Assembly (NCBI GenBank): GCA_010909165.1
Contig: MU008162.1
Coordinates: 1,612,001-1,676,000 of the forward strand
Source: Anthoceros angustus
Lineage: Eukaryota > Plantae > Anthocerotophyta
Reading direction: 5' to 3'
DNA: 64,000 nt
Program-made: the position numbers and the translations under genes
The notes under the pieces: model-generated
What the model was told of the DNA's origin: nothing
Database searches by the model: none
Seen by the model: the letters and a program-made list of their open reading frames with translations, nothing else
In this document: piece by piece, positions 1-64,000 of the stretch
Layout of the letters: each line of letters starts with the position of its first letter
How positions within the stretch are numbered: the first letter of the stretch is position 1

Positions 1-275
1 CAGCTGGAGGCTTTTGTACTTGTCCAGCTCCAAATCGTTCGTGTTTGCTGTACAGGTCGTACCCCAAGGCGTAGTCTCCAGGGTTCAACAGATGGCCCAA
101 ATGAGTCCTAACCGTGAAAATAGTATCATTCTTGCCAAAATCACTGCTGCGAGCAACCTGTGCCACCGCTAGGCAAAATTTCCCACTGCTCTCCACAGCC
201 CCCCGCTCCTGATCAATGTCAAGGACGATGTACTCCACAAGCTGCTTGCTAGAAAGCAGTGCCCTGTAAGGTGCT
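1..275 (-). pseudogene. NMD3: Partial duplicate of the NMD3 coding region (right end of an upstream tandem-duplication copy; continues off the window edge)
   Basis: 1-275 matches 2418-2694 by eye except tttgctgtac vs tttgccccgtac. It ends abruptly at ...gtaaggtgct, where PPR sequence begins. Confidence 0.9.
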
Positions 276-560
276 TTCAAGAGATGGAAAAACATGGGGT
301 TGCGGCCAATGAGGCTACCTTCACATCTGTCCTTGTGGTATGCAGCCACCAGGGGCTCACCAGAGGCTCACCAGTATATGAACAGCATGGGGAAGACCAT
401 GGCATAAGCCCTACAGCCCAGCACTATAATTGTTTGGTGAATGTTCTTGGGCACTCAGGCCGACTACATGAGGCAGAATGATCTTACAGACTTGGCTTTT
501 CCAGACTAACATCATGTAAACTTTGGCAAACATGTAGGCCAATGCTCGTAAGTAGACCGA
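276..560 (+). pseudogene. PLS-class pentatricopeptide repeat (PPR) gene fragment, frameshifted; right boundary approximate
   Basis: ORF 284-481 reads EMEKHGVAANEATFTSVLVVCSHQGL...DHGISPTAQHYNCLVNVLGHSGRLHEAE, typical of the last PLS motifs of plant editing-type PPRs, with an internal frame disruption and early stop. Confidence 0.8.
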
Positions 561-1106
561 TGTGGAAGAGCTGGATGGTTAAGAAAGACTGCAGGTGCTT
601 GCAAGCTCCCTGCGTATCCAGGCCCTTGAAAGGAGTGTACCCTGCTGTTCACCCAACTTGCTGTTCACTCTTTCGTGGTGGGCGAGGGAAAGTGATGACA
701 CCTCCTCCAATCTATCCAGAGTGAACTCGCAGGTGCACGGAGAGACGAAATCAGGGAACCAAAATGCCGTGTGTGATCAAACGGAGACAATAGCATTGGC
801 GATGAAAGGTAGCAAGTCGAGGTCAGTCTGGAGACTTGCTGACCATGACCACTCGCTGTGGTCGCCTTTGATGCTGGTGGGATCGGAGCTGGAGGCAACT
901 GCAGTCAGTGCATCATACGCCGCAGCTCATGCCACTGAGGTGAGAGCAATTCCGGTCACAACGACAAGAGTGCATTTGTTGCTTTCTGCACTAGGTGGAG
1001 AATGCAGCTACAGAGCGGGTGGTCTTGCCCTATCGAAACCCCTAATCCTACACACCCACCGACGATGATGTGCCGAGCATGATGATGTGCGAGCGCAAGG
1101 CAAGTT

Positions 1107-1268
1107 CATGGCTGGAGGCAGAAGCAGCCAAGGTACGTTCATGGCATGGCTGGAGGCAGAAGCAGCCAAGTTACGTTCATGGCATGGCTGGAGGCAGAAG
1201 CAGCCAAGGTACGTTCATGGCATGGCTGGAGACAAGAAGCAGCCAAGGTACGTTCATGGCATGGCTGG
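1107..1268. repeat. 38-bp minisatellite, about 4.5 copies
   Basis: Unit catggctggaggcagaagcagccaaggtacgttcatgg repeated head to tail. Confidence 0.9.
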
Positions 1269-2054
1269 AGGCGGAGGAGAGAGGCAGGAAAGGAAAGCCA
1301 AGGCAAGTTCATGGCTGGATGCGGAGTAGGGAGAAGGAAAGGAAAGTAACGGAGAACGTGAGGGAGGCTCAAGGTGCGGGCAGGCAGCAACGGCAGCCCT
1401 GTTGCAGAGGGCAGCAGGAGAGGGATGTAAACGCACAAGAAAACTGACAAAGGTGACGAGTAGCGGCGCATGGAGCTAAAACCTTTTAAGCTAGACTGCA
1501 GGACCCTATGAAACAAGAATGCCAACTCCTTGTCCTTTAACAGGGCGAGACAGTCACCTTTGAAGATACAAGGCATCTTCAAAGGTTGAAAAAAATGAAA
1601 ATTCTTCTCAGAAAAGGGAGACCCGTTGGAGCTAAGCTGCAGGAGGACATGGTGCAAGGGCTGCTGGCTAACAACATGTTGTATGATGCTAACAGAGCAG
1701 CCTCACAAGCCCCAGGTCAGAGATGGTTGCAGAAGGCGGGGTGCCTGGCGTACCTGCAAGTTGCAGGTGTGTACGAGACTTCCTCAGATCTAGATATGAA
1801 CGGCCGGGATGGGCAACATGCCGCCACACACCAGCTGTCAATGCACTTGTCCAGAGTCACCGTAAAACGGTCCTGTCAAGCATAACTGGCGGCATGTTCT
1901 TGCTGCTCTTCGCCCTGCTCACGGCTTCACCTAGTGCTGGCTTCTAAGAACTTGGGCGGTACAGCGTCCTTGGTGTACTGCGGATTCCATCTCTAGAAGA
2001 ATAGTTCCTCCGTTCGTTCCAAGCTGTACCTCGGAGGAGAAGAAGAGGATGCTA

Positions 2055-3614
2055 CTATGGCTCCATGTCCTCGGCTTCATCATCATCATACCCAACAGAG
2101 CTCGATTCCTCCAGTCGCAGGTCGGCTAACAACTCTTCCAAAGGCACAGATGGAGCTTCGTCACCATCTGTCATGGACCCTGTCTCCGTTGGAGCCCGGT
2201 ACGTCGGGTCTCTGTAGATGGAGATTTTAGCTCTCAATTCTGGGTCCTCCTCGATGTCTTCTAAAAACTTTTCATAGTCTCCAGCAGTCCGGTCCTGGTC
2301 ATGCCTGCCTGTCTCCTCTACTTCCATGGCCAGGGTCTTGAGCTTCCAGGGCCGAGGCTTGCCTCTCTTCTTCTGCCGTTTCTCCTCGTAGCTCTTCTTC
2401 ACAAGCACAGCATCTGGCAGCTGGAGGCTTTTGTACTTGTCCAGCTCCAAATCGTTCGTGTTTGCCCCGTACAGGTCGTACCCCAAGGCGTAGTCTCCAG
2501 GGTTCAACAGATGGCCCAAATGAGTCCTAACCGTGAAAATAGTATCATTCTTGCCAAAATCACTGCTGCGAGCAACCTGTGCCACCGCTAGGCAAAATTT
2601 CCCACTGCTCTCCACAGCCCCCCGCTCCTGATCAATGTCAAGGACGATGTACTCCACAAGCTGCTTGCTAGAAAGCAGTGCCCTGTAAGGTGCTCTCCAG
2701 TACTGCGAAGCATCAACATAAGCAGTCCTGAGAGTCAAGGGATCCAGCAACATAAGGCTGTTCGTTACCCGCGTGCACAACACCAAAGGCCCAATGTTGC
2801 CCAACCCTGCCGCCACCTTCTGGGGCAAACAAATCAGATCATCCTTGCAAATGGGGCTGATTTCCACAGAAAAAGTGAATTTATAATTGTACGAGTTGCT
2901 CTTCGTATCATGGGACACCAGCTGCTTGTCGTTCCGACTCTTGACAGGCACAACATTGTTAAGAAAATCCACAAACTTCAGGGCATGACTTCTGTTTCCG
3001 AAAAAGAAATCAACCCCCTCGTGTATCTGCTTAATATTGATGGTCTGATGTGCTGCACCGTGCTTAACTATCAGCTGCTCCAAGTAGAAAAACGTGCGCT
3101 TATGGTCCACCTTCTGCCTCACTTGCACCACCGCAATCCACTGATCAGGGTTTGCCGCAGCCCTAGAGCAGGCATCACACATGTGATCCTCCACAACATA
3201 CTCCACCACATACTGCTGCTCCAGAATCGCCCCGTGCACCACCTCCTTCTGAATCTTAAGCTTCACCTTCAACCTCTTCGAATGCGGCTCCGTCCAAATG
3301 AATCCAGCGTCCGTCAGCCTGACCTTGTTCAGATTCTTCAGCCTCTTAATGCAAAAAGTGAGCAATTCCTTGGACTCCTGCTGCGCCTTCACCCAAGACC
3401 GCGGCGGCTGGAGATACCGCTCGCACTCGGGACAGTAAAGCACAGTCACGTGCTTCTGCAACCCCTCCGTGATGTCCACCTGCGACGTCAGACAGCCTAC
3501 ACACATGTTGGCAGCATTCGGGGCCATGGACACGCCGCATACGCAGCACAGCACCCGCCCCACCGTATGCTGCACGGTGAACATCTCCTCCGCCAGGCGG
3601 CCCTGCAACGCCAT
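2055..3614 (-). CDS. NMD3: 60S ribosomal subunit export adaptor NMD3, intronless
   Basis: Uninterrupted ORF with N-terminal CCxCG..PNAANMCxxC and CPEC zinc motifs, WTEPHSKRLKVKL, HRRTFFYLEQL-like motif and acidic C-terminus PSVPLEELLADL. ATG at 3614 (the ORF track start at 3635 is TTG). Confidence 0.97.
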   Translation of the reverse strand: MALQGRLAEEMFTVQHTVGRVLCCVCGVSMAPNAANMCVGCLTSQVDITEGLQKHVTVLYCPECERYLQPPRSWVKAQQESKELLTFCIKRLKNLNKVRLTDAGFIWTEPHSKRLKVKLKIQKEVVHGAILEQQYVVEYVVEDHMCDACSRAAANPDQWIAVVQVRQKVDHKRTFFYLEQLIVKHGAAHQTINIKQIHEGVDFFFGNRSHALKFVDFLNNVVPVKSRNDKQLVSHDTKSNSYNYKFTFSVEISPICKDDLICLPQKVAAGLGNIGPLVLCTRVTNSLMLLDPLTLRTAYVDASQYWRAPYRALLSSKQLVEYIVLDIDQERGAVESSGKFCLAVAQVARSSDFGKNDTIFTVRTHLGHLLNPGDYALGYDLYGANTNDLELDKYKSLQLPDAVLVKKSYEEKRQKKRGKPRPWKLKTLAMEVEETGRHDQDRTAGDYEKFLEDIEEDPELRAKISIYRDPTYRAPTETGSMTDGDEAPSVPLEELLADLRLEESSSVGYDDDEAEDMEP

Positions 3615-4229
3615 TCCTCCTTCAAAGACCTTCAATGCTCCACGCAGAATTAGCTGAATTCAAAACTCCACAATTCCGCTGCTCCCACACCAGCAAGCTG
3701 GCCGACACACGACCTCCCTGCCGAGACAAACAGCCAAACGCGCACAACAACAACAATCCCGCGATCCGGCCGCTCCGAGCAATGAAGAAGGAGAGGAGAA
3801 GAAAACGCGACTCAAAATTCGGCCGCACTGGCTTCTCGAAAGGCTGATGGTCGATGTCACAGTGAAAGGCCGATAGTCCCAATGGTATACATACAACGCA
3901 AGGTTGATGCTTTTAGTGCGATTTATAGGCGTTATGTGGAGACCTAGACCTAGATGTTGCTGCACTGTGACCTCTTCCCGAAGCTGCCTTTTATGGTACA
4001 TAGGGTTCATTTATGTATATTGATATACATACGTGTATGTCATGTCTGTATTCAGTATTGATCTCCAGATAAACAATTTCGCGATATTGCGGAAGGAAAG
4101 GCACACGGTTTCATGTATAAGGTGAACAAGTGTGCTGTGTGTTGGTGATGACGTGCCCTAAGGAACTGCCTGTTTGTCCCTCTTTGTCTAAAGGTGCAGA
4201 TCTGAATCTGCGAGCCGAACTCCCTCACC
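3615..4229. promoter_or_regulatory. Short divergent (bidirectional) intergenic/promoter region between NMD3 and VHA-G
   Basis: Head-to-head ATGs about 615 bp apart with an AT-richer core. No individual element assigned. Confidence 0.5.
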
Positions 4230-4857
4230 ATGGCGGATCACGCGGACAAGGGTGGCATCCACCAATTGCTGGAGGCGGAGAAGGATGCGCAGCAGATTGT
4301 TGCAAATGCGAGAGCTGGTAAGGGTTTGGTTTGTTGCTCGCTCGGAGCACACGAATTTGTCTTTCTGACGGTGTGAGTGTGTTTGGTTTTTTCTTTGTGT
4401 GGCAGCCAAGACAGCGAGACTGCGGGAAGCTCAGGATGAAGCGACCCGGGAAATAGCGGCTTACCGGTCTCAACGGGAGGCCGAATACAGGGGGAAGATT
4501 GCTGAGGTGTGGTGGGAGGCAATGCGAGTACCTCTGCAGCTGGATTCATGATTTCCGTTCTGGGACTAGGTTTGTAGGTGCTGTGCTCCAGCTGATCTGC
4601 TCATTGTCGTTCCCTCTCAGTCTACGGGGAGTTCCGGGGAGACTGTCAAGCGACTAGAAGGGGAGACCGCATCTAAGATTGAGGTCTTGCAATCAGGAGC
4701 TGCGGAGATCGCTGGCGAGGTACAGTGTGCATGTTTTCGGGGCTGAGTATGGGGTCTCAAGTTTTTAGCAGGTATTGAAGCGGGGGCCTGATTTAGTGTT
4801 GCGCTTGCGCAGTTGACTCAGCTGGTGCTCAAGTATGTGACTACAGTGAGAAACTAG
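4230..4857 (+). CDS. VHA-G: V-type H+-ATPase subunit G, 4 exons (4230-4317, 4406-4506, 4621-4719, 4813-4857)
   Basis: Spliced product MADHADKGGIHQLLEAEKDAQQIVANARAAKTARLREAQDEATREIAAYRSQREAEYRGKIAE...LTQLVLKYVTTVRN*, with GT-AG introns in consistent phases. Confidence 0.93.
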
Positions 4858-5170
4858 CGCGCTTGTGCCTTACTGCGTAATTTGTCTTATAAACAATTGC
4901 AAATTCTGTGCCCTCTTCGTGCACGGAGGAGAATGTGAGAGATCTTGTTCTTGGCAATGGGTTTGTTGCTTCAGTGGCCTCTTTTCTCTTGTACTGCCGA
5001 CAAGCTACTCTGTGTTGGGTACTTCCTTCTCTGTTACATTCTGAGTTGGCCATCGTGTGAGCAAGGCAGCAGGGCTTGTCTTACTATCCGTTGCTTAGGT
5101 ATGGGTGTCACCGATTATTTGGAAAATGTGAACGCTCTCTGAAGCCTCCTGGGACGTTCATGTGACAAGC

Positions 5171-8100
5171 CTACGTGAAGTGATCCAGGCTCATGCCGAA
5201 CTGCCTCCTGCATTCGTACTCAAACCTGTGGTACTCAACCTCTGCAAATTCATCCCATGCGCAACACAGAAGCTGCTCCTCTCGTTCCTACAGCGTGAAA
5301 CACTGGCCGTTACGAGGGATCCAGCTGTTTGCACAAGCGCCAGATGAAGTGAAAGTCAATGTCACCTTCGCATCAACATCTCGCTGATGCCTTTTGTCCG
5401 TCTGGTGAACCCTCTCCTTGGCCCTCATCTCGACGTCGTCCCTCCAGGCCTTCTGTCTGTCAAAGAAACTCTTCACCGATTGCCTCTGTGCAAGTTCCCA
5501 GCAACCGATGGTTACCAGTTGGTTCTGGAAACCTCCACAGAGTACAGCCCCTATTGCAATACCTCCTTATGCTGCATCCGTCGCAAGTTTCTGGGTATCT
5601 CCATTATGTGAAGGATCCCCTGAATGTCTCCAATTGCTATGAGCTGAGGTGCTGCAAATTCACCAGAAAACACCTTTGGTTCCACTAGATTTTTCAGGCA
5701 TGGCCATATTCACCAGCAGGACTAGGCAGTACGTACATGAATCTTTCCAAAATTCAATGGAAGTGAGCTGACATGACCCAACGGATACAACCATAGATGG
5801 TTGATGGCTGTGATCAAGTAAGTCCCAGACCTCCATCGTTCCATCAATCAGGCCAATGTAGATCACGCCTGGACGGGTAGGGCTCCAACAACCAGTTGTT
5901 AAATAGCCTTCGGCACACCTTGATACGAAGATGGGCTTCTGTGGAATCAGAGAGCCACCTGTTCACGGCAAGGTCAAACCTTTTTTTTGACAGGAAACAC
6001 TGTTCAAGTTAAGCAACCAACCATCAGATCTTCTCTCCAGATCGCAAACGTCCAGATATCGACTGATAGCAGAATGTTGTCAAAGAAAGGTGAATGGTGA
6101 AGAGAGCGCACTGGCCCGTTATGACACTCATGGAGGCCCTTGACACAACTTGCACCTTCTGGAACGTTCATATCTGCTTCGACCACCTCCCCATTCTGAA
6201 ATGAGCAGATGCAGTACTGTGAGCTCCTAACCCGGTACAAGAAAAACGGTAGGCGAAACGGGTCAGGACATACCTCAGTGCTGACGAAAAACCGAGCCTC
6301 ATCTTGCTTTAATTGAGGAAACGTCAGCTTCAGAGGACCGATAGGGCGAGGTGGATCAGTGCAACAGATTTCCATTGTATAAAAAGGTGCCCACTTGTAC
6401 TTCTCTTCTGAAGCACGTGCCCTTTCTTCATCTGACATGCCCGGTTGCATGTAGGTCTGACTTTTTTTGCTGATATCCCAAAAAATGATCTAGGGGACAT
6501 CGTGTTGATGGTATGAACAGCCGTGATTAAGAACACCCGAACCTAATAGCTACTGGAAGGAGAGCTCGGGCACATCTTTTACTGACATAATGGCATGACT
6601 AGGATGCAGAGACATACTTTTCCGTCAGCAGAAATTGACGCCAGCAAGCTTGTTTCTCCCGTTTTCGGAATGGGAATTCTTGACTTTGCGGTAAACTGCA
6701 AGAAAATTCACCTCCCAATCCATGACGCTGACAAAAGAACATGGCTGCTGAAGTTTAGGAAGGAAACGGCTAGACAGATCCACCTCACCAGGCTGTTTTG
6801 GGATTGCTGTTAAAACACACATGATAAAGAGCAAAGATACCTGAAAATCGTCGGGCAGCCAGTGCAGGTCTAGCACGATGGTGTTATGCGACATGGAAGC
6901 ATAACTCAAAAGAGTGAACAGGACTACAGGTGCCTGATAGGCCTTGCCCTTCTCTCTTTCTACCTCTTCTGCATCTTTCTCCTTCGCCTTCGCGTTACTC
7001 TTGTCCCCCTTGCTCGCCTTTTTCTTGAGCTTCTCTCTTGCCTCAGTGATGTCCCATAACATGACCTAGACGCACAAGCAGTAACATACAAAGCGATGAA
7101 TCACCACTCAGAAGCCAAAACTATGAATCATGCAAGTTGAGATCACAACCTGACCATTGAAGCAGCCTCCAGCTATTAACTCAGGATTTGAGGGGTTGAA
7201 CCGTAGACTGAAAATGTCAGAATGACCATCCAAGACCATCTGCAGAGACCTTAGGGATTAGTCACCAGTGGTTTCCCCGTGCCAAAAACGCAGCTCCAAT
7301 GCCCATCTGCATGCTTCACCTATCACAATGATGATAATTCCATGCCCAGAGGGACAAGATAAACACCTGGGGATGAATGGGGTCATTGAAACTCCAAACA
7401 AGGACATAGGAGTCGCCAGGCTTTCCAGCAGCGTGTAGTCGCTCATCAAAATTTTTAGATTCGGAGCAGGCAGCTGCCACTATGCCTCGTCTTCCAGGCA
7501 TCCAGTCTATCGCAGATATCATCTTCCCTTTACAATATGTCAGTTCAAAGAAAGCTTGATATTCCTGCGATCGAAAGGGTTGTTTTTAGCCCTACAAGAA
7601 GCTGTAGCTTAAGAACCATATCACATTCACAAGTGCTGTGACATACAGTAACTACGCTGATAGATTTGTGGTCAAGGTGTCCATCCTCCTCAGTGAAATT
7701 GGAGAAATCATCCTCAAAAACATCCATTATCTCATTCTGCTGTAGCGCATCGACGTATCTATTCACAAGAAAATGCATTTGACACACAGCCTCGCGCCTC
7801 TAAACTTGCCCTCAGCAGTTTACGCAATGCACATGCATATAATAGGAAGCAAGACATTCAAGCGAGTTAGAGACTTGCATTCGTTTAGCCTCCTTGAGGA
7901 ATCTGAACATCTGCTCACTGCAGAGTATTTCGGCCTTTCGACTTTCTGGAAGGTCTCGAGGCTCGTACTGTACGCAGTTGTTGCGCTGCCTTTCCCTACC
8001 GAATGTTTCATTTCACACAAAAGACGAGTCAACTTGCGGTTATCGAGGAGGGCATGCTAGTAGAGGTGCAAAATTCAAGACTCACACGCTTACTGCATTG

Positions 8101-10654
8101 TCTGCGTCCCAGCTGTTTTGTAGGAGGCAATAGCTTGTATGCCAACATCTTGCTCTGCAAGGGATTTGTCAAAGCTAATGTCCTTGGCAGGGCGGACCTC
8201 CATTTGACTGCTACTCCATGATTCCTGCCACAAGGAACTACAGTGAAGACCGTCTTCACCAGCAAGCATGCAGTTCGGTGCAAAACGTAGAGAAGTCTCC
8301 AACAGTCAAAGCTAAGCCCTTGCAGGTCATCCTAAGGTTGTCAAGAACGGTACCAGAGCATCCCTGTCTACGAACTTGTAGGGAGCATAGAAATCCCTCC
8401 ACTTCCTTGTCGCTTTCACCATGATCTAGAGCCAGTATGCACTTTGATTTGGACAATGGAACAGAACTTGTTTTGCAAATCAGTCATAAACTCCATCGAA
8501 CCAGGACATAGAGAAGTCTGCCCAACCAGTAGCTGCCCCACCTCAAGACTCACAGTATATTCTTGCACTTACTGGCTCTCTACCAAGGACAATGGCCTCA
8601 GCTGCAATCTCCTTTTCACTGCCAAGAGACTTCCATTTCCTTGGTTTTTCTTCTTCTTCTGCTGCTTTTCATCTGCCTCCAGGTCTGCTTGAACCTTCAC
8701 CACTCATCAGGGCCACCAACAAGTAAGCTTTAGCCACCAGAATCTTCTCTTTACGACGCATCACAACTCATTCAGCATCTGGTCACCTTCAGAAATCCTC
8801 TTTTGCTAGAAGGGTGACGCAGACTTCAATGTTCATAGCATCCCCATATCTGTCGTTCAGATTGTAACGCACAAGAATGTCCTCTTCCGGATAATTCTGC
8901 ATGTGGGCTTAACGAAGCAAGAGCCATATGAGTCCTCCTTTTGCCATCCTTTGTCCCTGCGCAGAGCGCAGAGCGCAGACCGCATTCGCATTTGCACGCC
9001 CACAACAAAATGCACGTCGCAATGTGGTAGAATTACAGTACCGCCAGAGCCCCTTTAATCGGGTGAAAATCTGAAATTGCGGCTCTGGCTTGAATGTCAT
9101 CCATGAGCATCTTCTTTTGCAAGGTGTAGAGCGAGCCATGTTTAGCCTCCTTGAGGAATCTGAACATCTGCTCACTGCAGAGTATTTCGGCCTTTCGACT
9201 TTCTGGAAGGTCTCGAGGCTCGTACTGTACGCAGTTGTTGCGCTGCCTTTCCCTACCGAATGTTTCATTTCACACAAAAGACGAGTCAACTTGCGGTTAT
9301 CGAGGAGGGCATGCTAGTAGAGGTGCAAAATTCAAGACTCACACGCTTACTGCATTGTCTGCGTCCCAGCTGTTTTGTAGGAGGCAATAGCTTGTATGCC
9401 AACATCTTGCTCTGCAAGGGATTTGTCAAAGCTAATGTCCTTGGCAGGGCGGACCTCCATTTGACTGCTACTCCATGATTCCTGCCACAAGGAACTACAG
9501 TGAAGACCGTCTTCACCAGCAAGCATGCAGTTCGGTGCAAAACGTAGAGAAGTCTCCAACAGTCAAAGCTAAGCCCTTGCAGGTCATCCTAAGGTTGTCA
9601 AGAACGGTACCAGAGCATCCCTGTCTACGAACTTGTAGGGAGCATAGAAATCCCTCCACTTCCTTGTCGCTTTCACCATGATCTAGAGCCAGTATGCACT
9701 TTGATTTGGACAATGGAACAGAACTTGTTTTGCAAATCAGTCATAAACTCCATCGAACCAGGACATAGAGAAGTCTGCCCAACCAGTAGCTGCCCCACCT
9801 CAAGACTCACAGTATATTCTTGCACTTACTGGCTCTCTACCAAGGACAATGGCCTCAGCTGCAATCTCCTTTTCACTGCCAAGAGACTTCCATTTCCTTG
9901 GTTTTTTCTTCTCTTCTTCTGCTGCTTTTTCATCTGCCTCCAGGTCTGCTTGAACCTTCACCACTCATCAGGGCCACCAACAAGTAAGCTTTAGCCACCA
10001 GAATCTTCTCTTTACGACGCATCACAACTCATTCAGCATCTGGTCACCTTCAGAAATCCCTCTTTTGCTAGAAGGGTGACGCAGACTTCAATGTTCATAG
10101 CATCCCCATATCTGTCGTTCAGATTGTAACGCACAAGAATGTCCTCTTCCGGATAATTCTGCATGTGGGCTTAACGAAGCAAGAGCCATATGAGTCCTCC
10201 TTTTGCCATCCTTTGTCCCTGCGCAGAGCGCAGAGCGCAGACCGCATTCGCATTTGCACGCCCACAACAAAATGCACGTCGCAATGTGGTAGAATTACAG
10301 TACCGCCAGAGCCCCTTTAATCGGGTGAAAATCTGAAATTGCGGCTCTGGCTTGAATGTCATCCATGAGCATCTTCTTTTGCAAGGTGTAGAGCGAGCCA
10401 TGTTTAGCCGCGGCTTTGTCGATGTTGACGATCTTGAGCGTGGCCTCGGTGAGGAAAATGGAGAGCACTCCCGCAGGCACCGTCTCTGGGGTTTGAGGCG
10501 TTTGCGCTGTGCGCGTAGTGGAAGCTGCGGAAGGCCCGGATTCTGGCCTGGATCCCGCCGAACTCTTCTGCGAGGCAGGCGCTGAGCCAGGAGGATCAGA
10601 CCCTCCTTGCGCGGCGGCAGGAGGCGTTCCTTTCGCGGCGGCAGCATCAGCCAT
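5171..10654 (-). CDS. WDR63: Axonemal dynein intermediate chain, WDR63/DNAI3/IC140-like, multi-exon; carries an internal 1.26-kb tandem duplication
   Basis: Exons give DIQARAAISDFHPIK, KWKSLGSEKEI, QYEPRDL...DALQQNEIMDVFEDDF and WD40-type segments (SAIDWMPGRRGIVAAAC, GYVLVWSF-like, IVLDLHWLP, HNGPVRSLHHSPFFDNILLSVDIWTFAIW, GTMEVWDLLDHSHQP, IAIGDIQGILHIMEIPRNL). Stop TAG at 5171-5173. The orthologue name is from remembered motifs, not a search. Confidence 0.8.
7884..10402. repeat. Direct tandem duplication, units 7884-9140 (1257 bp) and 9141-10402 (1262 bp)
   Basis: Identical ORF-track translations offset by 1257-1262 bp. The 8-bp microhomology gtttagcc occurs at 7883, 9140 and 10402. Confidence 0.95.
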
Positions 10655-11175
10655 GGCGCCTCCACTGCCTCCAGCAACAATTCGGGCGTGCTCTTTCTTA
10701 CCTGAACGAGGCAAATCGTCCTGCCATAGCGAGTCAAAGCCCGTCTCGAGTCGTCTCCCCGATTCGTGGTTTTCGCGTTTCGTGCCTGTGGCAAAAACAA
10801 ACTAGGGTTCGTGGACTAGGCTTGTCTGCTGTATCTTGCTCAACTAAGCTGCTTCTGGTGCGTGAGCTTGATGTTACAAGAGTAGGAGATGAGGTCAGGA
10901 GCACAACATTCATGCTGGAAGAGGAAGGGAGTGTCTTGAGCAGCAGAGAGCTCTCACAGGACCTCCTGCAACGTTGCAAAATTGAACCGGTCTGAAGTCA
11001 CTGTCCAAGCAAGATGGTGCGGCTTCATGTCAAATTCCGGCTTCATTTTCATGCCATAAATCCGGACCAGGACCATCCACTTGAGAGCGACAGAGTCTCC
11101 ACCTCTCAACTCAATCCATGGACTAAGTCTCTACATGCCACCGGACATAGCTCAGGAGCATGAACCTCATGTTCT

Positions 11176-11790
11176 TCACATCCCATCCGCAGTCCTCTGG
11201 AGATCAGCAACATGCGGGGTGTAATCGGGTCTTTCCTTGAACTCCCTGAACCTGGCGTGTTCAGTGGCATAGGGAGGGTAGACCATGGTCTGAAGCTGGT
11301 GCAGCTGCCGAGGGCGGGGCTGATTGTGGCTGTTTCCATAAGGAGCAATCTGAGAAGCTGTGAAGTTGTGATATCCCCTGACGTTCACTGGAATGCTTTG
11401 GTCCTTCTCCCAGGGGGCCTCTTTGTCCTTCGATGGCCTCTTCTCATATTTCGGCAAGTCATGCAGTGTCGCATAAGGAGCTGCTGTGGATACAGGTTTT
11501 GCCATGTCCGCTCTATAGAAACCACATTGCAAGTCAATCACAAGACAACCGTCACTGCAATTACATGCTATTCTGCATCCTCTTCTCCGATGGCTTCCTC
11601 AATCGAGGTGGAAAGGAAAGGTGAGGTAAACAGTTTACACTGTTGCTAGGAAACAAACAAAGAAACGGAGATCTGACACGTTTCTCCACAGCATATGCTC
11701 CAGGCCTTGAGGCTCTTGAATACAGGGATGCGGTTGCAGAGGGTGCGTGTGAGGAAAACCTAGACGAAGCATAGATTACCTGCTTCATGC
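11176..11790 (-). CDS. Unidentified multi-exon gene, low-complexity Pro/Tyr/His/Arg-rich product; boundaries uncertain
   Basis: Exon-like ORF RADMAKPVSTAAPYATLHDLPKYEKRP...APYGNSHNQPRP...PPYATEHARFREFKERPDYTPH preceded by a ctatag acceptor, with further plausible exons at about 11560-11640 and 11670-11760. Confidence 0.4.
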
Positions 11791-12745
11791 ACTGCCAGGG
11801 CAGCTCTCCCGAATCCACTGAGCGGAGGCTGCCGGAGCGGTTACTGCGATGGCGGAGTCCAGCAAATCCCGAGGACGAAGAAATTACGGGAACGGAGATC
11901 CAGATGCCGGAAGAGCGTTTGCGTTTTTCCAGTTGAGGTACGGTGTGTATTTCACGTCTTTTGGTTTGCCGCCTCCGGTTGTAGGTCGGGCGCTTCATTC
12001 GAATCGTGAGCAGGCGGGGGAAAATTGTTACGAAACAATTGTTTTGTGAATTTTACATACAATACAGAACCTACTTCTGGCACATTTTAGGGCAGTAAGG
12101 AATCTCTGGATGCTTGTTGAGTGTGTGCTTCTCTAGGGCAAGCCCAGATGCATGTTCCTCGAGGGCCCAAAAATGGACAGTTGGTATCTGCACAAAAAAT
12201 TGAACACAGAATGGACTGTGGTGTCCATTTTGGGGTCACCAGGTGCATGGGGTGGCTGTCGGGTCACCAGGTAGGTGCATACGATGGGTGGGGATTTCTG
12301 GTGGAAATTACCAAGTGGATGTTATGCACAGAATGGACTGTCCATTTTGAGGTCACCAGGTGCATGGGGTGGGTGGGGATTTCTGGTGGAAATTACGAAA
12401 TCACAGAATGGACGGTTAGGGAAGGCAACAGCTGGTGGGTGGAAGAAGGCTTGCGGTGGGTCTCCTACTTCCAACAAGAAGGGAAGGCGGGCGGGGGCCC
12501 TGCCTATCTTGGTCTTTACAGCCCCCTCCGCCCTTGCCTTGCCTTCCACTCTCCACCACGCTCCCTGCCTGCTCTCCTGCCCCCGGGCCTTCTTGCCTTT
12601 TGCTTAATTTCAGGTTTGTGAGCCTCATTCGCATGTCTGCAATATCTAATGCCAGCTGCACATGTGCCCCTGGCTGCTTCCGAGGAATTGTGGTGGTAAA
12701 GAGCTGCCTGTGAATCGTGACTTGCAGGGCTGCCCCTAATTCTGC

Positions 12746-13451
12746 ATGGCCTCTGCCGTAGCTTCGCCTGTGTTCAAGATGGTTGCCATCACAGGCCCCG
12801 TGTGCTCTCAGCAAGGGGTGAGAATCGATTCACTTGTGCAGCAAGTTCAGTGACTCCTTCTTGTATGTCTGCATCTTCTAATGTGAAAAACTCATCTCAC
12901 TTTGAGCGTATGTGGTCATGGCACAGTCTGTTGCGAGGTGTGAAGGATTGAAGCTCTTCCCCTCGCAGAAGAGAAAGATTGTCTCGTCTGTCCGCCACTC
13001 CCCTTCGCGGGGGAGGCTCCACATCTCTTGCGCTGTAAGGAAGCTTCTTTACGCTTTAGTGGAGTAACATGGGAAGATGTGGAAGCCTGTTCTGTGAAGA
13101 TTAACGTCGTATGTACTTCTTTCAGAAAGCCGACTCTGCCACCGTGGAGACTGTGAAGAATGTCATCTGCAAGCAGCTGGCCATGGAACTCAAAGACGTG
13201 CTTCCAGACTCCAAGTTTGCTGACCTTGGCGCCGACTCATTGGACACAGTGAGTAGATGCTTTCCTTGTGTAAGAGCATGATAACTTGTTTGGTGGGCAG
13301 TTCTCACGAATTGAACCTCTTGCAGGTGGAGATCATGATGGCGTTGGAGGAGCAATTCGAGATAAGTTTGTCTCAGGATGGAGCCGAGAAGATAACAACA
13401 GTCCAGGATGCTGCTGACTTGATTCACGAGATTAAGACGTCCAGCACATAG
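12746..13451 (+). CDS. ACP: Plastid acyl carrier protein (ACP-A), 4 exons
   Basis: Transit peptide [11 protein letters not shown]...RLHISCA, then [19 protein letters not shown]...[11 protein letters not shown]|[13 protein letters not shown]...[11 protein letters not shown] with the DSL phosphopantetheine motif. Confidence 0.92.
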
Positions 13452-14014
13452 AACACAAAAATTAAGCAGCCCTGTGCATCAGAACATGCTTTGTTCCATA
13501 TTGGAACCTCCCCAACTATGACCTTCAGTTGGGGAGCTTTCTGTGAGTGAATGTGAGTTTCGCACTTGCTTGTAGCACAAAAGCAACTACTATAACTCTT
13601 AACCCTTACAGACCTGTCCACTTGCATTAGAAATAGTGTCGCGTAGAACTGTATACAACACATAAAAGTAAACAAACGACCGAATATTATCAGCACGTTG
13701 TTTTGAACGGAAAGTCCCAGTAGGTCATAGATTGAACACACAAACATTTTGATCACGTGATCACCAGAAAGTCTTAATACGGAATTGAGAAGTCCCGAAA
13801 GGGATACTTCAGAACCAAAAATTACTTCTGAAAGCCAGTGAATATAATCTGGAATCTGCTACACTGCAAAACCACTTTGAATCCCTTCCCCACAGGCGTC
13901 GGGCCCGGGGCGCTAGGGACGATAAGGTCCACTCTGGTGCCGCAGCACCTCCCCTGCTTAGCCAAATCTTATTCGCTAACAACGATTCCTAAAGGGTGCA
14001 GCTGCTTGCTCTAT

Positions 14015-14804
14015 TCAAGCCTGGGGCTTCTCGATATAGTCATGAATCAGATCAGCAGCATCCTGAACAGTCAGAATCTTTTCATTTCCGTCCTGATTCA
14101 AAGTGATGGCAAATTGCTCTTCGAGGGCCATGATGATCTCGACCTGCCGCAGTGAACCACAAATAAACATCAGGCCAACACAACAGAAAAATGAGCAAGT
14201 AGCTTGCATGAGAAAAGGAAGTAGCAAGTAGCAAAATGCAGATCTGGCAAGGAATGCAACATAGCCACTAACCGTGTCCAAAGAGTCGGCACCGAGGTCC
14301 GCGAAGTTGGAGTGCGCGTGCACATCCTTGACTTCCATTGCCAGCTGCTTGCAAATGACCTCTTTCACCTTCTCAACTGTCTTATCGTCTGCTTTCTGCA
14401 TGCGTTCTCCAACTTACTAGGTTACGCAGAACCACAAAACGGAAGGCAAATCAAAACCGACGACACACTCCACTCCACTCCACTTCGCAGCTTCCTCCAA
14501 AGGAAAATCTGACGCTATAAGGTCTCGCTTACCCCGCAAGAGATGCGCAGCCGCGGGTACGAAGTAGGACGGGCAGCCACGGCCACATATCTTCTTTGCA
14601 CCGGGACGGCCTTCAGTCCCTCAAACCTGGCCACAGGCTGAAATCACGCAAGCTCAGATTTAGCGCCAAACCACGGCCACGCCCTCGCATTCCCGCGCAG
14701 GCCAGGGACAAAATTTGCGGCCACATCATACTGACCACTTGCTGCCTGGCAGCGGGCAGAGCTGTGGCGGAAACCTTCCCCATCGATGCAGCCACGGAAG
14801 CCAT
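14015..14804 (-). CDS. ACP: Plastid acyl carrier protein (ACP-B), 4 exons
   Basis: MASVAASMGK...RLRISCG|KADDKTVEKVKEVICKQLA...[11 protein letters not shown]|VEIIMALEEQF...[20 protein letters not shown], with the same intron layout as ACP-A. Confidence 0.92.
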
Positions 14805-15429
14805 GTCGTTCACGGAGCCTAGCAGCGAGCTGCCTGCACCACATCAAGCGTCCCGAACCTCAAAATCCAACTTGCATGCGATGGAAAACACACACTCCGG
14901 CAGCTCAAACCTCAAGCCGCCAGCATGCCAGCCTCAAACAAGACATCAAGCCCGCATGCAACAGCGACTCCATTCCCGGCTCGCATTGCCCTTCCCGGAG
15001 CTCTACGCACCTGTACGTACTGCGGACGGCGCAGGCAAGCAGGCGAGAAGCAGAGGCGACAGAGAGCGGATGAGCACGGCGAGCAGCAGGTAGGGGTAAA
15101 AGAGCCGGAGCTCAGGCTCGGAACAGCTTTGGGTCCGTCGCCGTCAGCCTTGGGAGGCTCGCCGACAGGGATGGCATCCCTGCTTCTAACCGCGGGTTTA
15201 TTAAGCCGCCCGGGACTCACTCCGGTTAAGCCGGTGTGTTTCCTCTTCAGACACCTGGGCCTTTGTACAACGCAGAAATTTCACACTCCAAAAAAGTTCA
15301 TGCACTTGAATAGAATAAAGAATGCCTACAATTTTACACGTGAGATTGGAATCTCTAGGTGTTTGGTTCCCGAGCAAAGGGAGATAGGCACAGAACCTAT
15401 CGATATTGTACAAAAGCCCAAAATGGGGA

Positions 15430-15495
15430 CATGGATGTTGGATAATGGATGTTGGATGATGGATGTTGGATGGAGGATGTTGGATGATGGATGAT
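15430..15495. repeat. Degenerate GGAT(G/A)NT-type microsatellite
   Basis: ggataatggatgttggatgatggatgttggatggaggatgttggatgatggatga. Confidence 0.7.
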
Positions 15496-15685
15496 TCCAA
15501 TTTCCATTGCCAGCTGCATGCATCCAGCTTCTTCATTCGTGTTGCGTCTCAGCAGACGGTTGCTCAGATGTTACACTTGGTCGATGGGGCTGCACAGTGG
15601 CAACCTGTCAGTTACGATGAAGTAAGGCTTACCGGCAGAGAATGAGTGAAGAGGGAAGGGAAGTCAAGGAAGAATTCAAGGTGAA

Positions 15686-17420
15686 CTACCTTGGGAGGAG
15701 AGGTTGCTTCAAGTCACAGTCCACATAACATGGCTCTTCCAACGGCGGGACAACGCATGACAGATCTTGTTTCTTTCTTGTCAATGACTGAGCCTTGCCC
15801 CAGGTGACTACGTAGAGCCCAAGCAGAACGAGTGTGGCTCCCAGGACACTGATATAAATCGGTGGACTGATCGGTCAGATAAGAGAACAGAGGAATATGT
15901 TCACAAGGATACCGAACTTGAAAGGTAGGAGATCGCCATACCTGCCCAAGTAGATGACATCTCCCAGAAAGAGTAGGGCAACGATGGCTGATACCACGGG
16001 CTGCAATGGAATGTATGCGCCCACCAGGAACGGGCCACATCGTTGGAGACACCAGGTGCTTATAGCGAAGTTGAAAGCTGACGCCATCGATCCCTGCATG
16101 GAAGCAATAGTTTGTTGATAAGACTCGTGCATGGTGTCTAAAGGCTCGTTTGCAGTAGGTAGAACCGTGGTTGAGTCGCATGTGCAGCTTACCGCATAGG
16201 CAACGGAGAAGATGTCAAAGGGACAGGTTAAGACCCAGGCAGAGGGGTCCTGGACCGTAACAGCTCCATTGGCACCCAGGAGAGCTGTGCCAAAAAACAT
16301 GGACAGGGCAGTTGCAGACAGAGGTGCGGGGTACCTTGCGAGAATTGGAGCCTGCAATAAGCAAGAAGCATGTGAGATTGCAACCCTTGCTAGGAGCAGA
16401 AGCACATGTTGGGTGCTGGTGCTTTCCATACCTGAATATTCACAAATATCCCCATGAAGAGAGCGTATAGTACAAGGCTGGCAGATCCAAATTGCCAAGC
16501 TGTAATCCCGTATTTTGTTAGTGTGGAGGCAAGGAATCCTGGCGTGTGAATTCTCAGTTTGTCTGCTGACGCATTAAGCATAGCAGGTGACTCGTATCCC
16601 AGCACAATTGGCCCCTTGTACACAGTCATGAGAATAGCACCACCCAAAGAGAAGATAACACCCAAGATTTTGGCTTGCCCATCCTTTCTCCTGAGGTTGA
16701 CTTCTTCAGTTCTGACAATCATCGGAAAGGCCAGTGTGAGCTCAACGTTAAACTGTGCAGTTGAGGCTAGGTGGACTCATTCCAGCCAGCTCCTCACCTG
16801 AAGACGACGGCTATAAGGAAGGTGAAAATGGGGATTGCAATCTGCAAAGATGCAGCATATCCTGACGATGTGAGGGCCAGTCCAGTCATAAACAGGACCT
16901 GATTTGCATACACTCTGCATCCATCCACACGAAGTCCCACCATTCAGCAAGCTGAAAATACAAAATTCCTGCTCTTGATATGACATCAATTGCAAACGGA
17001 GACCAGCGAAAAGGAAGGAGATTGACACCACTAGAAACGCACCCTGTAAACCCAGCAAAGCACAGGAGCAGGAAGAGAGAGCCAGTGAAGCGAGTCCTCT
17101 TCTCTCTGTAACAATCACAAGCACATGATTCCCACCAACACTATCAGCCTGCTGCCACAACCACCTGGACATCAAAGAATGGAAAGAGCAAGGATTGATT
17201 GACATGGCCACGGAATTTACTTTTCCAAAAAGTATCCGAATGCAGCGACCAGAATCACTCCAATCGAGCTCCGATACACAGCAAACACAACCTGGTTCAC
17301 CCCATTGCTCAAGGCTGCTTTGGTGAGCACATTAAAACCTGCTGAGCTGAGCTGAGTGAGAATGAGAGCTGCATGGACAACCCAGATGGCCCCGTCCATC
17401 TGCTTCTGGCAGGCTGCCAT
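15686..17420 (-). CDS. UMAMIT/WAT1-related (MtN21/EamA) transporter, multi-exon
   Basis: HAALILTQLSSAGFNVLTKAALSNGVNQVVFAVYR, GQAKILGVIFSLGGAILMTVYKGP, ARYPAPLS, CGPFLVGAYIPLQPV, VLLGLYVVTWGK...KQPLLPR*. Confidence 0.9.
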
Positions 17421-18996
17421 TTCCTCCACACACGACAGGAGGAGCAGACATACAAGACGAAATTGAGCTCCGATTGAAACATTCCAGCCATGGCTTATAT
17501 ACTACCCAGCAGGAGCTGCAAGCCTGCATTGCTTGCACTGCTTGCACGCCTGTGTGCGCCAAATGGACTGGCACAGATGCAACTGGATGGCGTGAACTCC
17601 GTCTCGGTAGCTCAAGCCAGGCACTATTTACAGCGATCTGTGTCGCCCTTGTGCTACTGGGCACACTAAACTTGGCAACCAGACACCTGAGGAGTCGCCA
17701 TCCGTGCTGCGCACTCATTTCCCGCCCTGTCAGAAGCGCCTGCCGGAACTCTCCTGCCGTCACAACGCTGCCAGATTCCAGCCCTATGCTGCTGCTTTTA
17801 TCCGGTTTGAGATAGCCACAGGTTTCGAACTTTGCTGCACCATGCTGCGTGCTTCTTCAAGTGGGTCCATGCAACACCACGTTGGAGCAAGACTGCAAGA
17901 GGAGACGAGGCTCACACGGACCAGGCTCAGCAAAACCAGGCTCCAATCTCTGGCCCACATTGCTCTAAATGGGCTGCGGTCAAACTTTGTGAAAGCTCCC
18001 TTACCTGTCTGCTGAAGGGGGGGCCGTTTCACCCCAAAGCGACCAATGCCTGCAGCCCTTGCTGTCAGGCTTTCACTGCTCCAAACTGGGTAGTTGGGAA
18101 CCCGTTTTGAATCTCCCCAGCTTGCGTCTAGAACCTGCCTCTCCTTCACGTGGCCACGGTCACCTGAGAATTTGGATTTTCGAAATGGCGCTCCGAGATG
18201 ACACACCAGCAGATTCCTTTGCCCGTGTACGATACATACATACATGCATGTGCATATGCAATTACATGGGCTTGTTGTGAGCTTTGTAGCCTTTGCCAGT
18301 ACGGCAAGTCTCTGAGAGAGCATCAGAGTGCATCACGCTCCAATAGAACATGCACACCAGTGATGGAGGATCATGCATGTTCGACCTTGCACTGCTTTGC
18401 ATGCTTTGACTGCAGAATGTAAAGAACCGTGAGGACGCGTCCTGCCATGACCCTGTGTGTGTATGATGCACGAGCCAAGACTGGCTGGGGCAGAAGCCTG
18501 AAACGATCTGCATACTTCTCGGAAATTGTGTCTATTTATATGTTTTCCTCCATGAGATGAGTTACAGCGCACCTGAAGACAGGAGCCAAGTTGCCAGCGT
18601 TCTCTTTACATGCTCTGTGGTAGAACTTCGAGGGCACAGCAAGATTCAAGAGCCTGCTGCTGGTGCACAGTAAGCTCTGCAGATTGCTAAGAGTTTGTTG
18701 GATGCCTTATAAACCCATACAGATTTTGCCAACCCGGCAAGGGCAAGATTCTGAATCAGAGGAAGAAAGCCCACAAATCTCTTGTGCATGTGCTACGGTT
18801 CTGCGGTTATCTGCCATAGAGTGGTCGCAGTTTATGCCGTAGTGTAGGTTGGAGGGGGGGGCAGGGGAGTATCTACACCTTCCCAGTGGGATGCGCACTG
18901 TAGAAGAAAGAAGCAGTGTGGAGAGCTCAGTCAGAGCATCTGAGGTGAGCCCGTAACTGCAAAGTACATACCTTGGTCTTCGTGAAGAGATTCTGC

Positions 18997-20786
18997 CTAT
19001 CCGTTCCTGATCAACAGGGGCTCGTTGATTTGAGAATCCAGGGACCCGGATGACGGGCTCTCAGCTGGGAGAAGATTCCTCTGCTTCGCTTCCCCCTTGG
19101 ATTGCACCTTGCCCCATGTGATGAGGTAGAGCCCCATCACCACAGCTATGGCCCCTAGCAAACTGCAATGCTCACCATGTTGCCGTCAGTGACGAAGGAG
19201 CCACCTTGCTGCAGAAGCAGAAGGCTGAAGGGACTTCGGGGGCATGGGAACACTTGCCTGCCCAGGTAGATGACGTCGCCTATAAAGAGGAAGCCTAATA
19301 TGGCTGACACAACTGGCTGCAATGGGATGTAGGCAGCCACCAGAAACGGCCCACTTCTTTGAAACGCCCAGGAGCCCAGTGCGAAGGTGAGAGCCGATAC
19401 CATAGTTCCCTGCAGCACAGCAACTGAAAGCTGGATCAAGGAGCCTGCCTTGCAACCCTTGCAAACAGCAAGAGCAAGGAGACTTGTATCACATATCCCA
19501 CATCGCTAAGAGGTTCGGGCCGGGCAGGGCATGGCATGGCAGCACTCACCGCATAGGCGATGGCGACAATGTCAAGAATGCTGGTCAGCACCCAGGCGGA
19601 GGAGTCCTTGATTGTAAACGCCCCGCCGACAAGCAGGCACAAGGTTCCAAACAACAAGGTGAGAGCTGTTTCAGAAAAAGGTGAAGGATACCTGCGGAGA
19701 ATGGGAGCCTGTAAACATCACAGCAAGCATACATGAGGAGTTTTGCACACAAATCACACACACACACACCACAAAATCGCCGAACCAAAAGGACAGGCAC
19801 CTATTCTGCCCACCTGCAGATTAGCGAATACGCCCATACAGAAAGTGTTTGCCACGAGGCATGCCGACCCGACTTGCCAAGCCGTGAACCCATACTTGAG
19901 CGAAGCAGCAGCAACAAAAGCTGGTGTGTGGAGAGCCAGTTTGTCCGCTGACCCATGCACTACTGACGATTCAGACCCCAGAATTATCGGCCCCTGGTAG
20001 AACGTCATGAGCAAAGCACCAGACAGAGAGAAGCAAACTCCCAGCAGCTTCACCTGCCCATGGCGCCTGGCAAGATTGATGTCCTCAATTCTGCGTAGCC
20101 ATCACAACCAGGCCCAGGGATACAAAACCCATCAGCACAAACTCCAGAAATCAGCTACTCCACTCCACCACTCCAGTACCTGAACATGTACGCTATGAGG
20201 AAGGTGAAAATGGGAGTCGCAGTCTGCATTGCTGCAGCATACGCCGCAGACGTGAGAGCGATTCCGGTATAAAACAACACCTGGTTTCCAAAAATCCTGC
20301 AACCAAGAAACAACCCTGAGGTCAAACCGAGGACTCCACAACCAATCCAAACCAACCCACAACCCAAGAACGTCTCTTCCCCCTTCACTTACCCGACGAG
20401 CCCCGCCAGAAAGATGAGAACCGTAACGTACCCCGTCAGAGGAGCCGTCCTCCTGCAGCATCGACAGGACGACGAGCATCAAATCAGAAACACACATCCA
20501 CCATACACCCATACACACATCTGACCCGGAATAATTCAAGCACTTCCTTGCCAGCACAAACTGGAGCCTGCAATCCTTCCTCCACGTACTTCTCCAGGAA
20601 GTAAGCAGCCACGGCAAGCAGCACCGTCCCCAGCGCATTCCGGTACACCGCGAACACGAACGGGTCGATTCCATTGCTCAGCGATGCTTTGGTGAGCACG
20701 TAGTAGCCCGAGACGCCCAGCTGGCTCCCCAGCAGGGCGACATGGACCTTCCACATAGCCCCCTCCTTCTGCCAGGATCCCGCCAT
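18997..20786 (-). CDS. Second UMAMIT/WAT1-related transporter (tandem paralogue)
   Basis: MWKVHVALLGSQLGVSGYYVLTKASLSNGIDPFVFAVYRN, KLLGVCFSLSGALLMTFYQGP, SGPFLVAAYIPLQPV, VMGLYLITWGK...NEPLLIRNG*. Confidence 0.9.
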
Positions 20787-21539
20787 GCCTCCTGTCTCCT
20801 TCCTTCCACCGCCGGCTCCCGTCCTGCTGCCACCCACACAGCGCAAGCCGGCAAGCAGAGTCCTTGAGACGTCCATGGCAAGATTCACGACTCACGATTC
20901 ATTCACGACCCACGAGAAGCAATGCGAGCGCGAAATCAATGGATTCATACAGCCTCTGCTAGTCACGGCATCTCGGCAATCCCGCCCTGCTCCTCCTTCC
21001 TTCTCCTGCTCTGGCTGGATCTGCAGGTGCCGGAGTACCGCAGTGTAGAGAACTGGAAACGCAGTGTAGAGAACTGGAGGCGCATAAGGGAAGTCTCCGA
21101 GTCTCCTGTACCGAACCGGCGAACTGTGTACACCAGTGGACCCGTTCTCCGCGACGGGAGCCACGCGCCCGTGCGTGTTTCGCCGAGGTCTCGGTCTTCT
21201 TCCTGTCCTGCAGGACTTTGCCCATTTTGCGCATCTAAAAAGCAACCAGGAAATATAGGTGCCCATTATGATGACGGACTACATACCAAACCATCGCCGC
21301 TCCCGTGCGCTCAACCGTGCGATAAGCCCTAATCCAGACCGTGCGTCGTGCGGTGCGATAAACCCTAATTTAGAGTGTACGCACCCTCATAAGATGGGTC
21401 TTCGGGGTTTGCACGACCCAATCTTTTAGCGTTTCTTTAAAGCTCTTCAGCCTCGGCCTCAAAGTCAAGATTTTGAAGTGCAAGTTTGGTCCCCGTCCGG
21501 TATTATGTCCTCTCTTCATTATCTGGGGGATATTATGGA

Positions 21540-22250
21540 TCTTTGGAGTCTCGGTCAGGGCTTTCGGATTTTATATGGGAATTTGTGGATGCTGCTTTGA
21601 TGGGAGTTTGTGGATGCTGCTTTGAAAGACGATCTTGCGCATATCGACGACCTCTCTAGGTTGGGCGACCCACATGTGGCCTTCGGCATCCTCTCTTCCG
21701 GCTTCGCGCACCGTCCTAGGTACCTCATTCGCACTGTGCCCCTCTGTAGTTTTTCTTTCTCAACTTGGAGATTTCGACGAGCAGGTTTTGCTAGGAGACA
21801 TTATCGGCCTAGGTTCCTCGGAATGTGTGGACGGGGACCTGCCGCCACGACGGGCGTCCCTCCCTGTCGCTTTTAGGGGTGCATGTCTTTTGGCCATGGA
21901 GGCCTCGGCGCCAGCAGCGACACTTGGAGGTACGTGGTTGTTATTGACCCAACCAGAGATTCTGTTAGCAACCATATCATCATCAACCCTCTAGGTTGAG
22001 CGACGGAAGGGGGCCCGGGTAAGGTTTTTCCTCGTTTCGTCACGGAGTGCGCAAGGGCCTACCCAATGATAGGGGCAGGGGCGGCCTCCCCCTTTCCTGT
22101 GCCATGGCATATTTCAGGCAATGGGGTTGCATCGCCCTGCAAAGGGTGTTGGCCAGTGCCATCTTTAGGACGATCACGAGTGCTAGAGACGCGGCATCGG
22201 TGTCACTAGTGGTAAGTAGACCCTTCTCTATCTCGAACGACGACATCTTG
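21540..22250 (+). mobile_element. Decayed, internally deleted non-LTR retrotransposon fragment of RLE (CRE/R2-like) type
   Basis: Frameshifted peptides LSRLGDPHVAFGILSSGFAHRPRYLIRTVP and RRASLPVAFRGACLLAMEASAPAATLG (post-RT thumb-like), and C-terminal AYFRQWGCIALQRVLASAI (the end motif remembered from RLE-encoding elements). Confidence 0.6.
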
Positions 22251-23201
22251 GGGGCGGTTGGGGGTTATAGGGTAGATTAGTGCGGAGGAGCTAAGCTACA
22301 AGTCATCTTCCAAGTCAACCACAAAGTTCTCTGAACGTTGCTTCTGAAGAAATGCCCCTTATCTGGATCACCACATCATCATGAAGAATTTCCATAAATT
22401 TTATCAGTAATAATTAATAATTATATATATTCAATATATATATATTTTAAATATAGATATTTTTGCCTAATCTACATTCCATCATTGCATCGTTAATCAA
22501 CAAGAATGCTGAAGGTAACATTCAAGCTCTTAGCACAATCACACTAAGGTATGAAATATATGTTGGCAGCAGAGCCGGGGAATTCGTGGAGCAGCTCGGG
22601 AGCGAGGTTGCGGTCACCTTTGGGGATCTTGGGCGGAGCATGGCGGCATGCGTCGGCACACCAGATCGTATGCCATGGAATCCCGTTTGGAACATCCAAG
22701 TGGTCCACCAGGTCATCCAAGTCTGCTCAACCTTAGCCGGCATCCTGCCAACACCAACCAGAACATAGGGTGAAAGAGGGCATCAGATTTGCTTTTGCGG
22801 TGTGCTAGCGGGAAACGTAGATGTGGGTAGCTACAGAGTCGTAGGTGTAGCAGCCGATGTCGCATGGCCAGTGGGTGCTACCTGACTTCGAACTTGTTGT
22901 TCCCCAGAGGTGCGTTGGTGCTCACAAATCACATGATCATCACATTTGTGCACAGATGATCATCAGACAGTTGTATGGCCTGCTCACCTATGGAAGACGA
23001 CATAAAGCATGTGGTTTGGCAGCCACGGTGAACACATCCATCGCGCTGTCTGCTTCTATGTAATTGGCCATGCAGGCCACTGGGCCGGAGCACGATCCTG
23101 AGACGAAGCCCAGCCTCATCGGATTCTGGAATCCTGGATGGCAGTTTGGGCTCTGTTCGCCAGCTGCTGGGAAACGCCACTAGTACTGGCTCGATATCAA
23201 G

Positions 23202-25843
23202 CTAATAGCTGTAATCCGAACTACTGCTGCTGCCCGTTCTGCAGGATGGCGGCTCTTCCTTGACAGAGGAGTCGTCCGCTCCAGCGGGTAAGGCACTAAG
23301 TGGTCGAGGAACTCCACTGAAATCCTGGTCCTTCAAATAGAGACTACCTGCTGCATTGTCGGCCTCCTTTGGCCGTTCTCCTGCAAACACATCTTCACGA
23401 GGTCCAGAAGAATGGCAAGGTCTGTTAAGTTCCATCCCCCTTGCAACCTGGGGTCAACCAGGTCGCCAACGCTGGTAGTACTGGAGTCTTTCAACTGCTC
23501 TAGAGCCCAAAAGGAAAGAAGGTCGCCATCCTTGAGAGCTGGATGACCTGTGATAAGCTCCAAGACCACCACTCCGAAGCTGTAAACGTCGCTCTTAGGG
23601 GAGAAGACCCCAGACCTGATGTACCCTGGATCCATGTACCCAAAGGAGCCCTTTACACCTGTCTGTACAGATGGGAAATGCGTGGCATCTGCAGGGCCAG
23701 CTTTTGATAGGCCAAAGTCGGCGAGCTTGGCTGAGTCTGTAGAAGTGAGCAGAATGTTGGCTGATTTGATATCGCGGTGGGCAATGGGAGGACTGGATTC
23801 GTGGTGCAGGTATTCCAGAGCACATGCCACCTGGTATGCTATGTTCATTCGTGAGCGCCATGAAAGAGGTCGGAGGGCTTCAGCTATGGTGTCGCTGGAG
23901 TGAAGCCTGTCATGTAAACTCCCATTGGGAAGGTATTCAAACACTAGCATCCGGGTGCCTGACCAACGACAAGCTCAACTTTAGAATACATTTGCAGTCG
24001 AGTAGACCCTGCTGGTGTAAAGAAAGCATGCATGTGCTTGTCCACTAGAGCAGGTATGTCCACTAGAGCAGGTATGCTTACCTTTTCCTTTGCAGAAGCC
24101 CATGAAGTTGACTAGGTACTTGTGATGAACTTGCTGCAAAAGAGCCACCTCTTCTGCAAATCTTGAAGTTCTACTTGCTGCTCTGGAATTGGCCTTCTCC
24201 ACCTTGACTGCTGCAGTCACAGCTCCTGGAAAATTTGCCTTGTACACTGTGCTGAACCCCCCTTCTCCCAGCACGTGATCCCTGCTGAAGTTGTGGGTGG
24301 CCCTGATGAGTTCCGCTCGAGAAAACAACCTATTTCTTCCATTAGCGGATATAGGTGGCGTGGGATGGCGCACACATCGGAGATACCAGTAGATGCCACC
24401 ACCCACGACCAGCATCAGGACCAAAACGGAGGCTGCCATGGAGCCAATAACGGGAACCTTGGGGGAGGGGCGTCGAGTTCGACCGCCAGAAGAACCGGGT
24501 GATATCGATGTTGCAGAGGGACCGGGTGATAACGATGTTCCAGAGTTACTGATCAGCCGCTCCATAACTTTGACATTATCGATCACTGGCCCACACAACG
24601 GAGAATCGGCGTCTGGTATACCCAGATCTACGAAAAACTGAACCACTGTCGAATGGCCTTCACAACTGTAGTTCAGTGTCTCGATCGACCACCTGACGTC
24701 TCCTGCTTGAGTGGAACGCTGACGAACTGGAAACTGGTGCACCTCTGTCTGCGCAGAATTACTTTCGTTTACACATAATATGTTCAACTTCACCGTCAGC
24801 GCCTGCCTGTTGGAATCGGACTCTGAACAAAAGCCGAAGACGGTAGTGTTGCCACTAAGATCCACAAGGTATCCTGCCAGGGAAAAAGATAGAGCATACT
24901 GAGAGCCAGAGGACGGTTTCTTCGGAATAGTCTGGACTACATCGGATCCTGGCACAAGAAGAATGCTGCCGTTGCTACCTCCAGCAGTTGTCCCATTTAT
25001 CTTATAGTTCGTTGTCATCCATTTCGGTGGCCGGATGGACGTCACCTGCCAACCGCAGAGCATGAAGTCATTGGGGGAAGCTAGCAGATATGGTGGAACA
25101 ACACTGCAGCGCTCAAAGCCGCCATTGGCCAACAGGTTATCCAGGCCCACCTGAGTGTCTTCATCTGCTGACTGTCGCACCGCGAGTCCTGAAACGGTGG
25201 TGGCGTTGTAAGATTGAAAGGTGAATTCTCGGCCCAAGTATGGTCTTGCTGAGAAGGCCGCTTCTGTGCAGAGAAAGACCGCGAAGCGCGTTGCGACGTC
25301 CTTCCCTGCCGCCATGAACAAAGCCTCTCCGCGGTCAGGGGACTTGAGCGCACTGCGGATGCTATTGTCGGTCTCATTGTAAAACCACTGCTGCTCTAGC
25401 CTGGAAACATTGCAAGCAGCAACAGAGAAGGGCAGGTCCTCAGTCGGCTTAGGAGCGTATACGCCTAGATCTATCGGGAGTCGCTGGCTTACCCGGCCAT
25501 CATAATACTGCTGCGTTCCAGCGTCCAGGCACAGTTCCTGGCCTACCACATCTACGAGTTCGATGGCCTTTGTTCTCGGATTGTAGAGCCAGCTGACCTC
25601 GTTCACCTGACTGGCCACGCATGGATAAAGCGCCACGGCGTTGCCCATGAAATTCTTGGGTGCGTTGTAGACATTGAGGCAGTAGGAACAAGTGGGCACG
25701 CCTGACGAGTTTTTGCTGCCCACCACAATCCAGCCCCGTCCTCCATCCGCCGCTGCCGGTAGAGGACCCACCACCATATTCAGGCAGACTGAGAACGCAA
25801 TCACCAGCAATCTTGCATCTACCCTAGAAGTTCTAGGAGCCAT
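23202..25843 (-). CDS. Receptor-like kinase: signal peptide, ricin-B-like beta-trefoil, DUF642-like domain, TM helix, RD Ser/Thr kinase; exon 1 25843-24082, exon 2 from 23958
   Basis: Kinase motifs LGEGGFSTVYK, AAVK, HRDIKSANILL, DFGLSK, GSFGYMDPGY and DVYSFGVVVLELITG. TM ASVLVLMLVVGGGIYWYL. Ectodomain CLDAG, QQWFYN, NLLANGGFE and CGPVIDNV. As assembled it stops at 23333; a probable 1-bp indel would extend it to 23202. Confidence 0.9.
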
Positions 25844-26486
25844 AGTCCTGGACAACAATAGGCCAAGCGCCACCGATACCGCAATGCAAAGGAGCAGAAA
25901 CTCGAAGCAGATCTACAACGGCGCCAGCCTGGGACCCCGCCGACTGATTTTCAATTGTGCAGACGGTTGAACAGACCGATGATTTGCTACTCAAGATGCA
26001 ATGCGGTACGATCACGATGCGATGCGATGCGATTCCTGTGAATTCGTCAAGATTTGTCAAATGCAGTTCCCTTCCCACCACAAATTCCACCAAGTGCGAA
26101 CCATAAAGCTATTCCCGGCGTCCGTCAGCTGCGACAATCGAACACTACTTTTCACGAGGTCGTAAACCTCGTCATCTGAGCCAAGGGCCGGACAGGATAT
26201 CAAGTCATCAGCATCAAAGCAACCCTGGAGCTCACGCCCACTGATCAATATTTCGAATTCCGAGGATGCAAATGCTACATGGGTTTATCCGACTCATGGA
26301 CACTGGGCAAATCGATGCCGTTCACAAAACAGGGGACACGGTGTGCATCTCTGCCTAATTATGATCTCTCGCTCTTCGAGACCTCCACATGAGCTTGGTG
26401 TCACTAGTACTGTGACGCAGAGACAAAAATCAGGGCATGGAAGCATGAAGCAGGGCACCCCCTTTTGAGATTGATTGAGTTTGAAG

Positions 26487-26681
26487 TGTTAGAAAACAGT
26501 AATTCCTAGGTTCAATACATTAGAAATGGTGTGCTATGCATACATATATAGCCTTTGGCCTTGACATACTCTCGATAGTATGAAACCCTATCTCGCTCTG
26601 GGATAATCCTATATACTTCTAGGACTTATACTCATAACTCTAATATGTGATGTGTTGCACCAATCCTATAGATTTCTAACA
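26487..26681 (-). repeat. 3' LTR of Copia A1 (195 bp, TGTTAGAAA...TTTCTAACA)
   Basis: 9-bp terminal inverted repeats, an adjacent polypurine tract on the minus strand, and a reverse-complement match to 48600-48794. Confidence 0.95.
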
Positions 26682-29600
26682 TTCCCACTCAACACATCGC
26701 TACTCTTTTAAGCCTAACATCTTGCTAAACTTAACGTGCTTCTCTAAAGTCAACCCTTTGGTCAAAACATCCGCAGCATGTCCAGTGGGACAATACGCTA
26801 GCTCTATCTCCTTGGATTGAACTTTCTCTCGATGAAGTGATGCTTTACTTCAATGTGTTTCGTCCTCACGTGAAAAGTAGCATTCTTTGCTAAGTAAATG
26901 CAACCTTGATTGTCGTTGAAGATGGTTGTTGCACCCTTCCGCTTAAATCCCATTTCTTGAGCAATCGTCATAGCCATATTGCTTCCATTGTTGCAGATAT
27001 TGCCATGTACTCCGCTCAGAGGACAAAAAGATGGTGGCCTACTACTCCATGAAATGGCTCCCCAAATAGCATAAACACATATCCTGTGGTAGACTTGCCA
27101 TCGACATCTCCATTGTCGAATCACAAAATCCAACCACATGGGCGTCTTCATGTCGATCCTTTTGGTATTTCAACTTCCAATGTTTTGTGCCGCGCAAGTA
27201 TCTGAATATCCTCTTGACTGCTTGATAATGCTGTTGTCCAGGGTTGGCCAAGAATCGACTCACAACTCCCAGTGCCTCTGCAATGTCGGGCCTTATCCTT
27301 GTTGCCAAATATGTAAGATAGTCAACAGCAGGTTGGTAGAGAGTCTTATCTACTTTCTTTTTCTCCTTTTCAGTTAAAGGGCCCATCTCCTTTGATAGCT
27401 TCTCATTGAAGATCATTGGCGTCTTCATGAGTTTGCAATCTTGCATGCAAATGCTCCAGTATGGTCTCCACATATGTTTGTTGGCTCAAAGAGATCATTT
27501 TGTTAGCCCTATTCCTTTCCACCTTTATTCCTAGGAATAGTGGAGCTCACCCAAATCTCTCATGTCAAAGCTTGCATTAAGGCTTTGCTTTCTTGAGTCT
27601 AAGAGTTCCATGTCATTGCTAGCAATAATCAAATCGTCCACATAGATAGCAATGATAATTATGGATTCTCCCACTCTCTTCACATAGATATTCCAATCGG
27701 CATTGGTTTTCTTGAAACCTCTAATTTGGAAAAACACATCAACCTTACGATACCAAGCAAGGCGATTGCTTAAGACCATCTGAGCCTTTAGCAGCCTACA
27801 TACCTCTCCCTCGCGTCACGGTATTTCAGATCCCTCCGGCTGGTCCATGTAGATCTCTTCATCCGGATCTCCATTCAGAACGCAATGTAACATCCATATG
27901 ATGTATCTCCATGTCGGCGGCTGCGATAGCTAGGAGAGCTCGGATAGATGCTATCTTAGCGGCGGGGAGAAGGTATCGATAATCCACACCGGGACTTGTG
28001 TATATCCTTTCCACCAGCCTTGCCTTGTAGCGCTCTATGCTTCCATCGACCTTGCGCTTAATCTTGAATGTCCACTTTGATCCTATGCTCTTCCTTCCGT
28101 GAGGTAGAGGAGTGATTGCCCAAGTTTTGTTCTTGAGAAGAGAGTTATACTCACCGGCCCAGCTTCTTTCCACTCCTTTGCCTTTGGTCCTTCCAATGCT
28201 TCCCTTAGGCTTTGTGGTTCGGCATCGCCAACCATGCCTCCTCATACATACATGCATTCATGGATTCCAAGATCTTCTGAAGGTTTCCATTGTCTCGTTG
28301 ATCTTCTCAAGATTGGTTGTCTCTCTCGAATACTTGAGCTTCCTCTTCTTCAATTACGACAATGCTTTGATCTTCATCTACTTCTCCAACCGCGACATCA
28401 GGAATTTCCCTTTCTCCCCCCTCTATGTCGCATTGTTGAGAAGGTTCGTTGGGCTCAGGAACAGGTTGCTCAAGAGTGTCATCATACTCACAATCCTCAT
28501 CAGGGTGGTCAACATATGCTGTCGGATCCTTCATGATAACCACTGGGGTTGGAGCTCCCACTTCTTTGCTAGGTTCCACAACCTCATTAAATACAACGTC
28601 CCTACTAAAAATGATCTTCTTCCTTGAAAGATTATACAACCGGTAGCCCTTAATCTCAGTAGAGTATCCAAGCATAAGGCACTTCACGCCTTTTGGATCC
28701 CATTTTGTTCGGGTTTGCTTCGGAACGTGAGCATAAACCATTGAACCAAAGATCCTCAAATGGCTTATGTCTTGGCGCGAGACCACGCTTCCTCGGTCAT
28801 TCCAACAATAGCTTTGGTTGGAACTCGATTCAAAACATAGGTTGCTATAACAACAGCCTCACCCCAAAAACGTACTTCCAAGCCACTATGATGTAACATG
28901 CATTTGCCTCCACGGACTCAAGTTTGCGCCCGCCACTCCATTTTGCTCCGGTGTGTGAGGATGGTTAGTTGCCTTCCAATTCCATGCTCCTTGCAAAAGC
29001 GTTGGAAGTCGGTGGAGATGTATTCACCTCCGTTGTCACTACGCAAAGTCTTGACGTTGTCCACTTGCGTTCTCCACCATGGCTTTCCATTCCTTGAAGA
29101 GTGTAAATACCGGATTTCTCCTTCATAAGATATGTCCAGTCTTCCTAGTGAAATCATCCACAAACACGAATGTAGCGGGCTCCGCCATGAGTGGGATTTT
29201 CATTGGACCACACACATCCGTGTGTACCAACTATAGCGCCATCTTTGCTAGTCGCACTGCAATCTTTGGGAACTTAGTTCGGTGTAGCTTTCCATTATGC
29301 ACCCTTGGCATAATTGCGGCTCACCCACTTCTTTCAAATCCAAGCTCAGAACCATATGTTGGTTCTTCATCAACTGATATTGTCCACACCAATGTGCCCT
29401 AGACGTTGATGCCATAAATCAATAGATCCAATGCTATTTTGCGAATCGTCCATAAAGGTGCAAGCTTGCCTTCCCACAGAAGCACACAACTTGTACAAAT
29501 TTCCTATTCGGATGCCCCTAGCAATCACTTTAGCATTCGATAACTCAGCTCGATTGGATCCAAATCCTTTTGGAATTGAACACAACCTCATGACTGATCG

Positions 29601-32054
29601 GCAATTTTTGCGAAAAGAAGATTCCTCGCAAGATGAGGCACATGATGCACGTCTTTAATACAGACCGGTCCTCCGGAAGATGGACTCGTAACACTCCTTT
29701 TCCCTTGATGTCATGTGACCTATTGTCACCAAGCGCCACTGTATGCCCCTCTGGCAATACCTTGTAGCTTGAGAACCAAGGAAGGTTATAACTGAAATGC
29801 TGGGATGCACCGGAGTCAAGGTACAAATTCTCATCCTTCTTTGATGAAGTCGCTTGATCTCTTTCGGTGAAGCATGCGAAGATGTGTTCTTGGTCCTTCT
29901 CGCTGACTTGATTAGCTTGGGAGGATTTCCCCTTCTTCAAGTCTGCCAATCTTATTTTACAGTCCTTGGCGTAGTGATTGGGCTTCCTGCAGTAATAACA
30001 AAAGCCTTTCACCTTTCTCTTTGTACCTATATCGTTTGTCCCTTCTAGAGACTTGGCTTGCGAGGTCTTCCACCGTGATGTGCTCTTCTTGGAGAAGAGT
30101 GCCAAGCCTTCGTTGCCTTGTGTCTGGAAAGAACCATCAAGCTCCTCTTGTAGGAGTAATCTAACCACCTCATCAAAGCTTTGATGAGGTGGTTAGATTC
30201 TGATTAACGCCACGGTGGCTCGTGAATTTGTCAATGGCACTACGCTTACAATGTGAATTTGTCAATGGCATCGAAGCCCGACCGAGGCGTATACAACGTG
30301 CAAGATCGCTTTGCAATGGACCTTGTATATGAGACTACGTTGTGAATTTGGTGTAAACGTGCAGAGGCTGATCCGGCCTTGTCATACATTTTACAACATA
30401 CAAGTGCGCTTTACAGCGGACCGTGTTGTAAATTAGACTATGTTGTAAATTGTGGGAGGCCTATCTTGGCCTCTCTTAAACGCTTACAATGTACAGTGAG
30501 GTTTGCAATGGATCGTGTTGTAAATTAGATTAGGTTGTACGATGTTGTAAAACATGAGAGAGGCACGATCTGGCCGTCTCAAACATTTTACAACGTACAA
30601 TTGGGCTTTACAGCGGACCGTGTTGTAAAACACGGTCCGCTGCAAAGCCCAATTGAATGCTTTGTCTTCAAGCCGGGAGGAGGTGACCGTCGGAGAGAAG
30701 CCGGGAGGAGGTGACCGACGGAGAGGTGTGTTTGGGTATACCTCTTCACTCCCACTTGTTGATCATTTTGGAAAGTGATGCTCCAACAACCGGATCATCT
30801 CCGGTCCTTGTAGGATGGAGTCGGGTGAAAGCTGCAGATGCATTATGCTCACCATACGCCGCCTCCCCGCTTGTATATATTCGAGCGTGCTGAGAACCAC
30901 CTCACCGGTGCGTTATATTCCTCTTCTTCATCTTCACGCCTGCAATTGGAGAAGGGGTTGTGGAGCGTAACGTCGAGATGTCGCCCTCCTCTAAGGATGC
31001 GAACCCCGCCACCAGAAGAGACTCCCTAGGCCGCTGCGGCAAGCAAGGCGGCTAGGACAACTGCCTCCTCTGCTGCTCGCAAGGGACCCGCTGACACTGC
31101 TGCTGCGGGAAGCTCAGAGCCGACCAAGAAACGGGAGCGCCCTCCTGGCACAACGCGGCAGGTGCTGAGGACTAGGCGCGAGGCCATAATCGCGGAGGAC
31201 ATGGGAGGTCCTCCATTGCGGCGCTTAGCTTCCACAATTTCTCCCACGCGTGCCCCTACGCCACCTGCTGCAAAGAGGGAGCTCAGGGCCTACAGCTTCT
31301 GTGGGCCTGAGGCTATGTCTGACGGAGGAGGTGAGGCCCTCACGGCCTCGAATTTCCCTCGAGGTAACCCCGATAAGGATGTGAAGATTGTGAGCCTAGG
31401 CATCGCGGCAATGCCTCTCCTATCTCGTATCGATGCAAGCATACCGTCCGGTCATGAAGCGGATCGAGTGCGTGAATTCTGACTTCTTGTTCCACTGGTC
31501 ATGTTGTAAGCCGCCATGAAGTGACACGGGTTTTGCTTCATCTCGCCTCCTACTCCCACTCGCTCTAAAGCTATCTAATTGCTTTGTGTCTTGACCGCAG
31601 GATCTGTCTTGAGGATTGAGGAGGATGCTTCCTCCTCAAGATTACATGTGCGGTGAGGACTCGATGCTACGAAGGCCTCCAGTCCCTCCGACTCGAGAAT
31701 CCAAAGGAAGAGTCCTCCGAGACCGATGAACTGGGATTAGGTAGCAGGGCATGTAGGCTAGTTGGGGTTAGATAGGAAAGTTCCAGACTCTCCTAACCCC
31801 AGACCTCGAACATGCTTCTCGTGCAGCTCTTTTGAAATGTTAGCGCAGGAGTTAAACCTAACGCACAGTTAATAATCTTTATGTTATATGGATTAGGGTT
31901 GTCTTAGTGAATAGACACGTACATAGTATTTAAACGATTTTGTTATGCTCATTATTGTAATTTTAACTATCAGAGTTTTCTCTACGCTCTCGCTCCGCTC
32001 AACCTTCTTATGGTATCAGAGCCATGCTTTGGTTCTTGAGTGATTTTCTTAAAA

Positions 32055-32594
32055 ATGCCGAGACAGGGCAGATCTAATAGAGGTTTACGTTCTGGTGGAT
32101 CATCACAAAGACAACGTCGTGAGGGACGTCCACCAAGACAAAATATAGCACCAGTACCTTTTGATACGGTGCTTGACCTTTATGAACACGATTACCCTCG
32201 TCTTTGGCAGCAGCGATTCATTGCTCAAAGGCAGATACCACCTGGCCCATCTTGGGAGTTGAATAGAAACCAACAAATTGACAGGCTCTACAGGGAGCGT
32301 TGCCACAGAAGGGGACAGAATCCCGACCTATTCTACAGCCCTCCAACAAATTCAGTATCTGCCTCTGACATTCTGACTGCCCGACGGCCTGAATCTTCCC
32401 GTCGGCCCCAGCCCTGCACACACAGCACAAACCGCGGGTCAAACATTGTCGCTGATAGAGCACATGCTATTCTGATTCGTGTGGAAAAGTGTTGTCACAC
32501 TTTCCAACGGAGATTCTCAAGAGCAGTGGAGACTCTTGATCGATACGAGCAAGCAATTTCAACTTGCAAGAACGAAATTGAGGGACATCAATGA
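32055..32594 (+). CDS. Extra 179-aa ORF between the PBS and gag of Copia B, function unknown
   Basis: ATG 33 bp after the PBS. Basic R/G/Q-rich N-terminus and helical C-terminus (FQRRFSRAVETLDRYEQAISTCKNEIEGHQ). No gag motifs; gag starts about 650 bp later. Confidence 0.5.
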   Translation: MPRQGRSNRGLRSGGSSQRQRREGRPPRQNIAPVPFDTVLDLYEHDYPRLWQQRFIAQRQIPPGPSWELNRNQQIDRLYRERCHRRGQNPDLFYSPPTNSVSASDILTARRPESSRRPQPCTHSTNRGSNIVADRAHAILIRVEKCCHTFQRRFSRAVETLDRYEQAISTCKNEIEGHQ

Positions 32595-33239
32595 CTTATC
32601 GAATTCTTGCGAATGATGCACCTAAAAATCCGAATTGGAGCTTGGTGCCCACATGCCGATGATGATCAGCCCATTCTTGCTTTGTGAGATCTTCACGCCA
32701 TTGAGCGAGCGCCTGGAGCAGAGCACTTTTCGCTCGAGATCAAGCGCCACCTTCCGGTGCCTTTTCGCTTAATCTCTCTTCCTGTGTGATAGGTTCTTGT
32801 AGAGTTGCACTGCTCACGATCAAGGGACATGACAGTTAGGGTTTTGTTTTGAGCATATTTTCTTGTGACTTGAAATGTCATGCAAATGTTGGTCCGAAAC
32901 CCTAACGACGTAACTTAAACGTTCTTCTTGAAAGGAGGTGTCTGTCACACTGCGCACCTAGGAAGGTGGATGAGGGAGCTAGCACATGAGGGATTAGATA
33001 CGCTCAGATGTTACCCCCTCAGCCGCCACCGCCCAACCCCTGGACACGCATTGTTAGTCTGCAAGAGACATAGTCTAGCGGCTTGAGCATAAGAACACTT
33101 ACCGGCAGAACTACCATAGTTTTTGCTGTCTTTTAGGTGCCTTATGTCCAACTCCTCACCGAATGCATTGATCAACTTCAATAACTTGAGCCTGCAACCC
33201 AAACCCCAGATCAACATGGCCACTCATTTTGTCTCTTTT

Positions 33240-36200
33240 AGTTCAGATGTATAGGACAAGGACAGGTTTAGAGGTACTGGCTACTCAATCTGGCGTGTCC
33301 GGATGAAAACCATACTTACTCGTGGTGTCTGGTCTAGTGTTGATGGTTCTCTCACGAAACCTGACCCACAATCTAAACCTGATGAGTATGCCAAGTGGGA
33401 GCACAATAATGGAGTTGCTATGGCTGTCATTGTCAATGGGCTGGATGCACTTATCCCTAATGTAGAATTTCTTGCACGCGGAGGACATCCGGGATCACCG
33501 GAAAAGACCTATCACACCACCACAATGGCCACATTGTCACCGTCGCATGGAATTCTACACTTTACGATGAAGGAAGGAGACAAAATGGCGCACATACCAG
33601 CAAGTTTCGCCACCTTGAGCACAAATTCATCCATCACCAAAACACAAATGATGCCAGTCAAGCTATCTCCCAACTCCTCACCACTTGCCACCTCTTATCA
33701 ATCTTTCGTTACAAGTTTCCATGGTCCGCTTGTGCGGGCAGTGCTGGATACCGCTCATTACTATGGAGGACACGATCGGAGCTCTCTACCAAGAAGAGCA
33801 AACTCGTTTGGCATCAGCTGGCTTGCACAAGCAATCCAAAGGGGAAAAGGTCTTCGCTGTGAATTTTCGCCCTAAAGGAAAGGGCAAATTCAGAGGGGGA
33901 AATTTCCCAGGACAAGCCAAGGATAGGACTGAATCTTCAAGTTCTAAACGACCAGGCACATGCAACTGGTGTGGCATACCTGGCCACTGGGCACGTGAGT
34001 GTCGCAAGCGTACATGAGCCCTGAGGCTAAACTGCTGCAAGTGTTGCGATGAAGGACAAACTGAAAAGGCGCGATTAAGATCCTCACCATATGTTTGTCA
34101 AGCTCGACACATGATGATGAGAGCTGGTACCTCGACTCGGGCTACCACACACATCCGCAAAAGAGGGAGTTGTTTACCTCACTCAACCTTGTTCATGTCC
34201 ATGAAAAGGTACTCCTTGGTGATGAGCGGTCTAGAACTAGTCCGCATATTGAAGGCGAGGCACGTGTGTTTTCCATCCGAAGATAACAGACCTCACCATC
34301 GAAGATGTTCTCTTCGTACCTAGCATGGCTAAAAACCTCATGTCGATGAGTCGCTCATGCGTCACGCACCTTCACTATGTATCGATTCTATGCTTGTTTT
34401 ATAGAAAGGAATCTCCTAGTAGGTGTGTCTTTAAGGGATTTTAGATAACTCCCTTTACCGCTTGGACATAACCTGCTCACAGAAGCTAGTCAACATGTTG
34501 TACACTCCGGTACCCCTTCACTCGATCCGGCGAAGCGATCTTTGTGGCATGCGAGACTAGGACATGTGAGCAGAAAATTGATTGATATGTCCATTACAGT
34601 GTCACAGAGAACCCCCAAGTGTTTTAAAATTTACCTCAATGTGAGTCGTGCATTCTAGCTAAGCGGAAGGAATTACCCTTTCCGAATGCACTGCACAAAG
34701 AGCCACACAAGTACTTGAGTTAGTCCATGCAGATATCTCGTGCAAGATCCATTCCCCATCTTTGGGTGGATCTCAATACTTCTTCACATTAACAGATGAT
34801 TATAGTAGGTATACATGGACATTTCCCATGCGCTCAAGAGTGAAACTTTTGAGTATTTTAAGGATGGCTTCAAATCGCACAAAGGCAATCGGAATCTGGT
34901 CAAAACTCTAAGGACTGACAATGGCACGGAGTTCGTCAACTCATCTTTTGACAGTCTTCTCCAGGAGCATGGAATTCTCAGGCAGCTTACGGTTCCCTAC
35001 ACACCCCAACAGAATGGTGTGTCAGAACGCAAAAATCAAACTCTGCTCGGGATGACTAGGAGCATGCTCATCTGGGCAGGTTTACCTCAAGGTTATTGGG
35101 CGGAGGCTGTGGTGACAGCAACCTACATCCTTAACAGGATATTGACAAGTTCAGTTCCCAACAAAACACCTTATGAGGTCGTTTGGCGCAAGAAACCATC
35201 ACTGCTACATCTGCGGGTGTTTGGATCACAGGCATTTGCTTACATACCTGTTGAGAAAAGGCGGAAACTTGACCCTCGAGCACAAGGTTTGCGTTTGTTG
35301 GCACGTGAGCGAACTAAAGCCTACAAGCATACAATCCTAACTGGATCCATGTTGCTTGCTCGGTGTGACTTTCCTTGAGCCACAAGCCCCGCCTATCCTA
35401 CGAGGCAGAGATTTCACAAAGACATCTCCGAAAACCGGACACTGGATGACTTGGAGAATGAGGGGGCTGCTTCCACTTACCCTCTTGACGATATGGATCC
35501 TGAAGATATTGTCCCGGTGGAGGATTTCGCAGTTGAACCTGCCGATGATGTTGCTGCCGATGATCAACCACCTCCTGCACTTGATGTGCCTCACCCTGAT
35601 GTTGCTGGTCATCATGACAATTTCAATCTGCAGGATGACCCGGATATTGACTTGGGCGATCACTACCCTCCAGATGATGAGGGGGATGCTCTCCCCATTC
35701 CAGACAACGAGGTGGATGCTCTTAATGCGCTTGATGATCATGTTGATGCTGCCGACGAGCCACCGCAGGAGCTCAGATTTGACGTTTCACGCCACAGGCC
35801 CCTCCGACCAATGGGCGAGCCCGCTACGATCTATTGATTTTCGTAAAACCTCTTTTGCTAAAGTTGCGGCTAGCTCGCTAGCCACGATATTCCAGATGAG
35901 CCTACCACTTTACGCAGGCCTTTCTTGGTCCACAGAGTGAAGTGGAAGGCTGCGTGGAGGACAGTACCAATCTCTCATTAAAAGCGAGACTTGGGCACTT
36001 GCGGACCTCCCACCGGAAGAAAGGCAATCACCGTAAGTGGGTTTTAAAATCAAGCTTAATGCACAAGGACAAGTGGCGGATACAAAGCAAGGCTCGTGGC
36101 TCGTGGGTTTACCCAAGTTGAAGGTCTCGACTACCAAGAGACTTTCTCTCCGTCGCTCGTACCTTGATCCATAAGAATCCTTCTTGCATATCGCCGAATT

Positions 36201-37400
36201 TGATCCGGACTTACAAAGAAATGGATGTTTGCACGGCTTTCTTATATGGTGCCCTTGAAGAAGAGCTGTATATGTTGCAGCCTGAAGCCTACGAAGACAA
36301 GCGGCACCCGAACAAAGTGTTAAAGCTTATGAAGTGCACATACGGTTTGAAACAAAGCGGCCGTGTCTGGTACTTTACAATGCACGTGTACCTGATCGGC
36401 ATCGATTTCATCCAAAATGCAGCTGATACGAACGTGTACAAGCTCACACAAGGAGTTTCGATCGTCATCCTGGTTCTTTATGTGGATGACGTCATATTTG
36501 CTACAAACGATCAAAAGCTGTTAGCAAGTGTGAAGGACAAACTCAGCAGCAGATTCGACATGAAAGACATAGGGGAACTTAACTTCTGTCTTGGAATACA
36601 ACTGCTTCGTGTAAGGGAAGAAGGGTTACTCTTTATCCACCAGTATAAATACATAAATGAGATACTCAAACGATTCAACCTTGACGAGGCCAGGCCAGCC
36701 ACCACTCCTTATGCTGCTGGTACAAAACTGACCAAGTGCCAGTGCCCACAGTCACAAGCTGAGAAATTGGACATGCAGGACATACCTTACAGGCATCTTT
36801 GTGGGGTCCCTAATTTCGCGGAATCGACGCTACGACATACGATTCTGTTAGTACAGCGGATTCTTAGAAAATCGCTAGGGTACAGGTAGCCAAGAGAATA
36901 TTTCGTTATCTCAAAGGTACTCACAAGTATGGACTTATGTACAAGAGCACGGGACAAAAACAACTTATCTTGAGGGCTTAACGATGCGTGGGCGTCAGTT
37001 GATTCACGCAGGAGCCTATCCACGTATTGCTATCTCTGCTAGGTTCGTGCCACACATGGAGCTGCAAAAGCGCCTGTCTGAGTTCTTCCAAGCCGAGTAC
37101 AAGTCTTTAATCACAAACAAAAGAGGTGAATGGGAACGCAGTTTCTCAAGGACTTGGGATGTGCCGAGGAGAAACCAACCCTTGTGCTCTGCGACAACAC
37201 CGCAGCCCTTGAGTTAGTTGAAAGCTCGAAATTCCATGCTCGAGCAAGCACATTGAAGTGCAACATCATTACATACGGATGTGGTTGTGAGGTATCCTTA
37301 AATTGGATTACACAGACGATGAGAACACCGACATCCTTACGAAAGGATTGTCTAAGTACAAGCACTACTATCATATGGACGACATGGGATCAAGGGATTA
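33240..37400 (+). pseudogene. gag-pol of Copia B, broken by many small indels
   Basis: Consecutive ORF fragments 33303-33875, 33685-34017, 34815-35378 and 36164-36889 carry gag, zinc knuckle, integrase and RT motifs. Confidence 0.9.
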
Positions 37401-37630
37401 TTCGCCTATTTCGAGTGACAGTTTCTTATCTGGAGGTGTTGAAGGTGGGTGGGAGCCTTTTGCTTCCTGATGATTCATTAAACTTGCCACTCCCCGGCAG
37501 CCAGATGGTTGAGCCTGCACAAGGCGCGTGACGCCGCCATGAACCCTCACTCATGGACATGGAGGCGGTGGATGAAGCGTCCACGACCTACCTAATCACC
37601 TGGCTGCCTGTGCACTGGGCAGCCTACTCC

Positions 37631-38041
37631 TCATCCCTCACTGAGCATCTTCGCTACACCCTCCAGTTGCTCCACCAGGCTTTGCTTGCCCTCCTTGTCT
37701 TTAGCAGGTGTGGGTAGGTTGACAGCGACCTCTTCTTCTGCCATCTTGCCCCACACAAGTGAAATATTCAGCTCCACGTGGTATCCACCAATGCGTGCGT
37801 GTCGTCGAGCGGTTCTCCCACTCCCGCCTCGGCCATATCCTCCCGGACGCCGTTTTGGGCAACCGGCGAGTTGTGAATCCACGAATCCAGACGCGTGAGG
37901 ATGAAGAGCGCGAGTTGAGATTTGGCGGTGAGCACGATGGAGCTCCATCCTTATAGTCGCGGCCTTGATTGCATCGGTCGGATCGCCATGAACCACCGGG
38001 TTACGTGCCGCCGCGAGCGAGGCATTCCTCGTGGCGACCAC
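37631..38041 (-). CDS. Antisense 136-aa ORF in the 3' untranslated region of Copia B
   Basis: ORF between the RNase H end and the PPT; no recognised domain. Confidence 0.3.
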   Translation of the reverse strand: MVATRNASLAAARNPVVHGDPTDAIKAATIRMELHRAHRQISTRALHPHASGFVDSQLAGCPKRRPGGYGRGGSGRTARRHARIGGYHVELNISLVWGKMAEEEVAVNLPTPAKDKEGKQSLVEQLEGVAKMLSEG

Positions 38042-38291
38042 TGGTTCTAGTGAGAAGTCCTTCGTTTTCAGGGTTTCGTGTTTTGCTTAACCGTGGTTAG
38101 TTTAAGAGGGGGTGTTAGCACAGGAGTTAAACCTAACGCACAGTTAATAATCTTTATGTTATATGGATTAGGGTTGTCTTAGTGAATAGACACGTACATA
38201 GTATTTAAACGATTTTGTTATGCTCATTATTGTAATTTTAACTATCAGAGTTTTCTCTACGCTCTCGCTCCGCTCAACCTTCTTATGAAAG

Positions 38292-39333
38292 AGCTTTCGT
38301 TAATATATGGGGTTTTCTTGTCATTGCTTGACTAACCTTCGCTTGCGTTTTGGGATCTTTGTGTTTGAGCTCGGAAGTGAGATCAAGATTACGGAAGTGA
38401 GATGAGGAGTCAAAGTGTGAGCTCCTCTTCACTCGAGAAGGTCACCAGAGGATCCTTCAACCTTAGCGACTAAGGATCTAAATACTCCTATGTGTTTTCG
38501 TGGAATCACCTCAATCGCCATTACACTAATGACATTTCGTCACGCATTCCTTCAACCTCTTCCAGATCTGCGGTGACATTTCAACATTTCAACATGCCTC
38601 TACATTTCGGATGTTACGACTAACCATGCTTCGTGAAATCCCTCTGTAGATTGGTTTTTTCAGAATTCGCATACTATGTAGATTATCGAAGTGAAGGCCT
38701 ATCGAAACTCTATACCTATTGCGTCTATTAGAAATTAGCTCGGTAGCCTTCTTGGCGCTCTGGATTGGCCATTTCATTAGGCGACTTTGTCTTTGCTAAT
38801 ATATCCGCAGGGTTTTCTTGTGTAGGCACATACTCCGTTGCTTGACTAACCTTCGCTTGCGTTTTGGGATCTTTGTGTTTGAGCTCGGAAGTGAGATCAA
38901 GATTCGAAGTGAGATGAGGAGTCAAAGTGTGAGCTCCTCTTCACTAAGGTCACCAGAGGATCCTTCAACCTTAGCGACTAAGGATCTAAATACTCCTATG
39001 TGTTTTTGGAATCACCTCAATCGCCATTACACTAATGACATTTCGTCCTGCATACAGGTCCTTCAACCTCTTCCAGATCTGTGCAGCTGACATTTCAACA
39101 TTTCAACATGCCTCTACATTTCAGATGTTACGACTAACCATGCTTCGTGAAATCCCTCTGTAGATTGGTTTTTTCAGCAATTCTGGCATACTATGTAGAT
39201 TATCAGCAAGTGAAGGCCTATCAGAAACTCTATACCTATTGCGTCTATTAGAAATTAGCTCAGCAGGGCGAGGCTGCCACTGCTGGCGCTCTGGATTGGC
39301 CATTTCATTAGGCCTGACTTTGTGCTGCTAATA
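38292..39333 (-). mobile_element. Degenerate Copia gag-like fragment, tandemly duplicated (about 510-540 bp units)
   Basis: Minus-strand peptides SAAQIWKRLKDLY and EEELTL.LLISLP resemble UBN2-type gag. Two near-identical copies are joined around a (gc)taatat microhomology near 38797. Confidence 0.6.
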
Positions 39334-39595
39334 TGCAAGAACTCTGCATATCATTGTATTACAAATCTTTATATGTAGCCTGCCAATCAGGCAGTTGTCC
39401 TAGTGTATCTCCCTGGCCTAGGGTTGAACTCACTACTCCAGCCATGGAGTAGCGAGATTGTATACATGTCTGACCGGGCCCTTGATGAGTCGGCCAATTT
39501 TACCCCTAGTCTACCTAACATGCATATATAGCCCTACATGCAATATCTAGAAAACGGAATTCCCATGGTTCAAGGAAGTTGCCTTCCTCGGCCCT

Positions 39596-39860
39596 CGAAA
39601 TAGGTTTCTATCTACATGCTACTTTTCCCAAGGACCAAGGAACATCCTTCCGAAACCCAAGACCAAGGACTAGGTTTCTATCTACATACCATTTTCCCAA
39701 GGACCAAGGAACATCCTTCCGAACCTCAAGACCAAGGACTCGAAATAGGCTTCTATCTACTTGCTACTTTCCCAAGGACCAAGGAACATCATTCAAACCT
39801 CAAGACCAAGGACTTGAGTCTGTTCCTTCCGAAACCCCAAAGACCAAGGACTTGAGTCCT
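39596..39860. repeat. About 70-bp tandem repeat, about 3.5 copies, inside the CACTA
   Basis: Unit taggtttctatctac...ttttcccaaggaccaaggaacatccttccgaaacccaagaccaaggac, with degenerate end copies. Confidence 0.85.
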
Positions 39861-40329
39861 TGAATAGATAGGACTACCGGACTCAGGTAGCGGACTTGAG
39901 CGGCCACCGCTTCTCAGTGTGACCACACCAAGTAACCGTCCTCCCACCACCACTTCCTAGGACTCCCCTCTTGTGCGTGGGAAACTAGGCGAGGTAAGAG
40001 GAGCTCTCGCTCGCCTGACATTCGGTGCAAGGAGTCCGGTGAGGTCCTCGGGTTAAACAACATGTTCAAGCCAGCTTGTTGGATGAGAAGCTTGTTTCTT
40101 TGAATATGCAGGTGGGTCATTGTGCTTCTCCTTCCAAGTCGAGCTCTCCGGCAAAGCCTGAGCCTGGGAGGTGTGCCGGATTGGATATGGGAGTCGTGAC
40201 ACCTGTAACCATCAGCACGTTATGTGAGTAGGGAAAGCTTAGAGGCCGTTGGAGCTCAGAAAATCTGGCGTGATAGACTATTCTATTCCTCACCATCTTA
40301 TATGTCGTGCTAAAACTTTGTGCGAGATA

Positions 40330-41300
40330 AGAAGGACATGGTTGTGGGATGACGCGTTCATGATCTCACACAAACTTGGGTACGAGTCAATCACATACTT
40401 GGGGAACCATATCTTGCGATGTATGTATCCGGAGGTAGGCTACGGAGGGTGGGCAACCAAATCCCTTCATGTGGTTTTCAATAATCTCCGCACATGCTAC
40501 ACATGGGGAGCCTAATGAGGCGATACAACTTTACTATGCGATGTGTCGCTCGGTGTGAAGGCGGATGCCCACATCTTTGTAGCACCCTTCAAGCTTGTGC
40601 ATTTCTTTGTGGACACGGAATCTAGCGTAAAAGTGCGATGATATGTTGCAGTGACATTCCACCGAACTTGTTTATTGCCAATGCGGTGGACATGTACGCA
40701 AACCGTGGTGAATCGGAAGAGGCACACACGGTTTTCGATAGGTTAGGCGAAAGGATGTCGTGACATGGACGGCCCCACGATAGTTGGGTATGCAAATCAT
40801 GGGCTTGGCCAAGAGGCGCTTGTTCAGTATGGACAAATGGAGAAGGAGGGCACGATTGTGGGCAACCATGTTACCTTTGCTTGCCTTCCAAGGCTGCAAA
40901 CGCAAGTGCCTTACAGAGAAGGGCGTGCACTCACTGATTGTGGAGAGAGGACAGCTAGATAACACACTTGTGGGCACTTGCCCGGTGGACATGTAGGCAA
41001 AGTGTGGCGAAGTAGAAGATGCGCATCAAGTTTTTCAATGCTTGAGCCCAAAGGATGTGGTGACTTGGAATGCCACGATTCCGGGTATGGACAAAAGGGC
41101 TTGGTCAAGAGGCGCTATTTTGTATGGACGAATGCAACAGGAGGGCGCTTGTGGTGATGAGGTTACTTTTGCTTGCCTTTTGAAGGCATGTGCAAGCATT
41201 GGTGCCTTAAGGCGGTGCACTCACTTGTGCAAAGAGGACATTTGGATAACGATTGTGGGCGCTCGGTGGACTGATGCCAAGATGCATGCCTCGTTTTGAC
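40330..41300 (+). pseudogene. PLS-class PPR gene fragment carried inside the CACTA
   Basis: Frameshifted PPR motifs: DMYA.CG..EEAHTVFDRL..RDVVTW, GYANHGLGQEAL..Y.QMEKEG, KDVVTWNA, MQQEGACGDEVTFACLLKACASIGAL. Confidence 0.85.
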
Positions 41301-42192
41301 TTGGCTAGGAAAATTCTTACACCGACATTTTACAATGCTGGCACTATTTATAAATCGATAAATTTGTATAACATTTTACAATGTATTTGCAATGAACATG
41401 CCACATCGCAATTTCACTAATATATAGCCTCATAAATGACATAAATCAGGAAAAGGTCTCTTCCACATATTTACAACGGCATTTGCGACAAGCATGCCAC
41501 ATCGCAATCTTACTAATATATAACCTCATAAATTACATAAATAAGGAAAAGGTCTCTTCCAAAATTTTACAACGGCATTTTACGACAAACATGCCACATC
41601 AGCAAATAATATATTTATTCATGGATATTGGCTGGCTTGTGCATTTTACAACCATAGTTACGACGCATGTGCCACGTCAAGAATATACAATAAATGAATA
41701 ATCCAATAATATAACATAAATTGGAGAAACCATTTTACAATGATATTTGCAATGAGCTTGCCATGTCAGCAAATAATAAATTTATTTATAGATATTTATA
41801 TAAAATGGTTTTCATGCGTTTTACAACCATAGCTACAATGCATGTGACACGTCAAGAATACAAAAAAAAAGATAATCCCATAACTAACATAAATCCAGAG
41901 AAACATATTTACAACATCATTTGCAACGAACTTGCCACATCAGCAAATAATAAATCTATTCATAGATATTCCAATAAATGGTATTATTCCAAAAATCAAG
42001 TCTTGCACAATTTACAACCACATCTACAACAAACATGGTTTACAACGTCTTTTACAAGTACCGTTTTACAACATCCTTTATGCCACGTCATTATAAATTC
42101 AACAAAATGTAGTTTTATTAACAAATAACCCCCATAGTTTTCTAAATCAAAAGAGTTTATGCACAATTAACAACGTCATGTACAACGAGCAA

Positions 42193-42298
42193 GCCATGTC
42201 AACAAACCCCGTTGTAAAATTGTGTCAACATGCCATGTCAACAAATCCCGTTGTAAAATTGTGTCAACATGCCATGTCAACAAACCCCGTTGTAAAAT
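42193..42298. repeat. 39-bp tandem repeat (about 2.7 copies) in the CACTA right subterminal region
   Basis: gccatgtcaacaaa(c/t)cccgttgtaaaattgtgtcaacat; each copy carries the GTTGTAAAA motif. Confidence 0.9.
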
Positions 42299-42715
42299 CC
42301 ATGCCACATCATATTAGTTAGGAACCCTTGTTGTAAATGTTCAAAAACTTACAATGTGGCTTTGAGTAGTAAGAGTGTTGTAGTTTCCTCTAACTAAACT
42401 TAGACCCATTTGTAAAAGGTAGCCCTCCTTGTAGTGAAGGTTGGTTGATTGTCATTTGGACATCACTTCTGGATGCCCTATAAGACAATAAAATTGCCTA
42501 CAAGATGGTGGCAAACTACTCGGACACGGTGATCACCTTACCCTCGAAGGTTTGATCTCGCCTCCCTCATTTGATCAACCAAGCTTTTCAACTTGTTGAC
42601 ATGTTGTTGAAACAGTGTAAGCCCTCGACCATCTTGAAGTTGGAGAATTGACTTTCCAGCATTTCGCTCACAATGCTCTTCTCGTCGTTGTGCGAGAATT
42701 TTCCATGCATCCTGC

Positions 42716-43915
42716 GAAGAGACACACTCGCTCAATTGTGAGAGAATGTCATCGACATAATCGGGATAATATTAGCCAAGGCTTTCGCATCCTTGTCTTC
42801 AGCCGAGCGCCATCCTGAAGTCCATTTCCACAAACTTCCACAATCCTTTGTCAATGAGAGATTTAGCTTCAACTTCCATAAAAGTTCGCCATCAAACTTC
42901 TCCACTTGACGCGTAGTCTCCATATGCACACCTCGAAGTTATGCAAAGACAAGACTAAAGTTCCTCGCACCAAAACTACTATCAAGCTTCACGAAATTGC
43001 AAAGGAGCTTTCACAAACACTTAGTCAGAACTACAACAATGCAATAGAAGACAAGTGGCAGGTCCCACAGTGGTGCAGTACTACGCATCTCACGAACCAT
43101 GCTCGATACCATGTTTGAGCGTAATTCCCAGTTCGTACATTAGAAATGGTGTGCTATGCATACATATATAGGCTTTGGCCTTGACATACTCTCGATAGTA
43201 TGAAACCCTATCACAGGATAATCTTATATACTTCTAGGATTTATACTCATAACTCTAATATGTGATGTGTTGCACCAATCCTATAGATTTCTAATATGAA
43301 GAGACACACTCGCTCAATTGTGAGAGAATGTCATCGACATAATCGGGATAATATTAGCCAAGGCTTTCGCATCCTTGTCTATATCCTTTTGAGCGCCATC
43401 ACGGAAGTCCATTTCCACAAACTTCCACAATCCTTTGTCAATGAGAAGAGATTTAGCTTCAACTTCCATAATGTGAAGTTCCTGCCATCAAACTTCTCCA
43501 CTTGACGCGTAGTCTCCATATGCACACCTCTGGAAGTTATGCAAAGACAAGACTAAAGTTCCTCGCACCAAAACTACTATCAAGCTTCACGAAATTGCAA
43601 AGGAGCTTTCACAAACACTTAGTCTGTAGAACTACAAACAATGCAATAGAAGACAAGTGGCAACAGTCCCACACAGGGTGGTGCAGAGTACTTTACGCAT
43701 CTCCTGAACCATGCTCTGATACCATGTTTGAAAACAGTAATTCCCAGGTTCAGTACATTAGAAATGGTGTGCTATGCATACATATATAGGCTTTGGCCTT
43801 GACATACTCTCGATAGTATGAAACCCTATCCTGGGATAATCTTATATACTTCTAGGATTTATACTCATAACTCTAATATGTGATGTGTTGCACCAATCCT
43901 ATAGATTTCTAATAT
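42716..43915. repeat. Direct tandem duplication of the Copia A1 gag 5' end plus 5' LTR
   Basis: Units about 42716-43297 and 43298-43915. The junction uses the 8-bp microhomology gaagagac shared by gag and the flank outside the LTR. Confidence 0.85.
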
Positions 43916-44238
43916 GAAGAGACTCCGGACTGACGGTTTGAAACTAACCATCGTGGGGCTGTTGAGCTTCTACTGGGTGGGTGAAGGCCTCTGCCCAAGT
44001 TGGCACCATAAGAGCAGGTTGAATGTGACCATGACCTGAGTTGGCAAGCTCATGTCGGCTGGAGCCTAGTTAAAAAGTGAGCTTGCCATGGCTCTTGCAT
44101 GGACTGGTGAACTTGTCCATCGCGGCCTGTAGGAGTGAAGCCTGCAAACGATATGATGTTGCTGGCAACCGATGGAGGTATAGGTTAGGTCTGACGACTT
44201 CGCAGGGGTGGAACTGGTGGCAATCACAAACAGAGAGA

Positions 44239-47200
44239 TGTTAGAAATCTATAGGATTGGTGCAACACATCACATATTAGAGTTATGAGTATAAGTCCTA
44301 GAAGTATATAGGATTATCCGAGGCGAGATAGGGTTTCATACTATCGAGAGTATGACAAGGCCAAAGGCTATATATGTATGCATAGCACACCATTTCTAAT
44401 GTCTTGAACACAGGAATTCTGCTTTCTAACATGGTATCGAGCATGGTTCGGAGATGCGAAAGTACTGCACCACCGTGGGACTCTTGCCACTTGTCTTCTA
44501 TTGCATTGTTTGTAGTTATGCACTAAGTGTCCGTGAAAAGCTCGTTTGCAATTTCGTGAAGCTTGGTAGTAGTTTTGGTGCGAGGAACTTTTGTCTTGTC
44601 TTTGCATAGCTTTCGAGGTGTGCATATGGAGACTACGCCAAGTGGAGAAGTTTGATGGCGTGAACTTCACATTATGGAAGTTGAAGCTAAAATCTCTTCT
44701 CATTGACAGAGGATTGTGGAAGTTTGTGGAAAATGGACTTCCGGATGGCGCTGAAAAGGATATAGACAAGGATGCGAAAGCCTTGGCTAATATTATCTGA
44801 ATGTGTCGATGACATTCTCTCACAATTGAGCGAGTGTGTCTCTTCGCAGGATGCATGGAAAATTCTTTGCACAACGATGAGAAGAAGAGCATTGTGAGCG
44901 AAATGCTGGAAAGTCAATTCTCCAACTTCAAGATGGTTGAGGCGACACTTCAACAACATGTCAACAAGTTGAAAAGCTTGGTTGATCAAATGAGGGAGGC
45001 GAGATCAAACCTTGAGGGTAAGGTGATCACCGTGTCGAGTAGTTTGCCACCATCATGTAGGCAATTTTTATTGTCTTATAGGGCATCCATAGCGATGCGT
45101 CCAAGTGATAATCAACCAACCTTTGATGAGGTGGTTAGATTACTCCTACAAGAGGAGCTTGATGGTTCTTTCCAGACACAAGGCAACGAAGGCTTGGCAC
45201 TCTTCTTCAAGAAAGGCACATCACGGCGGAGGACCTCGCAAGCCAAGTCTCTAGAAGGGACAAAGGATACAAATGCAAAGAGAAAGGTGAAAGGCTTTTG
45301 TTATTATTGCAGGAAGCCCAATCACCACGCAAAGGATCAGAATAAGATTGGCGGACTTGAAGAAGGGAAATCATCCCAAGCTAATCAAGTCGTGAGAAGG
45401 ACCAAGAACACATCTTCGCGTGCTTCACCGAAAGAGATCAAGCGACTTCATCAAAGAAGGATGAGAGTTTGTACCTTGACTCGGTGCATCCCAAAGATTT
45501 CGATTATAACCTTCCTTGGTTCTCAAGCTACGAGGTATTGCGGAGGGGCATACGGTGGCGCTTGGTGACAATAGGTCACATGACATCAAGGGAAGAGGAG
45601 TGTTACGAGTCCATCTTCCGGAGGATACGTATTAAGGACGTGCATCATGTGCCTCATCTTGCGAGGAATCTTCTTTACGCAAAAATTGCCGATCACAGTC
45701 ATGAGGTTGTGTTCAATTCCAAAGGATTTCGGATCCAATCCGAGCAGCCTGAGTTATCGAATGCTAAAGTGATTGCTAGAGGCGTCCGAGTAGGAAATTT
45801 GTACAAGTTGTGTGCTTCTGTGGGAAGGCAAGCTTGCACCTTTATGGACAGTTCGCAAAATAGCATTGGATCTATTGATTTATGGCATCAACGTCTAGGG
45901 CACATTGGTGTGGACAATATCAGTTGATGAAGAACCAACATATGGTTCTGAGCTTGGATTTGAAAGAAGTGGGTGAGCCGCAATTATGCCAAGGGTGCAT
46001 AATGGGAAAGCTACACGAACTAAGTTCCCAAAGATTGCGACGAGCAAAGATGGCGCTAGAGTTGGTACACACGGATGTGTGTGGTCCAATGAAAATCCCA
46101 CTCATGGCGGAGCCCGCTACATTCGGTGTTTGTGGATGATTTCACTAGGAAGACTGGACATATCTTATGAAGGAGAAATCCTGTATTTACACTCTTCAAG
46201 GAATGGAAAGCCATGGTGGAGAACGCAAGTGGACAACGTCTGAAGACTTTGCGTAGTGACAACGGAGGTGAATATATCTCCACTAACTTCCAACGCTTTT
46301 GCAAGGAGCATGGAATTGGAAGGCAACTAACCATCCCTCACACACCGGAGCAAAATGGAGTGGCGGAGCGCAAACTTAGAGTCCGTGGAGGCGCTAAATG
46401 CATGTTACATCATAGTGGCTTGGAAGTACGTTTTGGGGTGAGGCATTTACACAACCTATGTTTTGAATCGAGTTCCAACCAAAGCTATTGTTGGAATGAC
46501 CCGAGGAAGCGTGGTCAGCGTCAAGCCCGACATAAGCCATTTGAGGATCTTTGGTTCGATGGTTTATGCTCACGTTCAAGCAAACCCGAACAAAATGGGA
46601 TCCAAAAGGCGTGAAGTGCCTTATGCTTGGATACTCTCGAGATTAAGGGCTCTGGGTTGTATGATCTTCAAGGAAGAAGATCATTTTAGCGGGGCGTTGT
46701 ATTTAATGAGGTTGTGGAACCCATCAAAGGAGTGGGAGCTCCAACCCCGGTTATCATGAAGGATCCGGCGTATGTTGACGACCCTAATGAGGATTCTGAC
46801 TATGATGACACTCTTGAGCAACCTGCTCCTGAGCCCAACGAACCTTCTCAACAATGCGACATAGAGGGGGGAGAAAGGGAAATTCCCAATGTCGCGATTG
46901 GAGAAGTAGATGAAGATCAAAGCATTGTCGTAATTGACGAAGAAGAGGAAGCTCGAAGTATTCGAGAGAGACAACCAATCTTGAGAAGATCAACGAGACA
47001 ATGGAAACCTTCACAGAAGATCTTGGAATCCATGAATGCATGTGTGTATGAGGAGGCATGGTTGGCAGATGCCGGCGAACCACAAAGCCTAAAGGAAGCA
47101 TTGGAAGGACCAAAGGCAAAGGAGTGGAAAGAAGCCGTGACGTGAGTATAACTCTCTTCTCAAGAACAAAACTTGGGCAATCACTCCTCTACCTCACGGA

Positions 47201-48794
47201 AGGAAGAGCATAGGATCAAAGTGGACATTCAAGATTAAGCGCAAGGTCGATGGAAGCATAGAGCGCTACAAGGCAAGGGGTGGGGAAAGGATATACACAA
47301 GTCCCGGTGTGGATTATCGATACCTTCTCCCCGCCGCTAAGATAGCATCTATCCGAGCTCTCCTAGCTATCGCCCGCCGACATGGAGATACATCATATGG
47401 ATGTTACATTGCGTTCTGAATGGAGATCCGGATGAAGAGATCTACATGGACCAGCGAGGATACGAAATACCGTGACGCGAGGGAGAGGTATGTAGGCTGC
47501 TAAAGGCTCTGTATGGTCTTAAGCAATCGCCTTGCTTGGTATCGTAAGGTTGATGTGTTTTTCCAGTCTAGAGGTTTCAAGAAAACCAATCGATTGGAAT
47601 ATCTATGTGAAGAGAGTGGGAGAATCCATAATTATCATTGCTTTATGTGGACGATTTGATTATTGCTAGCAATGACATGGAACTCTTAGACTCGAAAGCA
47701 AAGCCTTAATGCAAGCTTTGACATGAGAGATTTGGGTGAGCTCCACTATTCCCTAGGAATAAAGGTGGAAAGGAATAGGGCTAACAAAGCATCTCTTTGA
47801 GCCAACAAACATATGTGGAGACCATATTGGGCGTTTCGGCATGCAAGATTGCAAACCCATGAAGACGCCAATGATCTTCAATGAGAAGCTATCGCAGGAG
47901 ATGAGCCCTACAACCGAAAAGGAGAAAGAGAAGATAGATAAGACTCTCTATCAACGCGTTGGCTGTCTTACATATTTGGCAACAGGACAAGGCCCGACAT
48001 TGAGAGGCGGGAGTTGTGAGTCGATTCTTGGCCAACCACGGACAACATTATCAAGCGATCAAGAGGATATTCGGATACTTGCGGCACAAAACATTGGAAG
48101 TTGAAATACCAAAAGGATCGACATGAAGACGCCTGTGGTTGGATTTTGTGATTGATTAAATGGAGATGTCGATGGCCGCAAGTCTACCAGGATATGTATT
48201 TATGCTATTTGGGGAGCCATTTCATGGAGTAGTAGGCGTCGACCATTGTGGCTTTGTCCTCTGAGCGGAGTACATGGCAATATCTGCGCAACAATGGAAG
48301 CAATATGGCTACGACGATTGCTCAAGAAATGGGATTTAAGCGAAGGGTGCAACAACCATCTTCAACGACAATCAAGGTTGCATTTACTTAGCAAAGAATG
48401 CTACTTTTCACGTGAGGACGAAACACATTGAAGTAAAGCATCACTTCATCGAGAGAAAGTTCAATCCAAGGAGATAGAGCTAGCGTATTGTCCCACGGAC
48501 ATGCCCGCAGATGTTTTGACCAAAGGGTTGACTTTAGAGAAGCACGTTAAGTTTAGCAAGATGTTAGGCTTAAAAGAGTAGCGATGTGTTGAGTGGGAGT
48601 GTTAGAAATCTATAGGATTGGTGCAACACATCACATATTAGAGTTATGAGTATAAGTCCTAGAAGTATATAGGATTATCCCAGAGCGAGATAGGGTTTCA
48701 TACTATCGAGAGTATGTCAAGGCCAAAGGCTATATATGTATGCATAGCACACCATTTCTAATGTATTGAACCTAGGAATTACTGTTTTCTAACA
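44239..48794 (+). mobile_element. Full-length Ty1/Copia LTR retrotransposon A2 (same family as A1)
   Basis: LTRs 44239-44431 and 48600-48794, PBS tggtatcgagc at 44432, PPT gagtgggag before 48600, and TSD AGAGA at 44234-44238 and 48795-48799. gag-IN-RT-RH fragments are frameshifted. Confidence 0.95.
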
Positions 48795-49133
48795 AGAGAT
48801 GCGTTCACAAGTCTGAATTCTGTAGACATAATAAGCGACTTCAGCCCCGGGACTCAGGAGGCACATTACAATCATGGAGTAGTACACCGATCACATACAA
48901 GAAGGCTTAAGACAAAGGCTTTATTTAGTACTGGTCTGAAGCGGCACCTGGATTGCTTCTCCAGATTGTGCAAGCTGCAGCTCAAACATCGACACACGGG
49001 AGTTTTGATGGGAATCTCTCCGAAGAAGCTTGTGCATCGCAGCCTTCAGGGCAGACTATATCTATAAGTAATCCGACATTGCAGATGTGGCTGATTACAA
49101 CTGACGGGCCTCATTGCAAGCTGCGAATTCATC

Positions 49134-49529
49134 TCAGGCGCGGCGGATCTTGAGAGTGACGCCCAAAGCGGTGTAGCTGCCGCACACCTGATTGTCACCC
49201 GATGATCTGCAAGTGGTGGTGATATTGTTCAACGCGTCAGCTGCTGTGTGGCAGGGAACGCAGACGTCTTTGAGGCCATCGATGTCTAGAGCCGCGGTGC
49301 CGGTAACGACCATGGTACACGACCCGCTGTTGGTTATCTGGCAGCACATCCTGTCGTCTGGGAGACTTAGTAAGTAAGCCACGCCTTTGAGGGCATCTTC
49401 TTTGGTGGGACACACCTTATCGGCGGTGCAGATGGGTGCGCAGTCAGCCGTCGCCCCCCTGGGCATCGCCCACATTGCCAGGCTGAGCAGCAGCATGAGA
49501 GCCGCCGCGGACTTAGCTGCCGTGGCCAT
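49134..49529 (-). CDS. Intronless 131-aa small secreted cysteine-rich protein (10 Cys), family unassigned
   Basis: Clean ATG-to-stop ORF with a hydrophobic signal peptide (MATAAKSAAALMLLLSLAMWAMPRGATA), patterned cysteines and an upstream TATA box. Confidence 0.8.
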   Translation of the reverse strand: MATAAKSAAALMLLLSLAMWAMPRGATADCAPICTADKVCPTKEDALKGVAYLLSLPDDRMCCQITNSGSCTMVVTGTAALDIDGLKDVCVPCHTAADALNNITTTCRSSGDNQVCGSYTALGVTLKIRRA

Positions 49530-49696
49530 GGCTGAACCAGAAAATCTTGCAAGCTTGCCGGAAGGATTTGGACGTTGCTACTCGGCTTCGCCTGGTACGC
49601 GTCTCAGATGATCGATCGACGTTTCTTGCAGCTTTAGAGGCGGCTGGTGACCAGTCTCGCAGCTGCTGTGGTTGGAATTGAGGGGAGCCTGGCCTT

Positions 49697-49704
49697 CTTT
49701 TATA
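49697..49704 (-). promoter_or_regulatory. TATA box of the secreted-protein gene
   Basis: TATAAAAG on the minus strand about 170 bp upstream of the ATG at 49529. Confidence 0.55.
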
Positions 49705-49859
49705 CCTGATGGCCTGATAGCCTTCTACTTCTGGCAAGGTTTGTGCTGCACCTTACACCGGGTGACCATTCGATGGCCCACATTGTAGATCACGACGGCC
49801 AAAGCCTGGACGACCAGGATGCATGGGGTTTCACTCCACCAGTCTTAGACAGCTATTAT

Positions 49860-50692
49860 CTGGATTCATATTCCAACCTCGGGTAACGTACTAACTTGAG
49901 GCCTGTAAGAATCAAATGTGCGAATATTTACCCACATCAAAATTGAAGATGCGCAGCAGCCCGACCTCGGGTTGAACTGATCGATGATTTGCTGGAATGT
50001 ACAAGTCGATGGGAAAGCAGAGGAAGGAGTGGAATAAATGGCTGACACCACAGGACGGATTCCACTGTGGCTAATAGGTGGTCAAGATTTTTCGAACGGC
50101 ATTCTGCTCAATTTGTGCTGCTACAGCAGGGAGATGCATCACAAATTCCACAAGTACAACCTATTCCGTCATAAGCAGCGGTTCAAAGGAGGTTTGTCAC
50201 TTCCCTCGTCACCCGCGACTTCACCCTGTTTGCTCGGTCACGTGAAGTCTTTCCGAGGGACCGCTTCAGGTCCAAAATTCCTTCTACAGTTCACAACAAT
50301 TGAGCCGCTTCAATAGCCTTCACAAGATCGATAAGCAATGGTGTTCCAGCCTTCACACCGGAGAGTCGCTCCTGCACAGAAGACCAAGCTACTGTACGGA
50401 CACATAATGGGGCTGTTGGCTCCAGCGCCAGGAAGGGGTCTGATGGCTTGAACAGTGGGCTCAAGGATACAAGCTCTTGGCTTGTTCCTGAAGAGATTGC
50501 CCTGTACTTCTGAATACAATATCTATACAAGTGCACAGGGCATCGAGGGCCAGCTCCAGGGCCAGAACCCGAGCCCGGGCATCCAAGCCCGGCCCTCGGC
50601 CCTGGCCAAGGCCCAAGATCCCCAAAGGTGACCACAACCTCGCTCCCCAGCTGCTCCACGAATTCCCCGGCTCTGCAGCAGTCGCTGCTCAT
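49860..50692 (-). CDS. Unidentified multi-exon gene (gene X), divergent from ubiquitin-RPL40; partial copies at about 52273-53200 and 55458-55780
   Basis: gccgccATG context at 50692 (MSSDCCRAGEFVEQLGSEVVVTFGDLG...) and exon-like blocks with GT-AG flanks (...PEVGLLRIFNFDV|GLKLVRYPRLEYESR*). The internal frame cannot be resolved because the copies differ by indels. Confidence 0.4.
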
Positions 50693-51073
50693 GGCGGCCC
50701 TGGCAGGCGATCCTGGCAAACCCTAATGTCACAAATCCTAAATGCGAGAGTGGCAAATCGGCACACCAGTTTTAGCTCTCGAATGGATTGGAGATGGAAG
50801 ACATGGGTGCACTCAGCCTGGAGTGTTCTAGATCTGCCATCCAAGCTTCTCGCAAGCTTCAGTCCCAAGCCTGAAGACATCAGGGGCATCTACGCTGCCT
50901 AGGGACGCAACTGTTTATTTGCTTCAAATATCCCTGTTATTTCCTCGTCTACCCTTGATTGCGTAGCTGACCGTCGGGTCTATCATATATATTTTATTCA
51001 CGTTACTTCCTGAACTGACCACTGGCTAGTTAGCCAACCACAGTTAGGGTTAGGGCTTTTCAGGTGGCTATAA

Positions 51074-52108
<1,035 letters not shown>

Positions 52109-53370
52109 ATGAGTGACTCTCGCCAGCAGATACCCTGGGTTCGTTCCAGGCTTTGCTCAGGCTTTTTTGCCATGTACCATCGAATGCTATCGATGTTTAT
52201 TCTGTAGTACCATGGGAGTGTTTGCCCCACGGTGTTTCAATGCGAATCAGGAAAGGTGTTAGGAACCTCAGGTTGAACTGATCGATGATTTGCTGGAATG
52301 TACAAGTCGATGGGAAAGCAGAGGAAGGAGTGGAATAAATGGCTGACACCACAGGACGGATTCCACTGTGGCTAATAGGTGGTCAAGATTTTCGAACGGC
52401 ATTCTGCTCAATTTTGTGCTGCTACAGCAGGGAGATGCATCACAAATTCCACAAGTACAACCTATTCCGTCATAAGCAGCGGTTCAAAGGAGGTTTGTCA
52501 CTTCCTCGTCACCCGCGACTTCACCCTGTTTGCTCGGTCACGTGAAGTCTTTCCGAGGGACCGCTTCAGGTCCAAAATTCCTTCTACAGTTCACAACAAT
52601 TGAGCCGCTTCAATAGCCTTCACAAGATCGATAAGCAATGGTGTTCCAGCCTTCACACCGGAGAGTCGCTCCTGCACAGAAGACCAAGCTACTGTACGGA
52701 CACATAATGGGGCTGTTGGCTCCAGCGCCAGGAAGGGGTCTGATGGCTTGAACAGTGGGCTCAAGGATACAAGCTCTTGGCTTGTTCCTGAAGAGATTGC
52801 CCTGTACTTCTGAATACAATATCTATACAAGTGCACAGGGCATCGAGGGCCAGCTCAGGGCCAGAACCCGAGCCTGGCATCCAAGCCCGGCCTCGGCCCT
52901 GGCCAAGGCCCAAGATCCCCAAAGGTGACCACAACCTCGCTCCCCAGCTGCTCCACGAATTCCCCGGCTCTGCAGCAGTCGCTGCTCATGGCGGCCCTGG
53001 CAGGCGATCCTGGCAAACCCTAATGTCACAAATCCTAAATGCGAGAGTGGCAAATCAGCACACCAGTTTTAGCTCTCGAATGGATTGGAGATGGAAGACA
53101 TGGGTGCACTCAGCCTGGAGTGTTCTAGATCTGCCATCCAAGCTTCTCGCAAGCTTCAGTCCCAAGCCTGAAGACATCAGGGGCATCTACGCTGCCTAGG
53201 GACGCAACTGTTTATTTGCTTCAAATATCCCTGTTATTTCCTCGTCTACCCTTGATTGCGTAGCTGACCGTCGGGTCTATCATATATATTTTATTCACGT
53301 TACTTCCTGAACTGACCACTGGCTAGTTAGCCAACCACAGTTAGGGTTAGGGCTTTTCAGGTGGCTATAA

Positions 53371-54402
<1,032 letters not shown>

Positions 54403-55210
54403 ATGAGTGACTCTCGCCAGCAGATACCCTGGGTTCGTTCCAGGCTTTGCTCAGGCTTTTTTGCCATGTACCATCGAATGCTATCGATGTTTATTCTGTA
54501 GTACCATGGGAGTGTTTGCCCCACGGTGTTTCAATGCGAATCAGGAAAGGTGTTAGGAACCTCAGGTTTTCCAACCTCTGGACCTGCATGTAACCTTTTC
54601 GTTGTTGCAATTTTTGGCTCACAACCTGGAAATGCCACCGGCTCCCAATAACTTGCTAGGTCGGACATCGCAGTCTTTGGCGGTGTTTCTCTGACAACCG
54701 AAGAGACGGTGTCCGCCAACAGCCATCTCCTGAAAGGTGAACGGGACCCGGGAGCCAAGCCAACAGGCAACCCCGCGTGCGGCGACTCGAATGAGGTCGC
54801 AGCCTACCGGTCGCCGCAGGCGTGAGTAGGTGGGCTTGGCCCGGCACGACCCCCGGGAGCACCTTCGCACAGGGTTAAGGGTGGGAATAGATAACAAATA
54901 TCCCTCTTCGTGTTCGCCTCCTGTTTTGGCACGCTCTGCCACTGTGATCTCTGCCGGGGGCTGGGTCCTCAGAGTTCCCGCCTCCCCACGATCCGCTCGA
55001 CGCCGCGCTGCGCAATTTTGTGAAGTTCTTTGCGTTTGCGTCGTCGCCAGCACAGGGTCGCGCATTGCGGCGTCTCGCAGGCGGAATTGGCGCACGCAGG
55101 AAGGGAGGATCTCACGCTCGCCTGCTGCGGCTGCCGGTTGCAGGAGGCCGGGCAGCTGGTTCCGGGGCCTGGGAAGAGACACTTTTTTTTTTTGCGGTGA
55201 TGGCGGGAGC

Positions 55211-55457
55211 ATGCTTTGCAGCCGGGCATGCAGTGAGTGCGCGGCAGTGGTCCGGGCTGCATCGCCTGGTTTCCGTTTCGTCCGGGGACGGCAGCTGCAG
55301 TGTGGCTCAGGAGCCGTGTCGCTGCGCTGGCCGCAGTCGCAGAATGGGACGCTCGGGTCTGCTGTGGCTGTTGAAGGTTGGATTGCTGGAAGGACTGCGT
55401 TTTCTGTGATTTGATGTGGTTTAGGGATTGACAGGACTGGACCGGGACTAAATGTTG
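55211..55457 (+). pseudogene. G6PD: G6PD 5' fragment (transit-peptide exon and start of exon 2)
   Basis: Matches 60543-60797 apart from small indels; truncated at a duplication junction. Confidence 0.75.
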
Positions 55458-55943
55458 GAGCGGCCTCGGCCCTGGCCAAGGCCCAAGATCCCCAAAGGTG
55501 ACCACAACCTCGCTCCCCAGCTGCTCCACGAATTCCCCGGCTCTGCAGCAGTCGCTGCTCATGGCGGCCCTGGCAGGCGATCCTGGCAAACCCTAATGTC
55601 ACAAATCCTAAATGCGAGAGTGGCAAATCAGCACACCAGTTTTAGCTCTCGAATGGATTGGAGATGGAAGACATGGGTGCACTCAGCCTGGAGTGTTCTA
55701 GATCTGCCATCCAAGCTTCTCGCAAGCTTCAGTCCCAAGCCTGAAGACATCAGGGGCATCTACGCTGCCTAGGGACGCAACTGTTTATTTGCTTCAAATA
55801 TCCCTGTTATTTCCTCGTCTACCCTTGATTGCGTAGCTGACCGTCGGGTCTATCATATATATTTTATTCACGTTACTTCCTGAACTGACCACTGGCTAGT
55901 TAGCCAACCACAGTTAGGGTTAGGGCTTTTCAGGTGGCTATAA

Positions 55944-56976
<1,033 letters not shown>

Positions 56977-57780
56977 ATGAGTGACTCTCGCCAGCAGATA
57001 CCCTGGGTTCGTTCCAGGCTTTGCTCAGGCTTTTTGCCATGTACCATCGAATGCTATCGATGTTTATTCTGTAGTACCATGGAGTGTTTGCCCCACGGTG
57101 TTTCAATGCGAATCAGGAAAGGTGTTAGGAACCTCAGGTTTTCCAACCTCTGGACCTGCATGTAACCTTTTCGTTGTTGCAATTTTTGGCTCACAACCTG
57201 GAAATGCCACCGGCTCCCAATAACTTGCTAGGTCGGACATCGCAGTCTTTGGCGGTGTTTCTCTGACAACCGAAGAGACGGTGTCCGCCAACAGCCATCT
57301 CCTGAAAGGTGAACGGGACCCGGGAGCCAAGCCAACAGGCAACCCGCGTGCGGCGACTCGAATGAGGTCGCAGCCTACCGGTCGCCGCAGGCGTGGTGAG
57401 TGGGCTTGGCCCGGCACGACCCCAGGAGCACCTTCGCACAGGGTTAAGGGTGGAATAGATAACAAATATCCCTCTTCGTGTTCGCCTCCTGTTTTGGCAC
57501 GCTCTGCCACTGTGATCTCTGCCGGGGGCTGGGTCCTCAGAGTTCCCGCCTCCCCACGATCCGCTCGACGCCGCGCTGCGCAATTTTGTGAAGTTCTTTG
57601 CGTTTGCGTCGTCGCCAGCACAGGGTCGCGCATTGCGGCGTCTCGCAGGCGGAATTGGCGCACGCAGGAAGGGAGGATCTCACGCTCGCCTGCTGCGGCT
57701 GCCGGTTGCAGGGAGGCCGGGCAGCTGGTTCCGGGGCCTGGGGAAGAGACACTTTTTTTTTTTGCGGTGATGGCGGGAGC

Positions 57781-58987
57781 ATGCTTTGCAGCCGGGCATG
57801 CAGTGAGTGCGCGGCAGTGGTCCGGGCTGCATCGCCTGGTTTCCGTTTCGTCCGGGGACGGCAGCTGCAGTGTGGCTCAGGAGCCGTGTCGCTGCGCTGG
57901 CCGCAGTCGCAGAATGGGACGCTCGGGTCTGCTGTGGCTGTTGAAGGTTGGATTGCTGGAAGGACTGCGTTTTTCTGTGATTTGATGTGGTTTAGGGATT
58001 GACAGGGACTGGACCGGGACTAAATGTTGGAGAGTTGTTCTGGCAGTGAAGAGCTCGGCGGCCACCAAGGGCTCCGTTGCGATCAAGGAAGTGGTGCCCG
58101 CTCCCGTGCAGATTGAAGATGGACCTGCGCTGTATGGCTCCGACAAAAGCAGCGAGTCGACAGTCAGCATCACGGTTGTCGGGGCGTCTGGAGACCTGGC
58201 GAAGAAGAAGATCTTTCCAGCCCTATTTGCGCTGTACTACGAAGGTTGCTTGCCCAAGGTGTGTTGGCCAACTGCCGAGAGGGACGACTCTGCTTGTAGG
58301 TTCAAGGTCCTGTCGCGGGTTTTTCTCATCTTTTGACTATTTGGTGCAGCATTTTACGGTCTATGGATTCGCTAGGAGTAAGATGAGTGACGAAGAGTTG
58401 CGTAACATGATCAGCGGCACGCTTACTTGTAGAATCGATCAGAGGTGCATATTATGTCCAAAACTGTGACTTTGTTGCGGTCCCTGCTGGACGACTTCCT
58501 TGATGTTGCACAGCTAGTTGTTTGCTCTCTTTGGTAGAGGTCACGTAGGTGATATCTCTCTACTCCCAGTTGGGTGGACTTGTGGTTGTGAAGCTCACGA
58601 ACGCTGTGTAGGGAAAACTGCGGGGACAAGATGGAGCAGTTTCTCGCTCGCTGCTTTATCACTCTGGACAATATAGTTCTGAGGAAAGCTTCGCGGATCT
58701 CGACAAAAAGCTACAGGGACAAGAGGTAAGCAGGTCTTCTGCTTATGCTTACTCTACCTGGGTCCTCACCTCACACTGGTTGGATAATGGAATTCTTGCA
58801 TTTGGTGCTATCATGACAAGAGATACCAGACTGTCTAGTCGCTTGCGGATGTCTGTTTGGCTGGAAAGAGTTATTGGTAAGTGGTTGTGGATGGCTTTGT
58901 AGGAAGGCAGACTGGCCAACCGACTGTTTTATCTCTCTATTCCCCAAACATTTTATTGACGTGGCACGGGTGCAGTCGTTCTGCCTC
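57781..58987 (+). pseudogene. G6PD: G6PD 5' half, truncated copy
   Basis: [20 protein letters not shown]...NRLFYLS with homopolymer deletions relative to 60543-61760; ends at the gcctc junction. Confidence 0.85.
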
Positions 58988-59737
58988 ATCTTTGCTGGCA
59001 AGCAGTTGGAGGATGGCCGCACTCTCGCGGACTACAACATCCAGAAGGGTAGGGTTTCCGGCTCGTTTTTGCTAGAGAAGCGTCGGATGTTTTGGGTTAG
59101 GGTTTTAGGTCGGGTAACTAATTCCTGGCCTTTGTGCTCTAGAATCGACGTTGCACCTGGTGTTGCGGCTTCGTGGTGGCATTATTGAGCCCTCTGATGG
59201 CTCTCGCAAGGAAGTACAACCAGGAGAAAGTGATTTGCCGGAAGTAAGTATATGAACACGGCCTCCAGAATAGGGTTTGAGTGTCATTCTGTGGGAGTTC
59301 GTTTGTGACAGCCATGGGTCCACGAAGTTTGACTCCTAAGCTGTTCCAGTGTTTTGGAGATGAATATGAGACCCGAAATCAATCCGTCACCGTTATCCGT
59401 GTGTCAGTTTGAACTATTTTCTGCCTGACTATGCCGGGATGGGACATTACGAAAGCGAGGACCAGTACTCTTATCGTAGTGTCTAAATCTGCGTGTGTTT
59501 GTGTTCAGCTCCTGACTTGAGGTTCTGATGTGAAACACAGGTGCTACGCCCGTCTTCACCCGAGGGCCGTGAACTGCAGGAAGAAGAAGTGTGGTCACAG
59601 TAACCAGGTACGATACCCGGAGGGTCTGTCGCCCATGTCCGTCCTTTTCGTTTCCATATGCCTTCCACTGCCCTCAGAATATCTCATGCGTTTAATCTGT
59701 TCTTCCGCAGTTGCGTCCCAAGAAGAAGATCAAGTAG
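58983..59737 (+). pseudogene. RPL40: Ubiquitin-RPL40 copy 4, 5'-truncated and fused to a G6PD exon
   Basis: Begins at the gcctc microhomology inside exon 2 ([11 protein letters not shown]); 2-bp deletion in exon 3. Confidence 0.85.
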
Positions 59738-60542
59738 ATGAGTGACTCTCGCCAGCAGATACCCTGGGTTCGTTCCAGGCTTTGCTCAGGCTTTTTGCCA
59801 TGTACCATCGAATGCTATCGATGTTTATTCTGTAGTACCATGGGAGTGTTTGCCCCACGGTGTTTCAATGCGAATCAGGAAAGGTGTTAGGAACCTCAGG
59901 TTTTCCAACCTCTGGACCTGCATGTAACCTTTTTCGTTGTTGCAATTTTTGGCTCACAACCTGGAAATGCCACCGGCTCCCAATAACTTGCTAGGTCGGA
60001 CATCGCAGTCTTTGGCGGTGTTTCTCTGACAACCGAAGAGACGGTGTCCGCCAACAGCCATCTCCTGAAAGGTGAACGGGACCCGGGAGCCAAGCCAACA
60101 GGCAACCCGCGTGCGGCGACTCGAATGAGGTCGCAGCCTACCGGTCGCCGCAGGCGTGAGTAGGTGGGCTTGGCCCGGCACGACCCCCGGGAGCACCTTC
60201 GCACAGGGTTAAGGGTGGGAATAGATAACAAATATCCCTCTTCGTGTTCGCCTCCTGTTTTGGCACGCTCTGCCACTGTGATCTCTGCCGGGGCTGGGTC
60301 CTCAGAGTTCCCGCCTCCCACGATCCGCTCGACGCCGCGCTGCGCAATTTTGTGAAGTTCTTTGCGTTTGCGTCGTCGCCAGCACAGGGTCGCGCATTGC
60401 GGCGTCTCGCAGGCGGAATTGGCGCACGCAGGAAGGGAGGATCTCACGCTCGCCTGCTGCGGCTGCCGGTTGCAGGAGGCCGGGCAGCTGGTTCCGGGGC
60501 CTGGGAAGAGACACTTTTTTTTTTTGCGGTGATGGCGGGAGC

Positions 60543-63336
60543 ATGCTTTGCAGCCGGGCATGCAGTGAGTGCGCGGCAGTGGTCCGGGCTGCATCGCCTG
60601 GTTTCCGTTTCGTCCGGGGACGGCAGCTGCAGTGTGGCTCGGGAGCCGTGTCGCTGCGCTGGCCGCGGTCGCAGCAGAATGGGACGCTCGGGTCTGCTGT
60701 GGCTGTTGAAGGTTGGATTGCTGGAAGGACTGCGTTTTTCTGTGATTTGATGTGGTTTAGGGGATTGACAGGGACTGGACCGGGACTAAATGTTGGAGAG
60801 TTGTTCTGGCAGTGAAGAGCTCGGCGGCCACCAAGGGCTCCGTTGCGATCAAGGAAGTGGTGCCCGCTCCCGTGCAGATTGAAGATGGACCTGCGCTGTA
60901 TGCTGGCTCCGACAAAAGCAGCGAGTCGACAGTCAGCATCACGGTTGTCGGGGCGTCTGGAGACCTGGCGAAGAAGAAGATCTTTCCAGCCCTATTTGCG
61001 CTGTACTACGAAGGTTGCTTGCCCAAGGTGTGTTGGCCAACTGCCGAGAGGGACGACTCTGCTTGTAGGTTCAAGGTCCTGTCGCGGGTTTTTCTCATCT
61101 TTTGACTATTTGGTGCAGCATTTTACGGTCTATGGATTCGCTAGGAGTAAGATGAGTGACGAAGAGTTGCGTAACATGATCAGCGGCACGCTTACTTGTA
61201 GAATCGATCAGAGGTGCATATTATGTCCAAAACTGTGACTTTGTTGCGGTCCCTGCTGGACGACTTCCTTGATGTTGCACAGCTAGTTGTTTGCTCTTCC
61301 TTGGTAGAGGTCACGTAGGTGATATCTCTCTACTCCCAGTTGGGTGGACTTGTGGTTGTGAAGCTCACGAACGCTGTGTAGGGAAAACTGCGGGGACAAG
61401 ATGGAGCAGTTTCTCGCTCGCTGCTTTTATCACTCTGGACAATATAGTTCTGAGGAAAGCTTCGCGGATCTCGACAAAAAGCTACAGGGACAAGAGGTAA
61501 GCAGGTCTTCTGCTTATGCTTACTCTACCTGGGTCCTCACCTCACACTGGTTGGATAATGGAATTCTTGCATTTGGTGCTATCATGACAAGAGATACCAG
61601 ACTGTCTAGTCGCTTGCGGATGTCTGTTTGGCTGGAAAGAGTTATTGGTAAGTGGTTGTGGATGGCTTTGTAGGAAGGCAGACTGGCCAACCGACTGTTT
61701 TATCTCTCTATTCCCCCAAACATTTTTATTGACGTGGCACGGAGTGCAAGTCGTTCTGCCTCTTCTTCAAGAGGCTGGACTCGAGTGATTGTGGAAAAGC
61801 CATTTGGGCGGGACTCTGAATCGTCAGCAGAGCTAACGAGGGGCCTTAAGCAATACCTGAAAGAGGATCAGATCTACAGGTGGGTGCTTTGTCGTCTTCC
61901 AAGGTTATGAAGCCTTAATATGCTACATCACAGTAGCATGGACACGGTTCAACCATTTTGAGACTGTGTTAGAAGGAGGTTTTCTAATGCTGTGTATTTC
62001 CATGCAGAATCGATCACTACCTCGGTAAAGAACTTGTGGAAAACCTCTCAGTTCTGCGGTTCTCCAACCTAGTGTTTGAGCCCCTGTGGTCGAGACAGTA
62101 CATCCGGAATGTTCAGCTTATATTCTCTGAAGATTTCGGGACAGAGGGACGTGGAGGGTTAGTACTTGTTCGTATTTCCTTGCTGTTGGGTGTGGGCGGT
62201 GTTGACTTTGGAAGGCTATCTCGGTCTGATGCTGATAGACGTGTTGCAATGCAGCTACTTCGACAACTATGGCATTATCCGGGACATCATGCAAAATCAT
62301 CTTCTACAGATCCTGGCGCTGTTTGCTATGGAACCCCCAGTTAGTCTAGATGCTGAGGATATCAGAAATGAAAAGGTACCTACCTGCGTGAATCACAAGT
62401 TGTTGCTCTTGTCATATTGGGAAAGGAGGTCACGCAGGGCTCTTTGTCTTGTCAGTCGACTGATGGGTTTGACTGTGCTGCAGGTGAAAGTGCTCAGGTC
62501 AATGAGACCTCTTCACATTGAAGATATAGTGGTTGGCCAATATAAGAGCCATGTGAGAGGAGGTGAAATATCCAAGTTACGTAGATGACAAGACAGTACC
62601 CAAAAATAGTTTAACGCCTACGTTTGCTGCAGCGGCCTTGTTCATAGACAATGCCAGATGGGACGGAGTTCCTTTCCTTATGAAGGCTGGAAAAGCCCTT
62701 CACAACAAAAGGTAAACCTCCATAAAGCATTTTTGTACCTTGAAGCATTTTGTTGTTGCTGAACAGGGTGTTCTCCTATGACAGGGCGGAAATCAGGGTT
62801 CAATTTAGACATGTGCCGGGAAACCTGTACAAAAGAAGTTTCGGTACCGACCTAGACCAGGCAACCAACGAGCTCGTTATCAGAGTACAGCCTGATGAAG
62901 CCATCTACCTGAAAATTAACAACAAGGTTCCTGGACTGGGAATGAGACTAGACCGGAGCAACCTCAACCTTCACTACGCAGACAGGTAGCCGCCGAACCG
63001 GAAACTAAGCAACAACCCACCCTCTTGGTGCCTGCAGCCTTGTCTGACCCAAAACTGTGTGGCTTGTCTCAGATACTCCCGAGAGATCCCCGATGCCTAC
63101 GAGCGTTTGTTACTAGATGCTATCGAGGGCGAGCGGCGGCTATTCATTAGAAGTGATGAGCTGGATGCAGCCTGGGCCCTCTTCACCCCACTCCTCAAGG
63201 AGCTGGAATCCAAGCGGGTAGCCCCGAACTGTACCCATACGGCAGCAGGGGCCCCATCGGAGCCCACTATCTTGCTGCCAAGTACAACGTGAGATGGGGT
63301 GACGTGAGCTCGGAGATAGCCCAACAAGTACCTTGA
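60543..63336 (+). CDS. G6PD: Plastidial glucose-6-phosphate dehydrogenase, multi-exon; start approximate, a few apparent indel frameshifts
   Basis: [14 protein letters not shown] motif, plastid-type redox Cys pair TLTCRIDQR|[52 protein letters not shown] and PDAYERLL. Stop TGA at 63334-63336. Frame slips occur near 62560 (GGVKYP) and 63225 (APELYPYG). Confidence 0.93.
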
Positions 63337-64000
63337 TCCACTCTGTAACGACGGCTTGCTTCAGCCTGCCATTCCAATCTATTGCTTAATAGGCGGACCA
63401 TTGATGGATATACTCATCAATACATCAAGGATCAAAATATTAAGATTAGTTCTCATGTTATTCATCACAAAGTTTTGTTTAGAAAATCTCTGCTCACATA
63501 TAGGGTTGACCAAGGTATGACCAAACATAATACAAGGTATGACCAAACATAATTTTCAAAGACGTAACATAGAGGGTGTATGATCTCAAGTTGAGTTGCT
63601 AACATTTGTGTCCATCTTGAATCTTCAAGACAAGAAGACTTCAAGATGGACACAAATTATACTCAACAACTCATCAACTACAAAGGGTCGACAACATTAG
63701 TATTTGCATCCAAAGAGTTAGTTCCAAACTTTTTTCAACAATACCTCTAACAAACTATTAACTAATCAGATACGCTCATCCGCATCTTCGTGGATAAAAT
63801 TTAGGATGAATAGGCGACAAGCATGCAACACACAAAGATAAGGAAACTTATTATTCACTACATCAACAACAGTTAAAGCATATTTGTTAGCACTAGCAGT
63901 GCAAGAACTTAGTTCACTTTCAGAGTAGTCAGATATTACAAAACTCTCATACACTCCATGACTTTTTTTCAAGTTTTCAATGAAAGAGAAAAGCTTTCTA

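Follow-up and report, generated by a model that had tools for sequence, protein, structure and literature searches.

A two-exon receptor kinase gene joining a ricin-B trefoil and a single DUF642 module in a putatively glycan-binding ectodomain

Plant cells sense their environment mainly through receptor kinases, of which the ectodomain classes known to date come almost wholly from flowering plants. The locus described here lies in a 64,000-nucleotide stretch of the Anthoceros angustus genome (contig MU008162.1; 'the window' hereafter, meaning the whole stretch of DNA analysed), and the question it raises is what kind of receptor is made when an R-type lectin and a DUF642 domain (a domain of unknown function) are carried on one kinase. 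We consider it probable, albeit with some reserve, that the locus encodes an intact single-pass RLK/Pelle kinase, whose ectodomain of a ricin-B trefoil and one DUF642 module is putatively glycan-binding. Such a protein would give non-flowering plants a candidate receptor for glycans or the cell wall, and would place DUF642 in a signalling context that could lead to its ligand.

The features of the gene, with residue numbers referring to the encoded protein, are as follows.

25843-23333, minus strand: the gene, in two exons (ORF list, translation and splice-site reading)
25843-25841, minus strand: start codon ATG, the first in-frame ATG downstream of a stop
25843-24082, minus strand: exon 1, ending in phase 1; uninterrupted ORF 24083-25843, 587 aa
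25748..25843, minus strand: signal peptide, residues 1-32, with hydrophobic h-region LLVIAFSVCLNMVV and a predicted helix at 11-23
25193..25747, minus strand: ricin-B (R-type lectin, CBM13-like) beta-trefoil, residues about 33-217 (Pfam, profile, predicted fold)
25401..25492, minus strand: 92-nt GTAAGC...CAG segment, skipped in one RNA-like contig (run X9) of a related species, with the joint at 25399/25492
24554..25147, minus strand: single DUF642-type jelly-roll (galactose-binding-domain-like), residues about 233-430 (Pfam, hhalign, predicted fold)
24458..24553, minus strand: Ser/Pro/Gly-rich stalk, residues 431-462 (translation; low pLDDT, without predicted secondary structure)
24380..24457, minus strand: TM helix, residues 463-488, then basic stop-transfer RCVRH (translation; predicted helix 469-491)
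24082..24379, minus strand: juxtamembrane region and kinase N-lobe, with G-loop GEGGFSTVY, the Lys in AAVKVEK and the alpha-C Glu in FAEEVALL
23959-24081, minus strand: intron of 123 nt, G/GTAAGC...CAG/G, GT-AG, phase 1
23958-23336, minus strand: exon 2, 207 uninterrupted codons, kinase subdomains V-XI
23771-23779, minus strand: HRD, in exon 2 (HRDIKSAN)
23711-23719, minus strand: DFG, in exon 2
23335-23333, minus strand: stop TGA, the first in-frame stop

Taken together these describe an intact two-exon receptor kinase gene. An earlier note on this DNA, made from the letters alone, had given its extent as 23958-25843; position 23958 does not end the gene but opens exon 2, so that a range which ends at the intron misses most of the kinase. 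In a genomic contig of a related species, similarity to the locus ends at 25855. The position of the intron and its phase 1 are common to L001 and L003, and one contig of X9, an RNA-like run of a related species, skips exactly the 123 nt (CT..AC ends on the plus strand); the orthologue in that species is thus transcribed, and spliced at the kinase intron. Contigs of X9 are spread along the coding sequence, with the 3' end of the gene outside the RNA cover; this end is placed by the first in-frame stop, together with the alignment of the terminal VV with the family's RPTMxEVV. Enumeration of GT..AG pairs for a further 3' exon gave many possible extensions, none compelling, and the stop was kept. 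A second run from the same sample, X10, contributed short pieces only, of <90% identity and at kinase motifs; none of the RNA is from the window's own organism. No paralogues were found inside the 64-kb window by tblastn with both exons. The two exons were used separately, and not as a spliced full-length protein, in all searches, folds and alignments.

We regard it as very improbable that the locus is a decaying or non-functional copy, or an artefact of the gene model. A very short C-terminus (the stop falls two residues past VV), a long branch in the tree and a frame-breaking splice in the related species' RNA could all be read that way, but the 587- and 207-codon reading frames are uninterrupted, the family-conserved cysteines and the catalytic residues are all kept, and in the related species the orthologue has been retained, with transcription and correct removal of the kinase intron. 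The frame-breaking splice is the skip of the 92-nt segment within the trefoil coding region. As a constitutive intron this segment can be ruled out, because it holds Cys144, a family-invariant residue (conserved in 12/12 alignment rows) that would be deleted by its removal, and because that removal shifts the frame; the skip reads as an unproductive alternative splice, lying outside the coding model.

Turning to the ectodomain, every element listed in the earlier note (signal peptide, trefoil repeats, DUF642 hallmarks, stalk and TM helix) is present in the exon 1 translation, and the proposed RD receptor kinase with a ricin-B beta-trefoil and then a DUF642-type jelly-roll is borne out by Pfam, by profiles and by predicted folds, the structure check on the ectodomain having predicted both trefoil and jelly-roll. 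Conserved paired cysteines (C55/C75, C105/C144, C246/C263 and C339/C417), along with nine N-x-S/T sites, are as expected of an extracellular domain. The structure model used for fold searches has a mean pLDDT of 67, with loops at <50; a first model, for which five sequences were aligned with the signal peptide and TM helix left in, reached a pLDDT of 47.8 and was left out of these searches. When the PDB was searched with the ectodomain as a single sequence there was no match, and it was the family profile alone that gave matches.

For the trefoil, the window protein scores 28.2 bits against Pfam Ricin_B_lectin (PF00652; E 2.3e-6), just under the gathering cut-off of 29, and the same domain is matched by 12 of the 14 family members (E under 0.01). 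Against the PDB, the family profile matches the GalNAc-T9 lectin domain with E 1.1e-9, and also SNA-II and mistletoe lectin B. The trefoil model, with pLDDT 70-94 over most of the domain, superposes on a V. vulnificus trefoil lectin with a VIA-align Z of 16.1 (rmsd 2.6 A over 134/136 residues), and dozens of trefoil lectins follow at Z 13-16. The fold and its homology are shown by these matches. With R-type lectin domains of the CBM13 type (ppGalNAc-transferase lectin domains, type-2 RIP B chains and the V. vulnificus cytolysin lectin) it has in common the beta-trefoil, the per-subdomain disulfides and, in the beta subdomain, QxW; it differs in being a single trefoil, in having Asp together with QxW in the beta subdomain only, and in being joined to DUF642 and a kinase rather than to a toxin or an enzyme.

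The details of the three subdomains bear on what this trefoil might bind. The alpha subdomain (C55...C75...E82xxW85; CLNV...C...EVSW at residues 55-85) has Asn where the sugar-binding Asp is expected (CLN and ExxW), and the gamma subdomain is degenerate, with neither QxW nor the sugar-binding Asp; lectin activity is therefore not assured. Since the beta subdomain (C105-L-D107...C144...Q151-Q-W153; LCLDA...C...QQW at residues 104-153) alone keeps Cys-x-Asp ... QxW, it would be the likeliest candidate for a sugar site. One could suppose, from the alpha and gamma subdomains and from reports that seed-plant DUF642 proteins bind proteins such as PME3, that the lectin-type folds serve here as scaffolds for a protein or peptide ligand, or for a co-receptor, and not for sugar. 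This we consider unlikely, given that Cys-Leu-Asp and QxW of the beta subdomain are kept in most family members, and that both folds are overwhelmingly carbohydrate-binding among solved structures.

The second module carries the DUF642 motifs NLLANGGFE (236-244), LCGW (262-265) and CGPVID (417-422; CGPVIDNV 417-424). Its Pfam score (PF04862) is 22.1 bits, E 1.4e-4, under the gathering cut-off of 27; relatives reach 36-51 bits, with the domain matched by 13/14 family members (best E 3.5e-20). Among the 8000 candidates considered in each of two word-indexed protein searches, the ectodomain had no match and the first family alignment had one, a canonical Trifolium DUF642 protein. Alignment by hhalign of the family profile against one such protein, TSUD_08480, gave 98.4% probability (E 5.6e-15, 161 columns). 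Foldseek places CBM16, CBM22 and CBM4 as the best matches for the jelly-roll, whilst in the ESM Atlas the fold comes closest to a cluster of plant DUF642 proteins. This module, too, is homologous to those it resembles: the jelly-roll, NGxFE and CGPxID are held in common with the seed-plant DUF642 wall proteins of the BIIDXI, TEEBE, DGR2 and OsDFOT1 type, which are secreted to the apoplast, as the window ectodomain is predicted to be. The seed-plant proteins, either soluble or attached by a GPI anchor, have their two modules in tandem (two CGPxID motifs in the canonical P0005) and lack trefoil, TM helix and kinase. The window has one module, followed by a TM helix and kinase, so that what is shared is the DUF642 domain and not the described DUF642 protein family. 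DUF642 proteins of seed plants have been described as spermatophyte-specific; the domain itself, first defined in soluble wall proteins of seed plants, is not limited to them.

It is tempting to ask whether this homology extends to function, such that the receptor is a cell-wall integrity sensor in which DUF642 reads pectin methylesterification, or binds pectin methylesterase (PME), and the kinase relays the status of the wall. Reviews (PMC13516882) credit DUF642 proteins with control of pectin methylesterification and with PME partners, PME3 being one reported in seed plants; the DUF642 homology is solid by hhalign, and the window kinase is RD, like those of CrRLK1L-type wall sensors. Set against this are the single module, where canonical proteins have two, and an identity to them of only about 28%, and we hold this reading to be possible but tentative.

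As regards the kinase, the catalytic residues are all present (G-loop, Lys, alpha-C Glu, HRD, Asn and DFG), and the earlier description of an intact RD kinase is confirmed by HRD, DFG, Lys, Glu and Asn as read in the sequence and in the family alignment. Pfam finds Pkinase in exon 2 with E 5.4e-33, and both Pkinase and PK_Tyr_Ser-Thr on residues 521-589 of the N-lobe; exon 2 also encodes the C-lobe, with GYMDPGY and RRPTMQQVV. The Glu of APE is replaced, the corresponding triplet being DPG in the window and DPQ or DPH in relatives. By sequence comparison the domain falls in the RLK/Pelle/IRAK group: the top PDB matches are without exception plant RLK/RLCKs or IRAK4 (the nearest being 5xd6, CERK1, SymRK, BRI1, FERONIA and IRAK4), and exon 2 scores 141.8 bits with the best PDB kinase vs 154-184 bits with the family kinases.

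From these domain identities we propose a role in glycan or cell-wall sensing, in which the two modules, both of carbohydrate-binding type, would recognise at the cell surface a wall polysaccharide such as pectin or hemicellulose, or else a glycan of microbial origin; ligand binding may then alter receptor association and thereby activate the intracellular kinase, as it does in other lectin-type RLKs. The G-, L- and C-type lectin RLKs and the malectin/CrRLK1L RLKs are built on the same plan, with a carbohydrate-binding-type ectodomain, a single TM helix and an RLK/Pelle kinase, but the lectin folds of the window are different ones. Pfam (E up to 10) finds in the window protein no LRR, B_lectin, legume-lectin, C-type lectin, malectin, WAK, LysM or DUF26 domain; the locus thus lies outside the standard RLK classes, as had been suggested.

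The further suggestion of an undescribed family holds in part. The family is uncharacterised, but its Pfam string is already present in the annotation of public proteomes and in a supplementary table of a 2025 paper on fern immune receptors (PMC12512272), where Ricin_B_lectin, DUF642 and Pkinase occur in that order in two Adiantum species, classed as 'Lectin-RLK'. Fusions of DUF642 with a kinase, in ferns and in Taxus, come up in the main text of the same paper, and a 2019 survey that covered the lectin architectures of 21 species of plants has no ricin B with kinase among those given. The architecture already stands in the literature as a table entry, though not as a described family.

What we have is a conserved family of land plants, small and old, and not a one-off fusion. 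The same order of modules (signal peptide, trefoil, one DUF642, stalk, TM helix and kinase) is found in Pteridium (c24977_g1_i2), Adiantum nelumboides (L7F22_021965), Ceratopteris (KP509_38G049600) and Ginkgo (Gb_14982, Gb_21948 and Gb_14981), and in P0001 and P0002, the GC-rich relatives that share the window's branch. With phmmer over the whole library, these two are reached at E 5e-21 and 5e-14, and the Pteridium protein P0003 at 2e-6; in P0003 both Ricin_B (32.6 bits) and DUF642 (50.7 bits) are past their cut-offs, with TM helix and kinase present. The tree separates the window, P0001 and P0002 from the ferns and Ginkgo with support 100/100 and on long branches, and the window's branch is very divergent: identity to the fern and Ginkgo members is 25-30% in the ectodomain and 43-50% over exon 2, their kinases being the closest of those tested. 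Both branches nonetheless share the module order, the pattern of cysteines and the motifs NGGFE and CGPxID, whereas the window stands apart in its deep position, its RD kinase, its very short C-terminal tail and an insertion of roughly 25 residues in the beta subdomain. Metagenome scans with the window's branch and with the fern/Ginkgo branch found no relatives, and no family member from flowering plants came up in the limited searches of this analysis.

A more ambitious, joint reading of these findings would be that an ancestral land-plant glycan receptor, lost in flowering plants, gave rise to the DUF642 domain of plants, that the soluble two-module proteins of seed plants derive from its ectodomain, and that in non-flowering plants the receptor directly couples the state of pectin or the wall (or PME binding) to kinase signalling; we offer this as speculation that is quite unlikely to hold as a whole.

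Finally, the two branches differ in their catalytic loops, the window and its nearest relative L001 having RD kinases and the fern and Ginkgo members non-RD ones (HGD, HTD and HSD). The non-RD state is reportedly enriched among plant immune receptors. It may be, then, that the family comprises pattern-recognition receptors for a microbial or other foreign glycan, that is, immune lectin-RLKs; their ectodomains diverge fast (at most 31% identity, with very long branches) and PMC12512272 counts them with immune-type lectin RLKs, but the RD kinases of the window and L001 speak against it, and we would again go no further than a tentative possibility. The contrast between an RD state in the window's branch and a non-RD state in that of the ferns and Ginkgo hints at a shift of role within the family.

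The gene for the receptor kinase comprises two exons on the minus strand, with features as follows (residue numbers are those of the exon 1 protein):

25873-23981, minus strand: long open reading frame (ORF listing)
25843, minus strand: start ATG, the first in-frame ATG past the upstream stop
24082, minus strand: end of exon 1, donor G/GTAAGC (junction sequence)
23958, minus strand: start of exon 2, acceptor CAG/G (junction sequence)
23950-23333, minus strand: second open reading frame, continuing the kinase domain (ORF listing)
23771-23779, minus strand: HRD, in exon 2
23711-23719, minus strand: DFG, in exon 2
23335-23333, minus strand: TGA, where the frame of exon 2 first meets a stop
Residues 431-462: stalk, Ser/Pro/Gly-rich
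Residues 463-488: transmembrane helix

Both exons are uninterrupted (587 and 207 codons, respectively) and join in phase 1, the translation reading ...FCKGK-G-TRMLVFEYLPNGSL; the whole of the kinase C-lobe is encoded in exon 2. The range first proposed for the gene, 23958-25843, takes in exon 1 plus the intron and misses exon 2, and with it HRD, DFG and the C-lobe, because exon 2 begins at 23958, after the donor/acceptor junction. With its limits corrected in this way the observation is confirmed, and the interpretation that the earlier note placed upon it is partly supported. In all searches, alignments and folds the exons were handled separately (exon 1 as window:24083-25843:-, exon 2 as window:23336-23956:-, or parts of these).

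Contigs from four public runs were compared with window 23200-26000. In X1, in all likelihood the assembly from which the window comes, the stretch is present and nearly identical; X6, from a related species (~90% identical), has contiguous DNA with the intron retained, and X9, an RNA-like run from that same species, has low-depth contigs along the coding sequence, one of which jumps a stretch of exactly 123 nt (23958/24081) whose minus-strand ends are GT..AG. Thus the orthologue is transcribed, and the intron predicted here does exist. The RNA-like run from the window's own sample, X10, gave only short pieces of <90% identity at conserved kinase motifs, so that transcription is supported for the orthologue of the related species and not for the window's own organism. 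One X9 contig also skips a 92-nt segment inside the trefoil coding region (25401-25492, minus strand; consensus ends CGG/GTAAGC ... TTTCCAG/G); its excision from the window sequence gives a frameshift, a stop after 8 codons and loss of the invariant Cys144, and the skip looks like an unproductive, ‘exitron-like’ alternative splice. A further X9 skip, of 150 nt over the NGGFE region (window 24997-25148), has non-canonical TA..CC ends and a 24-letter anchor only; either misplacement of the contig over diverged sequence or a deletion in the related species could account for it.

Taken by itself, the window protein has suggestive yet sub-threshold Pfam scores for both ectodomain modules (Ricin_B_lectin, 28.2 bits, E 2.3e-6, cut-off 29; DUF642, 22.1 bits, E 1.4e-4, cut-off 27), and relatives were therefore needed. 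A word-indexed protein search with the ectodomain gave no relative among the matches listed, and exhaustive phmmer against 1.84 billion representatives returned four proteins only: P0001 (E 5e-21) and P0002 (E 5e-14), from the GC-rich contigs L002 and L001 of a single Logan run; P0003 (E 2e-6), a transcript of Pteridium aquilinum; and P0004, from the AT-rich JGI metagenome contig L003. The full-length P0003 (858 aa) has Ricin_B_lectin (32.6 bits) and DUF642 (50.7 bits) both over cut-off, then a transmembrane helix and kinase. As a query it finds Adiantum nelumboides, Ceratopteris richardii, three Ginkgo biloba and three more Logan proteins, all carrying PF00652, PF04862 and a kinase; the architecture, which the earlier note had suggested seeking elsewhere, is thus present in Pteridium, Adiantum, Ceratopteris, Ginkgo and Logan proteins. 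L003 (metagenome 3300059835, 43% GC) has it too, with its DUF642 module interrupted by an extra intron or break that separates ORFs 570-1388 and 1536-2246; this places the family also in a compositionally very different, plant-like genome. In the ectodomain tree the window protein, P0001 and P0002 split from ferns plus Ginkgo with 100/100 support; branches in the window group are very long, making the order inside it unsafe. The family is real and uncharacterised.

The proposed ricin-B beta-trefoil is borne out by the 14-row family alignment (A2), of which 12 rows match Ricin_B_lectin (best E 1.5e-8) and whose profile matches solved trefoils (GalNAc-T9 lectin domain, E 1.1e-9; SNA-II; the mannose-receptor Cys-rich domain; mistletoe lectin B). 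An AlphaFold2 model of residues 33-440, built with A2 (mean pLDDT 67.1), aligns over model residues 1-184 with beta-trefoil lectins at Z 16.1 (rmsd 2.6 A, 134/136 residues; VIA-align), with dozens more at Z 13-16. Cysteine pairs C55/C75 (alpha subdomain) and C105/C144 (beta) are conserved, and the Cys-Leu-Asp ... Q-x-W signature is retained only in the beta subdomain, where Q151 and W153 are invariant and 9 of 12 rows have Asp; in A2, Asn, Thr or Ser replaces the alpha Asp in every member and gamma is without QxW. The beta subdomain is thus the candidate sugar site, should the trefoil bind sugar. It carries a loop insertion of ~25 residues in the window protein; P0002 has a shorter insertion there.

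The DUF642-type domain likewise holds: 13 of the 14 rows match it (best E 3.5e-20), and hhalign pairs A2 with module two of a canonical DUF642 protein from Trifolium at 98.4% probability (E 5.6e-15, 161 columns). With the model as query, Foldseek ranks CBM16, CBM22 and CBM4 jelly-rolls (E ~2e-5, TM by target 0.55-0.67) highest, together with trefoil lectins; in the ESM Atlas fold search a plant DUF642 cluster is the first row, with DUF642-bearing clusters on model 201-408 and ricin-B clusters on 1-184. The relatives' Pfam matches and the model, the HMM search and structure prediction called for at the outset, therefore confirm both folds. Pairs C246/C263 and C339/C417 are conserved in this module, the pairing in both modules is as expected for extracellular domains, and the ectodomain has nine N-x-S/T sites.

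All kinase catalytic residues are present across exons 1 and 2, HRD and DFG being in exon 2, and uphold the claim of an intact RD kinase. Among solved kinases, plant RLK/RLCKs (5xd6, CERK1, SymRK, BRI1, FERONIA, BAK1) and IRAK4 come closest; on a common scale exon 2 scores 154-184 bits vs family kinases and 141.8 bits vs the best PDB kinase, and L001 and L003 share the position of the phase-1 intron after K-G, so that the whole gene, not the ectodomain alone, appears to have been inherited as a unit. That this is a non-functional copy we regard as highly improbable. In the family kinases (alignment A3) the window protein shares HRD with L001, fern and Ginkgo members are all non-RD (HGD, HTD, HSD), and no member keeps the APE glutamate (DPG, DPQ or DPH instead).

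The predicted protein is thus a secreted, disulfide-rich, glycosylated two-module ectodomain, with a flexible stalk and one transmembrane helix connecting it to an RD kinase whose catalytic residues are complete, and both ectodomain folds are overwhelmingly carbohydrate-binding. Probably a glycan would be bound at the cell surface, binding would alter receptor association, and this would in turn activate the kinase to phosphorylate downstream partners; the proposed cell-wall or glycan sensor has carbohydrate-binding-type folds, and sensing itself is inferred from domain identity. An endogenous wall polymer is a tentative candidate for the ligand, reviews tying DUF642 proteins to pectin methylesterification and PME binding (PMC13516882); a foreign glycan, hinted at by the non-RD state of the euphyllophyte branch, is possible at a similarly low level, and a protein ligand seems rather improbable.

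By Pfam, as had been thought, the window protein cannot be placed in any standard class of RLK ectodomain; it is of the same kind as the lectin-type RLKs but with a new ectodomain pair. Ricin B plus kinase is absent from the architectures listed in a 21-species survey of plant lectins that includes Ginkgo (PMC6362431, Supplementary Table 3). A 2025 fern immune-receptor paper (PMC12512272) gives Ricin_B_lectin, DUF642, ..., Pkinase in a supplementary table for Adiantum capillus-veneris and A. nelumboides, binned as ‘Lectin-RLK’, and its text mentions DUF642 among unclassified fern RLKs and a DUF642-kinase in Taxus. Our search of titles and abstracts found no discussion of the Ricin_B_lectin and DUF642 combination; the architecture has therefore been catalogued in passing, and not described, named or studied. 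The ‘undescribed family’ is, then, uncharacterised and unnamed, though not entirely unlisted. One review calls the DUF642 wall-protein family specific to spermatophytes (PMC13516882); that statement concerns soluble two-module proteins, and fern RLKs and the window clearly contain the domain itself.

The window protein terminates only two residues beyond a conserved VV, and its tail is possibly lost or alternative. A 77-aa ORF on the minus strand at 23202-23435, in the +1 frame with respect to the kinase, overlaps the 3' end of exon 2 and continues beyond the stop with a Ser/Asp-rich sequence similar to the tails at the C-terminus of the fern proteins; we found no convincing splice joining it to the kinase. 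About 1 kb upstream of the gene, an ORF at 26804-27151 (minus strand) ends ...TIFNDNQGCIYLAKNATFHVRTKHIEVKHHFIERK, which, judged by eye, resembles a Ty1/copia polyprotein at its RNase H end; the gene would then adjoin retrotransposon remains.

Follow-up and report, generated by a model that had tools for sequence, protein, structure and literature searches.

An intronless hornwort gene predicted to encode a secreted KP4-fold protein, with relatives in liverworts and a fungus

In the 64-kb stretch of Anthoceros angustus DNA analysed here (the window), positions 49134-49529 of the minus strand hold an intact open reading frame (ORF) that starts with ATG and consists of 131 codons plus a stop in a single exon. 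The features of the locus are given below in window coordinates.

49134..49529, minus strand: complete, intronless coding sequence of a predicted secreted KP4-fold protein (ORF listing and homology)
49446..49529, minus strand: predicted signal peptide, residues 1-28, cut after an A-T-A motif (by eye, -3/-1 rule)
49137..49445, minus strand: predicted mature domain, 103 aa with 10 Cys, in the order strand-helix-strands-helix-strands (AlphaFold2, VIA-align)
49278..49280, minus strand: Asp codon at mature position 56, in place of the 'ICG' Cys (alignments A2 and A3)
49699..49704, minus strand: candidate TATA box, TATAAA, 175 nt upstream of the ATG (sequence)
48920..48925, minus strand: candidate polyadenylation signal, AATAAA, 208 nt past the stop codon (sequence)
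44239..48780, plus strand: flanking Ty1/copia LTR retrotransposon, ending ~350 bp beyond the stop codon of the gene (Pfam and direct repeats)
49964..59892, no strand assigned: array of ~2.3-kb units, at least 99.5% identical, starting 435 bp upstream of the ATG (repeat comparison)

The predicted leader, read by eye, contains a single Lys and a hydrophobic core, with an A-x-A site ahead of residue 29, and hydrophobic leaders also open the proteins of the relatives described below. A preliminary description of this DNA had reported an intronless ORF for a secreted protein with 10 Cys and a TATA box 5' of its ATG, and the features that it quoted were exact, the signal peptide being predicted by eye and the TATA box being a candidate. 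The GC3 of the ORF was 0.72, compared with 0.53-0.67 in the window's other long ORFs, and no second copy or paralogue of the gene was found within the window. A word-index search of a collection of 15 billion proteins with the hornwort protein returned no match, not even to itself, and an exact look-up in the same collection found no recorded gene with this protein as its product, indicating that the ORF is unannotated in the public collections searched.

The gene occupies a unique island of 1.2 kb, with the copia element on one side and a young repeat array on the other. The copia element is compact (~4.5 kb), its LTRs (44239-44418 and 48600-48780) are 96-99% identical, and remnants of gag, pre-integrase and integrase were recognized by Pfam over several ORFs. 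The units of the array are arranged head to tail with 99.5-100% identity (49964-52264 and 52265-54558, with partial units at 55461-57130 and 58983-59892), and a 335-aa ORF lying inside it (54619-55626) had no match in Pfam. Because the array starts at 49964, the unique promoter region is confined to 49530-49963. Elsewhere in the window, a 69-nt piece of the 2.3-kb unit is also present at 22566-22634, and an AT-richer stretch (41385-43923) holds short tandem arrays whose units repeat every 96, 174 and 39 nt (41395-42298), along with a duplicated block of ~600 bp (42716-43923). Contamination was considered as a source of the gene and rejected, since the contig that carries it is of plant origin, as indicated by the copia element, and in view of the homology described next.

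An exhaustive phmmer search of 1.84 billion representatives, with the mature part of the hornwort protein as the query, yielded six matches at E ≤ 1e-3, five of which were true; the other, P0006, a repetitive protein of 640 aa, was discarded as spurious. P0001 (E 9e-7, 43% identity) came from AT-rich ENA metagenome contigs, P0002 (E 6e-5, 37% identity) from a GC-rich Logan contig, P0003 (E 2.8e-4, 33% identity) was a hypothetical protein of the pezizalean ascomycete Geopyxis carbonaria, P0004/P0010 (E 3.2e-4) was a hypothetical protein of Marchantia polymorpha, and P0005 had cluster mates of 174 aa and 467 aa in JGI and Logan. P0001, P0002 and P0005 represent three sets of environmental eukaryotic contigs, and no named tracheophyte, moss or alga was among the phmmer matches at this threshold. 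The domain-only alignment A3, used in a word-index search, brought in a protein of Marchantia paleacea and nothing else new; the same kind of search with alignment A1 was dominated by low-complexity words and gave back only multi-domain relatives, and a metagenome pattern scan with alignment A2 returned P0001-type contigs only. Pattern scans of limited sensitivity over bacterial and archaeal genomes and viral contigs revealed no relative.

We found that all of the relatives share one domain of ~100 residues, with a pattern comprising an early Cys, a 'DA' in helix 1, 'CCQ' (or 'C.Q'), 'CT.M', 'ICG', 'C..C', 'AG..LN.IL..C' and 'V.G'. The hornwort domain is 42-43% identical to those of the AT-rich environmental contigs, 37% to P0002, 33% to that of Geopyxis and 30-31% to those of Marchantia. 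When profiles were built by leaving one member out, with E-values scaled to Z = 1.84e9, the hornwort protein was recovered with 64.8 bits (E 5.5e-13) over mature residues 5-103, the Geopyxis domain with E 6.1e-10 from a profile of non-fungal members only, and the Marchantia domains with E 1e-17 to 1e-22. Judged by these sequence similarities, the hornwort, Marchantia, Geopyxis and environmental sequences form one real family. A chance ORF was likewise rejected, given true phmmer relatives to E 9e-7 among the 1.84 billion representatives and the leave-one-out E-value of the hornwort protein itself.

No Pfam model matched the hornwort protein at E ≤ 10, and none matched any of its relatives; the classes without a match include defensin, LTP, GASA, DUF26, Kp4 and Hce2. 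The earlier remark that the protein fits no common plant Cys-rich class was correct. The sequences of solved structures contained no meaningful match to the hornwort protein, and the A3 profile gave chance matches among PDB sequences. The CCQ...ICG...CxxC family is previously undescribed and has no Pfam model.

AlphaFold2 gave an unusable model from the single sequence (pLDDT 46) and, with the 12-sequence domain alignment A3, a model with pLDDT 88.7 and pTM 0.81. In mature numbering, this model contains a strand, a helix (15-27), four strands (33-35, 42-48, 51-57 and 62-64), a second helix (65-78) and two further strands (89-93 and 96-102), arranged as an antiparallel sheet with the two helices on one face. 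When the model was compared by VIA-align with 48,161 representative solved chains, the two best were Zt-KP4-1 (8acx_A; Z 11.1, 94 of 103 residues, 2.6 A), which is of the Ecp2/Hce2 type, and the Ustilago maydis virus KP4 toxin, UmV-KP4 (1kpt_B; Z 9.4, 88 residues, 2.5 A), so that the KP4/Ecp2-like fold guessed in the preliminary description is borne out on the predicted model. These were followed by the fungal lectins Y3 (5v6i; Z 7.7) and LDL (4nds; Z 7.4), the DUF26 ectodomains (6grf and 6gre; Z 6.2 and 6.1) and Gnk2 (4xre; Z 5.2), and the next chain, at Z 3.7, was unrelated. The folds of these seven top entries have already been grouped together in the literature, where Zt-KP4-1 is described as carrying an Hce2/Ecp2 domain and KP4-fold proteins are divided into four structural groups, of which two lack Pfam domains (PMC12382754).

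An independent Foldseek search placed the same KP4 chains on top with a probability of 0.96-0.99 and TM of 0.55-0.65, at E-values of only 0.03-0.16, and the viral structure library BFVD contained no meaningful match to the model. In ESM features, the hornwort protein and P0001 were nearest to the same three fungal secreted-protein clusters, with scores of 0.85-0.89; in one of the neighbouring clusters (resemblance scores 0.88-0.89), 12% of the members carry Hce2, which is a consistent lead only. The protein also has the superfamily trait of being small, secreted and disulfide-rich, with 131 aa, a predicted leader and 10 Cys in 103 mature residues. On the predicted model, therefore, the hornwort protein falls within the KP4 structural superfamily at the fold level (sensu de Guillen et al. 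2025). We are highly confident that 49134-49529 is a real gene of the CCQ...ICG...CxxC family whose product has the KP4 fold.

Based on the alignments and a table of Cys columns, the family core consists of eight Cys, at mature positions 6, 34, 35, 43, 56, 62, 65 and 79, of which the hornwort protein has seven. The 'ICG' Cys, replaced by Asp in the hornwort copy, is kept in all 11 other aligned domains, and three Cys of the hornwort protein (positions 2, 12 and 88) were not seen in its relatives. Since one core Cys was lost and three were gained, the total stays even at 10. Covariation suggests bridges 34-65 and 35-62 at the sequence level: one domain of a four-domain protein lacks the Cys at both 34 and 65, and the 'CCQ'-type pair 35 and 62 is replaced in the 'C.Q..C' type by a pair at ~38 and ~58. 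A 43-56 bridge is plausible because these positions lie opposite each other across the 42-48/51-57 hairpin, and 6-79, the pair that remains once 43-56 is assumed, would be the fourth. We infer that the hornwort protein may have a re-wired set of bridges, for example 43-88 and 2-12.

The loci of the relatives differ in domain number and state of preservation. In M. paleacea, a single uninterrupted, intronless ORF of ~487 codons makes up the locus (L013, 10001-11464; MUAA02000093.1) and encodes a signal peptide followed by four KP4-fold domains in tandem, of which three are almost the same in sequence. The public model of 153 aa (Mapa_013878) is mis-spliced and removes most of this ORF. Public annotation thus either omits genes of the family, as with the hornwort gene, or mis-models them, as with the four-domain ORF of M. 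paleacea. A signal peptide and four domains are likewise present in the environmental proteins of 467 aa. The linkers of the four-domain liverwort proteins contain no dibasic sites, and these liverwort proteins look more like tandem-domain proteins, as in DUF26, than processed polyproteins. In M. polymorpha, the copy at the same locus (L006, 8306-9075; L014), 85% identical in DNA to that of M. paleacea, comprises two domains and is broken: its reading frame meets a stop codon at L006 8423-8425 and is shifted within domain 2, near 8900-8935. The NCBI assembly and an independent Logan assembly show these two lesions in identical form, and the annotated 190-aa M. polymorpha protein sidesteps them by an intron and an early stop.

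The Geopyxis gene, also intronless, lies on a 533-kb contig amid ordinary fungal genes (thiolase, MCU and fungal rhodopsin). The N-terminal 95-109 residues of its product are 36% identical to the product of a separate 108-aa gene 2.6 kb away (L007, 3089-3415 and 6001-6285); because this N-terminal module also stands alone nearby, the Geopyxis protein is taken to be a local module fused to a KP4-fold domain. The ENA contigs (L001-L004, L008 and L009) encode two paralogues, 84% identical in protein sequence, of a 137-aa family member with 9 Cys; these contigs, AT-rich (35-41% GC) and of low coverage, come from two metagenome studies and are probably host DNA of a eukaryote, possibly a moss. Apart from the gene itself, we found no synteny between the hornwort locus and the Marchantia or Geopyxis loci.

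The hornwort gene might be decaying or silent, a family member stranded among transposable elements from which no functional protein is made. The absence of a gene call in the public collections, the loss of the conserved 'ICG' Cys, the copia element and young repeat array on the flanks and the visibly broken copy in both M. polymorpha assemblies would agree with such a fate. Against it, the ORF has its full length, running from a start codon through a predicted signal peptide and an entire domain to a stop where members of the family usually end, the Cys count is even, the model is of high confidence and candidate TATA and poly(A) signals are present. We consider decay or silencing unlikely.

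As to the origin of the gene, a maximum-likelihood tree of 13 domains resolved only the Marchantia pair, so that no donor is named, and Geopyxis is about as distant from the hornwort protein (33%) as the liverworts are (30-31%). The preliminary description had proposed a horizontal acquisition, to be refuted by homologues across green plants. The fungal relative in Geopyxis and the fungal-type fold agree with horizontal transfer, whereas an event specific to the hornwort is not supported by the Marchantia relatives or by the nearest relatives, which lie on AT-rich eukaryotic contigs rather than in fungi; green-plant homologues were found by phmmer at E ≤ 1e-3 in bryophytes only. We read these data to mean that bryophytes have either had the family for a long time or received it on more than one occasion.

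A recent, lineage-specific transfer from a fungus to the hornwort, in which an intronless effector-type gene was domesticated for defence, would account for the lack of introns, the fungal-type fold, the fungal relative, the fungal ESM neighbours and a GC3 slightly above that of the neighbouring ORFs. It is nevertheless very improbable, since the nearest relatives lie on the AT-rich environmental contigs at 42-43% identity, with Geopyxis at only 33% and close to Marchantia, liverworts hold the family at a conserved locus, the candidate TATA and poly(A) signals are plant-like, and the 1.84 billion representatives searched by phmmer included no close fungal donor.

The family might instead be an old, vertically inherited one of bryophytes that had no fungal donor, with the Geopyxis gene the result of transfer from plant to fungus or of a common origin with DUF26/Gnk2. 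Geopyxis carbonaria fruits on burnt ground beside Marchantia and mosses, and its protein is a fusion with a module found alone next door. In addition, hornworts and liverworts stand on two sides of the deepest bryophyte split, a single fungus was present among the phmmer matches, and DUF26 has the same fold (Z 6.2). Against these points stand a model whose Z-scores are much higher with the fungal KP4 proteins (11.1 and 9.4) than with DUF26, the lack of any named moss, vascular plant or alga matching at E ≤ 1e-3, and the overwhelmingly fungal membership of the KP4 fold superfamily (PMC12382754). The single fungal match is moreover a lower bound, because a lone hornwort sequence used as the phmmer query would miss most of the diverged fungal members. 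On balance, we regard a purely vertical history as rather doubtful. Because the family is common to at least one fungus and has a fold otherwise typical of fungi, an exchange of genes between fungi and bryophytes or early land plants is likely, and the case for a fungal origin of the bryophyte genes is evenly balanced.

Taken together, the data are probably best explained by an intact single-exon plant gene for a secreted, disulfide-stabilised KP4-fold protein with a putative apoplastic role, a gene that would go back to at least one old transfer between fungi and bryophytes. The protein would be exported via the secretory pathway to the apoplast, where, by analogy with its structural neighbours, a stable disulfide-rich KP4-fold protein may inhibit fungi or other microbes or perturb Ca2+ fluxes, and the patchy spread of the family would reflect at least one such old transfer and not a recent event in the hornwort genome. 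Both Zt-KP4-1 and UmV-KP4 are inhibitors of fungal growth, and Ca2+ gradients are changed by moss KP4 (PMC12382754). An antimicrobial or Ca2+-related role, suggested by this analogy, is put forward tentatively, because the lectins and DUF26 have the same fold and the fold therefore does not fix the activity; sugar or glycan binding, as in Y3, LDL and Gnk2, would be a less likely alternative.

Among fungal toxins and effectors, those with the KP4 fold form a large class. It is conceivable, if speculative, that a second, previously unrecognised family with the killer-protein fold, unrelated in sequence to moss KP4, moved between fungi and early land plants, that hornworts have kept it with a single domain and liverworts as a secreted protein of four domains, and that in the apoplast it serves these plants to fight or to regulate the fungi with which they live. 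If hornworts, liverworts and a fungus share a KP4-fold family of their own, this would be the second case of the weapon-type KP4 fold in bryophytes, would point to a candidate protein with antifungal or Ca2+-modulating action in lineages in which immunity has hardly been studied, and, as a sequence bridge, would help to examine the relationship between fungal killer proteins, fungal lectins and plant DUF26.

Among known systems, the best structural match is Zt-KP4-1 (Zt-NIP1) of Zymoseptoria tritici (PDB 8ACX), a member of the Ecp2/Hce2 group (PMC12382754). The hornwort protein resembles Zt-KP4-1 in its small size, its secretion (here by prediction), its many cysteines and the packing of two helices against one side of an antiparallel sheet. 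In contrast to Zt-KP4-1, it is encoded by a plant and not by a fungus, shares only 8-10% sequence identity with it, has no match to Hce2 (PF14856) even at E 10, and belongs to a family with a different Cys pattern, in which a CC pair covaries with a C-x2-C located ahead of helix 2. The second-best structural match, UmV-KP4 (PDB 1KPT), is 13-14% identical to the hornwort protein, and the Pfam family Kp4 (PF09044) matched neither this protein nor the family domains at E ≤ 10. The position of the C-x2-C also differs, being before helix 2 in the hornwort family and after helix 2 in the KP4 toxin.

To our knowledge, the moss KP4 genes and the distantly similar DUF26 are the only well-known cases of the KP4 fold in plants, and our literature search returned no paper tying KP4-type proteins to hornworts or liverworts. 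The moss KP4 genes, a precedent for a fungal-type killer-protein fold in a bryophyte genome, are reported as acquired from ascomycetes by Guan et al. (2023), as cited in PMC11228847, PMC12513842 and PMC12382754. The hornwort and liverwort family is distinct from the moss KP4 family.

DUF26/Gnk2 (PF01657; 6GRF, 6GRE and 4XRE) and the lectins Y3 and LDL (5V6I and 4NDS) belong to the same fold group, with Z-scores (5.2-7.7) clearly below those of the KP4 proteins. As in DUF26, the liverwort members occur as tandem domains, and the Cys-x(4-6)-Cys-x2-Cys stretch of the relatives recalls the C-x8-C-x2-C of DUF26 with a different spacing. However, PF01657 gave no match, the hornwort copy has D at the first Cys of this stretch, and the C-x2-C covaries with the CC doublet and not inside the motif.
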